Origin: Acidobacteriota bacterium
GTDB taxonomy: Bacteria; Acidobacteriota; UBA6911
Length of the DNA: 64,000 nt
NCBI GenBank assembly: GCA_963664705.1
Contig: OY761556.1
Coordinates: 3,552,001 to 3,616,000, forward strand
Direction: 5' to 3'
In this document: positions 1 through 64,000 of the stretch, one piece after another
Layout: each line of letters opens with the position of its first letter
Numbering within the stretch: the first letter of the stretch is position 1
Program-made: the position numbers and the translations under genes
Notes under the pieces: generated by a model
What the model saw: the letters and a program-made list of their open reading frames with translations, nothing else
Databases searched by the model: none
Told to the model about the DNA's origin: nothing

Positions 1-1668
1 ATCGATTTGAACGGTCTTGTTGTACTGCAAACCGCCAATACTGTAGTAATTGTTGTTGGTACCGCCGGTAACGATAATTTCCATAGCGTTCGGCTGGAAC
101 CAGGGCTGACCGCCCGGGGAATCCGGAGCCATCAGGAATTTCTTGAAGTCATCAACAGAGTTGTACCCTGCAGTCTTCACGAAATTTGCGATTGGCGGGC
201 TAAGAATGGCTGTGGCACCAAAAAGGAATGGAGCCTGGGTTTTGAAAATGTCCTTGATGATCTGCGGGAAATTCATTTCTTTTCCCCAGTTGTTCGCGCG
301 CCAGTTCTTTGCGGAGAGAACGCCCCAGCCTTCAAACAGACTGACCACGTTTTCGTTCTTCTTGAAGCCTTTTCGAACCGAAAGCGGTTCCCACGGAGAT
401 TCCTTCTCATTCTCGCCAAACACAATGTTAATGGCGTTCATCGGATTCCCTACGGTCCCCATGTAGGTCGTTCCGACTTTGCCGCCATTGCCAAGGTTGA
501 TGGACAGAATGCTCCATGCTCTTCCGATTGTCGTATTGGCATGAGCGTATGGCCCCATGGCGCCAATACCATAATTGATCCCGATCTCATCGCGGATAGG
601 GCCATTGATGACCAGCGCACCGACAAACGAATTATCGGAAACGGAAATGGCTTCCTTTCCGGTAGCGGCCACAGCCAGCAGCAACGGCATATATTCCGGC
701 TTGCAGCCAGCCATAACAGCGTTTACGGCAACGTCTTTTACCGTATATGTCCAGTCTTCGAAATAAGTACCGGTTTGAGTCGGCGACATTTTGCCAACCA
801 TTTCATCCGGACGGTGACTGGTTCCCTTCAGCATGTCATCGACTTTCGCGGCCGTCGGCAGAACGATCGGCATGAAGTCGGTCATGCGCTTATCCATGAA
901 CATCTTCTGCAGATTGTCCGGCGTATCCGTAAAGGTCGCCGGTCCCTTGGTACGATTAATCTCACCGGTCTTCTTTTCATCGGCGGTCAAGGGCTTGGTA
1001 AATTTGTCGACAATTTCCTGCATGACCGGCTTGCCGGTGATCGGGTTGTTGCCGTTAATCACATCACGTCGCAACTGTTCGCGCGTTTTTCCCCACACCG
1101 GGCCACGAACCCACTGGGTCCGGAGGCCGGGGAGCCCGTCATTGCGTGCTTTTTCAGTTTCCTGTTCGTAGAATTCGGAAAGAACGAGAGGGACAGCAGG
1201 CAGATTCATCTTGGTTTCGAAATTCACGGAGTGGCCGACAACTGCCGGCGCACACTGGCTTCAATGGCCCATCCCGATGATGATCCCATTGGCCTTCTCT
1301 TTCATCTCGGCCCACAGCTTCGGATCTTCCGAGTCAAATCCACCGCCACCTTTTCTTTTGAAAACAACGGTGGTTTTGGGGTAATTGGCTTTAAACCAAT
1401 CCACCATTTCAAGCAGGAGATTATCCCCTCCCACAAACCCGTCATCAACGATGTATAAGGTCTTGCCGTCCAGGGTATCGAGGCGCGGCGCCATCGTCTT
1501 TAACTTTATCGGAGGCGGAGTTCCCAACGGATTTAATACCGTAATTTTAGCCTCTGCCGGCTCCGCCTTTTTCGCCGGTGCGGCTTTTTTTGCTTGCGCA
1601 TAGCCTATCTGCAGACAGCAAAACAGGCCTATGCACAGAAACGCAACTATTACTGTGCGCAATTTCAT
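1..1668 (-). CDS. UGSC-family selenoprotein with signal peptide (in-frame TGA = Sec at 1261-1263; 3' end runs off the window)
   Basis: ATG at 1668 follows GGAGG. Signal peptide MKLRTVIVAFLCIGLFCCLQIGYAQA, then APRLDTLDGKTLYIVD. The frame reads GMGH-TGA-SQCAPAV and stays open for 420 codons to position 1. Downstream motifs TDFMPIVLPT, AVNAVMAGCKPEY, ANTTIGRA and ENEKESPW are typical of UGSC-associated proteins. Confidence 0.85.
1231..1255 (-). promoter_or_regulatory. Putative bacterial SECIS hairpin
   Basis: After the UGA the mRNA reads AGCCA GUG UGC GCCGGC AGUU GUCGGC CAC. This gives a 6-bp upper stem, a G in loop position 2 and a loop 17 nt from the UGA, fitting the bacterial SECIS model. 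Confidence 0.65.
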
Positions 1669-1783
1669 GCCTGACTTTCCTCCGTACTTTGAACAATACA
1701 AGGGTTTACCTTTAGAAATACGCCCCTACCATATCATGAAACGGGGTCAATAAAATGGGGGCGGACCCGTTTTGTTGAATTTG

Positions 1784-1809
1784 TGTAATAATTGGCAGGT
1801 TCGTGCGTC
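1784..1809 (+). promoter_or_regulatory. Putative ECF-type (autoregulatory) promoter
   Basis: TGTAAT-N16-CGTC about 20 bp upstream of the ECF sigma start; resembles typical ECF -35/-10 motifs. Confidence 0.4.
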
Positions 1810-1831
1810 ATGTGGGTTGAGGCAACCGGAT

Positions 1832-2350
1832 ATGGAAACAGCCATTAACCTGATGAGCACACAATCATTCGCTATGACTTCGTCAACGGAATTTGCCGAT
1901 CTTTATCAACGCTACTACGCCGCAGTGTATCGAACTGCCCTGCGGGTAACCGGCAATACGGCAGATGCCGAAGACGCCCTCCAAACCGTTTTTCTCCGTG
2001 TACTGAACCAGGGGAGCCAGCATGAATCGGCTCACAACCCGGAAGCATATTTTCGGAGGGCTGCAACAAATGCCGCCCTGGATCTGCTCCGGCGAAGGAT
2101 CTCCCATGGAGAGATTCAGCTCGACACAGCATCCTCCATTGCAGCCAGGGAAAGCTCCGCATTTCTGAAGGAGCAACTCAGGCGCGCCATTGCGTCCCTG
2201 GATCCGTCGGATGCCATTATGTTTTTGCTGCGCTATGTCGAGGGAATGACAAACGGGGAACTCGCGGAAATGTTCGGTCAGGACAAAAATGCAATTGCGG
2301 TTCGGCTTCACCGTATCCGGCAAAATCTACAGACTGAGATGGAGCGATAA
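1832..2350 (+). CDS. RNA polymerase ECF sigma-70 factor
   Basis: Region 2 (ADAEDALQTVFLRV, AYFRRAATNAALDLLRRR) and region 4 HTH (EGMTNGELAEMFG...VRLHRIRQNL). Start codon uncertain (1832/1853/1874). Confidence 0.93.
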   Translation: METAINLMSTQSFAMTSSTEFADLYQRYYAAVYRTALRVTGNTADAEDALQTVFLRVLNQGSQHESAHNPEAYFRRAATNAALDLLRRRISHGEIQLDTASSIAARESSAFLKEQLRRAIASLDPSDAIMFLLRYVEGMTNGELAEMFGQDKNAIAVRLHRIRQNLQTEMER

Positions 2351-2362
2351 CGGAGGTCGGCA

Positions 2363-4807
2363 ATGTCAGAAGATCGCTTGGAACAAGCCCTACAGGCAAT
2401 CAAAAATGAAGATGTAAGCCCTGAACAGCTCGCCGATGCGGCAGCCCGAGTGCGAAAGAACCTGGAAGATCCGTCCAGTGCACTGTGTTCAGAATTTCAA
2501 TCCGAAATCCACGACTACCTTGACGGACAGCTTGCCGCCAATCGGCGGATGTTATTGGAAGACCATCTGGGACGCTGCCCTGCCTGCAGAGCACGACTTG
2601 CCTCCCTCAAGGGAGCAGGGAATGTTGTTCCCATGCCTGCACGGCAGAAACCCGGTTGGCAGAAATGGGCAAAATGGGCCATCGCCGCCGCCGTATTACT
2701 GATGGCGGTCTATGTCGGACGCGACAATCTCGACAATCTGATGGCTCCCGGCGGCCCCAGGGCCACCGTAGCATCATTGCAGGGCTCTCTCTACCTGGTG
2801 CCCAGCGGTATGCTGCAGGTAGGCGCGCCGATTGCCGAGAACGCCGTGGTCCGCACCGGGCCTGGAACCCATGCCGTGCTTCGGCTGAGAGACGGATCTC
2901 GAGTTGAAATCAATGAAGGAACCGAGCTTTCCGTTCACGCGGCCTGGAGCGGCCAATCCATTCGCCTTCAGCGCGGTGACGTCATCGTGCAGGCCGCCAA
3001 GCAGCATCGCGGCCACCTCCGCGTGGAGACTCGCGACTCGGTCGCTTCGGTGAAGGGAACCATATTCGCCGTATCGACAGGCTTCGGCGGCACGCTGGTT
3101 TCGGTGGTTGAAGGCTCCGTTGCCGTGGCACAACCCAACACCAATGTGCTCCTCACGCCCGGACAACAGGCTGCATCCAACCCGGCGTTGGCAAGTTCCG
3201 TTCAGGATGCGGTTTCATGGAGTCCGGACGCACAGAACTACATTGCAGTAATGGCCTCGCTTGCGCACATTCAAAAACAGATGGCCTCCATGCCGTCGCC
3301 CTTGCTAAAAACGCAGTCAAACCTGCTTCAGTACATGCCTCCAAACATGATCGTGTATGGAGCCGTTCCGAACCTGAGCAACACGATCAACCAGGCTGTA
3401 GCGCTTGCAGAACAGCAATCGGCTGAGAATCCCGCTTTCAGTCAGTGGTGGAATGCCGGGGCTGGACAGGAACTGAAAAAACTCATCGGCAAGATCCAGT
3501 CGGTCACTCCGCTCCTCGGCGATGAGATCGTGTACGGAATCTGTGTAAATGGATCAACCGTGCCGGTCCTGATTGCGGAAGTACGCTCGGGAAAGCGCGA
3601 GGAGCTGAGCAACATATTAAACAGCCTTAATACCAGCGGAGGCGACGCGCTTCCATACAAGCTGAACGATAGCCTGCTGGCAGCGTCGAATTCAGCCGTC
3701 AACCTGGAATGGCTGATCACCCACATGGGCCAGGGCAGCGGCACGCCTTTTGCACAGGAAATCGCATCGCGCTATATGGACGGAGCGGCATGGCTTCTTG
3801 GAATCGACATGGAGTCGATTTTCTCAGAAAGCTTCACCGGCGGGAACAAAGCGCTGGCTTCGCAAAAGGTCAAGCATCTCTTCCTGGAACAGCGAAATGC
3901 TTCAGGAATTGAGGAGAATGAAATCGCTGTTTCCTTCAACGGGCCGCGCGAAGGCATCGCGTCATTTCTGGCAGGCACGGGGTCAGGAGGTGCAGCCGAA
4001 TATCTTTCAAGCGACTGCATCGCCGCCTTATACATGTCCACGCGAGAACCTCAACAGTTGTTCCAGGAACTGACGGCGCAGCTGACGAAAATATCACCAA
4101 CATTCCAGGGCGAATTTGCGGCAGCCCAGGCCAGAATGGGCATAGACTTTTCCAATGACCTGGCACGCGCACTGGGAACGGAATCGGCTATTTCACTGAA
4201 CGGATTATCCACCAGCGGGCCAGTGTGGACTATGGCGGGCATCGTAAACGATCAGGCCACGCTGGAGGCAACGATACGCAAGCTTGCAACCTTCATGAAC
4301 GCCGAACTGGAAAGGGCGGGCAGAACCGAACGCATACTCATTGAGCAGGAAATCGTGGATGGACGCACGTGGACGACCCTGAAACCCTCTGATCAGCCGG
4401 TCTCCGTCACATGGACCTACGACAGAGGCTACATTGTGGCCGGATCCAGCAGAGGCGTGGCTGCGAAAGCGATCGCAAACCGCAACGGCGGATCGTCGCT
4501 GCCGTGGTCACCCGCATTCCGACAGCAGTTGCCGGTCTCAGTCGGGCTGCATCCTTCAGGATTTGCCTGGTTGAACACGAGCGGAGCATTCCAGGGACTC
4601 GAGGCATTGATCCCCAATCCATTGATTCAGAAAATGGTGGCCGAGCGGGATCCGATTCTTGTGGCATTCAGCGGATTAACGGAACAAATTCGCGCCGTCA
4701 GCCGTACTCGATTAACGGGAATGGTAATGAATATGTTGCTACTGAGGAGTCTGGACCCCGCACACACGGGTTCGACTCAGGCAAATGCACAATCGGGTAT
4801 GCTCTAA
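2363..4807 (+). CDS. Anti-sigma factor: zf-HC2 (ZAS) + TM + FecR domain + large C-terminal periplasmic domain
   Basis: DYLDGQL...HLGRCPAC (HxxxCxxC), TM WAIAAAVLLMAVYV, FecR motifs LRDGSRVEINEGTEL and VKGTIFAV...VSVVEGSVAV. GGAGG RBS, 12 bp after the sigma gene. Confidence 0.88.
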   Translation: MSEDRLEQALQAIKNEDVSPEQLADAAARVRKNLEDPSSALCSEFQSEIHDYLDGQLAANRRMLLEDHLGRCPACRARLASLKGAGNVVPMPARQKPGWQKWAKWAIAAAVLLMAVYVGRDNLDNLMAPGGPRATVASLQGSLYLVPSGMLQVGAPIAENAVVRTGPGTHAVLRLRDGSRVEINEGTELSVHAAWSGQSIRLQRGDVIVQAAKQHRGHLRVETRDSVASVKGTIFAVSTGFGGTLVSVVEGSVAVAQPNTNVLLTPGQQAASNPALASSVQDAVSWSPDAQNYIAVMASLAHIQKQMASMPSPLLKTQSNLLQYMPPNMIVYGAVPNLSNTINQAVALAEQQSAENPAFSQWWNAGAGQELKKLIGKIQSVTPLLGDEIVYGICVNGSTVPVLIAEVRSGKREELSNILNSLNTSGGDALPYKLNDSLLAASNSAVNLEWLITHMGQGSGTPFAQEIASRYMDGAAWLLGIDMESIFSESFTGGNKALASQKVKHLFLEQRNASGIEENEIAVSFNGPREGIASFLAGTGSGGAAEYLSSDCIAALYMSTREPQQLFQELTAQLTKISPTFQGEFAAAQARMGIDFSNDLARALGTESAISLNGLSTSGPVWTMAGIVNDQATLEATIRKLATFMNAELERAGRTERILIEQEIVDGRTWTTLKPSDQPVSVTWTYDRGYIVAGSSRGVAAKAIANRNGGSSLPWSPAFRQQLPVSVGLHPSGFAWLNTSGAFQGLEALIPNPLIQKMVAERDPILVAFSGLTEQIRAVSRTRLTGMVMNMLLLRSLDPAHTGSTQANAQSGML

Positions 4808-5773
4808 ATGACTTCTGCAGTTGTTGAACTGGAAAATCTGAGAGTGAAACTCGGGCGGCGGGAAGTGCTGAAGGACATTTCCTGCCGCCTCGGCATTTCC
4901 GGACAGGGTAAAGCCATCGGACTCCTGGGACCTAACGGAGCCGGCAAATCCACGTTAATTCTGACCATGCTCGGCTTTCATAAGCCGGCAGCAGGAAGTA
5001 TTCGAGTACTCGGATTCGATTCTCGTCTCCAGATGCACGATGTCAGAACGCGGATCGGTTACATGCCCGAGACGGATTCGTTCATCGCAAACCTGACCGC
5101 CGTCTCCTTTCTACGCCTCATGGGTGAACTCTCCGGGCTTCCCGGCAAAGTTGCATTGGAGAAAGCGCACGAAGCTCTGTTCCACGTCGGTCTGGGTGAG
5201 GCCCGCTACCGCGAACTGAAAACCTATTCCCTGGGAATGAAGCAAATGGCCAAGCTGGCGCAGGCTATCGTGCACGGACCCGAACTGCTGATTCTCGATG
5301 AGCCTACCAATGGGCTCGATCCATCCGCCCGCCAACGCATGCTCCGGCTTGTTCGTGAGATGAGGGAGGAACAGGGCATGAACATCCTGCTTTGCTCCCA
5401 TCTGCTGCGTGACGTCGAACAGGTCTGCGATGAAGTAGTGATCATGAAGGATGGAATGATCGTGCACGAATGCAATCTCGAGGAAGAGCGCCGCTCAAAC
5501 AAGTCTTTCGTCGAACTTGAAGTCTACGGCAATGATGACAACCTCCGGAACACCCTCCCCGAAATCGGTGCGGAAGGCGTTACGGAAGGAAGCGGGCGCT
5601 GGCGCATCGTTCTTCCGCCAGCGGTGGAGATCCAGGCGTTGTGGAACCTGCTTGGCCGCCAGGACCTCTCGGTAAGAAAGCTTACCTACCGCAGGGATAC
5701 GCTGGAGGAAATCTTTCTGAAAGCCATGGGGCATATACAGCACACCCCCGGGGAAAACGCAGCCGCAAGATAG
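4808..5773 (+). CDS. ABC transporter ATP-binding protein
   Basis: Walker A GPNGAGKST, signature YSLGMKQ, Walker B LILDEP, H-loop SHLL. Confidence 0.95.
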   Translation: MTSAVVELENLRVKLGRREVLKDISCRLGISGQGKAIGLLGPNGAGKSTLILTMLGFHKPAAGSIRVLGFDSRLQMHDVRTRIGYMPETDSFIANLTAVSFLRLMGELSGLPGKVALEKAHEALFHVGLGEARYRELKTYSLGMKQMAKLAQAIVHGPELLILDEPTNGLDPSARQRMLRLVREMREEQGMNILLCSHLLRDVEQVCDEVVIMKDGMIVHECNLEEERRSNKSFVELEVYGNDDNLRNTLPEIGAEGVTEGSGRWRIVLPPAVEIQALWNLLGRQDLSVRKLTYRRDTLEEIFLKAMGHIQHTPGENAAAR

Positions 5774-5817
5774 GAGCGCGGTGCTGCAAGCAGCCGCGCC
5801 GGGGGGCAGGAGGGATA

Positions 5818-6678
5818 ATGGCCGTTTATAAACGAGGATACCAGCGATACCAGGGGCCAACCAATTCACACTGGTCCCGCTTCATGGTATTGCCTCGTTT
5901 CGCATGGCAACGGGTCTTTCAGCAGCGTCTTGTCGTTCTCCTCATGGTGGTAGCCATGGTCTGGCCGCTGCTGTGCGCCATATTCATTTACCTCACCAAC
6001 CATGCCGAGCTGCTGAAAAGCGCCGCCAGGCAATTTCAGGACTTCATCCAGGTCAACGGCAACTTCTTCCTGGTTTTCATGTATGTCCAATCCGGTTTTG
6101 CCGTCCTGCTTGCCGCGATGACAGGGCCGGGACTGATTGCGCCCGATCTTGCAAACAACGCCCTGCCGCTTTATTTCAGTCGACCGCTCAGCCGAATGGA
6201 CTATGCACTGGCCCGGCTCTTAACCTTAGGCGGCCTTCTATCGCTGGTCACCATCGTACCAGGATTACTGCTCCTCGGGATGCAAGTGGGGATTGCAGGG
6301 CTGGACTGGCTCTTCTCCAATTGGAGACTTGGCCTGGGACTGGTAGTCGGTTTTGCATTGTGGATTCTGCTGGTCAGCCTGGTTGCAATGGCCAGCTCCG
6401 CATATGCTCGAATGAAAGCGGTCTCCGGTGGACTGGTGCTTGGATTCTTCTTCATCCTGAGCGGTCTATCCCAAATGATCAACAGCATATTCCGCGTCAC
6501 CTGGGGAAACGGGCTCAGCCCGCTCTGGGTATCCAGGCGGATCTGGTATGCGCTTTTTAGTGTCGAGCCCAAACCGGGTCCCGGTGTAGCGGCATGCATG
6601 TCCATGATTATTGCCATCATCCTTCTGCTGATTATTGTCATTGAACGGAAACTCCGTCCGGTAGAGGTGGTTTCGTGA
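5818..6678 (+). CDS. ABC-2 type transporter permease
   Basis: About 6 TM segments; motif LPLYFSRPLSRMDY; ATG at 5818 after GGAGGG. Confidence 0.88.
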   Translation: MAVYKRGYQRYQGPTNSHWSRFMVLPRFAWQRVFQQRLVVLLMVVAMVWPLLCAIFIYLTNHAELLKSAARQFQDFIQVNGNFFLVFMYVQSGFAVLLAAMTGPGLIAPDLANNALPLYFSRPLSRMDYALARLLTLGGLLSLVTIVPGLLLLGMQVGIAGLDWLFSNWRLGLGLVVGFALWILLVSLVAMASSAYARMKAVSGGLVLGFFFILSGLSQMINSIFRVTWGNGLSPLWVSRRIWYALFSVEPKPGPGVAACMSMIIAIILLLIIVIERKLRPVEVVS

Positions 6679-7607
6679 CCCAGCCCATGGTGGTATTTGA
6701 CGAGGTTTCGAAGTTCTACGGGGATGTCCTGGGCGTCAATCACGTGTCATTGAACATCCCTCCCGGCATCACCAGCCTTGTGGGACCCAACGGTTCTGGC
6801 AAAACGACTCTGATGAACCTGATGACCGGGCTTATACATCCCGATGACGGCTCCATACTGGTACGAGGGCTTTCGCCGCAGGATCCCGAACACCTGATGC
6901 GCATTACCGGATATGCGACTCAATATGACGCAGCTCCTCGCTGGGCAACGGGCTTCAGCTTCATTACCACAGGACTGCTTCTTTACGGATACGCGCGAGC
7001 CGAAGCGGAAGAAAAGGCCTGGAAGGCGCTGGAGCGGCTGGGCCTGACTGAGGCCGCACACAGGAAAATGGCCGCATATTCCAAAGGGATGCGGCAGCGA
7101 GTCCGGCTCGCCCAGGCTATCGCTCACGAACCGGACATACTCATTCTGGATGAACCGCTCAATGGACTGGATCCCTTGGTGCGCGCAGAGACGATTGCGC
7201 TTTTCCATGCCTGGGCAGCCCAGGGCCGCCACGTGATTCTTTCCAGCCACGTCCTTCAGGAAGTGGACGTCATCAGCAACCAGGTCGTACTGATCTCCAG
7301 CGGCATGATCGTGGCCGAAGGCAAGATTCGCGACGTGCGGGAAGAGATCCAGGAACACCCGAGCCAATACCTCGTCCGTTGCCGGGAGGCATCGCGTGTG
7401 GCCGCACTGCTGTTCAATGAAGATCACATCACCGAGGTACGCCTGAACGAGGATCGCCTGGGCTTGATGGTCATGACACGTGATCGCCAGCAGTTCTCGC
7501 GCGCCATCGGCCGGATTGCCCTGGATGGGCACACGATTGACAGCGTGATTCCCGCGGATGAAAACGTCGACGCGCTATACGAATACCTGATTGGAGAGGG
7601 ACGCTAG
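6675..7607 (+). CDS. ABC transporter ATP-binding protein
   Basis: GPNGSGKTT, YSKGMRQR, ILILDEP, SSH; GTGA overlap with the upstream stop. Confidence 0.95.
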   Translation: MTQPMVVFDEVSKFYGDVLGVNHVSLNIPPGITSLVGPNGSGKTTLMNLMTGLIHPDDGSILVRGLSPQDPEHLMRITGYATQYDAAPRWATGFSFITTGLLLYGYARAEAEEKAWKALERLGLTEAAHRKMAAYSKGMRQRVRLAQAIAHEPDILILDEPLNGLDPLVRAETIALFHAWAAQGRHVILSSHVLQEVDVISNQVVLISSGMIVAEGKIRDVREEIQEHPSQYLVRCREASRVAALLFNEDHITEVRLNEDRLGLMVMTRDRQQFSRAIGRIALDGHTIDSVIPADENVDALYEYLIGEGR

Positions 7608-9142
7608 TGGAAAACCGGTCCTGGATAAAGCAGGCATGGACAATTACCAAAATCGAGCTGAGGCGCGCTTTCTTTTCAAAGCGCGGGTTCTGGGTCTATG
7701 GTCTTGCACTGATACCAGCCCTGGCATTTTTTGCGCACGGAATCCAGTTGAAGATACGGCGGCAAAGCCTTTCCTCAAAAACGGGGCTCGTACAGCCCGC
7801 CCAGCTGGATAGCATTCGCGAAGGGGAAACGGCCGAAGCCATTATTGCTCGAATCGGCAAGGCATCATGGGATCAGGAATGGCCCAAATACAACAAGATC
7901 GATGTTCAGGGGAAGAACGGCGGCATTACTTCGCACAAGGTTGAGCCGGTTGTGGAGGCCCGATTCGTCAGGCTGAATGTGAGGGTACCATCCTACAACG
8001 GGGATCCAGCCGCACGAATTTATGAACTCGAAGTGTATGGCGACAGCGACTCCGTCAACCTGGCTCTCAACAAGCCGGCTACGGGCAGCACTCCCTGCAG
8101 CCCCTCCGAAGGCCCGGAGAAGGCTTTCAACGGCAGCGTCAAAGGCGGGGTCAGTGATCGCTGGTGCTCCAACGCGCCTCGAAAGTATCTCCAGGTGGAC
8201 CTGGGAACCGTCACCAAAATCAAACGCATTGTTGTCAAACACGCCAGTGCGGGCGGCGAGCGCGAGGAACTGGACTCGTCCCTATTCGACCTCCAGGCCA
8301 GCGTTGATGAACGCAAGTTTCTTACAATCGTAAACAGGGCGTCCACGCGTTTCATCGATGAAGTAGTCCAGCACCGTACCCTCAGCTACTTTGACGGTCG
8401 CCGCGAAGCAACGCTGGATTTCGATGAAGGAAAGCTCGTGTCCAGGCGGGTGCATCCGCTCATGGATTTCGAAGAAGACCGCGCCGTCTTTGCCGGTATT
8501 TTCCAATATTTCTATCTGCGCCTGGCCATTTTCTTCGGATGCCTCGGCATCTTCATGAATCTGTTTCGGGGCGAGATACTCGACCACACATTGCATTTCT
8601 GGTTCCTTGCACCGGCTCGCCGCACGGTGCTGCTCCTGGGCAAATATGGAGCCGGATTGATCGCTTCCACCATAATCTTTGGCGGAGGCACTCTTCTGTG
8701 TTTTACGATACTGCTCCAGATGCATGACCCGGTGGAAGTCCATGCCTTTTGGCAGACCGCCGGCGTCAGCCATGCGTTCTGGTATGTCGCAGCCGCTGTG
8801 CTGGGATGCCTGGGCTATGGCAGCGTCTTCCTCGCGGCAGGTCTGTTGATGAAGAATCCCATTATTCCGGCCGCGGTCCTGGTGGTTTGGGAGGCTATCA
8901 ACGGGTTTCTCCCCGAAATTCTCCAGAAATTGAGCGTGCTGTATTACCTCCAGTGTTTGTGCCCCGTCCCGGCACCGATGGACTCCGACATGCCCGGGCT
9001 GCTGAAACTACTGCTCAACCCGGCAGCCCCGGTTTCCCGTACGGGAGCCATATTCGGAATTCTCTCGCTTACAGCCATCGTTCTGTGGATAGCAAGCGTT
9101 GCCATTCGCCGCATGGAGGTATCCTACTCCACGGAAGCATAA
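7607..9142 (+). CDS. ABC-2 type permease with inserted F5/8 type C (discoidin/CBM32) domain
   Basis: N-terminal ELRRAF plus TM; C-terminal permease half (GEILDHTLHFWFLAPARR..LLLGKY). Extracytoplasmic loop has ARFVRLNV..ARIYELEVYG and NLALNKPATGS..RWCS..YLQVDLG. Confidence 0.85.
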   Translation: MENRSWIKQAWTITKIELRRAFFSKRGFWVYGLALIPALAFFAHGIQLKIRRQSLSSKTGLVQPAQLDSIREGETAEAIIARIGKASWDQEWPKYNKIDVQGKNGGITSHKVEPVVEARFVRLNVRVPSYNGDPAARIYELEVYGDSDSVNLALNKPATGSTPCSPSEGPEKAFNGSVKGGVSDRWCSNAPRKYLQVDLGTVTKIKRIVVKHASAGGEREELDSSLFDLQASVDERKFLTIVNRASTRFIDEVVQHRTLSYFDGRREATLDFDEGKLVSRRVHPLMDFEEDRAVFAGIFQYFYLRLAIFFGCLGIFMNLFRGEILDHTLHFWFLAPARRTVLLLGKYGAGLIASTIIFGGGTLLCFTILLQMHDPVEVHAFWQTAGVSHAFWYVAAAVLGCLGYGSVFLAAGLLMKNPIIPAAVLVVWEAINGFLPEILQKLSVLYYLQCLCPVPAPMDSDMPGLLKLLLNPAAPVSRTGAIFGILSLTAIVLWIASVAIRRMEVSYSTEA

Positions 9143-9175
9143 AATAGCCTGATCGGGACGGCGGCACTCCCGCAA

Positions 9176-11050
9176 CTAATAGCTCAAGCCATAGCCATAC
9201 GGGAAGAGCGGGTCATATTTCGTTTTAGGAACATGGATATTGAGTGGCAATTGTTCCATGGACTTTGGCCAGGTAAACGATAGCTTTCCAGTCGGCTTGT
9301 AATCACCGAACAGCACATCCGTAATACCCTGCCCTTCCGTTCCGGGAAGAAAGGCTGCGACGAATGCATCTGCTCGAGGCAGCGCGTCCTTGATGATCAT
9401 CGGTCGGCCGGAAATGAGAACCACAACAACCGGGATACCCGCCTTCTTTGCATTCTCGATGGCCTTCACGTCGTCGGCATCCAGCGCTAGATCGGACCGG
9501 TCTCCAACGCCCTCGGCATAGGGGCGTTCGCCCACCACCACCACTGCCAGAGAAGCACCCTTCGCCCCGGTTCCATCAGCGGAAAAAGTGATCTTGGTTC
9601 GGTTTGAAACCGCAGATTTGATCGCCTGCAGCACCGTTGTCCCTCCGGGCGTCACGGCGCCGCTTTTCCCCTGCCAGAGCACGGTCCACCCGCCACACTG
9701 ATTCCCGATATCATCCGCATTTTTTCCCGCAACGTGGATTCGGGCGACTGTCTTGGAAATCGGCAGTGTTTTTTGATCGTTTTTCAGCAAAACCAGCGAT
9801 TTTCGCACCGCTTCTCTAGCTACTGCGCGGTGCTCGGCCGATCCGAAGTTTTTGTGGAGTTTCCGGTCTGCCATTGGAGACCGGCTCTTGTCCATCAGCC
9901 CCATTGCGAATTTGACACGCAGAATTCGAGCAACGGCATCATCGATTCTCGACATCGGAATCTTGCCTTCCCCGACAAGCGTCTTCAGGTTGTTGAAGAA
10001 ATCCCGATATTCTGTCGGCACCATCGCCATATCCATCCCGGCGTTGATCGATATCGCAATCGCTCCCTTCGGATCTTTGGGATTGATCTGGTTGATCGCG
10101 TTATAGTCCGAAATAAGAAACCCTTCGAATCCCAATTCTTCCTTCAGGATTTCAGTCAAAAGTCGCTTGCTGGCGGAACAGCGAACTCCATTCCATGTGC
10201 TATAAGAAGGCATGATGGTGCCAACTCCCGACCGGATCGCGCGGATATAACCGGGCAAATGGATGCGGCGCAATGTAGCTTCGTCGGCCTTTGTATCGCC
10301 TTGATCCAGCCACAATTCCGGTTTTGCATTCGAAGGCATGCCCGGACGCGGTGCGTTGCTGGCGGACGTTCCGCCGTCGCCGATAAAGTGCTTCGCGCAT
10401 GCCAGGATCGAGAGCGGATCGCTCAAATCGGTTCCCTGCAGGCCGCGAACGGCGGCTTCACCCAATTCCTGCACGACATTGGGGTCTTCAGAAAATCCCT
10501 CGTAGGTTCTGCCCCAGCGGATATCCTGTGGAGCGGCTACACAGGGGCTGAAGGTCCACTGTATCCCGGTAGCTCTCACTTCCTCCGCGGTGATACGCCC
10601 GATTTTCTCGACCAGAGCTTTATCGCGCGTGCAACCGAGCGCGATATTGTGAGGAAATAGCACGGCGCCTTGAACATTGCTATGTCCGTGTACGGCATCG
10701 ATCCCATACAAGATCGGAATTGCCAGTCTTGTTTTCAGCGCCTCGTTTTGGGCTTTATCGTACAGGTCTGTCCAGGCCTTCAGCGTGTTGCCTTCGGCAG
10801 GATCGGAATCGCCCCCGCTGAGAACCGATCCGATGAAGTACTTTTGCATATCGCCGGGATTCTTTAAAACCGGTCCCTGCTCCGGTTGAGTCATCTGGCC
10901 GATCTTTTCTTCCAGAGTCATTTTCGAAAGCAGTTCTTTTACCTGAGGATCAAAGGAAGACAATCGTTTTGAAACCGGCGGGACCGAACCCACCTGAACG
11001 CCTACTAGTAGAAGAATGCTGATCGCAGCTGCAGGAACATATGATTTCAT
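9176..11050 (-). CDS. Glycoside hydrolase family 3 beta-glucosidase / beta-glucan exohydrolase, secreted
   Basis: [36 protein letters not shown], nucleophile motif [13 protein letters not shown]; N-terminal signal peptide. Confidence 0.93.
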
Positions 11051-11075
11051 ATTGTGATTCCCCTTGAAATTTACG

Positions 11076-11136
11076 ATTTGCAATTTACGGTTGACGATTG
11101 AATGAGCTTTTCAATCGCCAACCGCACATTGCAAAT
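11076..11136. repeat. Long imperfect inverted repeat with ACGATT sub-repeats
   Basis: ATTTGCAAT/ATTGCAAAT outer arms and CGGTTGACGATTGAA/TTCAATCGCCAACCG inner arms, between two co-directional genes. Confidence 0.7.
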
Positions 11137-11140
11137 TATC

Positions 11141-11860
11141 CTACTCACATATGCCGGCGAGAGCTTCGTAGTTGGAATGCAGTTCGTTAACGGCGGCCTT
11201 GATTTTCTGTTCTGAATTTGTCTGGAGCGCTGCTTCGAGCCCATCCACCGACGCAGACAGCTTCTTTCTTGCCGCCTGGAATTCCGGATCTTTTTGCTTA
11301 AACCGTTCCGGGATCTTCGCGGTGTTCAGCGCAACCATCTTCTGCTTCATCTCCGCCGCGGATGCACGGATCTTCTGAACGTCGTAGGCCGGCAGATAGT
11401 GATGGAACAGCATGTAGAGAGAAGCATGGAAATCGTCCAGTTCTTTCATAGCCGGTCGTGTCACTCGCATCAACGCTTCGAATTGGCTGTGGAGCTTTTC
11501 GGCGACAGACAGCAACCTGGCATCATCTTTAGCGGTAGCCGCCGATTTGTAATCCGCTCCTATTGCCTGCAGTTTTTTTACGCCTTCATCCCAGGCAGCC
11601 TTTTTCTCTCTCAGGATCCCGGGAAGCTTGGCGGCAGCAACATCCGCAATTCCCTTCTCTACCCCTGGTGCCAGTTGCTGAAGCAGCGCCGTATCCTTTT
11701 TCGGCCATGCCTCATGCCAGATTTTGGCAATCACTTCGTGGAACGCATGCAACGCCGGCACATCGGCCACAGCATCCGCCGGCTTTTCCTGTGCAAAACC
11801 GGAGAGACCGGATATGCTGAATGTGAACATCAAAGCTGCGGCGATCATCAGTTTGCGCAT
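11141..11860 (-). CDS. Secreted alpha-helical His-rich hypothetical protein with two-fold internal repeat
   Basis: Signal peptide. Repeats LHAFHEVIAKIWH..EKLHSQFEAL and LDDFHASLYMLFHH..NELHSNYEAL. GAGGAG RBS. Confidence 0.8.
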   Translation of the reverse strand: MRKLMIAAALMFTFSISGLSGFAQEKPADAVADVPALHAFHEVIAKIWHEAWPKKDTALLQQLAPGVEKGIADVAAAKLPGILREKKAAWDEGVKKLQAIGADYKSAATAKDDARLLSVAEKLHSQFEALMRVTRPAMKELDDFHASLYMLFHHYLPAYDVQKIRASAAEMKQKMVALNTAKIPERFKQKDPEFQAARKKLSASVDGLEAALQTNSEQKIKAAVNELHSNYEALAGICE

Positions 11861-11937
11861 GAATTACTCCTCTCATGGAATGGGAATCGTCGGCGATCGA
11901 CCATTTGCTGAAGGCCGGCCGACAACAACGATGACTG

Positions 11938-12786
11938 TTATTTTATCTCCAGGGTGTCCGGCATTTTTCCAAAGCCATAGTACTGATGCTTGAGCCCCTT
12001 GGATGTAATATTGCCAAGCCGGATTCCGGACCCGTCGCCATCAAAGGACATACCCACAGGCCCCACGGCCGTTATCTCTATGTCTCCATCCCGCACGGTT
12101 ACGTTTTTGTGCAAATGCCCGGCAAATACATAGTGCACACCGGCTTTGTGCATCAAATCCAACACCAGCTTCCGCCGCTCCATGGGAAAGTTGCCGTACT
12201 GATCCTGCTCGTTTACGTTATCGAGAAAAATCGGGTGATGTTCAAAGACAATAATGTTGGCGGCTCCGGACGCTTTTGCGGCCTCCAGCTCTTTTTTGAA
12301 CCACGCAATATGTTCCTGATACTCGGTCTCGGCCTTTTGTGGATCAATGATGAGCGCTGAATTCAGCACGATGCCATAGATGGGACCCGCCCGGAAAGAG
12401 TAATAGTCGCGCCCAAAGTTCTTACGATATGCCGCAAGGCTTTCGCCGCTAGGCTGACGGCCGAGGTCATGATTCCCCGCCACATAATAGACCGGGATGG
12501 AGGAATCGATCTTTGCTGAAATGCGCAGAAACTCTCGTATTTCATCCGGATCTCCCGTTTTGTTCGTCATATCGCCAAGCACAATAACAAATCCGGGTTT
12601 TAGCCGATTGACATTGGCCACGGCGAATTCGTAATTCGCGGTTTCGCGAACAAATTCCTTGTCTGCGGCATACATCCCAAATTGCGGATCCGTCAGCATA
12701 AGAAAGGAAAAGGGCGGTTCCTGTCCAAACCCCGAAATCGCGACTAGAAGAAAAAGAGAAAAGAGAAAAGCCACTCTATATTTCAT
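11938..12786 (-). CDS. Secreted calcineurin-like metallophosphoesterase (CPPED1-like)
   Basis: TDPQFG, GDM, GNHD, HHP and GHLH motifs; signal peptide. Confidence 0.9.
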   Translation of the reverse strand: MKYRVAFLFSLFLLVAISGFGQEPPFSFLMLTDPQFGMYAADKEFVRETANYEFAVANVNRLKPGFVIVLGDMTNKTGDPDEIREFLRISAKIDSSIPVYYVAGNHDLGRQPSGESLAAYRKNFGRDYYSFRAGPIYGIVLNSALIIDPQKAETEYQEHIAWFKKELEAAKASGAANIIVFEHHPIFLDNVNEQDQYGNFPMERRKLVLDLMHKAGVHYVFAGHLHKNVTVRDGDIEITAVGPVGMSFDGDGSGIRLGNITSKGLKHQYYGFGKMPDTLEIK

Positions 12787-13064
12787 ACAACCTCCCTATC
12801 AGTCGTCAGTAGGCCTGATTGTATAAGATGGGAGCGAAAAAAAATAAGTATATTCAGGGAGGGGATTCCGGATTTTGTTCAATCGGAATCCCTTTGGACA
12901 AATCCAAAGCTCTCAGTCCATTGGCCGCCGGCCTGAATTAACTGCTGGGCAGGATACTTCCCGTCTTTGCCGGGATTGATCGCACCAGCGTCACTGCAAT
13001 TCTTTCCCAGGACGATCTGCGATACACTTCCAATTGGCATTGGATCTTTGGAGGCAGGCCTGAG

Positions 13065-13649
13065 ATGAATGCATTTTTTCTTACTCTTCTACTTTGGTCC
13101 CAGGTTGTCGGCCCGCCCGGCATCGCGGACCCGCCATACCCGGCCGACGCCTTTCGCGGAGGCACATTAGTCGCGCTTGTCGAGTTCCATCCCGAGTCGG
13201 AAAACCGGATATCGCTGCTTCATTCCGAGGCGCCATTTGAAAAGCCCGTTCGGGAAGCGTTAAGCCAATGGCAATTCCATTCGGGCTCTACGAGCAAAAG
13301 CGCCATCATCGTGTTCAATTTTCGGGACTTTATCGTTCCGATGAGCCGGAGTATCGCATGCTCCCAACCTGATTGGTCATTGCCCGTGCCTAATTTTGTT
13401 GTGGACCCCATCTACCCGGAAACAACCCTTCGATTTGCAGGCGCCGTTACCGCGCGACTGGGCATCTCAGTACAGGGAAAAGTTCAGGCGGTCGAGATAA
13501 TGAAAGGGATCGATGAATTCAACCAGTCGGTCACGGATGCCTTGCTGCAATGGAAATTCAAACCGGCGTTGAACAAACTGGGGAAACCGATCGATTCTGA
13601 AGCGTATGCGGTCTGCATCTATCGTCCGCTACAAACACGGCAGGACTGA
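13065..13649 (+). CDS. Protein with tandem TonB C-terminal-like domains
   Basis: PPYP...EALSQWQF and PIYP...GKVQAVEIMKG...ALLQWKFKPA; N-terminal hydrophobic segment. Confidence 0.7.
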   Translation: MNAFFLTLLLWSQVVGPPGIADPPYPADAFRGGTLVALVEFHPESENRISLLHSEAPFEKPVREALSQWQFHSGSTSKSAIIVFNFRDFIVPMSRSIACSQPDWSLPVPNFVVDPIYPETTLRFAGAVTARLGISVQGKVQAVEIMKGIDEFNQSVTDALLQWKFKPALNKLGKPIDSEAYAVCIYRPLQTRQD

Positions 13650-13676
13650 TTTTTTACAGCGACAGGAGAACCGGAA

Positions 13677-14015
13677 TTGAAAGATATAGACTGGACTACT
13701 GATTTCAAGGGAGCGATCACGATCTGCGATCTTCAGGGAACCGTGATCGATATGAATGAACGGGCGGTAGAGGCGTACCGAAAGGATGGCGGCAGGGATC
13801 TGATTGGAAAGAGCCTTTTTGATTGCCATTCGGAGCCCTCGCGCAACCGGCTCCGGCAGCTGCTGGAAACCGGGGAATCGAATATTTATACGATCGAAAA
13901 AAAAGGAATCAAAAAGCTCGTTTACCAGGCGCCATGGCTCCAGAGCGGACAACGAATGGGCATGGTGGAATTGGTCCTGGAAATCCCCATGAACCCTCCA
14001 CACTTTCTGAGATGA
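13677..14015 (+). CDS. Stand-alone PAS domain protein
   Basis: AITICDLQGTVIDMNERA...LIGKSLFDCH; TTG start after AGGAG. Confidence 0.82.
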   Translation: MKDIDWTTDFKGAITICDLQGTVIDMNERAVEAYRKDGGRDLIGKSLFDCHSEPSRNRLRQLLETGESNIYTIEKKGIKKLVYQAPWLQSGQRMGMVELVLEIPMNPPHFLR

Positions 14016-14132
14016 AAACGGGCTCTGCGGAAACCACCGCCATCGATTCGGCACATTCCTGTTTCTTCCGTGTTTTCCGTGGCCCCGCTATCCTGTATCC
14101 TGTACGCGTTACGAAATTGGAGGTGAAGTTTC

Positions 14133-15797
14133 ATGGCTGAAGCCGTCAGTTCAAATTTCATCAGTGAAGCGGTACGTGCCGACCTGGCCGCAGGACGATT
14201 CTCCCGGGTGATCACACGTTTCCCCCCGGAGCCCAATGGATATTTGCACATCGGCCATGCCAAAGCGATCTGCATCGATTTCGGGATCGCGCAGGAATTC
14301 GGAGGGATCTGCAACCTGCGCTTTGACGATACGAATCCGACCAAAGAGGATCAGGAGTACATTGATGCCATTCAGGATGGCGTACGTTGGCTTGGATTTG
14401 ACTGGGGCAGCCGCCTTTGCTATGCCTCTGACTATTTCGAGCAGATGTATCGGTGGGCGATACAACTGATCAAGGCCGGAAATGCCTATGTCGATGATCA
14501 GAGTGCGGAGGAGATCCGGATCCATCGCGGCACCCTGACGGAACCGGGAATACCCAGTCCGTATCGCGATCGCAGCGCAGACGAAAATCTTGATTTGTTC
14601 GAAAGAATGCAGGCGGGAGAATTCCCGGACGGCTCCCGGGTGCTGCGCGCAAAAATCGACATGGCGTCCCCGAATCTGAACATGCGCGATCCGGTCATGT
14701 ACCGAATTCTGAATGCACCGCATCATCGTACCGGGGATCGCTGGAAGATCTACCCCATGTATGATTGGGCCCACGGCCTCGAAGATTCGATCGAGGAAAT
14801 CAGCCACTCTCTCTGTTCGCTCGAGTTCGAAGATCATCGACCGCTGTATGACTGGTTTCTCGAACAGCTCGGCATACATCATCCGCGCCAGATCGAATTC
14901 GCCCGGCTTGCCATCAACTATACGGTGATGAGCAAACGGAAACTGCTGCAACTGGTGGAAAAGAAACTGGTGACCGGATGGGATGACCCCAGGCTTGCAA
15001 CACTGGCCGGTCTGAGGCGACGGGGCTATACGCCGGAATCGATCCGGGAATTCTGCGATCGGATCGGCGTGGCGAAGGCAAACAGCACGGTTGATTTTGC
15101 CTTGCTCGAGCATTGCCTGCGCGAGGACCTGAATAAGCGTGCTGCACGCACAATGGCCGTTCTAAGACCGCTCAAGGTTGTATTGACCAATTATCCCGAA
15201 GGGCAGATCGAGGAGCTCGATGCGGACATCAACCCCGAAGATCCGGCCGCAGGCAAACGGAAGATACCCTTCAGCCGGGAACTCTGGATCGAACAGGATG
15301 ACTTTCGCGAGGACCCGCCCCGCAAGTTCTTCAGGCTGGCGCCCGGTCGTGAAGTGAGGCTCAAATACGCCTATTACATCACTTGCACGGAAGTTATCAA
15401 GGATCCTGCCACTGGCTCCATTGTTGAACTGCGATGCACCTATGATCCGGAAACAAGGGGCGGATGGTCCAAGGACGGCCGTAAAGTGAAAGGAACGTCT
15501 CACTGGATATCCGCGCCACATTCGGCCGCCGCGGAATTCCGCCTGTATGATCGCCTCTTCACCGCTGAGAATCCCGATGAGGGCGATGGCTTCCTGACCA
15601 AGCTGAATCCCAACTCGCTGGAAATCCTGGAGGGATTCATGGAGGCCGGAATGGCGGGAACCTCTGCGGGTAGCCGATACCAGTTTGAAAGGCAGGGATA
15701 CTTTTGCGTGGATCCCGGTTCCAGACCGGACCGGATGATTTTCAACCGAAGCGTTTCCCTCAAGGATTCGTGGTCCAAGCAGATGAACGCGGAATAG
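14133..15797 (+). CDS. glnS: Glutamine--tRNA ligase
   Basis: [54 protein letters not shown]. Confidence 0.97.
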
Positions 15798-15836
15798 ACG
15801 GGGCCCCAACAACCCGGGGCCTCCGCATCTTCGTGG

Positions 15837-16496
15837 CTACCGGGATTTTTTTACTCCAATCCGGGCACAATGCTCAGCCACCGGACACTTGCTGCACCAC
15901 GGGGATACCGGAACACACAGGTTCTGCCCAAAGGTCACCAGGATATCGTTATAGGTCTTCCAGTGTCGTTTGGGCAGTTTTTCTCTCAGGGCAAATTCGG
16001 TTTCATCCGGCGTTTTGGTTCCCACATATCCCCAGATATTGGAAATCCGGTGTACATGGGTGTCGACGCAAATGCCGTAATCACCGAAGCCAATCGTCAG
16101 TACCAGGTTTGCAGTCTTCCGGCCGACACCCGGAAGCTCAAGCAAGGCATCCATGGAACGAGGCACGGCCCCTCCATAATCCCGCAATAGGATCTTGCAT
16201 GTTTCAATAATGCTCCCGGCCTTCGTATGATAAAATCCCACGGGATAAATCAGCTTTTCGATTTCCTGCTTCGATAATTTCAGGATGCTTTCGGGGTTTG
16301 GCGCCCTGGCAAGAAGCTTTCGAGACGCCTCTTCGGTAACCTTATCCTTGGTGCGCAGCGAAAGTATCGTGCTGATCAGTGTTTCAAAAGGACGATCCGC
16401 GGCCTGCTCGGCGACCAATCCCACGGCGGGCACTTTCCATTCACGTATTTTCCGCCTCAGGATGCGAAGAACGATATTGATGGTTGCTGTATCCAT
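15837..16496 (-). CDS. nth: Endonuclease III (HhH-GPD DNA glycosylase/AP lyase, 4Fe-4S)
   Basis: LPGVGRKTAN, VDTHVHR, C-terminal CVPVSPWCSKCPVAEHC. Start taken at MDTATIN. Confidence 0.92.
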   Translation of the reverse strand: MDTATINIVLRILRRKIREWKVPAVGLVAEQAADRPFETLISTILSLRTKDKVTEEASRKLLARAPNPESILKLSKQEIEKLIYPVGFYHTKAGSIIETCKILLRDYGGAVPRSMDALLELPGVGRKTANLVLTIGFGDYGICVDTHVHRISNIWGYVGTKTPDETEFALREKLPKRHWKTYNDILVTFGQNLCVPVSPWCSKCPVAEHCARIGVKKSR

Positions 16497-16622
16497 TTTG
16501 CCTCTCTGGAACGAGACACCGAGTTTACATCGATGTCTTCCAGTCTCAAAGCCTCGCAATGCCTTCCTGTTTGGTTTAATATAAGGCCTATCTATATCCA
16601 CACGATGCAGGAGGGCTGAAAA

Positions 16623-17375
16623 ATGAAACCAGGGCTGAAAGAGCAGTTCATCGAACGCTGGAAGAAATATTTCGCCGATGCCGAACTCCCGATTGTCTTC
16701 AACTACACAGATGAGCCGGGAGAAACCCATTTGGTTAGGTTCTCTGAGGAGGGAATGCATTGTTTTATCGGAAACCTGGCGGCGGTCCGGCAGGGCCAGT
16801 CCCTGTGTTTTGACACAAAATCGGTCGCCTGTTTTGGAGGCAAGCGCTATCTGGGGTTTACGCAGAACCTGATGCCGGGCTTTGAATATTTTCTCTCGTG
16901 CGGCATTCCCGGCAAAGTGGAGGGCGAACGATACAAGAAGTCGCCGGAACTCGTAACCGAACTGATGAAAGTGCTTCCTATGTTCAAGGCTCCGGCATCC
17001 AACGTCGTATTTAAACGCTGGGACGCTATTGAAGAGGCGGACGACCCACAGGTCGTGGTCTTTTTCGCACAACCCGATGTCTTGTCCGGACTCTTCACTC
17101 TTGCCAATTACGACGAACCGACTAACGAAAGCGTTTTTTGCCCAATGGGAGCAGGGTGTGCCACGATCGTTCAGTATCCCCTGGTGGAATATCGTTCAGA
17201 TCATCCACGCGCTGTATTGGGTATGTTTGATGTCTCCGCAAGACCTGGAGTGGATCCAAACGCTCTGACGTTTGCGGTGCCGATGCAGAAGTTTGAGCGG
17301 ATGGTGGAGAATATGGATGAGAGTTTCCTGATTACGGAGTCCTGGCGGAAGGTGCAAAGCCGGATGGGCAAATAG
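16623..17375 (+). CDS. DUF169 (COG2043) family protein
   Basis: CFGGKRYLGF, FLSCGIPGKVEGERYKKSPE, PDVLSGLFTLANYD, GAGC, GMFDVSARP. Confidence 0.8.
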   Translation: MKPGLKEQFIERWKKYFADAELPIVFNYTDEPGETHLVRFSEEGMHCFIGNLAAVRQGQSLCFDTKSVACFGGKRYLGFTQNLMPGFEYFLSCGIPGKVEGERYKKSPELVTELMKVLPMFKAPASNVVFKRWDAIEEADDPQVVVFFAQPDVLSGLFTLANYDEPTNESVFCPMGAGCATIVQYPLVEYRSDHPRAVLGMFDVSARPGVDPNALTFAVPMQKFERMVENMDESFLITESWRKVQSRMGK

Positions 17376-17396
17376 GGCTCGATTCCCGTCATTCAT

Positions 17397-17439
17397 GGAA
17401 TTCGTGCCAGACCAGCAGCCTGGAGTTGGCACGAATTCC
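17397..17439. terminator. Inverted repeat between convergent genes (possible bidirectional terminator)
   Basis: Perfect 13-bp arms GGAATTCGTGCCA / TGGCACGAATTCC. Confidence 0.6.
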
Positions 17440-17464
17440 GAAAACGGCACAAAAAAAGCGCCTG

Positions 17465-17896
17465 CTATTTGGCAGCCCGCATCGATGGTTCAGGCAGTCG
17501 CGATGAAGCTTTGATTTCGGCAGGAGGAACCGTCGGGCCGCTCCAGGTCATGAAACCTCCTGCGTCGTAGACATTTGTATATCCCGAAGCCTCCAAAAAG
17601 GCTGCAGCCCTCGCGGAGCGGTTGCCGCTGCGGCAATACACCACGATGGCAGTATCCTTGGGAACTTTATCCTTGATGTCTTTGAACTGATCCGGCCACA
17701 CGATGTTGTACGGCTTGCACGCCGCGCTTCCAATAGCGGTGCTGATCTCGCTGACGCCGCGCACATCTATCAAAACAAAATCAAAGGGCGCCTGGTTTTT
17801 TTCCAGGTAGCTTTTCAGCGTATCCTGGCTCATCGGCTTCACTGCAGATTGGAACATTCCCGAAACCAGGGCAACCAAGAGAAAAATAACTTGCAT
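17465..17896 (-). CDS. Secreted rhodanese-like domain protein
   Basis: LIDVR, active loop YCRSGNRS, AGGFMTW; N-terminal signal-like segment. Confidence 0.88.
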   Translation of the reverse strand: MQVIFLLVALVSGMFQSAVKPMSQDTLKSYLEKNQAPFDFVLIDVRGVSEISTAIGSAACKPYNIVWPDQFKDIKDKVPKDTAIVVYCRSGNRSARAAAFLEASGYTNVYDAGGFMTWSGPTVPPAEIKASSRLPEPSMRAAK

Positions 17897-18003
17897 AGGG
17901 GTCCTTGTGAAAAATCAATTTGTCAAACAACCTGTTTTTTCGGCTAGTATAACTGAAAGCCTCACCGGCACAAATCTGAAGCTCGAAACTTTCTTTTGTG
18001 TTT

Positions 18004-18019
18004 CTTGACTTGAATCAAG
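18004..18019. promoter_or_regulatory. Crp/Fnr-family (FNR/DNR/HcpR-like) binding site
   Basis: cTTGAC-ttga-ATCAAg, one mismatch to TTGAT-N4-ATCAA, about 85 bp upstream of the 4Fe-4S gene. Confidence 0.55.
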
Positions 18020-18101
18020 GATCTTTTTCTCGAGGCATCGCAATATATCGTCGTACTGATTGGAACGGTGAACGGCAACAAACAGGGAAAGCGAGATAGC
18101 A

Positions 18102-18959
18102 ATGAGACGGAATATAATTACGATCGACCAGGAAAAATGTAATGGCTGCGGCATGTGCGCGAGCTCATGCCCGGAAGGTGCCTTACAGGTTATTGATGGC
18201 AAAGCGCGACTGGTGGGAGACCTGCTTTGCGACGGGCTGGGAGCCTGTCTGAGCTCATGTCCTGAAGATGCCATCAAAATCGAAAACCGTGAGGCAGAAC
18301 CGTATAACGAGCTCGTGGTCATTAAGAACATCATTCGCCAGGGCCCCAATGTTCTCCTGGCTCACCTCGAGCACCTGAAAAGCCATCGCCAGCTTACCTA
18401 CCTGGATCAAGCCCTCTCCTATCTTCGCGAAAACAAGATCCCCGTGGATCTTCCGTCTGAATTTGCAGAACAACAAGTGCAGGCAGCTGCGCCGAGACAA
18501 TGCCCGGGATCCATGAATCGCTCCTTTGCGGTTTCACCGGAGCCTCTCGACAATCAGAAAACTCCATCGCAACTCTCACACTGGCCCGTTCAGCTCCATC
18601 TGCTATCGCCCCAGGCCCCGCAATACCGGGATTCGGACCTGCTGGTTGCCGCCGACTGCGTGCCTTTTGCCTTCGCCGATTTCCATCGAGACTACCTGAA
18701 AGGACGAACGCTCGCGATTGCCTGCCCCAAGCTCGATTCCAGGCAGGAGGTATACACGGAAAAGCTGGTGGCGATGATTGACCAGGCCGAGGTTCGATCC
18801 ATTCGCATCATGATCATGCAGGTTCCCTGCTGCTCGGGATTGCTGCGACATGTGGTGGACGCGGCCGGCCGGGCAAAGAGAAAAGTGCCTATCAGTTGCG
18901 TGATCGTAGGTATCAGCGGCGAAATATTGAGCGATACGCCCATCGATATCAATCAATAG
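18102..18959 (+). CDS. 4Fe-4S dicluster ferredoxin-domain protein (hcp-associated FrdX-like)
   Basis: CNGCGMCASSCP and CDGLGACLSSCP, then CPGS, WPVQL, AADC, ACPKLD, VPCC. Confidence 0.88.
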   Translation: MRRNIITIDQEKCNGCGMCASSCPEGALQVIDGKARLVGDLLCDGLGACLSSCPEDAIKIENREAEPYNELVVIKNIIRQGPNVLLAHLEHLKSHRQLTYLDQALSYLRENKIPVDLPSEFAEQQVQAAAPRQCPGSMNRSFAVSPEPLDNQKTPSQLSHWPVQLHLLSPQAPQYRDSDLLVAADCVPFAFADFHRDYLKGRTLAIACPKLDSRQEVYTEKLVAMIDQAEVRSIRIMIMQVPCCSGLLRHVVDAAGRAKRKVPISCVIVGISGEILSDTPIDINQ

Positions 18960-19004
18960 ATCGGGAGACGAAAGACCGGAGTCAGTGGCCAGGATGAATT
19001 CTGG

Positions 19005-19262
19005 CTACTGGCTGCTGTGTTGCAGGAGTTTCTGCAGTCTGGCGCCTGTAAACTGTCCGGCGAAAAAGGCGCCGATCAGGACGGGGAACGTAATCAGGTG
19101 CCAGCCCAGGCCCAAAAGTATCCGACAAGCCACGACAAGCGGAACTGGCGCATGGATCGCAAGGATCCACTGCACGGAAAACCGGCGCACTCGGGATCTC
19201 CAATACCCAAATGGCAGATTCAAGAGAAAAACAAGAATGGATGCGACCCAGAGCATTTTCAC
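19005..19262 (-). CDS. Small conserved hypothetical membrane protein
   Basis: NLPFGYWR...FSVQWILAIHAPVP...GQF; hydrophobic. Confidence 0.72.
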   Translation of the reverse strand: MKMLWVASILVFLLNLPFGYWRSRVRRFSVQWILAIHAPVPLVVACRILLGLGWHLITFPVLIGAFFAGQFTGARLQKLLQHSSQ

Positions 19263-19374
19263 TATATCGTTCCCCGTATCAAGATAACCTTTCCTTTTCG
19301 ATTATTCCACCTCCCTTTGTCATGACCTGTTAATGCGGTCGGGAACGCCCTGTGGCCCCGGCTGATTCCACAGC

Positions 19375-19403
19375 TTGACATCGGGGACAGCGCATCGGAG
19401 AAT
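19375..19403 (+). promoter_or_regulatory. Putative sigma70 promoter of the PPIase gene
   Basis: TTGACA-N17-GAGAAT. Confidence 0.5.
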
Positions 19404-19466
19404 TTCACCTGCTTCAGGATGCCGCGGGAAAACCTTGCGGCAATTCCGGAATGGGAGAACCCCGAT

Positions 19467-20537
19467 ATGTTTAAACGGCTTGGAATAGTTGCAGTCATTT
19501 TTTTATTGGCCCTTTGCAGTGCGATCCCGGCTCAACAAAAGCCGGCGGCTCCCGGACTCACGGTTCCCGCCAATCCTGTCGCGGCCGCCGCTGCAGCCTC
19601 AACAAACGCAGAGTCTGATCTGGTTGTCCTTCGAGTTTCCGGCGAACCCATTACCGAAAAGCAGGTAATGGCGGCCATGGAAGTTTTAGCAAAACAGATT
19701 GTGTTAAAGCCGGATCAGCAGAACCAGCGCAATGCCATCCTGTTCAAGGGAGCGATTGATAATCTCGTCATTACGACATTGCTGAGGGCCGAAGCCAGAA
19801 AACAGAATATATCGGTACCCAAGGAAATGATTGATCAGCAATTCGACTCGTTCGCCAAGCGCTTTCCCAGCATGGAGGAATTCAAAAAAGCGCTGGCTGA
19901 ACACGACTCCAATGAGGAGAAACTGAGAAAGTCCATTGAGGAAACGCTGAGCGCCCAGGAGGTATTGGAAAAAGTAGCCGATAAGATACCCGATCCTTCT
20001 GACGAGGAAGTGCAGCGGGCTTATGACAACAACCCCTACAGTGTGCCGGAACGTATGCACCTGGCACAGATCTTTATTAAGGCAGATCCAGGCAGCACGC
20101 CTGAACAAAAGGCAGAGCTCAGAAAAAAACTCGAAAGTATTCGAGCCGATATTGAAGCCAAAAAAATTACTTTTGCCGAAGCCGCCGACAAGAACTCACA
20201 GGCTGCCGCAGGGGCGCCCAAAGGTGGAGATATCGGGCTGATTGCAAAAGCGCAGATTACGGTTAAAGAACTTGCAGAAGCGGTATTTTCAACGGCACCT
20301 GGCTCTATGACGCCGGTTATCGAAGGCCCCCAGGGCTTTCACCTTGTAAATGTCATGGACATCAAGCCCGCAGGCAAACGTCCGCTGGAAGAGATAAAGC
20401 CGATGATCCAACAGCAGCTGAAACTGGCGGCCCAGCAATCGGCAACGCGAAAATATGCAGAGGAACTGAAAGCCAAAGCCATGATCGAGCCGTTCATGAC
20501 AGCGGATGAATTTGAGAAGCGCCATCCGGCGGACTGA
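19467..20537 (+). CDS. Peptidylprolyl isomerase (SurA N-terminal + PpiC/parvulin domain)
   Basis: Signal peptide; HLAQIFI, FAEAADKNSQ, GGDIG, GPQGFHLV. Confidence 0.88.
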   Translation: MFKRLGIVAVIFLLALCSAIPAQQKPAAPGLTVPANPVAAAAAASTNAESDLVVLRVSGEPITEKQVMAAMEVLAKQIVLKPDQQNQRNAILFKGAIDNLVITTLLRAEARKQNISVPKEMIDQQFDSFAKRFPSMEEFKKALAEHDSNEEKLRKSIEETLSAQEVLEKVADKIPDPSDEEVQRAYDNNPYSVPERMHLAQIFIKADPGSTPEQKAELRKKLESIRADIEAKKITFAEAADKNSQAAAGAPKGGDIGLIAKAQITVKELAEAVFSTAPGSMTPVIEGPQGFHLVNVMDIKPAGKRPLEEIKPMIQQQLKLAAQQSATRKYAEELKAKAMIEPFMTADEFEKRHPAD

Positions 20538-20555
20538 TTTTGCCTAAAACACAAA

Positions 20556-20588
20556 GGCGCGAGGCTCAAACCCTCGAGTCCTCGCGCC
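20556..20588. terminator. Hairpin between convergent PPIase and ilvD genes
   Basis: GGCGCGAGGCTC...GAGTCCTCGCGCC with A-rich flanks. Confidence 0.6.
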
Positions 20589-20605
20589 ACAAAACTGCGG
20601 GTCCC

Positions 20606-22441
20606 TTATTCCTTGGGAAGAACCCTGACCGCCCCCTTATCCGCAGACTCTGCAAAAAGAGCATAGGCGCGGAGAGCCGTTGATATCTGCCGCGAGCGTT
20701 TCGGTTTGAATGCAGAAGAACCTTTCGCCAGCTCCTGACCGCGTCTATCGGCAAGTTCCTTATCACTGACCGCCAGTTCGATTTTCCGGCCGGGGATATC
20801 GATGCGAATCGTATCGCCGTTTCGAACCAGTGCAATCGCGCCCTGGGCTGCCGCCTCCGGGGAAACGTGTCCGATTGAAAGCCCTGATGTCCCTCCCGAA
20901 AAACGACCATCGGTAATGAGGGCGCACTGGGCACCCAGGTGCATGGATTTGATGTAGGATGTGGGGTAGAGCATTTCCTGCATGCCGGGACCGCCCTTGG
21001 GTCCTTCATACCGGATAACAACGATATTCCCGGCTTTCACCTCGCCTCCCAGTATCCCTTCAATAGCCAATTCCTGCGAATCGTATACGCAGGCAGTGCC
21101 GGTAAATTGAAAAATGGACGGATCGACGCCGGCTGTTTTTACGATACACCCGTTTTCGGCAATATTTCCGGATAGCACTGCCAGCCCACCGTCCTTGAAA
21201 TAGCAGTGTGCAAGATCACGAATGCACCCGGCCTTTCGATCAAGGTCCGCCTCCGAATAAAATGCATCCTGGGATGCCAGCTCCAGGTTTCGCCCTTTTG
21301 CCCCGGGAGCGCTCAAATACATATGGCGCGCTTCGCTTGATACGGTCGCCCGTGTGATATCGCACGTATCGAGAACAGTCTTCAGGCTTGGCGCATCCAC
21401 GCGCCCGACGGAGGCATCAATCAAGTGGGATCTCTCGAGTTCTCCCAGGATGGCCATAATTCCACCGGCCCGGTGCACATCCTCCATATGGTAGGACGAA
21501 CTGGGCGCCACCTTGCACAGGACGGGAATCTTCCGGGAGAGACGGTCGATATCCGACATCGTAAAATCAACGTCCGCTTCACGGGCAACTGCGAGCAAAT
21601 GCAGCACCGTGTTGGTCGATCCGCCCATCGCAATGTCCAGCGACATTGCATTCAGAAAGGCCTGCCGCGTTGCGATGGACCTCGGCAAAACCGAGATATC
21701 GTCCCGTTCGTAGCGCGCAACGGCCATCTCGACAATCCGTTTAGCGGCCTTTTCGAACAGCTGGATGCGATTCCTGTGTGTGGCCACGATAGTCCCGTTG
21801 CCAGGCAAGGCCATTCCGAGCGCCTCGGCAAGACAATTCATGGAATTCGCAGTGAACATGCCGGAGCATGATCCGCACGTCGGACAGGCGGCCGCTTCCA
21901 GCGTTGAAATCTCCTGGTCGGATACGCTGGGATCGGCCGCGAGAACCATTGCGTCGATCAAATCGTAGCGCTTCGACCCGACGATGCCAGCTTCCATCGG
22001 TCCACCGGAAACGAAGATGGAGGGTATATTCAGCCGCATCGCAGCCATCAGCATGCCCGGAGTGATCTTGTCGCAATTGGAAATGCAGATCATGGCATCA
22101 GCCATATGGGCGTTGACCATGTACTCCACACTGTCGGCGATCAGTTCCCGCGACGGAAGGGAATAGAGCATTCCCTCATGCCCCATGGCAATCCCGTCAT
22201 CGATAGCAATGGTATTGAACTCAGCAGCAAAACAACCCTGTGCTTCAATAATCCGTTTTACCTGCTGCCCGATCTCATGCAGATGAACATGTCCGGGGAC
22301 AAATTGTGTAAACGAGTTGACGATGGCAATCACCGGCTTCCCGATCTGGTCTTCGCGCATTCCGTTTGCGCGCCAGAGACTGCGAGCTCCGGCCATTCGC
22401 CTTCCTTCGGTTGTCGTGGCACTTCTCAGTTTTGTAGGCAT
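20606..22441 (-). CDS. ilvD: Dihydroxy-acid dehydratase
   Basis: [65 protein letters not shown]. Confidence 0.97.
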
Positions 22442-22608
22442 AAGTCCCCTTTCGATTTCCGGTAAAAGGTCAAAATAGCCCATCCCTGCAACAGAATCAA
22501 CTGACAGCGCTCTTCAAAACTGGTCGCGCGGTTCATCTGGCAAAGTGCAAGGGCTTGAAACGTGTCTGAGCATTGGAACGTTCAATAGGCAAATGCTCGG
22601 ATACGCTG

Positions 22609-22791
22609 TTATTCATCCTCGCGGGAATGGGCAAGGGTCTTAACAACTAAAAGAGCAAAAACAAGCAGAACCGTGACAAGAATGAACCGGTCATTGGAGG
22701 TTCTGACGGGCAGGAGAAGGTACAATGCCGCCAGGATTAATGCTCCATAACAGCCCATGGCGAGGATCAATCTGCGATTGTTCTTTTTCAT
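22609..22791 (-). CDS. Small two-TM hypothetical membrane protein
   Basis: 60 aa; two hydrophobic helices with a basic N-terminus; co-directional with its neighbours. Confidence 0.55.
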   Translation of the reverse strand: MKKNNRRLILAMGCYGALILAALYLLLPVRTSNDRFILVTVLLVFALLVVKTLAHSREDE

Positions 22792-22852
22792 CGGGGGATT
22801 CGTATGGGATTCGCAGCGTATAAGGCTGCGAATCCCACGGATAGAAATCGTG

Positions 22853-24907
22853 CTATTTTTTGGGCTGCTCCAGACTGGCCGCAGTGAGCGAGGCTACGTC
22901 AATCACCCGCATGGTTTCGTCGCAATTCAGCAGTTTCACTGAATCCTGAAGCATGTGCATGCAATAGGCACATGCCGTCACAATTGTGTCGGCACCGGCT
23001 GCCTGCGCCTGCTTTACGCGCAAATTGTTGATGCGCTCGCCGCGTTTGAGATCCATCCAATAATGCCCGCCGCCCGCGCCGCAGCAGAGGCTTTTTTCCC
23101 GGCGATTTTTCATCTCCACCACCTGGGAATTAGGAATTGTCTTCAGAATTTCGCGCGTCGAATCAAAGATCCTTTGGTAGCGGCCGAGATAGCACGGGTC
23201 GTGATATACAAACTTCCGGGCGGGGCCGGACTGTGTCTTCAGCATATCCAGGTACATCATTTCATGGATATATTCGCTATGGTGGACCACATTAAAGTCG
23301 CCCCCGAACTGTTTGTATTCATGCTTCAGCACGTTGTAGCAGTGCGGACAACCGGTCAGCAAGACCTTGAATTCACGCTGCTTCAGAATCTCCACCTGTT
23401 CCTTCGCCGTCTGCTGAAAGAGCATTTCCTGCCCCATTACGCGAGCCGGATCACCGCAGCATTTTTCGTCGTCTCCCAGCACCCCGAAATCAATGCCGCA
23501 TCTGGTCAAGAGCGCGCAGAGATCCTCGGCAATCTTATGCTTTTGCGGATCGAAGGTAACGCAGCAGCCGATCCAGTACAGAACATCCACTTTCTCTCCC
23601 GGCCCGACCACGCGAACACCCATCTGCTCAATCCAATCCGTACGCTCAGACTGTGGACCGAAAGGATTCCCGTTTGTCTCATAGAGCCGAAGCGCACGTC
23701 CGGCTTCTTCCGGCATGCGTCCCTGGATCAGCACTTCATTGCGGCGGATTTCCATCAGGGTATCGACATGATCGATCAGCGCGGGACAGACTTCCATGCA
23801 GGCACCGCACGTCCGGCAATGCCAGATAAACTCCTCATCGAATGCCTTGCCTACAATGTCGAGGACTTCCGCAGATTCCTGACCGTCTCCATTTTTTCTC
23901 TCCCCGACGTCATTGAGAGATTTTTTCATGCGTGCCACAAGCTGGCGGGGAGTGAAATAGTCCTTGTCCGCCATGTAAGCGGGACAGACTTCCTCGCAGC
24001 GACCGCAGGAAACGCAGGTATCGAGATCCATGCGCTGCTTCCAGGTCAACTCTTCCGCCGTCTGCAATCCGATTTTGAGCTCGGCGTCATCGGCGCTTTC
24101 CATCAGCTTTTCGATGTCCGGCCGCTGCAATTCGCCCCTCGGCTTCAGCTTTGAAAAGAAGACGTTTGTGGGCAGCGAAAGCAGATGGACAAACTTCGTG
24201 TACGGAATCAGGGCAATCCAGCTCATCACCAGAATTGTATGTATCCACCACAGGGATCGGTGAATAGTCTTGCCGATGGAAGGCTCCACGCCGACAAAAA
24301 GGCCGGAAAGCGTTGCCCCTACCGGGGAGAGCATTTTCCACGCATCCCCATTAACCGCGATGCGCAGTCCTTCGACTAAATAGCCCGTGACCACCATGCA
24401 GGCAATCATCAGCAAAACCAGCCCGTCCTCGATTGTGTTGGGGACGGTCTCAGGCTTGCGCACATAACGACGGTATGCGGCCATTCCTACGCCGATAAGG
24501 ACCAGCAACCCTCCCAGTTCCGAGGCAACCGAGAAGAACACATATACAAAGCCTTTGAATATGTTGATTTCTATCCCGAGCAGATGCCCCGCATCATACT
24601 GGATCATGATGATCAGAGTTGTCACAACCAGGGCAATAAAGGAATAAAAGACAAAACAGTGCAAAATGGCCGGAAATGCCGAATTGCGAACCTGCTTCTG
24701 AAGAAAAACCTCGCGCAGCAGAATCCCTAAGCGCTTTCCCCAATCGGCCAACCGTTCGCCGTCACTCTTCCCCTTTCGCCAGAACTCAATACGCTGGTAG
24801 ACGCCCCAGGCGAAAATAGCCAGCGCGATCACAAATAGTGTGTACATTGCCCAAACCTGGGAAATGTTCCACATTAATGGTCGGGTTGCTTCAGAAAGGG
24901 GTGGCAT
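22853..24907 (-). CDS. Membrane-bound Fe-S oxidoreductase (NarI-like cytochrome b + 2x4Fe-4S + 2 CCG domains; FadF/DUF224/EMO-like)
   Basis: TM region with conserved His; CVSCGRCEEVCP, CRTCGACMEVCP, EKCCG, GCPHC, YHDPCYLGR, LCCGAGGG, ACAYC. Confidence 0.92.
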   Translation of the reverse strand: MPPLSEATRPLMWNISQVWAMYTLFVIALAIFAWGVYQRIEFWRKGKSDGERLADWGKRLGILLREVFLQKQVRNSAFPAILHCFVFYSFIALVVTTLIIMIQYDAGHLLGIEINIFKGFVYVFFSVASELGGLLVLIGVGMAAYRRYVRKPETVPNTIEDGLVLLMIACMVVTGYLVEGLRIAVNGDAWKMLSPVGATLSGLFVGVEPSIGKTIHRSLWWIHTILVMSWIALIPYTKFVHLLSLPTNVFFSKLKPRGELQRPDIEKLMESADDAELKIGLQTAEELTWKQRMDLDTCVSCGRCEEVCPAYMADKDYFTPRQLVARMKKSLNDVGERKNGDGQESAEVLDIVGKAFDEEFIWHCRTCGACMEVCPALIDHVDTLMEIRRNEVLIQGRMPEEAGRALRLYETNGNPFGPQSERTDWIEQMGVRVVGPGEKVDVLYWIGCCVTFDPQKHKIAEDLCALLTRCGIDFGVLGDDEKCCGDPARVMGQEMLFQQTAKEQVEILKQREFKVLLTGCPHCYNVLKHEYKQFGGDFNVVHHSEYIHEMMYLDMLKTQSGPARKFVYHDPCYLGRYQRIFDSTREILKTIPNSQVVEMKNRREKSLCCGAGGGHYWMDLKRGERINNLRVKQAQAAGADTIVTACAYCMHMLQDSVKLLNCDETMRVIDVASLTAASLEQPKK

Positions 24908-25012
24908 GTTTTACCTCGCTTCAGATCATTATCTTAAGTGTTTACGGACACACAGCAATCGACCGTCCCGGATAATCGTCCGTACAGCATTGGACGTTCC
25001 ATTCATCGACAG

Positions 25013-25516
25013 CTAATGGCTGACAACTTGTGACTGCTTTTGATGAACCAAACCTGCGAAGTTCATCCGAACTGGTCTTGCAACATGATAACGGTGGGAT
25101 CGAACGGAAGTACCCGGCACGGAAGGCACCCTTGGCAGAACAGGCAGCGATTCGGAACGACGACGGCACTGCTGCGAAACGCGGTCCCACAATAGGGTAG
25201 AACACCGCAGTTTCAGGCCCCGGCGATCCAGTTCTTGAAAAAAAGGCTCCAGATCCGTCATGGATCGCGAAAGCGCCCAGGCCCTTTCACAAAGGACCAC
25301 GTCAAATGTCCGGTCACAGGCCAGCAGCGCTTGAATTCCAGGTCTTTTTAAAATACTCATTCCACTCGTATCGTCTGCAAACCAGCCCACAATTTCGATC
25401 CCATGGTCGGCCGCAAACTGCTTCATGCGTTCATCCTGAATTCCGCGAGGTATAGCATCGCCGGATTCAGCGCATAGCAGATTTCTACTGTACGCAACTG
25501 CCCTTGTCATCATCAT
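25013..25516 (-). CDS. Serine recombinase (resolvase) N-terminal-like domain protein, probably inactive
   Basis: AVAYSR, Q...FAADHGIEIVGWFAD..SG....RPG, DVVL. The catalytic Ser position reads RNLL and DRLxR reads WALSR. No DNA-binding domain recognised. Confidence 0.7.
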   Translation of the reverse strand: MMMTRAVAYSRNLLCAESGDAIPRGIQDERMKQFAADHGIEIVGWFADDTSGMSILKRPGIQALLACDRTFDVVLCERAWALSRSMTDLEPFFQELDRRGLKLRCSTLLWDRVSQQCRRRSESLPVLPRVPSVPGTSVRSHRYHVARPVRMNFAGLVHQKQSQVVSH

Positions 25517-25638
25517 TCCCAGATGTTTTGACTATTAAGGCCGACTGGTCCCTATTTTACACTGTGGGCGGGTCATTATAAACGGGAAAGGTCATAGGGG
25601 ATGCCCGGACCAGTCCGATTCCGATGCCCTTTCCCCGC

Positions 25639-25689
25639 GGAAATGGAGTAATGTATGCCGTATTCGGAAATGCACTTTACTCCAATTCC
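25639..25689. repeat. Intergenic inverted repeat (GGAGTAA/TTACTCC arms)
   Basis: GGAAATGGAGTAA...TTACTCCAATTCC. Confidence 0.55.
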
Positions 25690-25732
25690 ACTCCGGTGGA
25701 ATAAGGGAGAGCGCGTTTTAAGGAGGGATTCG

Positions 25733-26308
25733 ATGAAAGTTGTTGCGTTCAATGGGAGCCCGAGAAAGCAAGGAAACACATACCTGCTGCTGAACACGGT
25801 TCTGGAAGAGATCCGGCAAGAGGGCATTGAGACGGAATTGGTGCAAATGTCGGAACGTGAACCGATCCGCGGCTGCGTTGCCTGCTATCGATGCATGCAG
25901 CAGAAAAACATGAAGTGCACCATTGAAGCCGATCCGCTCAATGAGTATTTCGAGAAGATTAGCCAAGCGGAAGGCCTTCTCCTGGGATCGCCGGTATATT
26001 TCTCGGATATCACGGCCGGTTTAAAAGGGTTGATTGAACGGTTCGGCATGGTTGGCAGGGCTAACGGAAATGTGCTGCGGCGGAAAGTTGGAGCGGGCGT
26101 TTTGGCCGTTCGCAGAGCCGGGTCCAATCATGCATTTTCGAGCATGAATTATCTTTTTCTAATCAGCGAAATGATCGTTCCGGGCTCGAACTACTGGAAT
26201 ATGGGAATAGGAAGAAATCCAGGCGAAGTGATGGAAGATGCCGAGGGAATCGCTACCATGAAGACTCTCGGGAAAAACATGGCCTGGCTGCTGAAAAAGC
26301 TTTATTAA
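25733..26308 (+). CDS. Iron-sulfur flavoprotein / NADPH-dependent FMN reductase (flavodoxin family)
   Basis: NGSPRKQGNT, GCVACYRC....C, GSPVYF; AGGAGG RBS. Confidence 0.92.
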   Translation: MKVVAFNGSPRKQGNTYLLLNTVLEEIRQEGIETELVQMSEREPIRGCVACYRCMQQKNMKCTIEADPLNEYFEKISQAEGLLLGSPVYFSDITAGLKGLIERFGMVGRANGNVLRRKVGAGVLAVRRAGSNHAFSSMNYLFLISEMIVPGSNYWNMGIGRNPGEVMEDAEGIATMKTLGKNMAWLLKKLY

Positions 26309-26403
26309 CCTCAAAGGCGAAAATAATCAAAGGGTAGCGCATCGATTCATGTCCGCGGGCAGCGGTGTGACTGTCCTTCAGCCGCATATTATTCGGGGGA
26401 CAT

Positions 26404-27648
26404 ATGAAGGAAAACAAAAAAGCTCTATACAGTTCCCGTGAGAAACGCGTTTTGGATGTTGTGGCATTGAACAAGCCGGATCGCGTACCAATTACCGCTT
26501 CGTTTTATTTCTTCCCTGCCCGCCTTTATGGATGCACGTTCCAGGAAATGATGTATGACCTGGACAAAATGTATGACATCAACCTGCGCGCCGTGCTCGA
26601 ATTCGAGCCGGACCTCGTACAAAGTCCATTTGGGACCATTCTGCCCGCATCCGTATTGGATTTGCTTGACTATAAACAGATGGCATGGCCCGGAAACCAG
26701 CTCGGACCTAACGTACCCTTCCAGTTTGTGGAGGGAGAATATATGAAGGCCGAGGAATATGACCATTTTCTCTCCGATCCGATGGATTTTGTCATCCGAA
26801 GATATTGGCCTCGAATTTCCGGTTCGCTGCAGGCCTTGGGCAATCTGCCTCCCTTCAGCAGCCCGACCAGCTTCATGTCCTATGGGATCGTCTCTCTTTT
26901 CAGTTCACCGGAAATGCAGGCGCTCCTCGATACGCTGAAGAAAGCGGGCCGCGAATTCAAGCGGCATAACACCTATGCCCAGCGCTATGAAAAGAAAATG
27001 AGGGCGGAGGGCTTCTTCACACAGGCGGGCGGCTATACCCAGGCTCCGTTCGACACCTTGGGCGACTTCCTGCGCGGGACCAAGGGGATGATGCTCGACA
27101 TGTTCCGCCGGCCCGAACTGGTGATCAAAGCCTGCGAGAAGCTCCTGCCGATGGAAATTGAGCGCGGAATCAACGGGGCGCGCCGATCAGGCGGCAAATT
27201 CGTATTCATTGCCCTGCATAAAGGCCTGGATGGTTTTATGTCTCAGCAGCAATTCGATCGATTCTACTGGCCGACACTTCGCGAGCTGATCATCGCGCTG
27301 GTTAACGCGGACCTGATTCCCTACGTTTTTGTTGAGGGGAAATGCACCAGCCGGCTCGAAGCCATGAAAGACATTCCTGCCGGCAAGGTGATCTATCGTT
27401 TTGAAGCCACCGATATGATGAAGGCCAAAGATGTCTTGCGGGATCGCGTGTGCATTCGGGGCAATGTGCCGATTTCGTTGCTTGCAACGGGCACACCCGA
27501 TGATGTGAAGGCTTACTGCAAGAACCTGATCGATTATGTGGGCCAGGACGGAGGCTTCATGATGGATGCCGCCGCTCACGTCACGGAGGCCAGGCCGGAA
27601 AACCTGCGGGCCATGTTCGATTTCACTAAGGAATACGGGGTTTACTAG
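26404..27648 (+). CDS. Uroporphyrinogen decarboxylase-family protein (MtaA/CmuA-like corrinoid methyltransferase fold)
   Basis: KPDRVP, EYMKAEEYD, APFDTLGDFLRG, FMS..FDRFYWP, GNVP, GTPDDVK, GGFMM, PEN. Confidence 0.85.
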   Translation: MKENKKALYSSREKRVLDVVALNKPDRVPITASFYFFPARLYGCTFQEMMYDLDKMYDINLRAVLEFEPDLVQSPFGTILPASVLDLLDYKQMAWPGNQLGPNVPFQFVEGEYMKAEEYDHFLSDPMDFVIRRYWPRISGSLQALGNLPPFSSPTSFMSYGIVSLFSSPEMQALLDTLKKAGREFKRHNTYAQRYEKKMRAEGFFTQAGGYTQAPFDTLGDFLRGTKGMMLDMFRRPELVIKACEKLLPMEIERGINGARRSGGKFVFIALHKGLDGFMSQQQFDRFYWPTLRELIIALVNADLIPYVFVEGKCTSRLEAMKDIPAGKVIYRFEATDMMKAKDVLRDRVCIRGNVPISLLATGTPDDVKAYCKNLIDYVGQDGGFMMDAAAHVTEARPENLRAMFDFTKEYGVY

Positions 27649-27810
27649 AAACGTGTCCGTGAGAAACAGGTGGCCGCCATTCATGCGATAGAGGGCATTT
27701 AGGGAATCCTGATCCAATAAAGTCAAAACTAGCTATCTCGTGTTCCATCACGATCATGCTAAAATTGACACAAGAAATTGTAGTCATTGATCTTTCACGA
27801 GGAGGGATGA

Positions 27811-28596
27811 ATGGCGGACTACGCGAAGCATCTTTACTTGATACTATACCCGAATGAAGCTCTAGTAGCATCGCAGCTTACACCCGAGGAATTCGGGATG
27901 CACTATTCCATCGGCAGCCCGCGCCATTTTACAGGCAAGGTTATTTTTGTCGAAGTGGATATAAACTTCAGGCATCCCTATCTTCGGCTCGATGATTATC
28001 TGAAAGGCGCGGAATCCAACGCACCAGGCAGACCCAAACGGACGAAATTCGTAAAATCCTATCGCGTGCTCGAGCACGTGGAGTTTTCAGCGTTGCAGAA
28101 ACTCTACCTCGTCACAACCGATGGCGGAGTACTGGGTCTGGAAAGAAGCCAGGAACCTTCCTATGCCGAAGGAAAAACGCGCCTTTACCAGGAGATCTGC
28201 CCACTGCGCCTTCTGGTCGCATCCAACCTGGACCCACGTCACTTTGGGCACTACATTACCTCGGAAACGTGGTCCAAGGGCGCGCCAAAGATCTTCTTTA
28301 CAAGATATGACATAGATGTGGATGCGGTTGTGGAGGAAAACGCGGTACATGCATACCACACGGGCCCGCTGCCTAACGTGAATCCCACCAACCTGCCGAC
28401 TGCACTGAAGGAACTCCGAGAAGACTCGGGCAAGAAAACCAAAACGGTAAGCCTGAATCCCAACCTGGATTACATGAGCTACAAGACTATCAAGAGTGGT
28501 TTCTGGTTCTCAGGCGGGGAGGAGACGGTCTTCTACAGGATGCCTGGAATGGATGAGCTTCACGAGAAGCACTATTCCTGGTGGCGGCGGCTGTAA
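27811..28596 (+). CDS. Conserved hypothetical protein with two-fold internal repeat
   Basis: LYLILYPNEALVASQLTPEEFGMHY repeated as LYQEICPLRLLVASNLDPRHFGHY; GAGGAGG RBS. Confidence 0.8.
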   Translation: MADYAKHLYLILYPNEALVASQLTPEEFGMHYSIGSPRHFTGKVIFVEVDINFRHPYLRLDDYLKGAESNAPGRPKRTKFVKSYRVLEHVEFSALQKLYLVTTDGGVLGLERSQEPSYAEGKTRLYQEICPLRLLVASNLDPRHFGHYITSETWSKGAPKIFFTRYDIDVDAVVEENAVHAYHTGPLPNVNPTNLPTALKELREDSGKKTKTVSLNPNLDYMSYKTIKSGFWFSGGEETVFYRMPGMDELHEKHYSWWRRL

Positions 28597-28612
28597 AGGA
28601 GATACGCATTTT

Positions 28613-28657
28613 CATTCGCGAAATTCGCGACTGTTTCCGCCGCGAATTTCGCGAATG
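28613..28657. terminator. Perfect 17-bp inverted repeat between convergent genes
   Basis: CATTCGCGAAATTCGCG-N11-CGCGAATTTCGCGAATG. Confidence 0.7.
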
Positions 28658-28675
28658 GGAAGGCGAAACCCAACC

Positions 28676-29380
28676 TTATTTCTTAAACTGCGCAATAGTA
28701 GAAGTCAACATCACCTTCTGATCCGGTCCAAGCTTGAACACTTCGGTGATTTTTGCGGCATCCACCATGGCTCGCAGGATACAAGCCAGATTTTCGGACG
28801 CGCAGTACAGATACACATTCTGAGCAATGGCTCCGACACCAACCGAACTCCACCACAATCCCACATTTTCTCCGCCATAGCTCATGGTCTTTGTCTTTGC
28901 CAGATTCGCTACATAAACCAGACTTACCGGAGCGGTCTTGGCAAAATCCTGTTTCATAGGACCGGCGCCCCCTTCCAGTCCGCAATTGGCTCGGACATCC
29001 TGCTCAAGAATAACTTTCAGGGCATGCTTTGGCGCATCATAAAGGAAAAGGCCATCGGCGGTTGCAACGTAGATATCAATATTCTGCCAATCAACAGCGG
29101 AAGGGGCCGTGCGGTGATTCCCTTCGGGTCGATTGACGCCATCTGCCGCCCAAAGCAGATTTGATAGAGTCTGCATTGACAGTTTTTCTTCCGGACCGAA
29201 GCCTCCCCGGGTGCTCTTTCTTGCTTTGAGGGCCTGCATCAAAGGCTTGCCGCCGTCGGTCTGGGGCGGCGGAAGCTGGATTACTTTTCCGGCGGATTTG
29301 GCATCCTGCGAAAAGGAAAACAGGGGGCTCATGACCAGCAATACAGCCAGGCACAGACAAGCGACGATTGTTCTCTTCAT
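28676..29380 (-). CDS. SagB/ThcOx-like nitroreductase family protein with signal peptide
   Basis: LMQALKARKSTR, LSNLLWAADGVNR, RTAPSA, AQNVYLYCASENL. Confidence 0.88.
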   Translation of the reverse strand: MKRTIVACLCLAVLLVMSPLFSFSQDAKSAGKVIQLPPPQTDGGKPLMQALKARKSTRGGFGPEEKLSMQTLSNLLWAADGVNRPEGNHRTAPSAVDWQNIDIYVATADGLFLYDAPKHALKVILEQDVRANCGLEGGAGPMKQDFAKTAPVSLVYVANLAKTKTMSYGGENVGLWWSSVGVGAIAQNVYLYCASENLACILRAMVDAAKITEVFKLGPDQKVMLTSTIAQFKK

Positions 29381-29508
29381 CAAAATTCTCCTCTCAAACT
29401 GATCGTGCTTCCATGGATTCAATCATCAGCTGATAATTTACACTTTTATACAGCGGATGCATGCAGGGCGATAGTACTTTTTCCGAAAGGAGAAGGACTC
29501 GCTGCCCG

Positions 29509-30483
29509 TCACCTGCACGCCCGTTCAAATATGGCCCGAGGGTTGTCAATAAGCATGGTTCGAATCTGGCTGTCGGTTACCCCCAGATTCCTTAACGCCG
29601 GAATCACATCCTTCGGAATATGCCCAAAGTGCCAGTTAGGAAGTGCCGTCCTCATAGGTGCTTCTTCGAGCCAGTCAATAAAGCATGCCGCATCGTGAGA
29701 AAGAACCATTTTTCCTGCCAGCCCTTTCCGACACAGCCGGGCGACCGTATCCACGCGCTTTTCAAAAGAGAGGATCGAATCGATTCCAAAACGATCCATC
29801 CCCAGATAGGATCCTTTCTGTATCAACGCCTCGAGATAATCGCAATCCGTAGTATCTCCACAGTGCCCGATAACAACCCGCTCCAAATCTACGCCTTCTT
29901 CTTCGAATATCCGCTGTTGTTCAATTCCGCACCGGGTCCCCGCATGCGCGTGAGTGGTAATTGGAACACCGGTTTCACAGTGCGCACGGGCCACAGCGCG
30001 CAGAGACTTTTCCACTCCCCAGGTAACCCCCGGCCGATCCGTGGCACATTTCAGGACCGCAGCCTTCACTCCGGTTCCGGCAATTCCATCGCGAATATCA
30101 TGAATGAACAGCTTCATCATAAATTCGCAGGCATCATACCGTCCGCCGGGAATGCGTGACTCCAAGTACAGGGGAAGCGCATCAAAGGTATACAGCCCGG
30201 TCGCAACCAGTATATTGATATCAACCTGAGCGGCAATTTTCTGAATCCTTGGGATGAAACGCCCCGCGCCAAGAACGGTCAAGTCCAGGATTGTATCAAT
30301 TCCTTCAGCCTTTAAGCTGCGCAGCTGATCCACTGCGTGCCGGATGCGGACCGCCTCATCCCCCCAGCTCTCCGGATAGTTCTGGGTCACTTCCGGAGAC
30401 AGAACAAAGATATGCTCATGCATCAGGGTTGCCCCGAGCATGCCTGGATCAATCGGCCCTCTTACCGCATTTACAGTTGCCAT
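29509..30483 (-). CDS. Phosphotriesterase-like lactonase/hydrolase (Php family)
   Basis: TLMHEH, LKCATD, ITTH, IGH, GMDRFG, LSHD. Confidence 0.92.
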   Translation of the reverse strand: MATVNAVRGPIDPGMLGATLMHEHIFVLSPEVTQNYPESWGDEAVRIRHAVDQLRSLKAEGIDTILDLTVLGAGRFIPRIQKIAAQVDINILVATGLYTFDALPLYLESRIPGGRYDACEFMMKLFIHDIRDGIAGTGVKAAVLKCATDRPGVTWGVEKSLRAVARAHCETGVPITTHAHAGTRCGIEQQRIFEEEGVDLERVVIGHCGDTTDCDYLEALIQKGSYLGMDRFGIDSILSFEKRVDTVARLCRKGLAGKMVLSHDAACFIDWLEEAPMRTALPNWHFGHIPKDVIPALRNLGVTDSQIRTMLIDNPRAIFERACR

Positions 30484-30542
30484 GGCTGAATAGTGCGCAG
30501 AATTATCTCGTGTACCCGCTTCGGCCCTGCTCCAAGCTATCC

Positions 30543-31751
30543 CTACGGATTGCCCGTCTGAACGTGGCTTCCAACAGTAAGTCGAAGCTGCCCCTCGGTT
30601 ACGACTGTCTCTCCCGGTTCAAGGCCCTGGTCAATTACAATATTCTGATCGACATGCATCCCGGCGACCACTGGACGCGATTCCACCGTCCGGTCCGGCT
30701 TTACAACGAAAACAAAGGAACCATTTTGGCCAGTCTGTACAGCCTGAGCCGGCAGAAGAAGCGCATTGGGCTTTGTGTCGAGCCGCAGCGTTACCTGCAC
30801 AAATTGGCCCGGCCACAGCGTATGCTTCGAGTTCTGGAACACAGCTTTTACGCGGATTGTCCCAGTGGCAGCGTCCACGGCATTGTCCGTGAAAACCAGT
30901 GCCCCCTTTTCCTCAAGACCTGATTTATCCCCGGTCGAAGCGGTTACAAGCTGTCCCGGTCTGATAGCGCGAAGCTGGGATTCCGGCACTGAAAAAGACA
31001 CATAGATCGGTTCGATTTGATTGATGGTCGTAAGGGTAGAGCTGGAATTGACGATGTTGCCGGATTGAATCTCAATACTTCCGGTCCGGCCGCTGATGGG
31101 AGATTGAATTCGCGTATATCCCAGCATTACCCGTGCATTTGCCACGGCCGCCCTGGTCGCATCCATGCCGGCACGGGCACTTTGGATTGACGCCTGGTCC
31201 GCGCGTACGGCAGCGGAAATAGCATCCAGATTGGAATTCATCTGGTCCGACTGTTCCTTCGATACCAATTGTTTTGCATAAAGATTCGCATACCGTGTAG
31301 CCTGCGCCTGCGCATATTTTTGCTGGGCGGTATCCCTGGCCAGGTTGGCTTCTGCCTGGGCCATCGCGGCTTCATCCTTGGCCAGATTGGCTTGAATCTG
31401 GTTCAATTGAGCTTCATAGGTGCGGGCATCAATATTGAACAGTTCCTCTCCCTTTTTCACAGACTGTCCCTCGCGAAACAGTACTTTAATCAATTCCCCA
31501 TTAACCTGCGATTTCACCGCCACGGTGGAATACGCCTCAATATTGCCTACCGCATGCACCTCCACGGGCACATCCACTTTGACTACCCTGGCAACCGAAA
31601 CGGGAATTGCTCCCATGCCCTTCTTGGAGGAACGTTCCGGGGTTGCTGCGGTTTTTGTACAACCCTGCCAGAGAAATGAAAGCAGGGAGACACAAAACAC
31701 CAATAACCCCATGCGTCGGGCAAATCCACGCCTCCCCGCAATATTCGACAT
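30543..31751 (-). CDS. RND efflux periplasmic adaptor (MdtA-like)
   Basis: GNIEAYSTVAVKSQVNG, coiled coil, YTRIQSPISGRTG, TGTIRVKA, LWPGQFV; ATG after GGAGGA. Confidence 0.93.
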   Translation of the reverse strand: MSNIAGRRGFARRMGLLVFCVSLLSFLWQGCTKTAATPERSSKKGMGAIPVSVARVVKVDVPVEVHAVGNIEAYSTVAVKSQVNGELIKVLFREGQSVKKGEELFNIDARTYEAQLNQIQANLAKDEAAMAQAEANLARDTAQQKYAQAQATRYANLYAKQLVSKEQSDQMNSNLDAISAAVRADQASIQSARAGMDATRAAVANARVMLGYTRIQSPISGRTGSIEIQSGNIVNSSSTLTTINQIEPIYVSFSVPESQLRAIRPGQLVTASTGDKSGLEEKGALVFTDNAVDAATGTIRVKAVFQNSKHTLWPGQFVQVTLRLDTKPNALLLPAQAVQTGQNGSFVFVVKPDRTVESRPVVAGMHVDQNIVIDQGLEPGETVVTEGQLRLTVGSHVQTGNP

Positions 31752-31779
31752 AACCAATCCTCCGTAACAATAGGCCGCG

Positions 31780-34700
31780 TTACCGTGCCTCCGTCCCTAC
31801 GAGTTCGGGAACAACATTTGTTTTGCCGCCACCCTTTCCTTTGCGAAAGAGGTGTCCCGCGCGCTCCAGGTAAACGTAAACGACAGGCGTAATAAACAAA
31901 GTCAAAAGCTGTGAAACCAGCAGGCCTCCCTCTACGGCGAGGCCGAGGGGACGTCGCGCTTCCGACCCGGCCCCAACGCCAAGGGCGATCGGCAGAGTTC
32001 CGACCAGGGCCGCCATCGTTGTCATCATGATCGGACGAAATCGAACCAGGCATGCTTCATAGATCGCTTCCGCGGGAGAACAACCTCGTTGACGCTGGGC
32101 TTCGATGGCAAAGTCGATCATCATAATTCCATTTTTCTTCACAATCCCCACCAGCATGATGATTCCGACAAACGAGTAGATATTCAGCTCTTGCCCAAAC
32201 ACCAGCAGGGTTGCCAATGCCCCCAATCCGGCTGAAGGCAAGCCCGACAGGATCGTGATCGGGTGGATAAAGCTCTCATAAAGGATGCCCAAAACCATGT
32301 AAATCACTAAAATTGCCAGTATCAGCAGCGTCCCCATGCCTTTTAACGAAGATGCATATGCTGCTGCCATGCCCTGGAACATCGTCGTCACACCATCGGG
32401 AAGCGTTTCACGTGCGGTCTGCTCAATCGAATCGACCGCCTGACCAAGCGAGACTCCTGGCTGCAGGTTGAATGACACGGTGACCGCCGGGAATTGTCCA
32501 TAATGGGCAACGCTCAGCGGGCCAACCCCTGTTTCCAGAGTAGCAATTTGATTCAACGGTACCAGCTTGCCGGCCCTGGATTTCACATAAAGCAAGCCCA
32601 ACGCATTTGGGTCGCGCTGATACTGAGGCAGCACCTCCAGAATCACGTAGTAGTTGTCCGTCGAGGTGTAGATCATGGACACTTGCTTGGAGCCATATGC
32701 GGAATACAGGGTGCTTTCAATCAAATCCGGAGCCACATTCAGAGACGCCGCCAAATCGCGGTTTATCTTTACCGTGATTTCCGGATTGTTGAGCTGGAGG
32801 TCACTGGAAACATCGATCAACCCCGGGATGGAACGCATTCGTTTTTCAAAATCCGAGCCAACCCTGTAGAGTTGGTCAAGATCTGGGCTTTGAAGGGTGA
32901 ACTGGTACAGGCTCCGGGTCATCATGCCGCCGATGCGGATCAGGGGCGGATTCTGCAAGTATGTCCTGATCGATGGAAGCGCGTTCAGTTTGGGGCGCAG
33001 GCTTTCAATAACCTGCTCCGGAGTTACGGATCGTTCGCTCTGAGGCTTGAGGCGCAACATGAAACGTCCCGCATTCCCCGCATTTGCATTCGACATGAAT
33101 GCATCCACGTACGGGCTGGAGCTGATTATTTTTGCGGCCTGCTGCTGAAGCTGAACCATCCCTTCATACGAAATATCCTGGGGGGCCTCGGTGTTGCCCT
33201 GCAACATCCCCTGATCCTGGCTGGGGACAAAACCCTTGGGCACGAACCCGTATAAATACATGGTTGCAAAAAGCGTCCCGACCGCGACCACCAGGGTGAT
33301 AAACCGATGCTTCAACACACCGCGAAGAGTCCAGCCGTAGCCATCGCGCATTGCCTGAAAACCGCGTTCCGTAACTCGATAGAAGGTGCTCTTGTTTTCC
33401 GACTCCGGCTTCAGGATTCGGCTCCCCATCATGGGAGTCAGGCTCAACGCCACCAGGCCCGAAATCAGGATCGCTACGATAATCACAACCGCGAACTCAT
33501 GGAAAAGCCTTCCCATGATTCCGCCCATGAATAAAACTGGGATAAAGACAGCAGCCAGCGAAATCGTCATCGAAAGGATGGTGAATCCGATTTCCTTCGC
33601 GCCATCGATAGCCGCTGTAAAGCGTTCTTTCCCCATCTCCATGTGGCGCACGATGTTTTCCAGCATGACGATCGCATCGTCCACGACAAAGGCAACAGAC
33701 AGGGTCAGCGCCATCAAAGACAAATTGTCCAGGGTGTAGCCGAGCAGGGACATTGCGGCGAATGTGCCAATGAGCGACATGGGCAATGCCAGGCTGGGGA
33801 TTATGGTAGCGGAGATATTGCGCAGGAAAAGAAAGATAACAAAGACGACAAGTATGACGGTTAAGAGAAGCGTGTATTTGACATCGTTGACCGAGTCGCG
33901 GATTGACAGAGAACGATCCAGCAGGATATCCATCTTTACCGAGGGTGGCACCAGCGAACGGAAGGTGGGAAGCAGACTTTTCACGGAGTCCACCACCGCA
34001 ACCGTATTGGTTCCCGGCTGTTTTTGAATACCCAGCATGATGGAGCGTGCCGCAGATCGGGAATCGCAGAACCAGGCTGCCGATTTGTCGTTTTGAACGC
34101 TGTCAATCACGCGTCCCAGGCTTTCCAGCCGGATTGGAGTGCCATTCCGATAGGCAACCGTCAGGGCGCGATACTGCTCCGCGCTGGTAAGCTGTCCCGT
34201 GGCCTGAACAGTGTAAGCCTGCCTCGGCCCCCATAAAGTACCACTGGGCAGATTGACGTTGTGCTGATTAATTGCAGCCTCGACTTCGCCCAGGGAAATA
34301 CCGCGAGCCGCCAGCAGATTCGGATCCACTTGAGCGCGTACCGCATATTTGGTCGCACCCCAGACATTGACCTGCGCAACGCCGGAAATCATGGAAATAC
34401 GCTGTGCAATCATATTTTCAGCGTAGTTGTCCAGCGTGGAAAGCGACATGGTCTCGGAATTCATGGAGACGACAAGGATCGGCTGATCCGCAGGATTCAC
34501 TTTCCGAAAGGTTGGCGGTGTCGGCATCCCGGGAGGCAACAGTCTTTGCGCCGTTGCAATGGCAATTTGAACATCCTGCGCTGCGGCATCCAGATCCCGA
34601 TCGAGCGAAAACTGCAAAGTGATTTGCGTGGATCCCAGTGAACTCGACGAAGTCATCGAATCGACGCCGGAAATGGTGGAGAACTGCCGCTCCAGCGGAG

Positions 34701-34893
34701 TCGCGACGGAAGCTGCCATCATCTCCGGGCTGGCACCCGGGAGCCCGGCATTGACCTGGATGGTCGGGAAATCCACATTGGGGAGGTCGCTGACAGGAAG
34801 AGTACGATATCCAACGACTCCAAAAATGATGATCCCCAACATTACCAGCGTCGTCATCACCGGGCGTCGAATGAAGAGTTCGGTAATATTCAT
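31780..34893 (-). CDS. RND efflux permease (HAE1, MdtB/MdtC-like)
   Basis: FIRRPVMT, VATPLERQF, VVDDAIVMLENI, GIVKKNGIMMIDFA, RFRPIMMTT. Confidence 0.96.
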   Translation of the reverse strand: MNITELFIRRPVMTTLVMLGIIIFGVVGYRTLPVSDLPNVDFPTIQVNAGLPGASPEMMAASVATPLERQFSTISGVDSMTSSSSLGSTQITLQFSLDRDLDAAAQDVQIAIATAQRLLPPGMPTPPTFRKVNPADQPILVVSMNSETMSLSTLDNYAENMIAQRISMISGVAQVNVWGATKYAVRAQVDPNLLAARGISLGEVEAAINQHNVNLPSGTLWGPRQAYTVQATGQLTSAEQYRALTVAYRNGTPIRLESLGRVIDSVQNDKSAAWFCDSRSAARSIMLGIQKQPGTNTVAVVDSVKSLLPTFRSLVPPSVKMDILLDRSLSIRDSVNDVKYTLLLTVILVVFVIFLFLRNISATIIPSLALPMSLIGTFAAMSLLGYTLDNLSLMALTLSVAFVVDDAIVMLENIVRHMEMGKERFTAAIDGAKEIGFTILSMTISLAAVFIPVLFMGGIMGRLFHEFAVVIIVAILISGLVALSLTPMMGSRILKPESENKSTFYRVTERGFQAMRDGYGWTLRGVLKHRFITLVVAVGTLFATMYLYGFVPKGFVPSQDQGMLQGNTEAPQDISYEGMVQLQQQAAKIISSSPYVDAFMSNANAGNAGRFMLRLKPQSERSVTPEQVIESLRPKLNALPSIRTYLQNPPLIRIGGMMTRSLYQFTLQSPDLDQLYRVGSDFEKRMRSIPGLIDVSSDLQLNNPEITVKINRDLAASLNVAPDLIESTLYSAYGSKQVSMIYTSTDNYYVILEVLPQYQRDPNALGLLYVKSRAGKLVPLNQIATLETGVGPLSVAHYGQFPAVTVSFNLQPGVSLGQAVDSIEQTARETLPDGVTTMFQGMAAAYASSLKGMGTLLILAILVIYMVLGILYESFIHPITILSGLPSAGLGALATLLVFGQELNIYSFVGIIMLVGIVKKNGIMMIDFAIEAQRQRGCSPAEAIYEACLVRFRPIMMTTMAALVGTLPIALGVGAGSEARRPLGLAVEGGLLVSQLLTLFITPVVYVYLERAGHLFRKGKGGGKTNVVPELVGTEAR

Positions 34894-34930
34894 AGACAAC
34901 CTTCCAGCAAATAAGCCTTCACAGGTCTAA

Positions 34931-34956
34931 TACGCGGGGGAGTTCAAATCCTTTCA
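34931..34956 (-). promoter_or_regulatory. Putative ECF-sigma promoter of the RND operon
   Basis: Minus strand TGAAAG-N16-CGTA, close to the SigW-type consensus TGAAAC-N16-CGTA. Confidence 0.5.
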
Positions 34957-35012
34957 TTTTTCCGGCGGCATTTTGGGGGACAGCCGAATGAGGCGGTTGG
35001 GAAGATCCCCAA

Positions 35013-35585
35013 TCAGGATTTCTGAAGCTCTTGCAACAAGCCGAGCCGAAGACTTTTCAGCCGGGGTTCGAATAGCTGCCGCAATTTTTTCAATTCCTCG
35101 GTCCAATAGAGATTTTCCGCCGGATTGCAGCGCACGGCCGTTCCCCCAATTCCCAGAGGCTTCAAAGCGGCCGCCTCAATTGCAGCCGACTGCTTCTCTT
35201 TCTCCTGACTCAATTCGCGAACAATCAGCCAGTAGTCCTCTGCAGCCTTCTCAATGTATGAGGCTTTCGGGGAAACCGCATGGCGCAATCCGATCAATGC
35301 TTTCTCCGCCGACCTCAAATCCCCTTCGAGCTGCAGCGTGCGACACAAGCCCGAGATCAGAGCGCGCCGGACAATCAGCCTCTGTTCCACAGGCAATTTT
35401 TCGATCTGCTCCGGTAATTCATCCTCGTTAACCAGGCCACTCAGATACCTGCCGGCAAGGGCCTCGCCAAGCGGGCCATATTGTTTCTCCTTTTGCGCCG
35501 CAATCTCCTCCGGAGTCAATTCAGGCATAGCAGATATCCGCTCCATCGCAAGCTCCAGAGCGCTTTTTACTCTTTCTTCTTCCAC
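35013..35585 (-). CDS. Hypothetical alpha-helical protein
   Basis: N-terminal KSALELAMER motif, helical composition; GTG start inferred, close behind the MBL gene. Confidence 0.65.
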   Translation of the reverse strand: MEEERVKSALELAMERISAMPELTPEEIAAQKEKQYGPLGEALAGRYLSGLVNEDELPEQIEKLPVEQRLIVRRALISGLCRTLQLEGDLRSAEKALIGLRHAVSPKASYIEKAAEDYWLIVRELSQEKEKQSAAIEAAALKPLGIGGTAVRCNPAENLYWTEELKKLRQLFEPRLKSLRLGLLQELQKS

Positions 35586-35602
35586 AACTGTCCCTTTCAG
35601 CT

Positions 35603-36274
35603 TCAATAAAGGATATTCCTGATGTATCCGAAATTATCCCGTACCGCTTCCTTACCCTGAATGATCCCTGGATGGCCATATGGATGTCCACACAGGAGGC
35701 AGTCCACATCCAGTTCTGCGAGCCTTTCAATAGTCCGCCCTAACATGCGCGAATCGCCTCCCGGCAAATCCGACCGGCCGGTGCTCCGATAGAATATGCA
35801 GTCTCCGGCGATCAGAGCGCGGTGCGCAGGCCAGTAAATGGTGATGTGTCCCGGCGTATGACCAGGGGAGTGGTAGATCTGCAATATCGTGGTCGGTTCC
35901 GCGCCAAGTTCGAGAGTGCCCTCGTCCAGAAAAACATCCACCTTACCCCCCATACCGGAATAGGCGGGAGCATCCGACTCATGCATCGCAACCATGGCTC
36001 CAAATTCGTTGCGGAGAATGATGGCGGATTCAGCATGATCGGGATGGCCATGGGTCAGGACAACCATTCCAATCAATGCCGTATCCAATCCATCCCGGCG
36101 CATCTCTTCGAGCAGTCTGTCCAACCCGGCTTCCCGGTAATAGGGTGTTACGAGATGACCGGGATCTACGACTACATGCTTCCCATCGTTGAGGACACCG
36201 GAAAGCACATAGGAGCTGCAGTTATTGTCATTCCCTTTCCAAGGGTACGCATAAAGACTATCGATCAGTTTCAT
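35603..36274 (-). CDS. MBL-fold metallo-hydrolase (glyoxalase II-like)
   Basis: THGHPDH, PGHTPG, AGDC, GRSDLPGG, CGH. Confidence 0.9.
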   Translation of the reverse strand: MKLIDSLYAYPWKGNDNNCSSYVLSGVLNDGKHVVVDPGHLVTPYYREAGLDRLLEEMRRDGLDTALIGMVVLTHGHPDHAESAIILRNEFGAMVAMHESDAPAYSGMGGKVDVFLDEGTLELGAEPTTILQIYHSPGHTPGHITIYWPAHRALIAGDCIFYRSTGRSDLPGGDSRMLGRTIERLAELDVDCLLCGHPYGHPGIIQGKEAVRDNFGYIRNILY

Positions 36275-36420
36275 ATCGAAGGATTCTACCCTTTCGCCGC
36301 ATGAAAAAGAACCACAACGCCGGATCGCCTGTTCTTGTACACATGGTATAAGCTCGGGGCACGAGCGGATCAAAATCCAGGAGTGTTTCTCAGGAGTATG
36401 TCCTGGGCGAGGAGCCTGTT

Positions 36421-37467
36421 CTAGAACTGCCCGGGACTGCGATCGTAGAACAAGGTCTGTTTTTTCTGGAGCTGTCTATAAATGATTCGGAGTGTCGCCA
36501 ATATGGGAACAGACAGGAATGCACCGGCAATTCCGGCGATCTGGCTCCCGGCAAGAACACCGAAGATGACCGCAAGGGGATGCAGCGCCGTACCGGAACT
36601 CATCAGCAGCGGGGATAGCACATAATCCTGGAACAAACGGAATCCAGCCAGAAACAGGATGATCCAAATAATGTGACCGAAGCCGCTCAATCCTGCCACA
36701 AGCAAAATAATGACAGCGGATGTTAGCGGCCCCACCAAAGGAACAAACTCAAAAAAGAAGGCAATGGCGCCAAGCAGCAACCCATACGGAAGCCCTATGA
36801 TGCTGAAGAAAGTTGCATAAGTTACGGATGTGGCCAGGCCAAGCAGGACAAGAGCGCGCATGTACTGGGCAAAAAGCAGATGAAGGTCGTCCGTGATTTC
36901 CCGAAACATCTCGCGGCTGGGACCTTCACTAATGCCATTCAGTGTCGATGTGATCAGATTCCTTCCGTCCTTCAGAAAGAAAAAGCTCAGGATAGGAACA
37001 AGCACAATGAACAACAATATCTCCGCATGCGAGACAACACTCATGACCGCATTAGTGATCGGCAGGATCAATTCGCGGGAATGCGAAGCCAGTTGCTGCT
37101 GAATCTCGCCGACAATCTTTTTCCCAATCCCGGCACCAGTGACCGGCTGTTCCAGCTTGGATATCAATTCCGGAAATCTCACCGCGAGAGCATTCGCCTG
37201 TATCGCGATGCGCGAACCTACCTCTACTCCAATAACGACAAGAATTCCTATCAGCGCCAGATAGACAATGGTCAGCGAAGGGAGTTTGGATCTTCCCGGG
37301 AGTCGCTGATCGAGGAAGTTCACCAGCGGCCAGAGGAAATAGGCGAAAAGCAGGGCGACAATGAAGATGAACAGCGTCTGCCCGATCAGATATACAATCG
37401 CTGCCAATAGTAGAATCAGCAGAACAGTCCATGTATATCGTGCAACCCGCGCATCAATTCCAAGCAT
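36421..37467 (-). CDS. AI-2E family transporter
   Basis: FFFLKDG, FVPLVGP, QDYVLSP, LHPLAVIFGVLAG, GAFLSVP. Confidence 0.9.
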   Translation of the reverse strand: MLGIDARVARYTWTVLLILLLAAIVYLIGQTLFIFIVALLFAYFLWPLVNFLDQRLPGRSKLPSLTIVYLALIGILVVIGVEVGSRIAIQANALAVRFPELISKLEQPVTGAGIGKKIVGEIQQQLASHSRELILPITNAVMSVVSHAEILLFIVLVPILSFFFLKDGRNLITSTLNGISEGPSREMFREITDDLHLLFAQYMRALVLLGLATSVTYATFFSIIGLPYGLLLGAIAFFFEFVPLVGPLTSAVIILLVAGLSGFGHIIWIILFLAGFRLFQDYVLSPLLMSSGTALHPLAVIFGVLAGSQIAGIAGAFLSVPILATLRIIYRQLQKKQTLFYDRSPGQF

Positions 37468-37646
37468 ATTTCGATCATAGCAACTGATTTGTTCCGGCGC
37501 AACAAATGCCGCTATCCGAATCAGGCTGAATTGCATGTTCCTGCCGCTCCCCCGGCGCTTGATGGCATCCATTCCCGGCCAAACGCCGCAGTTTCAAAGC
37601 GTAGTTTGAAAGGATACAATACTCTCGAGAAAGAAATCCTGGAGCC

Positions 37647-38558
37647 ATGAAACACAGCCTTTCCTCGGCAATTTATATTCTTCTGATCCTGGCAGGGCCG
37701 CGCATTGCTCCGTCACAACAGAAGGAACAGGAAACATTCAGATTTGCCGTCCGAAGCCAGCTCGTCGAGGTTTTTCTTACGGTGTCCCAGGAAAATCAGC
37801 TGATCCCAAATCTTGGAAAAACGGATTTCAACCTTTTGGAAGACGGAATGCCTGCGGCGGTAGACCGGGTGGACAGCCAGGAAGTCCCCTTGCAGGTTGT
37901 GCTTCTCGTCGACTTGAGCGAAAGCATTCGCCCTTCCCTGCGTACTGTTCAGGAGGCGGCGATTACCTTCCTCGACAGCCTGAAGCCTGCGGATCGCGTC
38001 CTGCTGATCCTCTTCAACTCGGAACTGCAAACCTTTGAGCAGAACACCGACAGCCGGAAAGCCCTCATCGGAGAAATCGAGCACTCCAGAGCACATGGCA
38101 TGACGCGGCTTTACGATGCCATGATCGCGGGCATGAAATACCTGGAGGGGAAACCCGGCCGAAAGGCCATCGTCTGCTTTACCGATGGCCAGGATACGGC
38201 AGGGACTCTGTCCGGCACGGCGGCCCTCAACGCCGCAGCGCGCTTTGGCTACCCGATTTACATGATTGGATCCGGCGCGGGACTCGAACTGGACAGCCTG
38301 AAGCTGCTTCTCAGGCAATTCGCCGAAGTCAACAGCGGCCGGGCCTATTTCATTCAAAACATCAATAAACTGCGGGAAGCATTCAACAAGGTATCCGAGG
38401 AGCTTCGCGCGGCCTATGTGCTCAATTACTACACGAATGTTGCCCAGGATGGCCGTTGGCATAATTTGAGCGTTACGACCGTCGATCCATCTTTTACAGT
38501 CCATGGCCGGAAGGGATTTTTTGCTCGTCGAACGGAGGAAGGAGCCAGCAAACCCTGA
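37647..38558 (+). CDS. Secreted VWA-domain protein (Acidobacteria-type)
   Basis: MIDAS DLSES, TRLYDA, RKAIVCFTDGQD, SGRAYF, YVLNY..DGRWH..V. Confidence 0.9.
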   Translation: MKHSLSSAIYILLILAGPRIAPSQQKEQETFRFAVRSQLVEVFLTVSQENQLIPNLGKTDFNLLEDGMPAAVDRVDSQEVPLQVVLLVDLSESIRPSLRTVQEAAITFLDSLKPADRVLLILFNSELQTFEQNTDSRKALIGEIEHSRAHGMTRLYDAMIAGMKYLEGKPGRKAIVCFTDGQDTAGTLSGTAALNAAARFGYPIYMIGSGAGLELDSLKLLLRQFAEVNSGRAYFIQNINKLREAFNKVSEELRAAYVLNYYTNVAQDGRWHNLSVTTVDPSFTVHGRKGFFARRTEEGASKP

Positions 38559-38726
38559 AACAATACGCCAAAGGATTGCACCGGGAGCGCCTTCTTACCT
38601 AATGCTGCATATATTTGCCCAGAGAACTTGGAAGTGCAATGCATATCGGCCCCGGAGGGCCTGGGGACTCAATCGCGTCGCAGGGCTCGGAACAAATAAT
38701 ACGCGGCATTAGGCGCCTCAACCGCA

Positions 38727-39242
38727 TCAGCGTCGTGGAAGTATCCGCGCGCTTGCCGCCGGGACAGCGGTGCTCGCCAGTTCCGCCTGAGCCTTTTTCA
38801 GCCGTCTTCGCAATTGGGCGGTGTGCTCCTGATGGCACCAGAGGCAGAGCGTTCTCAGGTTTGAAAGGTCACATTCGCCGCCGCCTTCAGCGACTGGAAC
38901 GATATGGTCTGCATCCCAAAAGCTTCTTCGTTTCCCATGCAAATCAAGCTGGCTCGAAAGTGCCTTCCTCTTGCGAGACGGGATCATCTGCAATCTGCGG
39001 TAGAATTCGATCGTATCCAATCCACATATCGCGCAGATTCCGTGATCTCGACCGAGCACCTGCCGGCGCAGATAGCCTGGATCCGTTCTCAATCGCCATT
39101 GGTGTACGCATTGCTCATCGCAGAATGTCCGCCGGCCGGCTGGAACCTCGTGGCCACACCAACGGCAGATCCCCCGGCCGTTAGGTCCGCGCTTTACGGT
39201 CTTTCGGATCCAGCCCCCGGCTTTCTTCCTGTTTACGCTCAT
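38727..39242 (-). CDS. HNH endonuclease with N-terminal zinc-binding motifs (ZRANB3-HNH-like)
   Basis: CRWC..FCDEQC, RDHGICAICG, WDADHIVPVAEGGGECDLSNLRTLCLWCH. ATG overlaps the upstream stop (TAATG). Confidence 0.88.
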   Translation of the reverse strand: MSVNRKKAGGWIRKTVKRGPNGRGICRWCGHEVPAGRRTFCDEQCVHQWRLRTDPGYLRRQVLGRDHGICAICGLDTIEFYRRLQMIPSRKRKALSSQLDLHGKRRSFWDADHIVPVAEGGGECDLSNLRTLCLWCHQEHTAQLRRRLKKAQAELASTAVPAASARILPRR

Positions 39243-39682
39243 TATTTCTGCGGAAGATCCTTCCGGATATAACTGCCTCCGGGTCCCGTGGTGAAGTGAA
39301 AAATAGGCCGATCCACTCTTTTGATCTTCAGAGGGCAATGCACCATTCCCTTTGGAACGAAGGCAATGAAGCTGTTGGTGATGGTGTGCTTTTCACCATC
39401 CAGCCATAATTCGATTTCTCCTCCGAGGTCGCGCTGATCGTCAGGATTGGTTCCAAAAAAGCCGATCACCTCATCAAAATCGTGGACATGCGCTTCAACG
39501 CGGGTGGCCTCAGAACCCTCCTGAAACCACAGGCATTCGCAATAGAAAGCTCCCGGGATAACGGACTTATCAAGCCAGGCGATGTGATTGGCCTTCCCCG
39601 GATACGCAGCATCGCTCTTCTGCTTGAATTCCGGAAGGTTCATTTCCGTGATGATATATTGACTGGTTTTGCTTTCAGGCAT
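39242..39682 (-). CDS. Cupin-like hypothetical protein
   Basis: HVHDFDE...FGTNP..DLGGEIELWL...FVPKGMVHCP cupin-type His/His/Glu/His set. Confidence 0.8.
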   Translation of the reverse strand: MPESKTSQYIITEMNLPEFKQKSDAAYPGKANHIAWLDKSVIPGAFYCECLWFQEGSEATRVEAHVHDFDEVIGFFGTNPDDQRDLGGEIELWLDGEKHTITNSFIAFVPKGMVHCPLKIKRVDRPIFHFTTGPGGSYIRKDLPQK

Positions 39683-39862
39683 GGCACCCCCTTTGGATCT
39701 ATATACAGGGCGAGTGTACCATGGAAATATGGCACGAGAAGCGGATTCGGGAACCGGCGGGTTTGCGGGAACTATTCGGCCATGATCTTCGTTATCTGGA
39801 ATGAATGGTTCTGTATCCGGAATGTCCTATCCTGTATCCTGTACCAAAGCCGAGGAGCTGAT

Positions 39863-41698
39863 ATGGAAGACATCTTTGTGAAAGAGCGGGAGCGAGCCCG
39901 TATTCCGGATAAATACAAGTGGGATTTGACAGAAATCTTCGCGGATGATGAAGCATGGATCGCAGCAAAGCAAAAACTCGTCGTCTCTTTTCCCTCCATC
40001 TCACCATTCCAGGGAAAGCTTTCGGAATCTCCGGCAAAGATGCTGGAATGCCTGGAGTTGGTAAACCACATCCATAAGGAGTGCACAAGACTGTCCTGCT
40101 ATGCCAGCATGAAATCGGATCTGGACACGCGGGATGCCGGATATCTTGCGATGGACCAGGAAATGGGGCAGATCGCGTCCGACATTTCGGCATTGGATTC
40201 CTTTATCGATCCGGAAATCCTGAGAATGGGCGGGAAGGCGATTGAGGAATTTATTCATCAGGAGCCGCGATTGGCCGTATACCGGCATGTTTTCGACGAC
40301 ATCCTGCGGAAAAAGGACCACACGCGAAGTGAAGGCGAGGAGAAGATTATCGCGGAAGCCGGCCTGATGGCAGATTCGCCCGCAAGCATCAATAATGTTT
40401 TCACCAACGCAGACTTCCCCTATCCGGAGGTGGAGCTGGATGGAGCTTCCGTCCGCCTGGATCCGGCATCGTTCAGCCTCCACCGACGCTCGCCGGTCCG
40501 CGAAAACCGGAAAATAGTATTCTCCGCATATCTGGGAAAATTGAACGATTATAGAAGAACGATCGGGGCACAGTTAGCGGCGGAAGTGCGCAAGAACATG
40601 TTTTTCAGTCGATCCCGCGCCTATGGCTCCAGCCTGGAACGATCTTTGGACAGTCACAACATCCCCGTATCCGTTTATAGAAGCCTCATCGCGGGGGCTC
40701 ACGCACATATCGATACACTGCACCGGTATTTGAAGCTCCGCGGGAGCTTGCTCGGCCTGGATGAATTGCATTATTACGATCTATATGCGCCGATCGTGAA
40801 AGAACTCGAACTCAACTATTCCTTCGATGAAGCTGTTGACCATGTATTGGCTTCGCTGGAGCCTCTCGGTCAGGAATACATAAAAATAGCCCGTGAAGCC
40901 CTTTCAAACCGCTGGATTGACGTATACCACAACCATGGGAAGCGATCAGGCGCTTACTCCAATGGATCCGTCTATGATGTCCACCCGTACATGCTTCTGA
41001 ATTACAACGGGAAATATGATGATGTGAGCACTTTGACCCATGAACTGGGACATACAATGCATAGCTACCTCACAAACGAGGCGCAGCCTTATGCGCTCTC
41101 GCACTATTCCATTTTTGTTGCAGAGGTTGCATCCACCTTCAACGAAGCGCTGCTCCTGGATCACATGCTGAAGCTCGAAACCCGGGATGAAGTGCGGCTG
41201 TCCCTGCTGGGCAATTATCTCGACAACGCACGCGCCACGGTGTTCCGACAGGTGCAGTTTGCGGAGTTTGAGCTCAAAATGCATGAAACTGCAGAACAGG
41301 GAACCGCGCTGACAGGAGACCTTCTGAATTCGATTTACGAATCTATCGCCCGCGAATATTACGGTCACGACAAAGGGGTTTGTGTCATTGACGATGAAAT
41401 CAAGGCGGAATGGGCCTATATCCCTCATTTCTTCTACAATTTTTATGTTTATCAATATGCGACCTCATTCACGGCATCCGCGGCTATTTTGGAAAGGGTG
41501 CTGGCGGGAGAGGAAGGCGCGGTATCGCGCTATATCGATCTTCTCTCATCAGGCGCCTCGGACTATCCGATAGAGCTATTGAAGAAGGTGGGAGTGGATA
41601 TGACCACGCCTAAACCGCTGGAGGCAGCCATAGCTCAGATGAACCGGGCGATGGATGAAATTGAGAAAATTGCTTCGCGCCTGCATCTGCTGCATTAA
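39863..41698 (+). CDS. pepF: Oligoendopeptidase F (peptidase M3B)
   Basis: YKWDL, RWID, GKRSGAYS, HELGHTMHS, AEVAST, WAYIPHF, YVYQYAT; GAGGAG RBS. Confidence 0.95.
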   Translation: MEDIFVKERERARIPDKYKWDLTEIFADDEAWIAAKQKLVVSFPSISPFQGKLSESPAKMLECLELVNHIHKECTRLSCYASMKSDLDTRDAGYLAMDQEMGQIASDISALDSFIDPEILRMGGKAIEEFIHQEPRLAVYRHVFDDILRKKDHTRSEGEEKIIAEAGLMADSPASINNVFTNADFPYPEVELDGASVRLDPASFSLHRRSPVRENRKIVFSAYLGKLNDYRRTIGAQLAAEVRKNMFFSRSRAYGSSLERSLDSHNIPVSVYRSLIAGAHAHIDTLHRYLKLRGSLLGLDELHYYDLYAPIVKELELNYSFDEAVDHVLASLEPLGQEYIKIAREALSNRWIDVYHNHGKRSGAYSNGSVYDVHPYMLLNYNGKYDDVSTLTHELGHTMHSYLTNEAQPYALSHYSIFVAEVASTFNEALLLDHMLKLETRDEVRLSLLGNYLDNARATVFRQVQFAEFELKMHETAEQGTALTGDLLNSIYESIAREYYGHDKGVCVIDDEIKAEWAYIPHFFYNFYVYQYATSFTASAAILERVLAGEEGAVSRYIDLLSSGASDYPIELLKKVGVDMTTPKPLEAAIAQMNRAMDEIEKIASRLHLLH

Positions 41699-41746
41699 TC
41701 CATTCAGCATTCCCGTGCAGGCCAAAAGGAAACTGCGGTACTGAAT

Positions 41747-42022
41747 ATGTTGAGATATGCCCGACGAATCGCAATACTCATCATCGGAATGACAGTGCTG
41801 TTGATTGGTGTCGCGATGATCGTTCTGCCGGGGCCTGCCCTGGTTGTCATTCCTGTGGGGCTGGCCATACTGGCAACAGAGTATGCATGGGCCCGTCGAT
41901 GGCTGAATATCGTGAAAGAATCCGCGGAAAAAGGAGCGGAAAAATTGAACCTCCGCTCCTTTTTCTCACGAAAAAAAAGCTCGACCAGTGCGCCTGACGG
42001 AACAGGCGCAGAAAATTCCTGA
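41747..42022 (+). CDS. PGPGW-family small membrane protein
   Basis: LPGPALVVIPVGLAILATEYAWARR. Confidence 0.85.
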   Translation: MLRYARRIAILIIGMTVLLIGVAMIVLPGPALVVIPVGLAILATEYAWARRWLNIVKESAEKGAEKLNLRSFFSRKKSSTSAPDGTGAENS

Positions 42023-42098
42023 TTGGCAGCGCATTCCATCAAAGCACAGTTCTGTTCCGGAAACACAACCCCGTGGTTCCTGATTTAGGGAGGCTAGC

Positions 42099-43112
42099 AT
42101 GTCTGATTTACAGCAATGGTACATGTTGATCGGTGGCAATCAAATAGGCCCGGTGAGCATACAGCAGGTCATCGCCAATATTCAGAATGGCAGCGTGCAG
42201 GCAAACACGTATGTTTTCGCCGTTGGAATGAAGGATTGGGTTCCAGCGGGACAGGTGGAGTCTTTCGCCCCGTATTTCGGTTCAAGCCCGGTCCCGGTTC
42301 CGATACCCAAGGCTCCAGAAAAAGTCGCTCACGAAATTGACTTCAAGATCTTCGGCGAGGATCTCCAGTTTGTGGAGGTAGAGCTGGATCCAGGGGAAAG
42401 TGCGGTCGCCGAAGCCGGCGCAATGATGTATATGACCCCGGGCATTGAAATGAATACCATCTTTGGAGACGGATCTGCATCCAGCGCATCCGCGGGTTTG
42501 ATGGGGAAACTTCTCGGAGCCGGAAAGCGCATTATCACCGGCGAAAGCCTGTTCATGACAGTTTTCACCAACTCGGGAAGCGGCAAGCAACAGGTCGCAT
42601 TTGCGGCCCCTTTTGCCGGCCGGATTCTTCCAATGGATCTTACTACGCTGGGAGGAACACTCATCTGTCAGAAAGACTCCTTCCTCTGTGCAGCAAAGGG
42701 CGTATCCATAGGAATCGCGTTCCAGCGGAAAATCGGAGTGGGACTGTTCGGCGGAGAAGGATTTATCATGCAGAGGCTCGAAGGAGACGGGTTGTGTTTT
42801 GTCCATGCAGGCGGGATGCTCCACAGCCTGGAGCTTGCCGCAGGCCAGACCCTGCGCGTCGACACGGGATGCATCGTGGCATTACAGCCCAGCGTGAACT
42901 TTGACATTCAGTTTGTCGGCAAGATCAAATCGGCTTTGTTTGGTGGAGAAGGATTGTTCTTTGCCACCCTGACCGGCCCGGGAAAAGTGTGGCTCCAGTC
43001 GCTGCCCCTGAGCCGTCTCGCCGATAGAATCGTAAAGGCTGCATCGGTCGGTGGAAGAAAAGAAGAGGGGAGTATTCTCGGCAATTTCGGCAATCTGATT
43101 GATGGTGACTAA
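42099..43112 (+). CDS. TIGR00266/AIM24 family protein with N-terminal GYF_2 domain
   Basis: WYMLIGGNQIGPVS...GMKDW (GYF_2); AEAGAMM, TGESLF, FGGEGF, LQSLP. Confidence 0.9.
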   Translation: MSDLQQWYMLIGGNQIGPVSIQQVIANIQNGSVQANTYVFAVGMKDWVPAGQVESFAPYFGSSPVPVPIPKAPEKVAHEIDFKIFGEDLQFVEVELDPGESAVAEAGAMMYMTPGIEMNTIFGDGSASSASAGLMGKLLGAGKRIITGESLFMTVFTNSGSGKQQVAFAAPFAGRILPMDLTTLGGTLICQKDSFLCAAKGVSIGIAFQRKIGVGLFGGEGFIMQRLEGDGLCFVHAGGMLHSLELAAGQTLRVDTGCIVALQPSVNFDIQFVGKIKSALFGGEGLFFATLTGPGKVWLQSLPLSRLADRIVKAASVGGRKEEGSILGNFGNLIDGD

Positions 43113-43123
43113 GTTTGGGTCCG

Positions 43124-43159
43124 AAAGCCCGAAGGCTCCGGGAAGAGTCTTCGGGCTTT
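43124..43159 (+). terminator. Intrinsic terminator-like hairpin
   Basis: AAAGCCCGAAGGCTC-cgggaa-GAGTCTTCGGGCTTT, 11 bp after the stop codon. Confidence 0.7.
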
Positions 43160-43235
43160 GTCGAGGTCACGTGCTCCTAGTCATCGGATTTGTTTATAAG
43201 TAAAATTGATCCGGTACGCGTTTCCCGGGAGCACG

Positions 43236-46200
43236 ATGAAAAAGCATTGGCGCAAGATTCTATCCATAATCATATTGGCGGTCGTACTCCTCGCATTCGG
43301 CTGCCACTTCCTGCTGCAGACTTCGCTCGTCACCCGGCTGCTCCTCAACCAAGCAAACCAATATCTCCGCCATAATGCTAACGTGGAATTGGGTGCATCC
43401 AGGTTGAAGCTCAACCTGTTCAAGCAAAGCATTACTCTGGAAAATGCAACCATCCGCGCCACATCCGCCCCGGACCTCCCTCCCCTTTTCCGGGCTTCCC
43501 GGATATATGCCAGGCTGGGAGTTCTTTCCACAATTCGCGGCTTGCTGACGATAGAGGATTTGCAGATTACTGCGCCCAAAGTTCATTGCTACGTTGGACA
43601 GGATGACAGAACAAATCTGCCGACAAGCGTCAAGAAAGCGGAATCGACAGCCCGATACCTGATTGTGCGCGCTTCTGCAGATAACGGTTCAATCCGCTAT
43701 GAAAACCGGCGTCAGCAAACAGATTTGAATCTGCCCGTGTGGCATCTTGGCATCAGCGGAAATCCAGCCACGCTCGATCACCAATTGGATTACTCAACGC
43801 AGAGAGGCGGATTCATACAGACCAGGGATCAGACCATCCCAATGGACTCCATTCAAGTTCAGGGATCACTGAAGCGCGATGCCCTCGAAATAGGCCTGGC
43901 CCGGCTTTCATCACAGCATTCGATTCTCTCGGCAAAGGGTACAATCCGAGGCTTTTCAAATCCGCAGATCGATCTGCACCTGATCCCCGATCTCGATTTA
44001 CAGGATCTCGCAGCCACCGCTGCTATCGGGCGGCGTTGGCAAGGCAAGCTGACGGGCAGCGTTCACGCTACGGGCCCAATCCCGGGATTGGAGATACAGG
44101 CAAGCATCCGGGGAATCAATGTCACGGCAGAAAGCTACAAAGGCATCGGGCTCGATTCCAGCATTCGCGCAACCTTGAACGACGGGAGTATCCTGCTGCG
44201 GGATTTTCAGCTAAGGTTTCCACAGGGATCTTTGCAAGGTGCCGGAACCCTCATTACTGGGTCAAATCACGGGGTGAATCATCTCGATGTTGCTCTGAAG
44301 GATTTTGATTTTTACCCCGCATGGAGGCTCATTCACCCGTCGTTTGATCTTGCCAGCCGGGGCACCGGGAAAATCTCAATGAATTGGGATGGCCCCCTGG
44401 GCGTTTCCAATCTGAATGGCAGAGCCAATCTGGATCTGCGCCCAACACGCCGAAATCCAGGACGATACATTCTTCCAGTTTCGGGTAATGTTGTTGCAGA
44501 AATGCGCGCGGGACGCATGACGGGAGCTTTGCAGGCTGCAACGATTGTCGGCACTCGGCTGCGCGGCAGTTTCTCGATGGTCTCTTTTAAAACCATCGAT
44601 GCAGCGGTCCATGGAGACAGCGCAAACATCGAATCCAGCCTATCATCTGTTTCTGAATTTATCGGCAACCCCGATCCAACGCTGGTGGGCATGAAACTGG
44701 TAGGTCCCGTACAATTCGTCGCCAGTATTTCCGGCCCACTTGCCAATCCCCTTATCTCGGCCACTGTTCATAGCCCCTCTCTACAGGCCGGCAATCTAAA
44801 GGGTTTGGGAGTGGATGCGGATACTGCCATCAAGGATTCTCAAGTTGAGTTCCGAGGCTCCGTCGCGTTGTCGGATGCTTCGGTTATCGAAGCCCGGGGA
44901 ACCGTTGCCTTCAGCAGGAATAGGGCCCGCCTCCAACTTGACGCATCCACTAGCCGCGTACCGGCCGGCACGATCCTCCCCATTCTCGGCAGCAGCATTC
45001 CCGCAAAAGGTGAGTTGAACGGCACCCTGCACCTGGACGGTCCAGTGGATAACCTCACCGGTTACGCTCGCATCGCAGGAACCGGGCTAAGCATTTATCA
45101 GGAACCGCTGGGTCAGTTTGAAACAAATCTGCAGGTATCGGGAAACGAGATTCGCTCCAATCCTTTCAGGTTTATCCGAGACGCACAGCATCCGGACACT
45201 AATTACATTGACGCAGCCTTCAGCTATGGGCTGAATTCGGGGCAGTTCGCGATTCGGGCAAACGGTAAGGACTTGATTTGGGAACAGCATCAGTTCCATG
45301 GCACTGAAATTCTCAACGGAAAAATAAACCTGAGCCTGTCCGGTCAGGGGACCTTCGAAAAACCCGTGATAGATCTTAAACTCGAATCCGGGAATATACA
45401 GGTGCGCGAGCGCAGGATCGGCCCCATCACTGTCCTGGCAACAATGCGGGACAACCATGCAACCATCAATGCGACGGCACCGCAAATAAACATCTCTTCA
45501 TCCGCACACATCGGCACGCTCTCGCCATACCCTTTTGACGCAGAGATGCACATCCAAAATACGGATGTGTCATTGCTAGGGTTGACAGCCGCAAACAAAC
45601 AGCCGGTTACAGGCACCATCGCTGCAACACTGAACAGCGATGGAAATCTTGATGCAATCAAAGATTCCCATTTTGCAGCTCGGATTCAAAAATTGGACCT
45701 GCGCTCCGGGAACCTGGAAATGCATACGGACGGCATACTCGAGGCGGAATATCGAAACCAATCGATTGCCATTCTCAAACCTGCCACGATTGTGAGCGGC
45801 AATTCCAGTCTGCTGGTATCTGGAAGCGTACCCATGGAGCAAACGGGAGCGCCTGGAACCGTGATGCTAAAAGGTCAGGTCGATCTGGCCCAGGCTGCGG
45901 CTTTTTTGCCCCGGCAGGAAGGCTTGGCCGTTGCCGGCACCGTTAACCTGAACCTTTCCGTTTCCGGCAATGCAAAGCAAATCAACGCGTCCGGACTGAT
46001 CACCATGGATGACGGATACATCCGCGTACCGCACGTTGCCATGCCAATATCGAATATTCTTCTTCGGGCCAGTCTCGCCAATGGATCCCTGGTGTTGGAT
46101 CGCCTGGAAGCAAGGCTGGGATTGGGCTCCCTGGCGCTCAAAGGAGAACTGCCCCTTGGGCTTCTTCCCAACCGTATCCCCATAGGTTTTCCGCAAAAAA

Positions 46201-49200
46201 AAGGCCCGGCCAAGCTGGAAGCAGACATCGTCAATTTTCAACCTGAGGCGGCCGGACTGCTGCCTCAGGGCGTGGAAGGATTCATATCCCTGCACGCTTC
46301 CGGACAGGCTGCCGGCATGAATCTTGACTCGGTCAATGCGGATATTGTCTTCCGGCAACTGGGATTCAAAGTAAACGAGATGACGCTGGGTCAAAAGGAT
46401 GCCTCCACCATTGTTGTCCGCAATGGAGTCGCAACCATCTCAAAGCTGGCGCTCACAGGGACAGAGACGAGTATTCAGGCCACCGGATCCGCAAGTCTTC
46501 TTCCGGAGGGGCCGCTGAATCTGCGGCTTCTCGGCAGTTTCGACGCCGCACTCCTTACATTCATGGAGAAGGATCTGAAAACCGCAGGCAAAATGCTGGT
46601 CCGTATCGCCGTCGGAGGAAACCGCCGGTCTCCCAGTCTTTCTGGAGTAGCGGAAATGACGGGGGGCCGGCTCACAATGAGGGAACCGCGCGTTGTGGCC
46701 GACTCACTGAGAATGGGACTCGATCTTGCCCCAAATCGAATCACCCTTCGAGAATTCAAAAGCACACTCAATGGCGGAACACTGACAGCAAGTGGAACGA
46801 TAGGATATGACAATCGGGAACTGAACAACTTCAACCTGAAAGCCGCGGTCCAGGACGCATTCCTGGAATTCCCCGATGGGTTGAGATCGGCAGCCAACGC
46901 GGACCTAACAATTACGTCTTCGGATGAAAACATCCTGGTAGGAGGCACAGTCCGTATTCTCGAGAGCTCTTACCGTGAACCGTTTGCCGTCACCGGATCT
47001 CTGCTTAGCTTCCTGAGATCCCAGCGGGTGATGATTGGAAGCACCGCACCCAACCCTTTACTGCAGCGGGTCCGTTTCAATGTCGCGATGCGGACTTCTG
47101 CCCCCCTGCTGGTTCAAAACAACATCGCCAAAGCTGAAGCATCCGCAAACATTCGGCTGGTGGGATCATTCTATCAGCCTTCATTTGTAGGCCGGGTCAC
47201 GCTGGATCAAGGAGGCGAGATTGTAATGAACCAGCGGACCTACTATATCGAGCGCGGAACCGTTACTCTCACAGATCAATCCGAAATCAGACCCGAACTG
47301 GATATCGAAGCTCAAACAAAAGTGGATCCTTATACGGTGACTCTTCGTTTGACCGGCCCCCCGGAAAGACTTTCCACGATTCTTAGTTCAGAGCCCTCGC
47401 TCCCTGAGCCCGATATTCTTTCTCTGCTCCTGACGGGCAAGGTTAGTTCGGAAAGCACTCAACAGGTTGCGCGCAGCCAGGCATTGGCGCTGGTGGCCGG
47501 GCAGGCCGGAGAGGAAATCACGCGGGAAGCCCGCCAAGCCCTGCACCTGAGCACCTTCCGGTTGGATCCCGGAGGCCTGATCGCATCGGAATCGGATTTG
47601 GGAGCAAGACTGACGATAGGCGAGGATATCACGAGAAAGCTGAGCCTCGCCTATTCCATGGACTTGGTCAACAGCGGCAAGCAGATTTGGGCCGCACAAT
47701 ACAAGATAACCCGAACGCTCACCACGCAGGCAACGAAGCAGGAAGACAACAGTTACCGGGCGGAATTCCGCCACGATCTCCGGTTCGGCGGCGCGCCAGC
47801 CACGCGAGCATCGCGGACCGCCCAGACCAAGTTTACGATCGGTTCCATTCAGTTTCGCGGACAGGATCCGGAATTTGAAAGCAAGTTGAGGGAGAGATTC
47901 AAGGTCAAACCCGGCGACAGGTATGATTTCCCGAAGGTTCAGAAAGGACTGGACCGACTTCACGCCTTTTATTCCGATCAGAAGCGGCTGGAAGCGAATA
48001 TTCGGCTTCAGCGCGAAACCCAGGACAAAAACGTCAGCCTTGATATCAGCATCGAACCTGGTCCTATTCTGGAATTCTCCTATCAGGGGTTCGCGCTATC
48101 ACAAAAAATTAGGGAACAGGTCGAGGCTGACTGGAAAAACGGTGTTTTTGACATCGAACGATTGGAGGATGCCGTCAACACCCTCCGCCGGCAACTGCTT
48201 CTCGAAGGCTATCTGCAGGCCAAGATAACTCATGCGGTTGAAACTCAGGCGGATCGGAAGATTGTTCATTTCGTAGTGGAACCAGGAACGAAGTTTTCCA
48301 AAATACCGGTTCTCTTCCCGGACGCTTCGGGAATCAGCGCGACCGAACTGATCAATGCGTTGGACAAATCAAATCTTGAATTGGACATTTACGCGGATCC
48401 GCAGAAGGTAGCCGACTATATCAAACAGTATTACCGTGAACGCGGATTTCTTCAGGCAAATATTGCTCTTCCCAAACCGAAGCTCGATCCCAAAGCAGGG
48501 ACGGGCGAAGTGGCCATCCCGGTTCAGGAAGGTCCACTCTTTAAGGTGGGCGATCTGGAATTCGAAAGCTATAAAGCCTTTGACTACGACCAGCTATGGA
48601 GTGTGATTCCCACATCCACCGGAAGCATCTACAACCCCAAGAGCATGCAGGATGCAATGCGCGCGCTGGAAACGCTGTACCACGGCAAGGGCTACAACGA
48701 CGTATCCGTCACCTACCGTGTTTTGCAGGAACCCAAAGCCGCACGGGCTGATGTTGCATTCCAAATCACGGAGCGCAGGCAATCCATTATCCGGGAGATT
48801 GAGATTGAAGGAAACAGAGACACCAGCCGTGGCTTCATCCAACGCCAATTGGATTTCGAAATTGGAGACGTGCTCGATCTGAACAGGATCGACACAACTC
48901 GAAAAAGGCTCTACACCACGGGAGTATACACATCGGTGGATTTTCAGAACGAAGAACTGCCGGGCTCCACACTGAATTCCGCTGTAAAGAATATGCGTGT
49001 TCGCATTCGCGTCCGCGAAGCTCGCCCCTACCGCCTGCAGTACGGAGTCCTTTACGATACCGACCGCGGCCCTGGCGGTCTGCTGGAAGCCCAGAATCTC
49101 AATGTATTCGGGCGCGCGTCCTCCCTTGGAATGAAGCTGCGCTACGACTCCAACCTGAAGGAAGCTCGCATTTCCTACAATCAGCCGTTTGTCACCAACA

Positions 49201-50066
49201 ACTTTCTTAAGCTGGACGCAACAGCTTTTGTGCAAAAGGAAACTCGCGTTGCCTTCGACGCAAAACGGGTCGGATTCGCGCTGTTCCGGGAAAAAGCGCT
49301 TGCCCGGAAGTATGTTTTCGACTACGGCTATCGCTATGACTACGTAAGGTGGGACGGGCTTCCTCCGGATCCCACGCTCTATCAGTCCAGCGCTCCTGTT
49401 TCACGCCTGGTTGCGACGGTGACGAGAGATACGCGCGATAGTATCCTGGACGCAACGCGCGGAGAGTTCACTTCCCACAGCTTTGAGTTTGGCCCCAGCT
49501 GGCTCGGATCGGAAACAGGATTCGCCCGGTATTCCGGACAGTATTTTCGCTATGTCCCGCTGGACAAGTACCTGGGAAAACCGGTGAAGGATAAGGAGGG
49601 AAATCGACTGCCGGCATCTCTTGTATATGCCGGTGCTCTGCGCCTCGGATTGACCACCGCGTTCAGCCATAACCAGGAAGTTATCTCTCCAGAACGGTTT
49701 TTTGCAGGTGGCGGCACGACGATGCGAGGTTTCAAGCAGGACATGCTGGGCCCTACCAAATTTGAAACTGATCGGGAAACGGGCGAACTGGTGGAGCGGC
49801 CCGTTGGAGGAGAAGCGCAGTTTCTTTTCAACAACGAAATCCGATTCCCCATCGTCAGTATTTTTCAGGGAGTAGGATTTGTGGACATCGGAAACATCTA
49901 CCCGCGCATTTCCGATTTCAATTTTAGCCTGCGCAAGACGGCCGGAATCGGGCTTCGACTCAAAATCAAATTCGTCCCGATTCGTTTTGATTATGGATTC
50001 AAGCTCGACCGCAGGACAGGGGAAAGCCGGGGTGCCTTTTTCTTCAGCATCGGCCAGGCATTTTAG
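43236..50066 (+). CDS. TamB (AsmA-like/DUF490) - POTRA - Omp85 (TamA/BamA-like) fusion protein
   Basis: N-terminal TM anchor, about 1500 aa of beta-rich AsmA/TamB sequence (PELDIEA..LSSEPSLPEPDILSLLLTG), POTRA repeats (IREIEIEGNRDT, YRERGFLQA), and a barrel with FFAGGGTTMRGF ending FSIGQAF. No internal stop. Confidence 0.88.
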   Translation: MKKHWRKILSIIILAVVLLAFGCHFLLQTSLVTRLLLNQANQYLRHNANVELGASRLKLNLFKQSITLENATIRATSAPDLPPLFRASRIYARLGVLSTIRGLLTIEDLQITAPKVHCYVGQDDRTNLPTSVKKAESTARYLIVRASADNGSIRYENRRQQTDLNLPVWHLGISGNPATLDHQLDYSTQRGGFIQTRDQTIPMDSIQVQGSLKRDALEIGLARLSSQHSILSAKGTIRGFSNPQIDLHLIPDLDLQDLAATAAIGRRWQGKLTGSVHATGPIPGLEIQASIRGINVTAESYKGIGLDSSIRATLNDGSILLRDFQLRFPQGSLQGAGTLITGSNHGVNHLDVALKDFDFYPAWRLIHPSFDLASRGTGKISMNWDGPLGVSNLNGRANLDLRPTRRNPGRYILPVSGNVVAEMRAGRMTGALQAATIVGTRLRGSFSMVSFKTIDAAVHGDSANIESSLSSVSEFIGNPDPTLVGMKLVGPVQFVASISGPLANPLISATVHSPSLQAGNLKGLGVDADTAIKDSQVEFRGSVALSDASVIEARGTVAFSRNRARLQLDASTSRVPAGTILPILGSSIPAKGELNGTLHLDGPVDNLTGYARIAGTGLSIYQEPLGQFETNLQVSGNEIRSNPFRFIRDAQHPDTNYIDAAFSYGLNSGQFAIRANGKDLIWEQHQFHGTEILNGKINLSLSGQGTFEKPVIDLKLESGNIQVRERRIGPITVLATMRDNHATINATAPQINISSSAHIGTLSPYPFDAEMHIQNTDVSLLGLTAANKQPVTGTIAATLNSDGNLDAIKDSHFAARIQKLDLRSGNLEMHTDGILEAEYRNQSIAILKPATIVSGNSSLLVSGSVPMEQTGAPGTVMLKGQVDLAQAAAFLPRQEGLAVAGTVNLNLSVSGNAKQINASGLITMDDGYIRVPHVAMPISNILLRASLANGSLVLDRLEARLGLGSLALKGELPLGLLPNRIPIGFPQKKGPAKLEADIVNFQPEAAGLLPQGVEGFISLHASGQAAGMNLDSVNADIVFRQLGFKVNEMTLGQKDASTIVVRNGVATISKLALTGTETSIQATGSASLLPEGPLNLRLLGSFDAALLTFMEKDLKTAGKMLVRIAVGGNRRSPSLSGVAEMTGGRLTMREPRVVADSLRMGLDLAPNRITLREFKSTLNGGTLTASGTIGYDNRELNNFNLKAAVQDAFLEFPDGLRSAANADLTITSSDENILVGGTVRILESSYREPFAVTGSLLSFLRSQRVMIGSTAPNPLLQRVRFNVAMRTSAPLLVQNNIAKAEASANIRLVGSFYQPSFVGRVTLDQGGEIVMNQRTYYIERGTVTLTDQSEIRPELDIEAQTKVDPYTVTLRLTGPPERLSTILSSEPSLPEPDILSLLLTGKVSSESTQQVARSQALALVAGQAGEEITREARQALHLSTFRLDPGGLIASESDLGARLTIGEDITRKLSLAYSMDLVNSGKQIWAAQYKITRTLTTQATKQEDNSYRAEFRHDLRFGGAPATRASRTAQTKFTIGSIQFRGQDPEFESKLRERFKVKPGDRYDFPKVQKGLDRLHAFYSDQKRLEANIRLQRETQDKNVSLDISIEPGPILEFSYQGFALSQKIREQVEADWKNGVFDIERLEDAVNTLRRQLLLEGYLQAKITHAVETQADRKIVHFVVEPGTKFSKIPVLFPDASGISATELINALDKSNLELDIYADPQKVADYIKQYYRERGFLQANIALPKPKLDPKAGTGEVAIPVQEGPLFKVGDLEFESYKAFDYDQLWSVIPTSTGSIYNPKSMQDAMRALETLYHGKGYNDVSVTYRVLQEPKAARADVAFQITERRQSIIREIEIEGNRDTSRGFIQRQLDFEIGDVLDLNRIDTTRKRLYTTGVYTSVDFQNEELPGSTLNSAVKNMRVRIRVREARPYRLQYGVLYDTDRGPGGLLEAQNLNVFGRASSLGMKLRYDSNLKEARISYNQPFVTNNFLKLDATAFVQKETRVAFDAKRVGFALFREKALARKYVFDYGYRYDYVRWDGLPPDPTLYQSSAPVSRLVATVTRDTRDSILDATRGEFTSHSFEFGPSWLGSETGFARYSGQYFRYVPLDKYLGKPVKDKEGNRLPASLVYAGALRLGLTTAFSHNQEVISPERFFAGGGTTMRGFKQDMLGPTKFETDRETGELVERPVGGEAQFLFNNEIRFPIVSIFQGVGFVDIGNIYPRISDFNFSLRKTAGIGLRLKIKFVPIRFDYGFKLDRRTGESRGAFFFSIGQAF

Positions 50067-50113
50067 TCCGGAGAGACCGCAGCCCTTGCATCCAGCCGGC
50101 AGATCTTCCCAGT

Positions 50114-53005
50114 CTATGGCTCCGCATACTCCTCAATGGGAGGACACAGGCAAATCAGGTTGCGATCGCCGAAGGGATTGTCAATCCTGCCGACGGAGGG
50201 CCAGAACTTGCGTTCGCGAACCCATGCAACGGGAAATGCAGCCTGCTCGCGCGAATAAGGATGTGGCCACTCCTGCTTCAAGAGCGATTCCACCGTGTGC
50301 GGCGCATTCTTTAATAGGTTGTCAGTAGAAGGCACTCTCCCCTCTTCAATCGCGGCAATCTCCTTCCGAATTGAAATCATGGCGTCGCAAAACCGATTCA
50401 ATTCCTCAAGGGACTCGCTCTCCGTCGGCTCAATCATCATGGTGCCGGGCACGGGGAAGGAAATGGTTGGCGCGTGAAATCCGTAATCCATCAACCTTTT
50501 TGCGACATCCTCTACTTCTATTCCTGCGCTCTTTTTCAGAGGACGAAGATCCACAATGCACTCATGCGCTACGAAGCCATTCCGGCCTTTGAACAGGACC
50601 GGGTAATGAGGGTCGAGCCGCCTGGCCACATAGTTGGCATTGAGAATCGCATAACAGGTCGCCTCCCGCAGTCCCCGTGCTCCCATCATGCAGATATATG
50701 CCCATGAAATCGGCAATATGTTCGCACTCCCCCAGGGAGAAGAGGAAACCGGTCCAATGCCTTCGCTCCCGCCCGTAGAAACGACAGGATGACCCGGCAG
50801 AAAACCGGCCAGATGTGCAGCGACCGCAATGGGACCAACTCCGGGTCCTCCGCCGCCGTGCGGTATGCAGAAGGTCTTATGCAGATTCAAGTGACATACA
50901 TCCGCTCCGATTTCAAGCGGCCGGCACAGGCCTACCTGCGCGTTCATGTTTGCTCCGTCCATATATACCTGGCCGCCGGCCGCATGCACGGCTGCGCAGA
51001 TCTCCTGGATGGATTCCTCAAAAACACCGTGCGTTGATGGATATGTAACCATCAACGCCGCGAGCGTATCCCGATATTGTTCCGCCTTCTTCTTCAAATC
51101 TCCTACATCGATATTGCCGTTTTCGTCACAGGCGACCACAACAACCTTCATCCCTGCCATTACCGCGCTGGCCGGATTTGTCCCGTGCGCGGAATCGGGG
51201 ATCAGGCAAATGTTTCGATGTCCCTCCCCCTGCTTCTCATGGTATTTGCGGATGACAAGCAATCCGGAGTATTCACCTTGCGACCCGGCATTCGGCTGCA
51301 GCGACACGGCCGCAAGGCCGGTAATCTCGCACAGCCATTCCTCCAACTGCCTGAACAAAACCCGATATCCTTCGGCCTGATCGGCTGGGACGAATGGATG
51401 GATTCTGGAAAATTCCGGCCACGTGATCGGAATCATCTCCGCCGTCGCATTCAGCTTCATCGTGCAGGAGCCGAGGGGAATCATCGACACATTCAAAGCA
51501 AGATCCTTGCTTTCGAGACGATGCAGGTATCGCAGAAACTCGGTCTCCGAATGGTGCTGTTGAAATACCGGATGGGTGAGGAAGCTGCTGGCACGCACGA
51601 GAGGTTCCGGAATCGCAGGCAAGGCTTCCTTCAACAATTCCTCAACGCTAAACGGGAGGGATGCCTCCATGGAAAATATCTGCAGCAGGTCCGCCAGATC
51701 GTCCACGCTTGTCGTCTCATTGAAGCTGATTCCGATCACTCCATCTCTCACCTGCCGCAGGTTGATCTCACGGGCACGAGCGCGGTTCAATATTTGTTCC
51801 GCCGCGTGAGGAGCGGTTTCAACACGCAGCGTATCAAAGAATGCATCGGGTCCCGGTGCATAGCCAAGGCGCCTTAATCCATCGCGAAGGGCGCAAGTAA
51901 AGAGATGCACGCGCCGGGCAATTTGTCGGAGGCCCTCCGGACCATGGTAGACCGCATACATGCTCGCCATGACACCAAGCAGCACCTGCGCTGTACAGAT
52001 ATTGCTTGTGGCCTTATCGCGCCGAATGTGTTGTTCCCGGGTCTGCAGAGCAAGCCGCAATGCCGGCTTCCCGTTAGAATCCCGGGACACGCCAACGATA
52101 CGGCCGGGCATCTGCCGTTTGTAAGCATCGCGCGTAGCAAAATAGCCCGCATGAGGACCGCCATAGCCCAAAGGAACACCAAATCGCTGAGAACTCCCTA
52201 CCGCGATGTCGGCACCCAATTCCCCGGGAGCCCTCAGAAGGACGAGAGCGAGGAGATCCGCGGCAACGGTTACAAGTGCGCCGAAATCGTGGGCCCGGCG
52301 GATAAATTCGGAGTAGTCGCAGACCGAGCCTTCATCCGCGGGATATTGCAGGAGCGCCCCAAAAACGGGACTGGAAAAATCGAAGGTCTCATAATTTCCG
52401 ACGATCAATTCGAAGCCACGCGCCAGCGCCCGGGTCCGAACCACCTCGATTGTTTGCGGGTAGCAGGCCTCGGATATAAAGAAACGGTTCGAACCGTTTT
52501 TGCTGAGTCCATGGCTCATGGTCATTGCTTCCGCAGCGGCAGTGCCTTCGTCCAGCAATGATGAATTTGCTATTTCCAACCCGGTCAAATCGCAAACCAT
52601 GGTCTGGAAATTGAGCAATGCCTCCAGCCGTCCCTGGGAAATCTCAGCCTGATAGGGAGTATAGGCCGTATACCAGCCCGGGTTCTCGAGGATATTGCGC
52701 TGAATAACCGGAGGAGTAATGCAGTCATGGTATCCCATGCCGATGAACGATCGGAAGATCCTGTTCATGGATGCCAGCTTTTGCAGTCGGCTCAACATGG
52801 TGTATTCCGACAGTGTTTCGCCAATCCGGAGCGGTTGCGGAATCCGGATTGAGGGCGGGATGGTCTCCGAAACTAATTCTTCCATTTCGGAAAGATTCAG
52901 TTCCGCAAGCATTTCGGCTGCATTTTCAGGCCGAGGGCCGATGTGCCGCCGGATGAAAGAGTCTGCATTTTCCATTGAGAACCCGAGTTTTGTGATGGGT
53001 GGCAT
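50114..53005 (-). CDS. gcvP: Glycine dehydrogenase (decarboxylating), single-chain P protein
   Basis: [60 protein letters not shown]. Confidence 0.97.
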
Positions 53006-53212
53006 GTTTGATCCCCTGGCTAGAATGAATCCCTGCGCACGGTATATCCTGATTCCAGGTCACGCTTCTAGAGTTTAACTCCGGAAACGCAGGGACTCAA
53101 AGTGCAGATGAATGGAATTCAGCCGGCTCACGATGTTTCCTTGCGAAATTCGTGATTTTTTTGCAATTTTACCTGCTACAATGGGCCGACTCATTTACAA
53201 AGGATGCACGCT

Positions 53213-53845
53213 ATGTCTTTGATTCAGTTCACACGAAACCATTCTGACCATTCCACCGATAAAGGATATCAGTTTGAATTCTTCTGCGACCGCTGTGGCA
53301 ACGGGTACATGAGCGAATTCAAGGCTTCCGTTACAGGGCTGGCTGGAAGCGCGCTGCGCGCGGCCAGCAACATTTTTGGCGGAGTATTCGGACATGTCAG
53401 CAGTGGAGCCTATGAGATAGAACGTGCAATCCAGGGGCCGGCGCATGACAAGGCATTCAGGGAAGCGGTTGAAGAAACGAAGCCCCGTTTTCGACAATGC
53501 CCGAAATGTGCGAAATGGGTCTGCCAGGAAATGTGCTGGAATGGCAAACGGGGGCTCTGCTACGAATGCGCGCCGAACGTTGAAACCGAACTGGCGGCCG
53601 CGCAAGCCCAATACACGGTTGAACAGTTGCGCACCAAAGTTCAATCCCAGGATCTTACCAAAGATATCGATGTGACCAGTGAAGCGGTGGCGCTTTGTCC
53701 TCACTGCGGAGCGCGCACCCAGGGAGCAAAATTCTGTCCGGAATGCGGACAGAACCTTCGCCCCAAACTCGAATGCGCTCGCTGCGGGACTCAGGCGGAA
53801 GCAGGCACCAAATTCTGCCCTGAATGTGGCAACAAGCTGACCTAG
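53213..53845 (+). CDS. Multi zinc-ribbon (DZR) domain protein
   Basis: Eight CxxC-type pairs (CDRC, CPKC, CQEMC, CYEC, CPHC, FCPECG, CARC, FCPECG). Start 53204 or 53213. Confidence 0.85.
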   Translation: MSLIQFTRNHSDHSTDKGYQFEFFCDRCGNGYMSEFKASVTGLAGSALRAASNIFGGVFGHVSSGAYEIERAIQGPAHDKAFREAVEETKPRFRQCPKCAKWVCQEMCWNGKRGLCYECAPNVETELAAAQAQYTVEQLRTKVQSQDLTKDIDVTSEAVALCPHCGARTQGAKFCPECGQNLRPKLECARCGTQAEAGTKFCPECGNKLT

Positions 53846-53882
53846 ATGTGCAAAGCGCCGTCGGGAAATCCGTCGCGGCGCA

Positions 53883-54674
53883 TTACGAAGCTTTGTGAAC
53901 CCAGCGAAAGATAGCGTCTGCTTTCTGTTCGCCATCCTGCTGGCGCGCTCTCAGGATTTCGCAGTTCCGGCTCATGATCTGGAACACATCCTCCATTAAC
54001 CGGTGTTTCTCCGCTTTTGCATATGATGAAAGATCGATCGGACGATCGATCTTTATGCGTATGATCACTCCTGGATTGACCTGCAGAGTTCTCGGAATGA
54101 TGACGCGATAGCTCCCATCCAGTGATACGGGAACGACCGGCACGCCGGTACGCAATGCGAGCGCAAATGCCCCGCTGTGAAACTTGCCCAGCTCGCCCGT
54201 CCTGCTGCGCGTCCCTTCCGGAAAGGCAATGGCATTCACGCCCCCCTGGATGATAGCAGCAGCTTCAATAATACTTTTTGCTGCCTCTCTCGGGTTCTCG
54301 CGATCAATGGCAATATATCCCGAACGACGCATGTGCCATCCCATGAAGGGCACGCGGAACAGCGATTTTTTCGCTATCCAGCGGAATTGAATGGGCAGGT
54401 ACGCGGCAAGCGAGAGGATATCGTGAAGCCCACTATGGTTTGCGACCAGTATTTGTGGACGGGTGCGGTCAATATTTTCGATGCCTTCAATTTCAACGCG
54501 GGCACGGCTAAGCCAGAGATTATCTTTCGACCATCTCCGCATACAAAAATGCTGCAGGGATCCCTTCCCGGAAGCTAAACTGCTCAGCACAGATACCGAG
54601 CCCCAGAATGCAGTACTCAAGGCACATCCGGTCCAACACCATGCTGTAAATATTCTGGATTTAAGCTGATTCAT
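53883..54674 (-). CDS. 1-acyl-sn-glycerol-3-phosphate acyltransferase (PlsC family)
   Basis: NHSGLHD, AKKSLFRVP, IDR, FPEGTRS. Confidence 0.92.
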   Translation of the reverse strand: MNQLKSRIFTAWCWTGCALSTAFWGSVSVLSSLASGKGSLQHFCMRRWSKDNLWLSRARVEIEGIENIDRTRPQILVANHSGLHDILSLAAYLPIQFRWIAKKSLFRVPFMGWHMRRSGYIAIDRENPREAAKSIIEAAAIIQGGVNAIAFPEGTRSRTGELGKFHSGAFALALRTGVPVVPVSLDGSYRVIIPRTLQVNPGVIIRIKIDRPIDLSSYAKAEKHRLMEDVFQIMSRNCEILRARQQDGEQKADAIFRWVHKAS

Positions 54675-54683
54675 CGAAACCCA

Positions 54684-54757
54684 CGATTTACGATCAGACC
54701 CTTTGCCACGAAAGACCGCATTATCGCCCTGTTTCCCCAATCGTCAATCGTAAATCG
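54684..54757. repeat. Intergenic inverted repeat with CGATT(T/G)A heptamer units
   Basis: CGATTTACGAT pairs with ATCGTAAATCG; the right arm is CAATCGT-CAATCGT-AAATCG. Confidence 0.6.
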
Positions 54758-54760
54758 ACC

Positions 54761-56167
54761 TCATCCCCTGCTTCTTCTGCTTTTCCAGAAAAAGTACACC
54801 GGGACGCCGGTGAGGACAATGATCAGACCCGGCCAGGTAAAACGCGGTTTTACAAATAGCAGATCCAGCATGACAAGAAAAGCCATGAGGATATATACGG
54901 CGGGCAATACGGGATATCCCCATGCTTTATAAGGACGATCCAGGTCGGGCCGCTTCTTCCTCAGGACAAATAGTCCGCTGACGGTTAGAACGTAAAACAG
55001 CAGTGCCGCAAAAATGACATAATCCAGCAGATCGCTGTAGGTGCCGCTCAGGACCAGAAGTGAAGCCCAGGCAGCCTGAATAATCAGAGAGAAAACCGGC
55101 GTATGACTTCGAGACGATATGCGTGAAGCGCGTTCAAAGAAAAGACCGTCGGAAGCCATCGCGTAATAAACTCGGGCTCCTGCCAAAATCAGTCCGTTTG
55201 CGCAGCCGAAGGTTGAAATCAGGATGGCCACGCTGATAAAGGTCATGCCCCACGGTCCCATCAGGCTTTGTGCCGCCAGGGTACCGACCCGATCCTCAGG
55301 CGCCGAAGCGATGGCCGAAAGGGGAAGAACTTTTAAATAAACAACATTTGCGCAAATATAAATCAGCGATACCGACCCTGTACCAATCAATAGGGACAAG
55401 GGCAGATTTCGCTTCGGATTGACGACTTCGCTCCCCGTAAAGGTAACGTTATTCCAGGCGTCCGCAGAAAAGAGAGACCCGACGAGAGAACCTCCGAGTA
55501 CGGCAAGCATGGCCAGATTGATGGATGAAGGCCAAAAGGAAACCAGGTTTTCCTTCTCAGCCGTCATGTTTCCGTGGGAGAGCAGTCCCATCACGACAAG
55601 CACCAGCAATCCGCCGATTTTAGCAACGGTAAAGATATTCTGCACCACTGCACCCTGGCGCAGACCGCGGCAATTCACGTAGGTCAGAAGCGCCACCACC
55701 AGGATCGCCACTGTGTGCTGGCTGGTGATGTGATAGCCGAACGGCAGAGGGATCAGAACCCTTGACACAGAAATCCATGGCACAAAAAGGCCCGCGAACT
55801 TGGAAAATGCAACGACTACGGCAGCGATCGTTCCGGTCTGGATAACGAGAAATAATGTCCAGCCATATAGAAAGCCAAATAGCGGCCCAAAAGCTTCGCG
55901 TAGAAAGATATACTGCCCGCCGGCATGGGGCATGGCGGCCGATAGCTCACCATAGCTGAGCGCCGCCAGCACCGTCATGATCGCCGCAATCCCCCAGGCG
56001 ATCAAAAGCAGACCCGGAGATCGGAGGCTGCGAGCCATGTCGGCCGAAACAATGAATATGCCGGATCCGATCATGCTTCCCATGATCAGAGTTGTGGCAT
56101 CGAACAATCGCAAACCGCGTACGAGCTGGTTTTCTTGGATCTTGCTCTGGACAGGGGGGGCGTTCAT
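54761..56167 (-). CDS. APC-family amino acid permease
   Basis: GSMIGSGIF, YGELSAAMPHAGGQY, SEVVNPKRNLP, RPYKAWGYP; about 12 TM. Confidence 0.93.
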   Translation of the reverse strand: MNAPPVQSKIQENQLVRGLRLFDATTLIMGSMIGSGIFIVSADMARSLRSPGLLLIAWGIAAIMTVLAALSYGELSAAMPHAGGQYIFLREAFGPLFGFLYGWTLFLVIQTGTIAAVVVAFSKFAGLFVPWISVSRVLIPLPFGYHITSQHTVAILVVALLTYVNCRGLRQGAVVQNIFTVAKIGGLLVLVVMGLLSHGNMTAEKENLVSFWPSSINLAMLAVLGGSLVGSLFSADAWNNVTFTGSEVVNPKRNLPLSLLIGTGSVSLIYICANVVYLKVLPLSAIASAPEDRVGTLAAQSLMGPWGMTFISVAILISTFGCANGLILAGARVYYAMASDGLFFERASRISSRSHTPVFSLIIQAAWASLLVLSGTYSDLLDYVIFAALLFYVLTVSGLFVLRKKRPDLDRPYKAWGYPVLPAVYILMAFLVMLDLLFVKPRFTWPGLIIVLTGVPVYFFWKSRRSRG

Positions 56168-56197
56168 GGGCAGTCCTGACTATGCGGGTTGCAAATC

Positions 56198-56240
56198 TCA
56201 GATTCCAGATTGGGAAAACTATTCCCGATCCGGAATCTGA
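56198..56240. repeat. Intergenic hairpin
   Basis: TCAGATTCC-AGAT-TGGGAA...TTCCCG-ATCC-GGAATCTGA. Confidence 0.55.
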
Positions 56241-56257
56241 AGTCTGAAATGACCTGA

Positions 56258-56464
56258 TTAGCTTTCGATTTTGAAACCAACCTTTAGGACTACCTGGTAT
56301 TCCGCGACCTTGCCATCTTTGACATTTCCCCGCTGCTCAACCACCTCAAACCAGTCAATGTGCCGGATTGTTTTGGATGCTTCCGCGATGGCTGATTGAA
56401 CCGCTTCTGTGAATCCCACATTTGATGTTCCAACAATCTCTATCTTCTTGTATGTTCCAGGCAT
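56258..56464 (-). CDS. Dodecin (flavin-binding)
   Basis: YKKIEIVGTS, WFEVVEQRG, YQVVLKVGF; AAGGAGG RBS. Confidence 0.93.
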   Translation of the reverse strand: MPGTYKKIEIVGTSNVGFTEAVQSAIAEASKTIRHIDWFEVVEQRGNVKDGKVAEYQVVLKVGFKIES

Positions 56465-56539
56465 TGATCAACCTCCTTACAGTAGGATCTATCATACGGT
56501 GAATTGAGACTAAATTCGAGTCACGAAAATCGAGATACT

Positions 56540-56995
56540 CTATTCCCTGGAGCGTTTCTCCGCCTCTTCCAGCCAACCGCGGCGCAGATCGCCCATCGCG
56601 ATGCTCGATGTATAGGGCTTGATATCGAGAACCGGAGTCCCGTCCAGCATATCGATACCCTTCAGATGAAGGAATCGTCCCTCGCGATGCGACAGTTCGA
56701 CATTCGTCAATCCGATCGAATTGGGCCGGCGGGGGGACCGGGTGGAGAAGACACCATGCACCCGGCCGTCTGTCGGAGTTTTACCAACCAGCTCGAAGTC
56801 GGCGGATTTATGAAAAACCCAGAGAATGATCAGATGGGAAAATCCGTCGATATCCTGAAGCCCCGCCTCGAATTCCGGCAAGACCTCCAGCACTCCCTCC
56901 ATTGTGTGTTTTGCTCCCAGTCCCTTCGGGACCTGGCTTGTGTCCGTGTATTCCGACCGGATATATCCAATCGGCTTCATTTTGAATTCGTCCAT
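56540..56995 (-). CDS. tsaA: tRNA (N6-threonylcarbamoyladenosine(37)-N6)-methyltransferase TrmO/TsaA
   Basis: PIGYI, GVFSTRSPRRPNSIGL, DGTPVLDIKPY. Confidence 0.9.
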   Translation of the reverse strand: MDEFKMKPIGYIRSEYTDTSQVPKGLGAKHTMEGVLEVLPEFEAGLQDIDGFSHLIILWVFHKSADFELVGKTPTDGRVHGVFSTRSPRRPNSIGLTNVELSHREGRFLHLKGIDMLDGTPVLDIKPYTSSIAMGDLRRGWLEEAEKRSRE

Positions 56996-57075
56996 TGTTT
57001 GCTCCTGCCAGAATTATAGATCGCCTTTCGTTGACTTCGCGGGACCTTTTCAACAGAATTTTCGAGGAGGATCGG

Positions 57076-57825
57076 ATGACTTCAGCTTCGGAAAAGAGAG
57101 TACAGGTAATCGCGCACAGGGGCGCATCCGGGTATGCACCGGAGACCACACTGGAATCGTGCCGGCTCGCCCTCGAAATGGGCTCGGATTCGGTGGAAAT
57201 CGACATTCACCGGCTCCGCGACGGCACGCTCGTGGCCATGCACGATCACGATGTAAGGCGCACCACCAACGGCAAAGGAGAGCTCGCCACGCTGACTCTG
57301 CCCGAACTGAAAGCCCTGGATGCGGGGAGCTGGTTCAACCGGCGCAATCGCAAAAAGGCGAAGCCGCAATACGTGGGATTGAAGGTCCCTACGCTTAAGG
57401 AAGTTCTGGAACTATTGCGCAACACCACAGCCGGCTGCTGCATCGAGATAAAGGATCCGGAACGATATCCGCCGACGCTGGAATCGGAGCTGATCTCGCT
57501 TGTCTATGAATGCGGGATGGAACGGAGAGTGCAGATCCTCTCATTCAGTGCGTCGTCGATTGGAAAAATCAAGGAATTGGACAATTCAATCTCCACGGTG
57601 CTTCTGCTGTCGAGGCATAGGAAAGATCCGGTTGGGGCAGTTCGATTGATTCCGGCCGATGGACTCGCAATCCGCCATGATCTCATCACCGAAACCATCG
57701 TTCATTCCGCCCACGAAAATGGGCTTTCAATATTGGTGTGGACGGTAGACCACGAACAGGACATTCGCAAAATGGTTGCCTTGGGAGTCGACGGCATCAT
57801 CACCAATTACCCCAACCTGGTTTAG
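57076..57825 (+). CDS. Glycerophosphodiester phosphodiesterase
   Basis: IAHRGASGYAPE, EIDI, MHD, EIK, WTVD, GIITNYP; GAGGAGG RBS. Confidence 0.93.
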   Translation: MTSASEKRVQVIAHRGASGYAPETTLESCRLALEMGSDSVEIDIHRLRDGTLVAMHDHDVRRTTNGKGELATLTLPELKALDAGSWFNRRNRKKAKPQYVGLKVPTLKEVLELLRNTTAGCCIEIKDPERYPPTLESELISLVYECGMERRVQILSFSASSIGKIKELDNSISTVLLLSRHRKDPVGAVRLIPADGLAIRHDLITETIVHSAHENGLSILVWTVDHEQDIRKMVALGVDGIITNYPNLV

Positions 57826-57851
57826 GGAGGAAATAAAACAGTCCTAAAATC

Positions 57852-57882
57852 GAATCCAAGGCTCTGAGCGAGCCTTAGATTC
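57852..57882. terminator. Hairpin between convergent genes
   Basis: GAATCCAAGGCTC-tgagc-GAGCCTTAGATTC. Confidence 0.55.
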
Positions 57883-57927
57883 ACAGGATCCATTGAGGCC
57901 AAAATGGTTGAGGCAGCCCGATTCTCG

Positions 57928-59607
57928 CTAATGGGACTCCAGTTCACGGGCGGTAGTGAAGCTGGGAATGATGTCGACCGGAATTAGGGTCAACTTGTCC
58001 AGCGCCTTGCGCACTTCAGGGCGAACCACACCTAACCGGGAAATCAACTGCGTTGCCTTCTCATAGTTTCCTTCCGCCTCAAGCGTCAGCAACTCCCGCG
58101 TCAGCGCCTGCACGCCATCCCCAATCTTCGAGGGGTTAATCGCAAATGTGCCCTCGCTCCCAAGGATCACAGCACCATAATCGAGCAGGAAATTCAACTG
58201 GATTGCCTGCCCTCGACCATGCGCCTCGTTGATTCCGAATCGGATCGATCGGAAGGCCGATGCGAGATAGGTATCATACATGCTCGTCCGCAAACCCGTG
58301 TCCAGCACGCCTCTATCCACCAGGTACCGGAGTGCAAAGAGTCCGGAAATATCCGCCTTGGCTTCCTCAATAGTGCTGTAGGTCTCTTTCAATTGCTGCC
58401 TTACCGTGGTTGCCTGGCCGGCCACGCTGATCTGGTGCGGACCCAGGCCATGCATCAACTCATGCATCACAATATGGGTGAAGAACGCATCGAAGGAGAC
58501 GCGCCTTTGATCCGCTGCGGGCAGCACAAGACGGGAAATCGGGACAAGCACGAGCCTAAATTTTGCCTCCTGCACATTGCGCAACATGACGCGTTTGGCT
58601 CCCTTTTCCTTTACCACCCGCTCATCATTGGGAAGGTTAAACGCGGCCGTCTGGACAGCCCGGTTTCCATCTCCCGAAGCAAGGATTTCATTGACGACGC
58701 TGATGGGGGCCAAGGATCCCAGTTTCGGATTTCGATATCCGGGGTCCATCGGAAGGTTATTCTCAATCTCCTGCAGGTGAGATCCCAGCCTGGACAGTTT
58801 GGCGGTTTCAGCATCATCCCGAATGGCAATAAAAGCCTCGAATGCGGCTTTGGCGTTGAACCATTCATCTTCATACACTTCATAGGGACCGATGGTAGGC
58901 TCAATGCTTGCGTCCATCTCCATCCAGGCTACGTCGCTTTCATAATAATCGTTGCTCAAAAAAGCGGCCGCGCGCTTAACCAAAAAACTCCTGAGGCTGG
59001 GCTGCGCGGTAAGCAATGCGGCTTTGCGCAGGTGCGAGGCAGCGACTTCCAATTCTCCCTGGTACTCGATGCTGTATGGTATCGTGATGAACCGGTCGGT
59101 CCTTTCTCCTGCCGGATACCGGACTGCGGTAAAGAAACCGGCGGCAAGAGCTCGATCAGCCGCAGAAAGCCCTTTCATCCACGCGTCAATCTGATCTTTG
59201 GTTGATCCCTCCGGGTAAAATCCTGCTCCTTCCGGCTTGGCGGGGACTCCCGGAATAAAGGCCTGATTGTGATCAAGTCTCGACCAGGGCCCTTTGTTGA
59301 TCAGGAAATAGCGCAAACGCGCTTTGCCCAGCGGGGATTCATCCTTCAGCAGATCCAGAAGCAAAGAATGGTTGCCCGCCCAAACCTGGCGCAGGAACAG
59401 CGAATCCATAATCAAGCCGGCTTTTACAAGTTCGGCGAGGGCCTGTCGCTCGCCCGCCGGCAGGCTTGAAATATCAGCAGAAATGTCCACGGGGGCATAC
59501 CGTGCCGTCATTGCTTCAAGCTGGGACAGGTCGGGCATCGAGATCTCCTCAGTTTTCAGGGGGATGACAAAGAGCAAGGCAACAATACAAGCCATTATCC
59601 ATTTCAT
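57928..59607 (-). CDS. Dipeptidyl-peptidase III (peptidase M49) family, secreted
   Basis: GPWSRLD, IGPYEVYED, AFNLPND, HELMHGLGP, EEAKAD, RFG..EAHG. Confidence 0.9.
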   Translation of the reverse strand: MKWIMACIVALLFVIPLKTEEISMPDLSQLEAMTARYAPVDISADISSLPAGERQALAELVKAGLIMDSLFLRQVWAGNHSLLLDLLKDESPLGKARLRYFLINKGPWSRLDHNQAFIPGVPAKPEGAGFYPEGSTKDQIDAWMKGLSAADRALAAGFFTAVRYPAGERTDRFITIPYSIEYQGELEVAASHLRKAALLTAQPSLRSFLVKRAAAFLSNDYYESDVAWMEMDASIEPTIGPYEVYEDEWFNAKAAFEAFIAIRDDAETAKLSRLGSHLQEIENNLPMDPGYRNPKLGSLAPISVVNEILASGDGNRAVQTAAFNLPNDERVVKEKGAKRVMLRNVQEAKFRLVLVPISRLVLPAADQRRVSFDAFFTHIVMHELMHGLGPHQISVAGQATTVRQQLKETYSTIEEAKADISGLFALRYLVDRGVLDTGLRTSMYDTYLASAFRSIRFGINEAHGRGQAIQLNFLLDYGAVILGSEGTFAINPSKIGDGVQALTRELLTLEAEGNYEKATQLISRLGVVRPEVRKALDKLTLIPVDIIPSFTTARELESH

Positions 59608-59697
59608 GGTTATAGATTACTCCAGGTATGGATCGCCGTTTCTTCTGTCTGGCGGTTTCATTGCCGCGCTTCGTCCGGATGAAATCCGATTATAGGT

Positions 59698-59726
59698 TTG
59701 AAATGACCTTTTGTATTCTCTATTAT
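59698..59726 (+). promoter_or_regulatory. Putative sigma70 promoter of the top6B-top6A operon
   Basis: TTGAAA-N17-TATTAT, 28 bp before the GTG start. Confidence 0.5.
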
Positions 59727-59754
59727 TTGACCTTTCTAAAACCCAGAGGTCATC

Positions 59755-61383
59755 GTGCCAGAGCAATCATCATTGGATTTGGACAATATCCCGGATGCAG
59801 CCGCGAAGCCCAAAGCACGCCAGACGGCGGAGAGCATGGCTGCGCGTCAACGGGAAATTTCGATTTCGGAATTCTTCAGCAAGAACCGCCATCTTTTGGG
59901 ATTTGATAATCCTCAGAAGGCGCTCCTGACGGCAGTCAAGGAAGCTGTGGACAATTCTCTGGATGCGTGCGAAGAGGCAGGTATTCTTCCGGTACTGCGG
60001 GTAACCATCCAGCAACTGGCTGAGGATCGATTCCGGATTTCGGTCGAAGACAATGGTCCAGGAATTATTAAAGCGCAGATCCCGAAAATCTTCGGGAAAC
60101 TGCTGTATGGGTCAAAATTCCATACATTGAAACAGGCTCGCGGCCAGCAAGGCATCGGCATATCTGCCGCAGGGATGTATGGATTGCTGACGACGGGAAA
60201 ATCCATTGTGGTCACGTCGCGCACGGGCCACGATAAACCGGCCCATTACTACGAGATTCAGATCGACACACGAAAGAATGCGCCTCAAATCATTACGGAC
60301 AAGGTTATCGATTGGGAACCGCCACATGGTACCAAGGTGGAGATCGAGCTGATTGGCACCTACAAAAAAGGGCGGCATTCTGTAGACGACTACATTCGCC
60401 AGACCGCCATCGCCAATCCTCATTGTGAAATATTCTATGCTTCGCCCGATACGCCCGAAACCCTGCATTTGCAGCGCGGATCGGACACACTCCCCCCGGA
60501 GCCCCACGAAATCAAGCCGCATCCGTATGGAGTGGAACTGGGTGTTCTGATTCGCATGATGAAGGAAACGCCGGCGCGGCAACTCAGCGCGGCGTTACAG
60601 CGGGACTTCTCGCGCGTGAGCAATCGAGTTGCCGCCGAAATCTGCAAAGCGGCCTCTCTAAGCCCAAATGCCAACCCGCACACCATCGTGGTTAACGAAG
60701 CCGAACGTCTCTTCAAAGCCATCAACAGCGTCAAGATTATGAGCCCGGCAACCAACTGCCTGTCCCCGATCGGCGAGGATCAGATCCTGTCGGGACTCCA
60801 GAAGGAAATCGAAGCGGATTTCTACACGGCAATCACACGAACTCCTGCTGTATACAGGGGAAATCCATTCCAGGTCGAGGTCGGCCTGGCCTACGGAGGC
60901 AGCCTGGGCCGCGAGGACCTGGTCGATCTTCTGCGTTTCGCCAACCGTGTTCCCCTTCAGTACCAGCAATCCGGATGCGCGATCACAAAAGCGGTGCTTG
61001 GAATTGACTGGCGCAGCTATGGACTGTCCCAATCCAAAGGGGCGCTCCCAATGGGGCCGGTTGTGCTGTTCGTTCACATCGCATCCGCCTGGGTTCCATT
61101 CACCTCTGAAAGCAAAGAAGCGGTCGCAGGCTATCCGGAAATCATGAAGGAGCTGCGCCTGGCCCTCCAGGAATGCGGGCGCAAGCTTGCCATGCATATC
61201 CGGGCACATCGCCGGGCGGTGGATGAAGAAAAGAAAAAATCATATATAGAAAAGTACATCCCCCACATCGGAATCGCCCTTCGGGAAATCCTTGGACTTA
61301 GCGACAAAGCCGAAAAGGACCTGGTGCTGACACTCAAGGACGTTCTGGAGCGCAGTCGGTCCAAGGATAGAATCGAAGATTAA
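59755..61383 (+). CDS. top6B: DNA topoisomerase VI subunit B
   Basis: [58 protein letters not shown]. Confidence 0.96.
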
Positions 61384-61429
61384 TGCCGCAATCGGCAGCA
61401 TTTCCTAATCGCACATACGGGGTTTTTCA

Positions 61430-62560
61430 ATGCCCAAGAAAACCAAATCCGAAAACAAGCCAGCCAAAAATACGACGGATAAGCCTGTTTTGGACGCCAT
61501 CCAGTCCTCCGCAAAAGACATCCATACCAAGATTATGGCGCGCAAGAAGCCCACGATGAAGCTTCCAGTCCGCTCTCTGTCCAATGTTAAATACCAGCCG
61601 CAGCGGGGCTTCTTTGAAATGACCGGACAGAAAAAGGAGCGGACCCTCACGGTCAACACCGTCAAAACCTTCGCCCAGACATTGCGAATGGTTGCCCTGT
61701 CCAAAGAGCTCATCGAGAGCGATGACATCGCGACAAAACGAGAGGCGTACTATGTCTCTAAAAACTGGGAGGAAGCGCGTTTCAGCGAGCAGCCCGAATC
61801 GGACACGGTAATGGATGACGTGGAAGCCTATTTCGGAGTCAATCGGGAACAGTTAGGCTTCATTCCGGAAGAAAAGGGAGGCGATATTGCCGGCCGCCTG
61901 TTTGTCATTGATCACGATCGCGACACCGGCAAGGTTCTTAGAATCGACTGTACAAAATTTGGATCCGGCGCTTACAGCATTCCTATTTCTGTCGAACAGC
62001 TGCAGTTTGAAACCAATGCCGATTTCATCCTTGTCATTGAAACGGCGGGGATGTTCCAGCGGCTGGTAAAGCATAACTATTGGAAAAAAGCGAATTGCAT
62101 TCTGGTCAGCATGGGCGGAGTCCCAACACGGGCCTGTCGCCGCTTCATTCGCCGCCTCGCGGATTTCAAACAGATTCCCGTCTATGTGTTCGTCGATGGA
62201 GATCCTTACGGGATTACCAATATCTATAGAACCTTGAAGGTCGGATCCGGAAACGCGGCCCACCTGAATGAGTTCTTCTGCGTCCCGCAGGCGAGATTTC
62301 TCGGGATAACGCCCAAGGATATTGTCGACTACAAACTGCCTACTCACCCGCTAAAAGATGTCGACATCAAACGCGCCAAGGATGCGATTAAAAATGACCC
62401 CTTTATCCGACATTATAAAGACTGGGTCAATGCCATTGAACACATGCTTCACATGGGAGTTCGCGCGGAACAACAGGCGCTGGCCAAACATGGGTTGAAT
62501 TATGTGATCGACACTTATCTGCCCGAAAAGCTCAAACACCCGGAAAAATTTCTGCCGTAG
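61430..62560 (+). CDS. top6A: DNA topoisomerase VI subunit A (Spo11 homologue)
   Basis: TKREAYY (catalytic Tyr), EQPESD, IETAG, GVP, VDGDPYG toprim, AEQQAL; follows top6B. Confidence 0.95.
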   Translation: MPKKTKSENKPAKNTTDKPVLDAIQSSAKDIHTKIMARKKPTMKLPVRSLSNVKYQPQRGFFEMTGQKKERTLTVNTVKTFAQTLRMVALSKELIESDDIATKREAYYVSKNWEEARFSEQPESDTVMDDVEAYFGVNREQLGFIPEEKGGDIAGRLFVIDHDRDTGKVLRIDCTKFGSGAYSIPISVEQLQFETNADFILVIETAGMFQRLVKHNYWKKANCILVSMGGVPTRACRRFIRRLADFKQIPVYVFVDGDPYGITNIYRTLKVGSGNAAHLNEFFCVPQARFLGITPKDIVDYKLPTHPLKDVDIKRAKDAIKNDPFIRHYKDWVNAIEHMLHMGVRAEQQALAKHGLNYVIDTYLPEKLKHPEKFLP

Positions 62561-62587
62561 CAATCGGCTGTTTAAGTCAGCCCCCGG

Positions 62588-64000
62588 TTATGGGTAGATA
62601 CGGTAGAAGCGGGAGGTAATGGGTTCTCTCCTGTGATTCTTCATGAACAGGTGAAAGTGGAGGTATTCGGTCTCGAAATACCTCCAGCCCAATGGATCTT
62701 CGCTCAAATAAACCGGGATTTGATCCGCCCATGCTTTCTGGATGGTATTCTCCGCAGCTGCTGGATTCCAGTCCCAGCCCGACCAGAGTATTTGCCACTT
62801 TGGCCGGACTCCGATCCCTCGATAATAATCCAGCATGGGACTGTAGTTTCCTGCAATCAGCAAAGCCTCGCCGGGAACTGCATCCCGGATTGCCCGAGCA
62901 CTCTGCATTTTCTGCGCCTGATTCTGGAAATACGGATGAAGCACCATAATGGCCAGGCCGAACATCAACACGTGTGCCGCAGCCCAAAACAAAAGCCCCT
63001 TCCGAGAAGCTATCCATCGATCGTAGATATGGGAAGAAAAGATCAGGACTCCCGGCATCGCAACCAGGAGATACCTTGGATGAATCTGCACATCCGCATC
63101 CCGCCACAGCATTATCACTGGCAACGCCACGGCACTTACGAACCCCCAAACGCCATTGGGAATCGACGGACCTGCGATCAAATTGCCCGGAGAGCCCTCT
63201 GCTCGCTTCCTGCGCCGCAGAAAGCCCGCAATCGCCAGCGCCAGCCAGGAGGCTGGGCAGATCGCAAGCGTCCACAGGAGGCTTGCCTGGATGTTGTTCA
63301 AAACCTGCAAATGACCCATCGGAATGGCATGCAGCCACACCCTGGTGTGCTCAATAAATCCGGCTGGATCCAGGAAGTAGAATGCGACCACCGGAGCAAG
63401 CGTTGCCACGGCCGCAGCCAGGCCAAAGATAATCGTCGAGCCGATTCGAGATTTCCTTCTTTCCGGCCGGCTCCAGAGAATCCAGAGATATGCAGCTCCC
63501 ATCGTAATAGCCTGCTCCCGGATGCCCACAGCCAATCCAAAAATCAAACCACTCACAATTTCATTCACAACGGGATATCGGCCGTCGGGCTTCCACAGGA
63601 TGAGCGCAGCCGCTATTAATGCCACCAGCATCGGGACTTCCGTCATGATGAATCCCGAATAGATGGCATACATCGGCGAAATCGCGAATGCCAGTACCGC
63701 CAGTCGAGCAGCGGAGGGAGAAAGCAACTGGCGTGCGAGCTGCCTAAACAGCACTACTCCAATAACGCCAATCACGATCGTTCCCAGCATGATCACAACC
63801 TCGACTTGGAGAGGCCCGAGGTGGAAAATCGATTTGGCAATCTCCCATAGCAATATGTTATAGCCAAGAAATGCGGGCCGGCCGAATCCCAGAGCCGACA
63901 ACTGATGCGAAACAATCTGCTTTAAATAATCGTAGCTGTCCCACTGGCCGAGGAAGGTTGCGCACCCGGACAAATAGAGGAAAAAAGCGATTGCCGGCAG
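62588..64000 (-). CDS. GT-C fold glycosyltransferase (family 39/ArnT-like), 5' end outside the window
   Basis: WDSYDY, multiple TM, SGFIMTEVP, GLAVGIREQ, PRYLL. Confidence 0.8.
   Translation of the reverse strand: MPAIAFFLYLSGCATFLGQWDSYDYLKQIVSHQLSALGFGRPAFLGYNILLWEIAKSIFHLGPLQVEVVIMLGTIVIGVIGVVLFRQLARQLLSPSAARLAVLAFAISPMYAIYSGFIMTEVPMLVALIAAALILWKPDGRYPVVNEIVSGLIFGLAVGIREQAITMGAAYLWILWSRPERRKSRIGSTIIFGLAAAVATLAPVVAFYFLDPAGFIEHTRVWLHAIPMGHLQVLNNIQASLLWTLAICPASWLALAIAGFLRRRKRAEGSPGNLIAGPSIPNGVWGFVSAVALPVIMLWRDADVQIHPRYLLVAMPGVLIFSSHIYDRWIASRKGLLFWAAAHVLMFGLAIMVLHPYFQNQAQKMQSARAIRDAVPGEALLIAGNYSPMLDYYRGIGVRPKWQILWSGWDWNPAAAENTIQKAWADQIPVYLSEDPLGWRYFETEYLHFHLFMKNHRREPITSRFYRIYP

Follow-up and report, generated by a model that had tools for sequence, protein, structure and literature searches.

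In systems of the FecI/FecR/FecA type (ECF239, ECF240, ECF242 and ECF243; PupI/PupR, FoxI/FoxR), an ECF sigma factor is followed by a single-pass FecR anti-sigma factor bearing a Gly-Thr pair, and FecR-type proteins are described as undergoing self-cleavage at Gly-Thr and processing by Prc and RseP (PMC9249621). FecR-domain anti-sigma factors without a TonB-dependent receptor are also on record: group descriptions in the ECF catalogue (PMC7826278) state this explicitly for ECF267 and Leptospira ECF242, and those of ECF46 and ECF229 give FecR anti-sigma factors and mention no such receptor. With these four precedents catalogued, the novelty that the initial annotation of the present locus implied for a FecR anti-sigma factor lacking a TonB transducer was overstated. 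ECF groups tied to ABC transporters (ECF227, ECF230 and ECF232) are listed in the supplement to the same catalogue.

The locus lies within a window of 64,000 nucleotides (the whole stretch of DNA that was analysed) from an Acidobacteriota bacterium. It shares with FecI/FecR/FecA the order of sigma factor and single-pass anti-sigma factor, the FecR juxtamembrane beta domain, the Gly-Thr pair and, likely, proteolytic release. By contrast, the cytoplasmic part of its anti-sigma factor is a predicted zinc-binding anti-sigma domain (ZAS), and beyond the FecR domain comes a further stretch of about 500 aa that is DUF3352-like; no TonB-dependent transducer is co-transcribed, and the predicted output is an inner-membrane ABC-2 cassette.

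Operon organization and conservation

Open reading frame calls and Pfam place six genes on the forward strand, as initially annotated:

1784..1810, +, predicted autoregulated ECF promoter (-35 TGTAATAA at 1784-1791, 13-nt spacer, -10 GCGTCA at 1805-1810)
1832..2350, +, ECF sigma factor, 172 aa (Pfam Sigma70_r2 and r4_2; TIGR02937 above cut-off)
2363..4807, +, anti-sigma factor, 814 aa: ZAS, one TM helix, FecR juxtamembrane domain, DUF3352-like region (Pfam, model, hydropathy)
4808..5773, +, ABC ATPase 1, 321 aa, DrrA/GldA-like (Pfam ABC_tran; catalytic motifs intact)
5818..6678, +, ABC-2 permease 1, 286 aa, six predicted TM segments (weak ABC2_membrane match)
6675..7607, +, ABC ATPase 2, 310 aa (Pfam ABC_tran; catalytic motifs intact)
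7607..9142, +, ABC-2 permease 2, 511 aa, periplasmic insert after TM1 (weak ABC2_membrane match)
7910..8335, +, circularly permuted F5/8 type C (discoidin) module in permease 2 (Pfam/profile match)
9176-11083, -, GH3 gene, neighbour of the operon (Pfam)

The junctions, previously called mostly abutting or overlapping, are so in three of five cases (TAA directly followed by ATG at 4807/4808, GTGA at 6675-6678 and TAGTG at 7605-7609, all exact), the other two being gaps of 12 nt (sigma/anti-sigma) and 44 nt (ATPase 1/permease 1). The sigma start, ATG at 1832, is the start common to relatives.

Acidobacteriota are abundant and poorly understood. A search for related loci with a single protein as query returned one locus only; across the sampled genomes the operon is present in about one fifth (56/301), and in 55 of these 56 permease 1 is encoded downstream of the anti-sigma gene, on the same strand and no more than 8 kb away; the lone exception is a locus split over two contigs. 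The genomes and loci counted include kin and are not independent, so that such counts overstate support. Gene order is invariant across 53 fetched loci, 49 of which are complete. Judged by sequence comparison, the six-gene operon is a conserved Acidobacteriota unit, and the 55/56 linkage and the operon's own promoter support what had been proposed: a dedicated, conserved, TonB-independent ECF system with the ABC cassette as its output.

Comparison with described ECF groups

The locus matches none of the written group descriptions searched from the 157-group catalogue (Casas-Pastor 2021, PMC7826278). ECF46 (FecR and Laminin_G_3), ECF229 and ECF267 (FecR and TPR) resemble it in their FecR stalk, in a distal domain that is swapped or not described, and in having no FecA-like partner. 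However, their hosts are given as Planctomycetes/Proteobacteria/Verrucomicrobia, Leptospira and Sorangium/Chondromyces rather than Acidobacteriota; their descriptions contain no ZAS, DUF3352 or four-gene ABC cassette, all of which are present here; and the promoters of ECF46 and ECF267 are described as not conserved, whereas the present one is conserved. Laminin_G_3, the ECF46 trait, is absent: the distal region matched DUF3352 in the window protein and in four of five orthologues scanned, the fifth having no distal match.

ECF232 is similar in its predicted promoter (TGTT(AAT)/CGT, compared with GTTAAT or TGTAAT/CGT here), its single-pass anti-sigma factor and its linked ABC transporters, and both the TGTT(AAT)/CGT promoter and a linked ABC transporter were found at the present locus. 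It differs in being described from Firmicutes only, with DUF4367 or WD40 repeats in the anti-sigma factor instead of zf-HC2, FecR and DUF3352. ECF268, ECF206, ECF231 and ECF277 have in common with it Acidobacteria as hosts and a one-TM zinc-finger anti-sigma factor at +1, but the promoters given for ECF268 (GGGAAC at -35, GGTGT at -10) and ECF231 (TGTAACCTT) both differ from that found here, and the descriptions of acidobacterial ZAS groups list other sensor domains (RskA-like, HEAT) and no FecR domain or ABC-2 cassette. A literature search on Acidobacteria FecR anti-sigma factors, ABC-2 and extracytoplasmic function systems yielded no description of this system among the papers listed, and one confined to papers since 2021 yielded none.

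Promoter and predicted regulon

The ECF-like promoter noted ahead of the operon was borne out: TGTAATAA, 13/14 nt and NCGT are conserved upstream of orthologous sigma genes beyond chance, the conserved variants being TGTAATAA or GTTAATAA with CGT. The motif lies upstream of the sigma gene in 57 loci, which are also the training set of the matrix, and in 47 of these it exceeds the 99th percentile of shuffled upstream sequence; in held-out loci the same level was exceeded in 13 of 19. The site at 1784-1810, itself part of the training set, has the top matrix score in the whole genome, where 17 sites reach at least 17 bits, the majority of them within or opposite genes. In 41 genomes, the operon's own sites aside, extra matches to the strict motif, those in close relatives among them, were about as frequent as a reversed-pattern control. 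The regulon thus appears to be tiny, and it is predicted to comprise hardly more than the operon itself. So sharply defined a promoter makes a reporter assay buildable at once.

Architecture of the anti-sigma factor

Pfam confirms the cytoplasmic zinc finger and FecR domain initially assigned (zf-HC2 at residues 42-76, FecR at 162-253). The parts of the protein are:

2486..2587, +, predicted zinc-binding anti-sigma motif C42 / H68xxxC72xxC75 (zf-HC2; motif conservation)
2675..2719, +, predicted TM helix, about residues 105-119 (hydropathy; model helix 101-127)
2762..3232, +, FecR-like periplasmic beta domain, about residues 134-290 (structural match)
3056-3061, +, Gly232-Thr233 pair in the FecR-like domain (conservation)
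3296..4753, +, DUF3352-like region, about residues 312-797 (Pfam, model, HHalign)

C42, H68, C72 and C75 are each conserved in 84 of 85 aligned homologues, and the ZAS region gives weak matches to RsiW and ChrR chains. The TM helix was missed by a 19-residue hydropathy scan at a threshold of 1.6; the hydropathy peak occupies the same position in 31 of 31 rows shown. The model of the FecR-like domain matches PupR and BDI_1681 (Z 16.6-17.5), and G232 and T233 are present in 84/85 and 83/85 rows of anti-sigma homologues, respectively. From its place in the domain, we infer that this pair is equivalent to FecR G181-T182.

A whole-protein Pfam scan at E 0.01 gave no match to DUF4974 (STN-like) after the FecR domain, and the anti-sigma model aligns to PupR over residues 111-251 only. 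As the initial annotation had it, no TonB-dependent transducer is present in the operon or among the scanned window neighbours (Pfam); none with a signalling domain occurs among 87 flanking proteins of related loci, and in the organism's own genome no signalling TonB-dependent transporter was found, both STN matches being secretins. One locus (G293), unique among those inspected, carries a TonB-dependent-receptor-like gene without an STN match inside the operon, on the opposite strand.

Cell-surface signalling in trans, with an unlinked TonB-dependent transducer acting on the FecR domain, would be consistent with the retained FecR juxtamembrane fold and Gly-Thr pair and with the G293 gene. It is extremely unlikely, given the lack of an STN-bearing TonB-dependent transporter among the matches in the own genome, the restricted match to PupR, and the single, STN-less occurrence at G293.

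The DUF3352-like region and its stand-alone relatives

The periplasmic part of about 500 aa is indeed a large domain, but not wholly unassigned as first described: DUF3352 (PF11832) matches at residues 543-773 with 27.8 bits against a cut-off of 26.8. In the model, the DUF3352-like region probably consists of two alpha/beta repeats; this is a structural impression, and by profile the two-repeat reading is not significant (E 0.1; the repeat-2 HMM is found in repeat 1 only at iE 0.5-5). Each of the four structure searches ranked TP0453 first (Foldseek E 1.3e-3 and 5.6e-5; VIA Z 7.5, r.m.s.d. 5.8 Å, 165 aligned, and Z 10.4, r.m.s.d. 5.7 Å, 206 aligned), although the match is loose (TM about 0.40, r.m.s.d. 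5.7-9 Å, 7-9% identity). According to a review, TP0453 inserts into membranes and has been proposed to carry lipids (PMC5421087); a shared fold by itself shows no function. The likeness to TP0453, and to the carrier-transporter logic of LprG-Rv1410 and LolA-LolCDE, is that of a membrane-anchored alpha/beta protein beside a transporter, whereas TP0453 itself is a single-domain lipoprotein with no signalling role and <10% identity to the DUF3352-like region. LolA, LprG and LppX are absent among the fold matches listed, though they may still be kin. PsbP/Mog1-type sensor domains are also similar to the shared core (Z 5.4-5.6).

What is new here is the homology, detected by profile comparison, of the second half of the DUF3352-like region to a stand-alone neighbour of sigma-less cassettes: residues 540-772 of the anti-sigma factor align with a stand-alone protein of about 330 aa (HHalign 94.3%, E 1e-7, 201 columns), four control pairings giving 0.1-1.3%. 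Such stand-alone proteins are anchored by a TM segment or lipobox and lie ≤6.5 kb from a sigma-less four-gene ABC cassette in 40 of 87 genomes (30/77 without the 10 profile-building genomes). The pairs belong to 18 families and are co-directional in 25, convergent in 10 and divergent in 5 cases. The remaining 47 of the 87 sigma-less cassettes have no listed stand-alone neighbour, the stand-alone family is common (156/301 genomes) and often away from a cassette, and the own genome's copy (G000:C1:6018542) adjoins none. The closest two-repeat relative seen outside anti-sigma factors is a DUF3352-pilin-like fusion (locus L070; E 2e-26 and 4e-44); its 19-kb locus contains no ABC cassette of this kind, which points to the DUF3352-like domain as a reusable module. 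No mention of DUF3352 was found in a literature search for it.

Because the second half of its DUF3352-like region is homologous to the stand-alone cassette neighbour, the anti-sigma factor looks like a fusion in which a ZAS-FecR signalling stalk carries the periplasmic partner of the exporter. The earlier proposal of a C-terminal domain acting together with the transporter thus gains support, at the level of sequence, from the homologue beside sigma-less cassettes, and the link between the two provides a testable handle on DUF3352. On a plainer reading, the DUF3352-like region would act alone, in the manner of RseB/MucB or the PknH sensor domain, and respond to a general envelope signal such as membrane defects or proteins that are misfolded or in the wrong place; the cassette would be output only, without contact to the anti-sigma factor. 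The repeat core does resemble PknH, LpqN, MucB and RseB domains (Z 3.4-5.4), DUF3352-like domains also occur away from the cassette, and ABC-linked ECF groups are already catalogued (ECF227, ECF230, ECF232). Yet this leaves unexplained why a homologue of the domain lies beside sigma-less cassettes in so many genomes and in three orientations, and we consider it somewhat unlikely. Were it to hold, the operon would still represent an apparently undescribed ECF group.

The ABC cassette

Staphylococcal PmtABCD, like the present cassette, comprises two ABC-2 ATPase/permease pairs in one operon; it serves phenol-soluble modulins in a monoderm host, is not known to have a periplasmic partner and is under the control of a GntR repressor. 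By contrast, the cassette here is accompanied by a candidate periplasmic partner and an ECF sigma/anti-sigma pair, and sequence similarity is marginal (E 0.03). PmtCD is described as clearing amphipathic peptides from the membrane and protecting against LL-37 (PMC9974410). Catalytic motifs are intact: Walker A, signature and H-loop are conserved in 40/40 ORFs for each ATPase query, and the Walker B pattern in 40/40 and 35/40. NCBIfam PmtA/PmtC scores are far below cut-off, and GldA, likewise far below, is the second-best model for both ATPases. The only solved sequences that the permease-1 profile matches are four PmtD chains, at a level below significance (E 0.03-0.37); for permease 2, the profile instead has a weak match to CcmB (E 0.077). 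Downstream of some sigma-less cassettes comes a TPR protein.

The GldA scores, the DUF3352-pilin-like fusion that shares both halves, and these TPR proteins would also fit a secretion or assembly accessory. In that case the cassette, comparable to GldAFG or to a transporter associated with pilins, would put surface proteins or lipoproteins in place or mature them, and the occupancy of a chaperone-like DUF3352 region would be sensed. This is quite improbable, as the 87 proteins flanking the sigma-linked operons include no pilin, secretin or conserved cargo.

Proposed mechanism

Gene set and order, promoter, ZAS-TM-FecR-DUF3352 architecture, intact ATPase motifs, stand-alone homology and the late F5/8 gain are properties of the sequences and their comparison. 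With a little less than even confidence, we favour a scheme in which the sigma factor transcribes its own operon and the anti-sigma factor senses hydrophobic, membrane-associated cargo via its fused exporter partner, so that envelope load would lead to more exporter. The cytoplasmic ZAS would keep the sigma factor inactive, and the two ATPase/permease pairs would be type V (ABC-2) exporters that, by analogy with PmtCD, may rid the inner membrane of amphipathic peptides, lipids or lipoproteins. On the periplasmic face, the TP0453-like DUF3352 region could bind cargo or transporter and change shape with load; the FecR domain, perhaps pre-cut at Gly232-Thr233, would be destabilised, and site-1/site-2 proteolysis would free the sigma factor to fire the TGTAATAA/CGT promoter, in a feedback loop with the pump as main output. 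It is further conceivable, if unlikely, that the exporter's periplasmic cargo carrier was duplicated and grafted onto a ZAS-FecR anti-sigma factor, the transporter replacing the TonB-dependent transducer as input in what would be anti-sigma flux sensing.

The ABC transporter of BceAB-BceRS takes part in regulating its own expression by way of a signalling protein in the membrane; there, the signalling protein is a histidine kinase and the transporter belongs to another ABC class, whereas here an anti-sigma factor and an ABC-2 exporter would be involved. In a literature search on flux sensing, the term was absent among the matches listed. Should the anti-sigma factor sense how heavily its own exporter is loaded, FecR stalks would accept inner-membrane as well as outer-membrane input, and transporter-coupled flux sensing would extend from histidine kinases to anti-sigma factors. 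DUF3352-like proteins would then have their first function: to partner, in the periplasm, an uncharacterised four-gene exporter that is widespread in diderm bacteria.

The permease-2 insert

The insert that follows TM1 of permease 2 is periplasmic and lineage-specific; its host domain, which weakly resembles BamE, has an F5/8 module nested within it. Glycan signalling or export via this carbohydrate-binding module, as initially suggested, is not supported: the module is present in 4 and absent in 49 of 53 full-length permease-2 orthologues, and its carriers are nested late in the permease-2 tree (a quick tree), indicating a late gain. The convergent GH3 gene, previously noted next door, is present here, yet none of 87 flanking proteins from related loci is a GH3, and a GH3 link was rejected. 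The permease 2 of G216 has a second, unrelated insert in the same host domain, with no Pfam match.

A system that handles glycan, with the F5/8 module binding carbohydrate and GH3 adjoining, could draw on the module's presence in this permease, on a loop decorated twice (here and in G216) and on the pairing of FecR with a lectin-like domain in the description of ECF46. The late and sparse distribution of the module, the absence of GH3 from the flanking proteins and the G216 insert's lack of a Pfam match make it very unlikely; at best, the glycan reading applies to one family. In the window protein the module is circularly permuted, residues 102-138 corresponding to positions 89-124 and residues 158-243 to positions 2-82 of the F5_F8_type_C profile; the N-terminal piece alone gives E 0.24, and the whole insert and two orthologues each show both stretches.

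Conservation of the operon

The six-gene operon is a conserved unit. Re-inspection of ORFs, junctions and domains reproduced the gene set of the initial annotation in full, including the convergent GH3 gene. The window spans G000:C1:3552001-3616000, where G000 denotes its own genome, and relatives of its anti-sigma carry the source labels Acidobacteriota or Acidobacteria. Among 301 sampled genomes of the phylum (completeness at least 90%), the anti-sigma was matched in 56, its own genome counted in (E 1e-15 or better), and in 55 of these permease 1 is encoded downstream in the same orientation, no more than 8 kb away; the linkage of the sigma/anti-sigma pair to the ABC genes, which might have proved rare, is thus nearly constant. 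The sole exception, genome G277, has the operon split between two contig ends, with one half on each. One close permease occurs without an anti-sigma (genome G111), where the first ATPase is truncated and adjoins an ORF whose translation reads as insertion-sequence-like. Gene order was invariant over the 53 loci inspected (33 + 20), of which 49 are complete and four stop short where a contig or the fetched stretch ends. Searching 1.84 billion cluster representatives with a profile gave 1,466 anti-sigma matches at E 1e-30 or better, and nearly all of the 150 listed out of these were full length.

Unrelated genes are occasionally interposed within the operon in some genomes. Between anti-sigma and ATPase 1, seven fetched loci (L092, L093, L094, L095, L097, L062 and L063) contain a beta-lactamase-family serine hydrolase, DUF4386, small membrane proteins or lipoproteins, with one small-membrane-protein family found in three loci.

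Architecture of the anti-sigma

Four features were assigned in the anti-sigma (all + strand):
Residues 42–76, zf-HC2 (Pfam)
Residues about 105–119, predicted TM helix
Residues 162–253, FecR (Pfam)
Residues 543–773, DUF3352 (match barely above the cut-off)

An AlphaFold2 model (85 sequences, mean pLDDT 79.5, pTM 0.57) comprises a helical ZAS, the TM helix, a beta domain (134–271) and then about 480 residues of alpha/beta structure, which in the model looks like two similar halves. The FecR part of the model overlays PupR 111–251 and BDI_1681 at Z 16.6–17.5, and in the alignment it retains a Gly-Thr pair resembling the self-cleavage site of FecR-type proteins, as reviewed in the accessible text of PMC9249621. 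For the DUF3352-like region, the lipoprotein TP0453 was the best match in four structure searches: Foldseek with the full model (E 1.3e-3), Foldseek with the second half (model pLDDT 87; E 5.6e-5, TM 0.40), VIA against 48,161 chains (Z 7.5, r.m.s.d. 5.8 Å, 165 residues; next match Z 5.6) and a further search (Z 10.4, r.m.s.d. 5.7 Å over 206 residues spanning 320–790). These model-based matches are suggestive of a TP0453-like fold; according to the accessible part of a review (PMC5421087), TP0453 itself is a lipoprotein of alpha/beta/alpha architecture whose amphipathic helices insert into membranes and which has been proposed to carry lipids.

The reported absence of an adjacent TonB-dependent transducer was borne out: no TonB-dependent receptor occurs among the 87 flanking proteins inspected (no more than four from each locus, picked from a list of 102), and one locus, in genome G293, has a receptor-like gene within the operon, on the opposite strand and without an STN match. 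The two STN matches in the own genome are both secretins. FecR-type systems without such a transducer are already known: in its accessible text, PMC7826278 states explicitly that the receptor is absent from ECF267 and Leptospira ECF242, and mentions none for ECF46 and ECF229. None of the 18 mentions of Acidobacteria in that text describes a combination of ZAS, FecR and ABC-2 (compared by written group descriptions), and DUF3352 is absent from the examined text of its supplement. All parts of the operon are of known kinds, and their combination is, as far as we found, not previously described; a literature search, beyond which most subscription papers lay, returned no published account of it. 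Two further FecR-domain proteins of the own genome (G000:C1:1506119-1508284, +, and 5959086-5960024, −) have signal-peptide-like N termini and lack a ZAS.

Promoter and predicted regulon

Across loci, the region upstream of sigma shares TGTAATAA or GTTAATAA, a 13–14-nt spacer and then NCGT(T/C). In the window this corresponds to:
1784–1810, + strand, predicted promoter with the conserved motif, 22 nt upstream of the start codon (ATG, 1832)

The matrix was trained on 57 loci after removal of four duplicates, 27 of them close kin that include the window; 47 of the 57 score above the 99th percentile of shuffles (12.2 bits), as do 13 of 19 loci outside the training set. The window site is the highest-scoring match in its own genome, and in relatives the motif in its strict form turns up elsewhere roughly as often as the reversed control does. 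We infer autoregulation, with the operon as the main output. A second good match, intergenic and outside the window (G000:C1:1683718-1683743, −), precedes an ABC ATPase gene by 161 nt, and next comes a gene for a 1,191-residue ABC-2 permease fusion, which we take to be an M1-peptidase fusion; judged by its motif, this is a possible second target of the sigma factor. Two divergent UGSC-family genes (PF24696, borderline matches) occupy window positions 1–1701 (−), and similar pairs occur at G000:C1:1683910-1685613 and near 6016567-6017889.

The exporter and the permease 2 insert

Both ATPases have intact catalytic motifs. Against solved sequences, the permease 1 profile matched only PmtD (E 0.03–0.37), of a staphylococcal exporter, and the permease 2 profile matched CcmB weakly. 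According to the accessible text of PMC9974410, PmtAB is a transporter distinct from PmtCD, and the latter exports amphipathic peptides out of the membrane and protects against LL-37; by analogy with this separation, the cassette may therefore be two homodimeric pumps, not one heterodimer. Two weak, independent resemblances suggest that the cargo may be hydrophobic and membrane-associated.

The initial annotation connected the carbohydrate-binding module of permease 2 with a possible glycan or envelope signal. Of 53 full-length permease 2 sequences, 44 are bare (about 260–300 residues), four carry a small, weakly BamE-like domain alone (Pfam E 0.006–0.12 where matched), four (the window, L031, L050 and L051) have an F5/8 module nested in that domain, and one (L057:11654-13366, genome G216) has a different insert of about 200 residues, without a Pfam match, at the same BamE-like host site. 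When the tree is built only on the membrane part, the nine insert-bearing sequences cluster (SH-aLRT 94) and the F5/8 set is nested inside (93). The F5/8 module, which is circularly permuted, is by this tree a late addition and cannot define the ancestral function of the system. The GH3 enzyme likewise falls away as a partner, with none among the 87 flanking proteins. Also in the window, 11141–11860 (−) encodes a secreted, His-rich helical protein of 239 residues with only a faint cytochrome b562 match.

A stand-alone relative of the anti-sigma region

A second, distant class of permease 1 relatives occurs in 87 of the 301 genomes. The 24 such loci fetched keep the ATPase-permease-ATPase-permease order without a sigma or anti-sigma match, and a quick tree separates their permeases from the sigma-linked set (branch support SH-aLRT 98, with a single long-branch row falling outside). 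In ten of the 24, the cassette adjoins a gene for a protein of 320–350 residues whose N terminus bears a TM helix or lipobox. The alignment of these ten proteins, two of which weakly match DUF3352, matched anti-sigma residues 540–772 at 94.3% (HHalign; E 1e-7, 201 columns); a repeat agreed, and control pairings gave 0.1–1.3%. A gene of this type lies within 6.5 kb of at least 40 of the 87 sigma-less cassettes, or 30 of 77 once the ten used for the profile are excluded, spanning 18 families and three orientations; among the matches listed, 17 of the 87 genomes have a copy elsewhere and 30 have none. Rough arithmetic puts the chance expectation for such adjacency under one, although kin are not independent. 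Because a homologous stand-alone gene adjoins sigma-less cassettes, the DUF3352-like domain type is, as judged from homology, a companion of this exporter both free and fused to the anti-sigma.

We tentatively favor, at somewhat below even probability, an autoregulated envelope-clearing loop: the DUF3352-like region would stem from a partner protein of the exporter and sense cargo or the state of the transporter, proteolysis of the anti-sigma would then free sigma, and sigma would drive its own operon. The main alternative, the same output without coupling to the transporter, we consider somewhat less likely. The association with the exporter appears not to be exclusive, because the stand-alone family is present in 156 of the 301 genomes (a tally that takes in the unpublished G082), the free single-repeat homologue of the own genome (G000:C1:6018542-6019498, +; N-terminal hydrophobic segment) does not adjoin an ABC cassette, and genome G216 encodes a DUF3352–pilin-like fusion. 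This last, two-half protein (L070:6788-9163) strongly matches both halves of the anti-sigma region, is their closest relative outside anti-sigmas and ends in a TM helix and domain that, from their motif, are presumably type IV pilin-like.

Within the window's own family, sigma-less cassettes (L043–L045, from G030, G034 and G032, and L046, from G035) are followed by a conserved secreted TPR protein of about 400 residues, and two of these cassettes adjoin nuo genes.

Follow-up and report, generated by a model that had tools for sequence, protein, structure and literature searches.

A circularly permuted CBM32 domain of likely array origin as an optional, possibly glycan-binding head of an acidobacterial ABC permease

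We analysed a 64,000-nucleotide stretch of an Acidobacteriota genome (hereafter, the window; features lie on its + strand unless marked −) and found that an ABC-2 permease encoded at 7607–9142 carries, in a large loop, a circularly permuted CBM32 domain whose two halves follow each other in reversed order. This domain, probably array-derived and predicted to sit on a beta-stalk of a BamE-like host domain, is likely an optional glycan-binding head of the permease. The structure and origin of the permuted head are very probably as described below; glycan binding itself is a real but tentative possibility.

Reversed CBM32 halves and predicted structure of the head

The part of the CBM32 that is normally C-terminal (canonical profile positions 92–139) occupies aa 97–145 of the permease (7895–8041), its first residues emerging from a predicted beta-stalk. 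It is followed by a short linker (8042–8056) that leads from the old C terminus to the old N terminus, like an inter-repeat linker of the donor arrays described below, and then by the part that is normally N-terminal (canonical profile positions 2–96; aa 151–245; 8057–8341). The canonical profile, built from 381 domains of the closest CBM32 subfamily in long glycosidase-type proteins and in a further set of hits, matched the first piece at E 3.5e-15 and the second at E 5.5e-39. Together, the pieces cover all segments of the beta-sandwich (profile positions 2–96 and 92–139 of 140) and overlap by approximately five profile positions (92–96). The same search found the reversed order in 120/120 sequences of the family, which comprises the window's protein and 119 homologs at 62–84% identity. 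As the canonical N-to-C strand order is absent, the domain is a permuted homolog and a non-canonical member of CBM32. The sequence motifs from which a preliminary description had proposed a permuted CBM32 in an ABC permease loop are in frame within the ORF 7607–9142, at the positions where it had placed them, and the permutation itself is confirmed by the profile order in 120/120 sequences and by the predicted structure.

That description had also predicted two partial Pfam hits in reversed order. On the full protein, PF00754 recovered only the N-terminal half (profile positions 2–82, aa 158–243; 45.4 bits versus a cut-off of 28.2), whereas the subfamily profile recovered both reversed pieces. 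On the isolated loop, PF00754 gave two stretches at a loose threshold of E ≤ 1, the second without coordinates, and phmmer against the PDB returned two stretches in swapped order, the second weak, for the CBM32 domains of EndoD (2xqx) and AlyB (5zu6). Nowhere did a profile run colinearly over the whole insert, and a colinear canonical CBM32 is excluded by the reversed profile mapping together with the half-only structural alignment described below. An assembly artefact or chance is likewise excluded, given that 119 homologs of 62–84% identity share the architecture; one public contig, possibly the source of this DNA, also carries the gene unaltered. A recent foreign insertion in this genome is rejected as well: the GC content is flat over the gene (0.535–0.58), and the insert is old.

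Elsewhere in the same genome (G000:C1:5805924-5806298, −), another F5/8 type C domain appears as two colinear pieces in a single 723-aa frame; the gap of approximately 55 nt between them may reflect a short insertion into the domain.

AlphaFold2 modelled the protein with a mean pLDDT of 84.3 (90.9 for the head). Long strands at aa 88–98 and 250–262 of the model are read as a two-strand stalk carrying the CBM32, and the head is predicted to be one closed beta-sandwich on this stalk, in the periplasm. Comparison of the head model with 48,161 chains by VIA-align gave residues 643–779 of 6EON as the top row (model 43–177, Z 12.8, rmsd 2.6, 128 residues, 18% identity), a 2017 structure that could have influenced the prediction of the head. 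The superposition of 128 residues supports the suggested single permuted beta-sandwich, which appears complete in the predicted structure. Canonical CBM32s and discoidins aligned only with model residues ~85–190 (86–101 residues, Z 5.4–8.4), as expected when a sequential aligner faces a permutant. Foldseek likewise aligns sequentially and should miss permuted domains; it returned nothing at E ≤ 0.001 for either model, CBM32 included, and we gave this null result little weight.

The insert interrupts a BamE/BLIP-like domain, of which the N-terminal part comprises two short helices and the first strand (aa 62–92; 7790–7882) and the C-terminal part three strands (aa 250–286; 8354–8464). VIA-align matched this host domain to BamE (8adg_E; Z 8.6, rmsd 2.1, 64 residues), with an aligned range that spans the insert, and further to a BLIP-like protein (Z 8.4), BtiO (Z 7.8) and OsmE (Z 7.3). 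The BamE/SmpA, OsmE and BLIP-like rows (8adg_E, 3d4e, 4dm5 and 5wam) have Z scores of 6.6–8.6 over 61–69 residues; values around 8 do not settle the assignment by themselves, but sequence matches to BamE and BLIP point the same way. In insert-free homologous loops, PF04355 matched 15/22 at E ≤ 0.5 (best, 1.2e-7). The window's protein itself gave no PF04355 match, and most members score under the Pfam cut-off. The split BamE/SmpA-like motif proposed earlier is thus supported by comparison with permeases whose loop is uninterrupted, as well as by the alignment with 8adg_E.

Cys164 (8096–8098) and Cys187 (8165–8167) form a conserved pair (8096–8167) in the normally N-terminal half of the CBM32. 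C164 is present in 120/120 and C187 in 119/120 family sequences, compared with 98% and 100% of the donor domains. A C164–C187 disulfide is plausible from this conservation and, given the frequency of the pair in the donors, would be nothing special; a special adaptation is excluded because the pair was inherited from them.

Host permease, its operon and the distribution of the head

The 511-aa permease (ABC-2 permease 2), characterized from its ORF, Foldseek matches and hydropathy, is encoded by the last of six co-directed genes. The preceding five encode an ECF-type sigma factor (1859–2350, approximate start), an 814-aa anti-sigma-like protein with zf-HC2, FecR and DUF3352 domains (2363–4807), ABC ATPase 1 (4808–5773), ABC-2 permease 1, which has no head and a weak PF12679 match (5818–6678), and ABC ATPase 2 (6675–7607). 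A scan for promoters and terminators gave results at chance level. Foldseek matched the membrane part of the head-bearing permease to NosY (7o0y_D; prob 1.00, E only 9.5e-3), and all NosY/ABCG matches had prob 1.00 at weak E values (~0.01–0.06). PF12698 and PF12679 scored below the cut-off on the permease, and PF00005 above it in the neighbouring ATPase genes. On the basis of the membrane fold and the linked ATPase genes, the protein belongs to the type V ABC-2 permeases with a NosY/ABCG-like fold. Hydropathy analysis revealed one hydrophobic segment at aa 28–46, none at aa 47–290 and more from 298 onward, which places a 245-aa loop between the first two membrane helices. In the topology of type V transporters, the loop between these helices lies in the periplasm. 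Given the NosY/ABCG-type fold and the lack of a hydrophobic segment at aa 47–290, the head-bearing loop likely faces the periplasm, as had been proposed.

The operon is kept in the 60 loci with more than 6 kb of upstream sequence (sigma factor, 57/60; anti-sigma, 59/60; other ABC genes, 60/60). In the head-less regions, the sigma factor is found in 14/16, one region stopping before this gene, and the anti-sigma in 15/16. The operon thus also exists in versions that lack any head or bear just the BamE-like one, and its completeness in these regions indicates that the head is an accessory to an older operon. The anti-sigma-like protein is ~860–900 aa long in most head-less operons, compared with 814 aa here; no mention of DUF3352 was found in the literature searched. 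One further locus (L145:6728-8670) encodes a head-less permease 2 and ATPase 2, with no sigma, anti-sigma or permease 1 gene in 10 kb. In the window, a GH3 beta-glucosidase-like gene (9176–11083, −) is convergent with the operon and adjoins it in only 6/80 related loci; a functional tie to this gene is unsupported, GH3 being present in 4/60 long loci.

Among 401 sampled genomes of the phylum, the permease membrane part occurs in 119 and the insert in 3, the source genome of the window included. A genome scan found at least 519 relatives, of which 80 were kept, all from Acidobacteriota: 60 with the full permuted head, 3 with a partial or frameshifted head, 1 truncated and 16 with the BamE-like domain alone. 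In more distant homologs, the loop is only 10–18 aa long. On a phylogeny built from the membrane part of the permease in 106 rows (three duplicates and one truncated row omitted, root set on 17 loop-less rows), the 63 permuted rows form one clade with L092 and L004 (99/94; 100% of 200 bootstrap trees). The CBM32 is gone except for its first few residues at L092:2655-3782, and is replaced by a proline-rich loop at L004:880-2175; these absences are likely losses, and the tree thus contains one gain and two losses of the domain. With the chosen root, the order of events runs from no head to a BamE-like head and then to the CBM32.

A sister permease family (L012:457-2166, also L149:8154-9863; proteins P0388-P0466; 570–579 aa) contains another insert, a beta-sandwich of ~200 aa, in the same hairpin. 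The L012 insert is unrelated to CBM32 (score −0.5), is covered by no Pfam family and resembles a GH38 alpha-mannosidase accessory domain (E 2e-10 pairwise, 28%) and AziU2 (E 4e-4). The best 120 L012 homologs, of which the named ones are Terriglobales, comprise 78 with a long loop, 36 with a short loop and 6 partial forms; on a tree of low resolution, long forms are intermixed with 366-aa short forms, with 17 changes between the two, no fewer than 3 of them forced. The presence of an unrelated glycosidase module at the same hairpin suggests that the loop probably acts as a socket for optional modules.

Possible functions of the head

We propose that the permuted CBM32 sits on its beta-stalk in the first hairpin of the BamE/BLIP-like periplasmic domain of a heterodimeric ABC-2 complex, which the sigma/anti-sigma pair would control in an envelope response. 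The head would bind a cell-surface or environmental glycan, thereby tethering the complex or tuning what it handles, and would be dispensable for the core activity of the complex. Several observations are consistent with glycan binding. Two glycosidase-derived modules occur at one site, and the CBM32 halves are better conserved (column conservation 0.74) than the host domain (0.67–0.70) and the stalk (0.52). Polar residues have been retained from the donors (H212, R137, D184 and E218, in addition to the Cys pair), and residue 130, in a loop that leads to the last strand, is mostly Tyr (98/120 family sequences and 53/62 genome-derived rows), versus a donor consensus of Gln. Against glycan binding stand a head that appears dispensable, was lost twice and is absent from most homologous operons, the lack of a conserved glycosidase nearby, and the variability of position 185, which is basic in 98% of donors and Arg/Lys in only 39/62 genome-derived rows. 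The candidate sugar-binding residues of the apex loops comprise the conserved H212, R137, D184 and Y130 and the variable position 185. Position 191 is Trp in 75/120 relatives, and the window's own protein has no Trp there. K172, N175, G176 and E142, putative ligands of a structural calcium site, are conserved. The study of the EndoD CBM32 reportedly found no ligand for that module. According to PMC5291390, sequence does not allow the ligand of a CBM32 to be predicted, and some CBM32s are non-functional; the title of the EndoD paper, as given in PMC4161441, calls that module 'putative'.

A somewhat unlikely explanation is that the insert is a folded non-lectin passenger or a protein-contact module, the hairpin tolerating any compact beta-sandwich with close termini, such that conservation would reflect folding or the binding of a protein partner. 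The head-less majority of operons, the losses in L092 and L004, the interleaving of long and short forms in the second family (17 changes, at least 3 forced) and the erosion of position 185 would all fit such a passenger, as would a host fold common to the protein-binding modules BamE, BLIP and BtiO. However, both captured domains derive from accessory modules of glycosidases, conservation of the insert equals or exceeds that of its host domain across proteins of 62–84% identity, and a proline-rich or short loop would suffice as a spacer. We retain the optional glycan-binding head as the preferred reading. A broader version of it, which we consider unlikely as a whole, treats the first hairpin of the BamE-like domain as an evolutionary socket on the conserved ABC/ECF-sigma module of Acidobacteriota, with two independent captures of mannosidase-type accessory beta-sandwiches, one of them circularly permuted, as swappable glycan-recognition heads. 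These would link the transporter and its sigma factor to a sugar, as signal or as substrate. It is quite improbable that the ABC complex is a sensor and not an exporter, with glycan at the head signalling to the anti-sigma and freeing the ECF sigma factor: the six genes stay together in 57–60/60 long loci, FecR and DUF3352 form large regions of the anti-sigma and a single site has received two different glycosidase modules, but the operon is intact without the head, and sigma-controlled ABC operons are commonly outputs of a regulon.

That one hairpin has taken up glycosidase modules more than once offers a concrete, testable hint as to the ligand of this uncharacterised sigma/anti-sigma/ABC operon, the permease of which spans 119/401 of the phylum genomes sampled; should the head prove not to bind, it would be a structural curiosity assembled from known parts.

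Origin of the permutation and comparison with known systems

Aligned with the tandem CBM32 arrays of GH92/GH38-type glycosidases, the insert runs colinearly over the junction between repeats (~51%). Candidate donors were sought among proteins of >895 aa (309/701 candidates scored, best 120 taken). The best 120 of the 309 are mostly GH92 alpha-1,2-mannosidases, with GH38, PKD and other proteins, and all contain repeats (two in 104, three in 12, four in 3, and one and a half in 1). This ranking by summed score favours arrays: a single domain is present in 51/150 representatives of another hit set. Single BLAST alignments run through the array junctions at 50–54% identity over 135–156 aa, and these junctions resemble that of the insert itself. 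The linker has 5–6 residues in 112/112 matched family members; donor linkers have 3–54 residues (5–6 in 24/127). An isolated C-then-N order was limited, in these 150 representatives, to the permease family and two array fragments that are truncated, and every permease there contained at most the equivalent of one domain. The insert was likely cut once from a tandem array of a glycosidase, as judged from sequence comparison. This origin, already suggested in the preliminary description, is well supported by arrays that share the junction and align colinearly over the whole insert, and is the simplest reading, duplication in place giving the same product. That the permutation arose in the permease, through insertion, duplication and trimming of an intact CBM32, is improbable: the overlap of ~5 profile positions (92–96) could come from either route, but no permease with an intact or 1.5–2-fold CBM32 was found in 120 homologs, 80 genome loci and 150 representatives, and arrays that already contain this junction are common. 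The head represents a cleanly traceable natural circular permutation, in which the donor arrays and their junction can be seen, as can the one gain and the losses that followed it.

The best structural match, residues 643–779 of 6EON, is the C-terminal domain of the Bacteroides GH35 beta-galactosidase BT0290. A Bacteroides finegoldii GH35 (L134:1893-4232) that matches the 6EON C terminus at E 6e-52 also matches a sialidase CBM32 in two reversed pieces, indicating that 6EON 643–779 is another natural CBM32 permutant. CBM32 has thus been permuted in nature at least twice, and this precedent supports the foldability of the permease insert and lowers its novelty. The two cases share the permuted CBM32; 6EON belongs to a different CBM32 subfamily and is a terminal enzyme domain, in contrast to an insert in a permease, and in our reading of the alignments it was cut approximately one strand earlier. 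The subfamily profile barely detects the GH35 permutant (E ~0.002), and the different subfamily and 18% identity argue for an independent event. A viral scan for GH35 gave no match. We found no publication that calls the 6EON domain permuted, its structure paper lying outside the literature searched; nor did that literature (titles and abstract openings, with subscription papers mostly outside) yield a description of the permease, the operon or the permuted CBM32.

The membrane fold, the large first inter-helix loop and the paired ATPases are shared with type V ABC transporters (NosY of NosDFY, ABCG); in contrast to NosDFY and ABCG, two ATPases and two permeases are here encoded behind an ECF sigma factor and a zf-HC2/FecR/DUF3352 anti-sigma. 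The host domain has the helix–helix–sheet fold common to BamE/SmpA, OsmE and BLIP-like proteins, but is no BamE: rather than an outer-membrane lipoprotein of the BAM complex, it forms a loop within a polytopic permease of the inner membrane, and an insert of 150 aa splits it. The CBM32 repeats (PF00754) of GH92/GH38 proteins are ~50% identical to the insert across both halves and have in common with it the Cys pair, the HA-x-AGGE and ARIYE motifs and the short inter-repeat junction; the CBM32 of EndoD (2XQX), the best PDB sequence match (E 2.1e-8), is a solved relative. Unlike these donors, in which the domains are appended to an enzyme, the insert has its halves reversed, is present as a single copy and is nested in a transporter loop.
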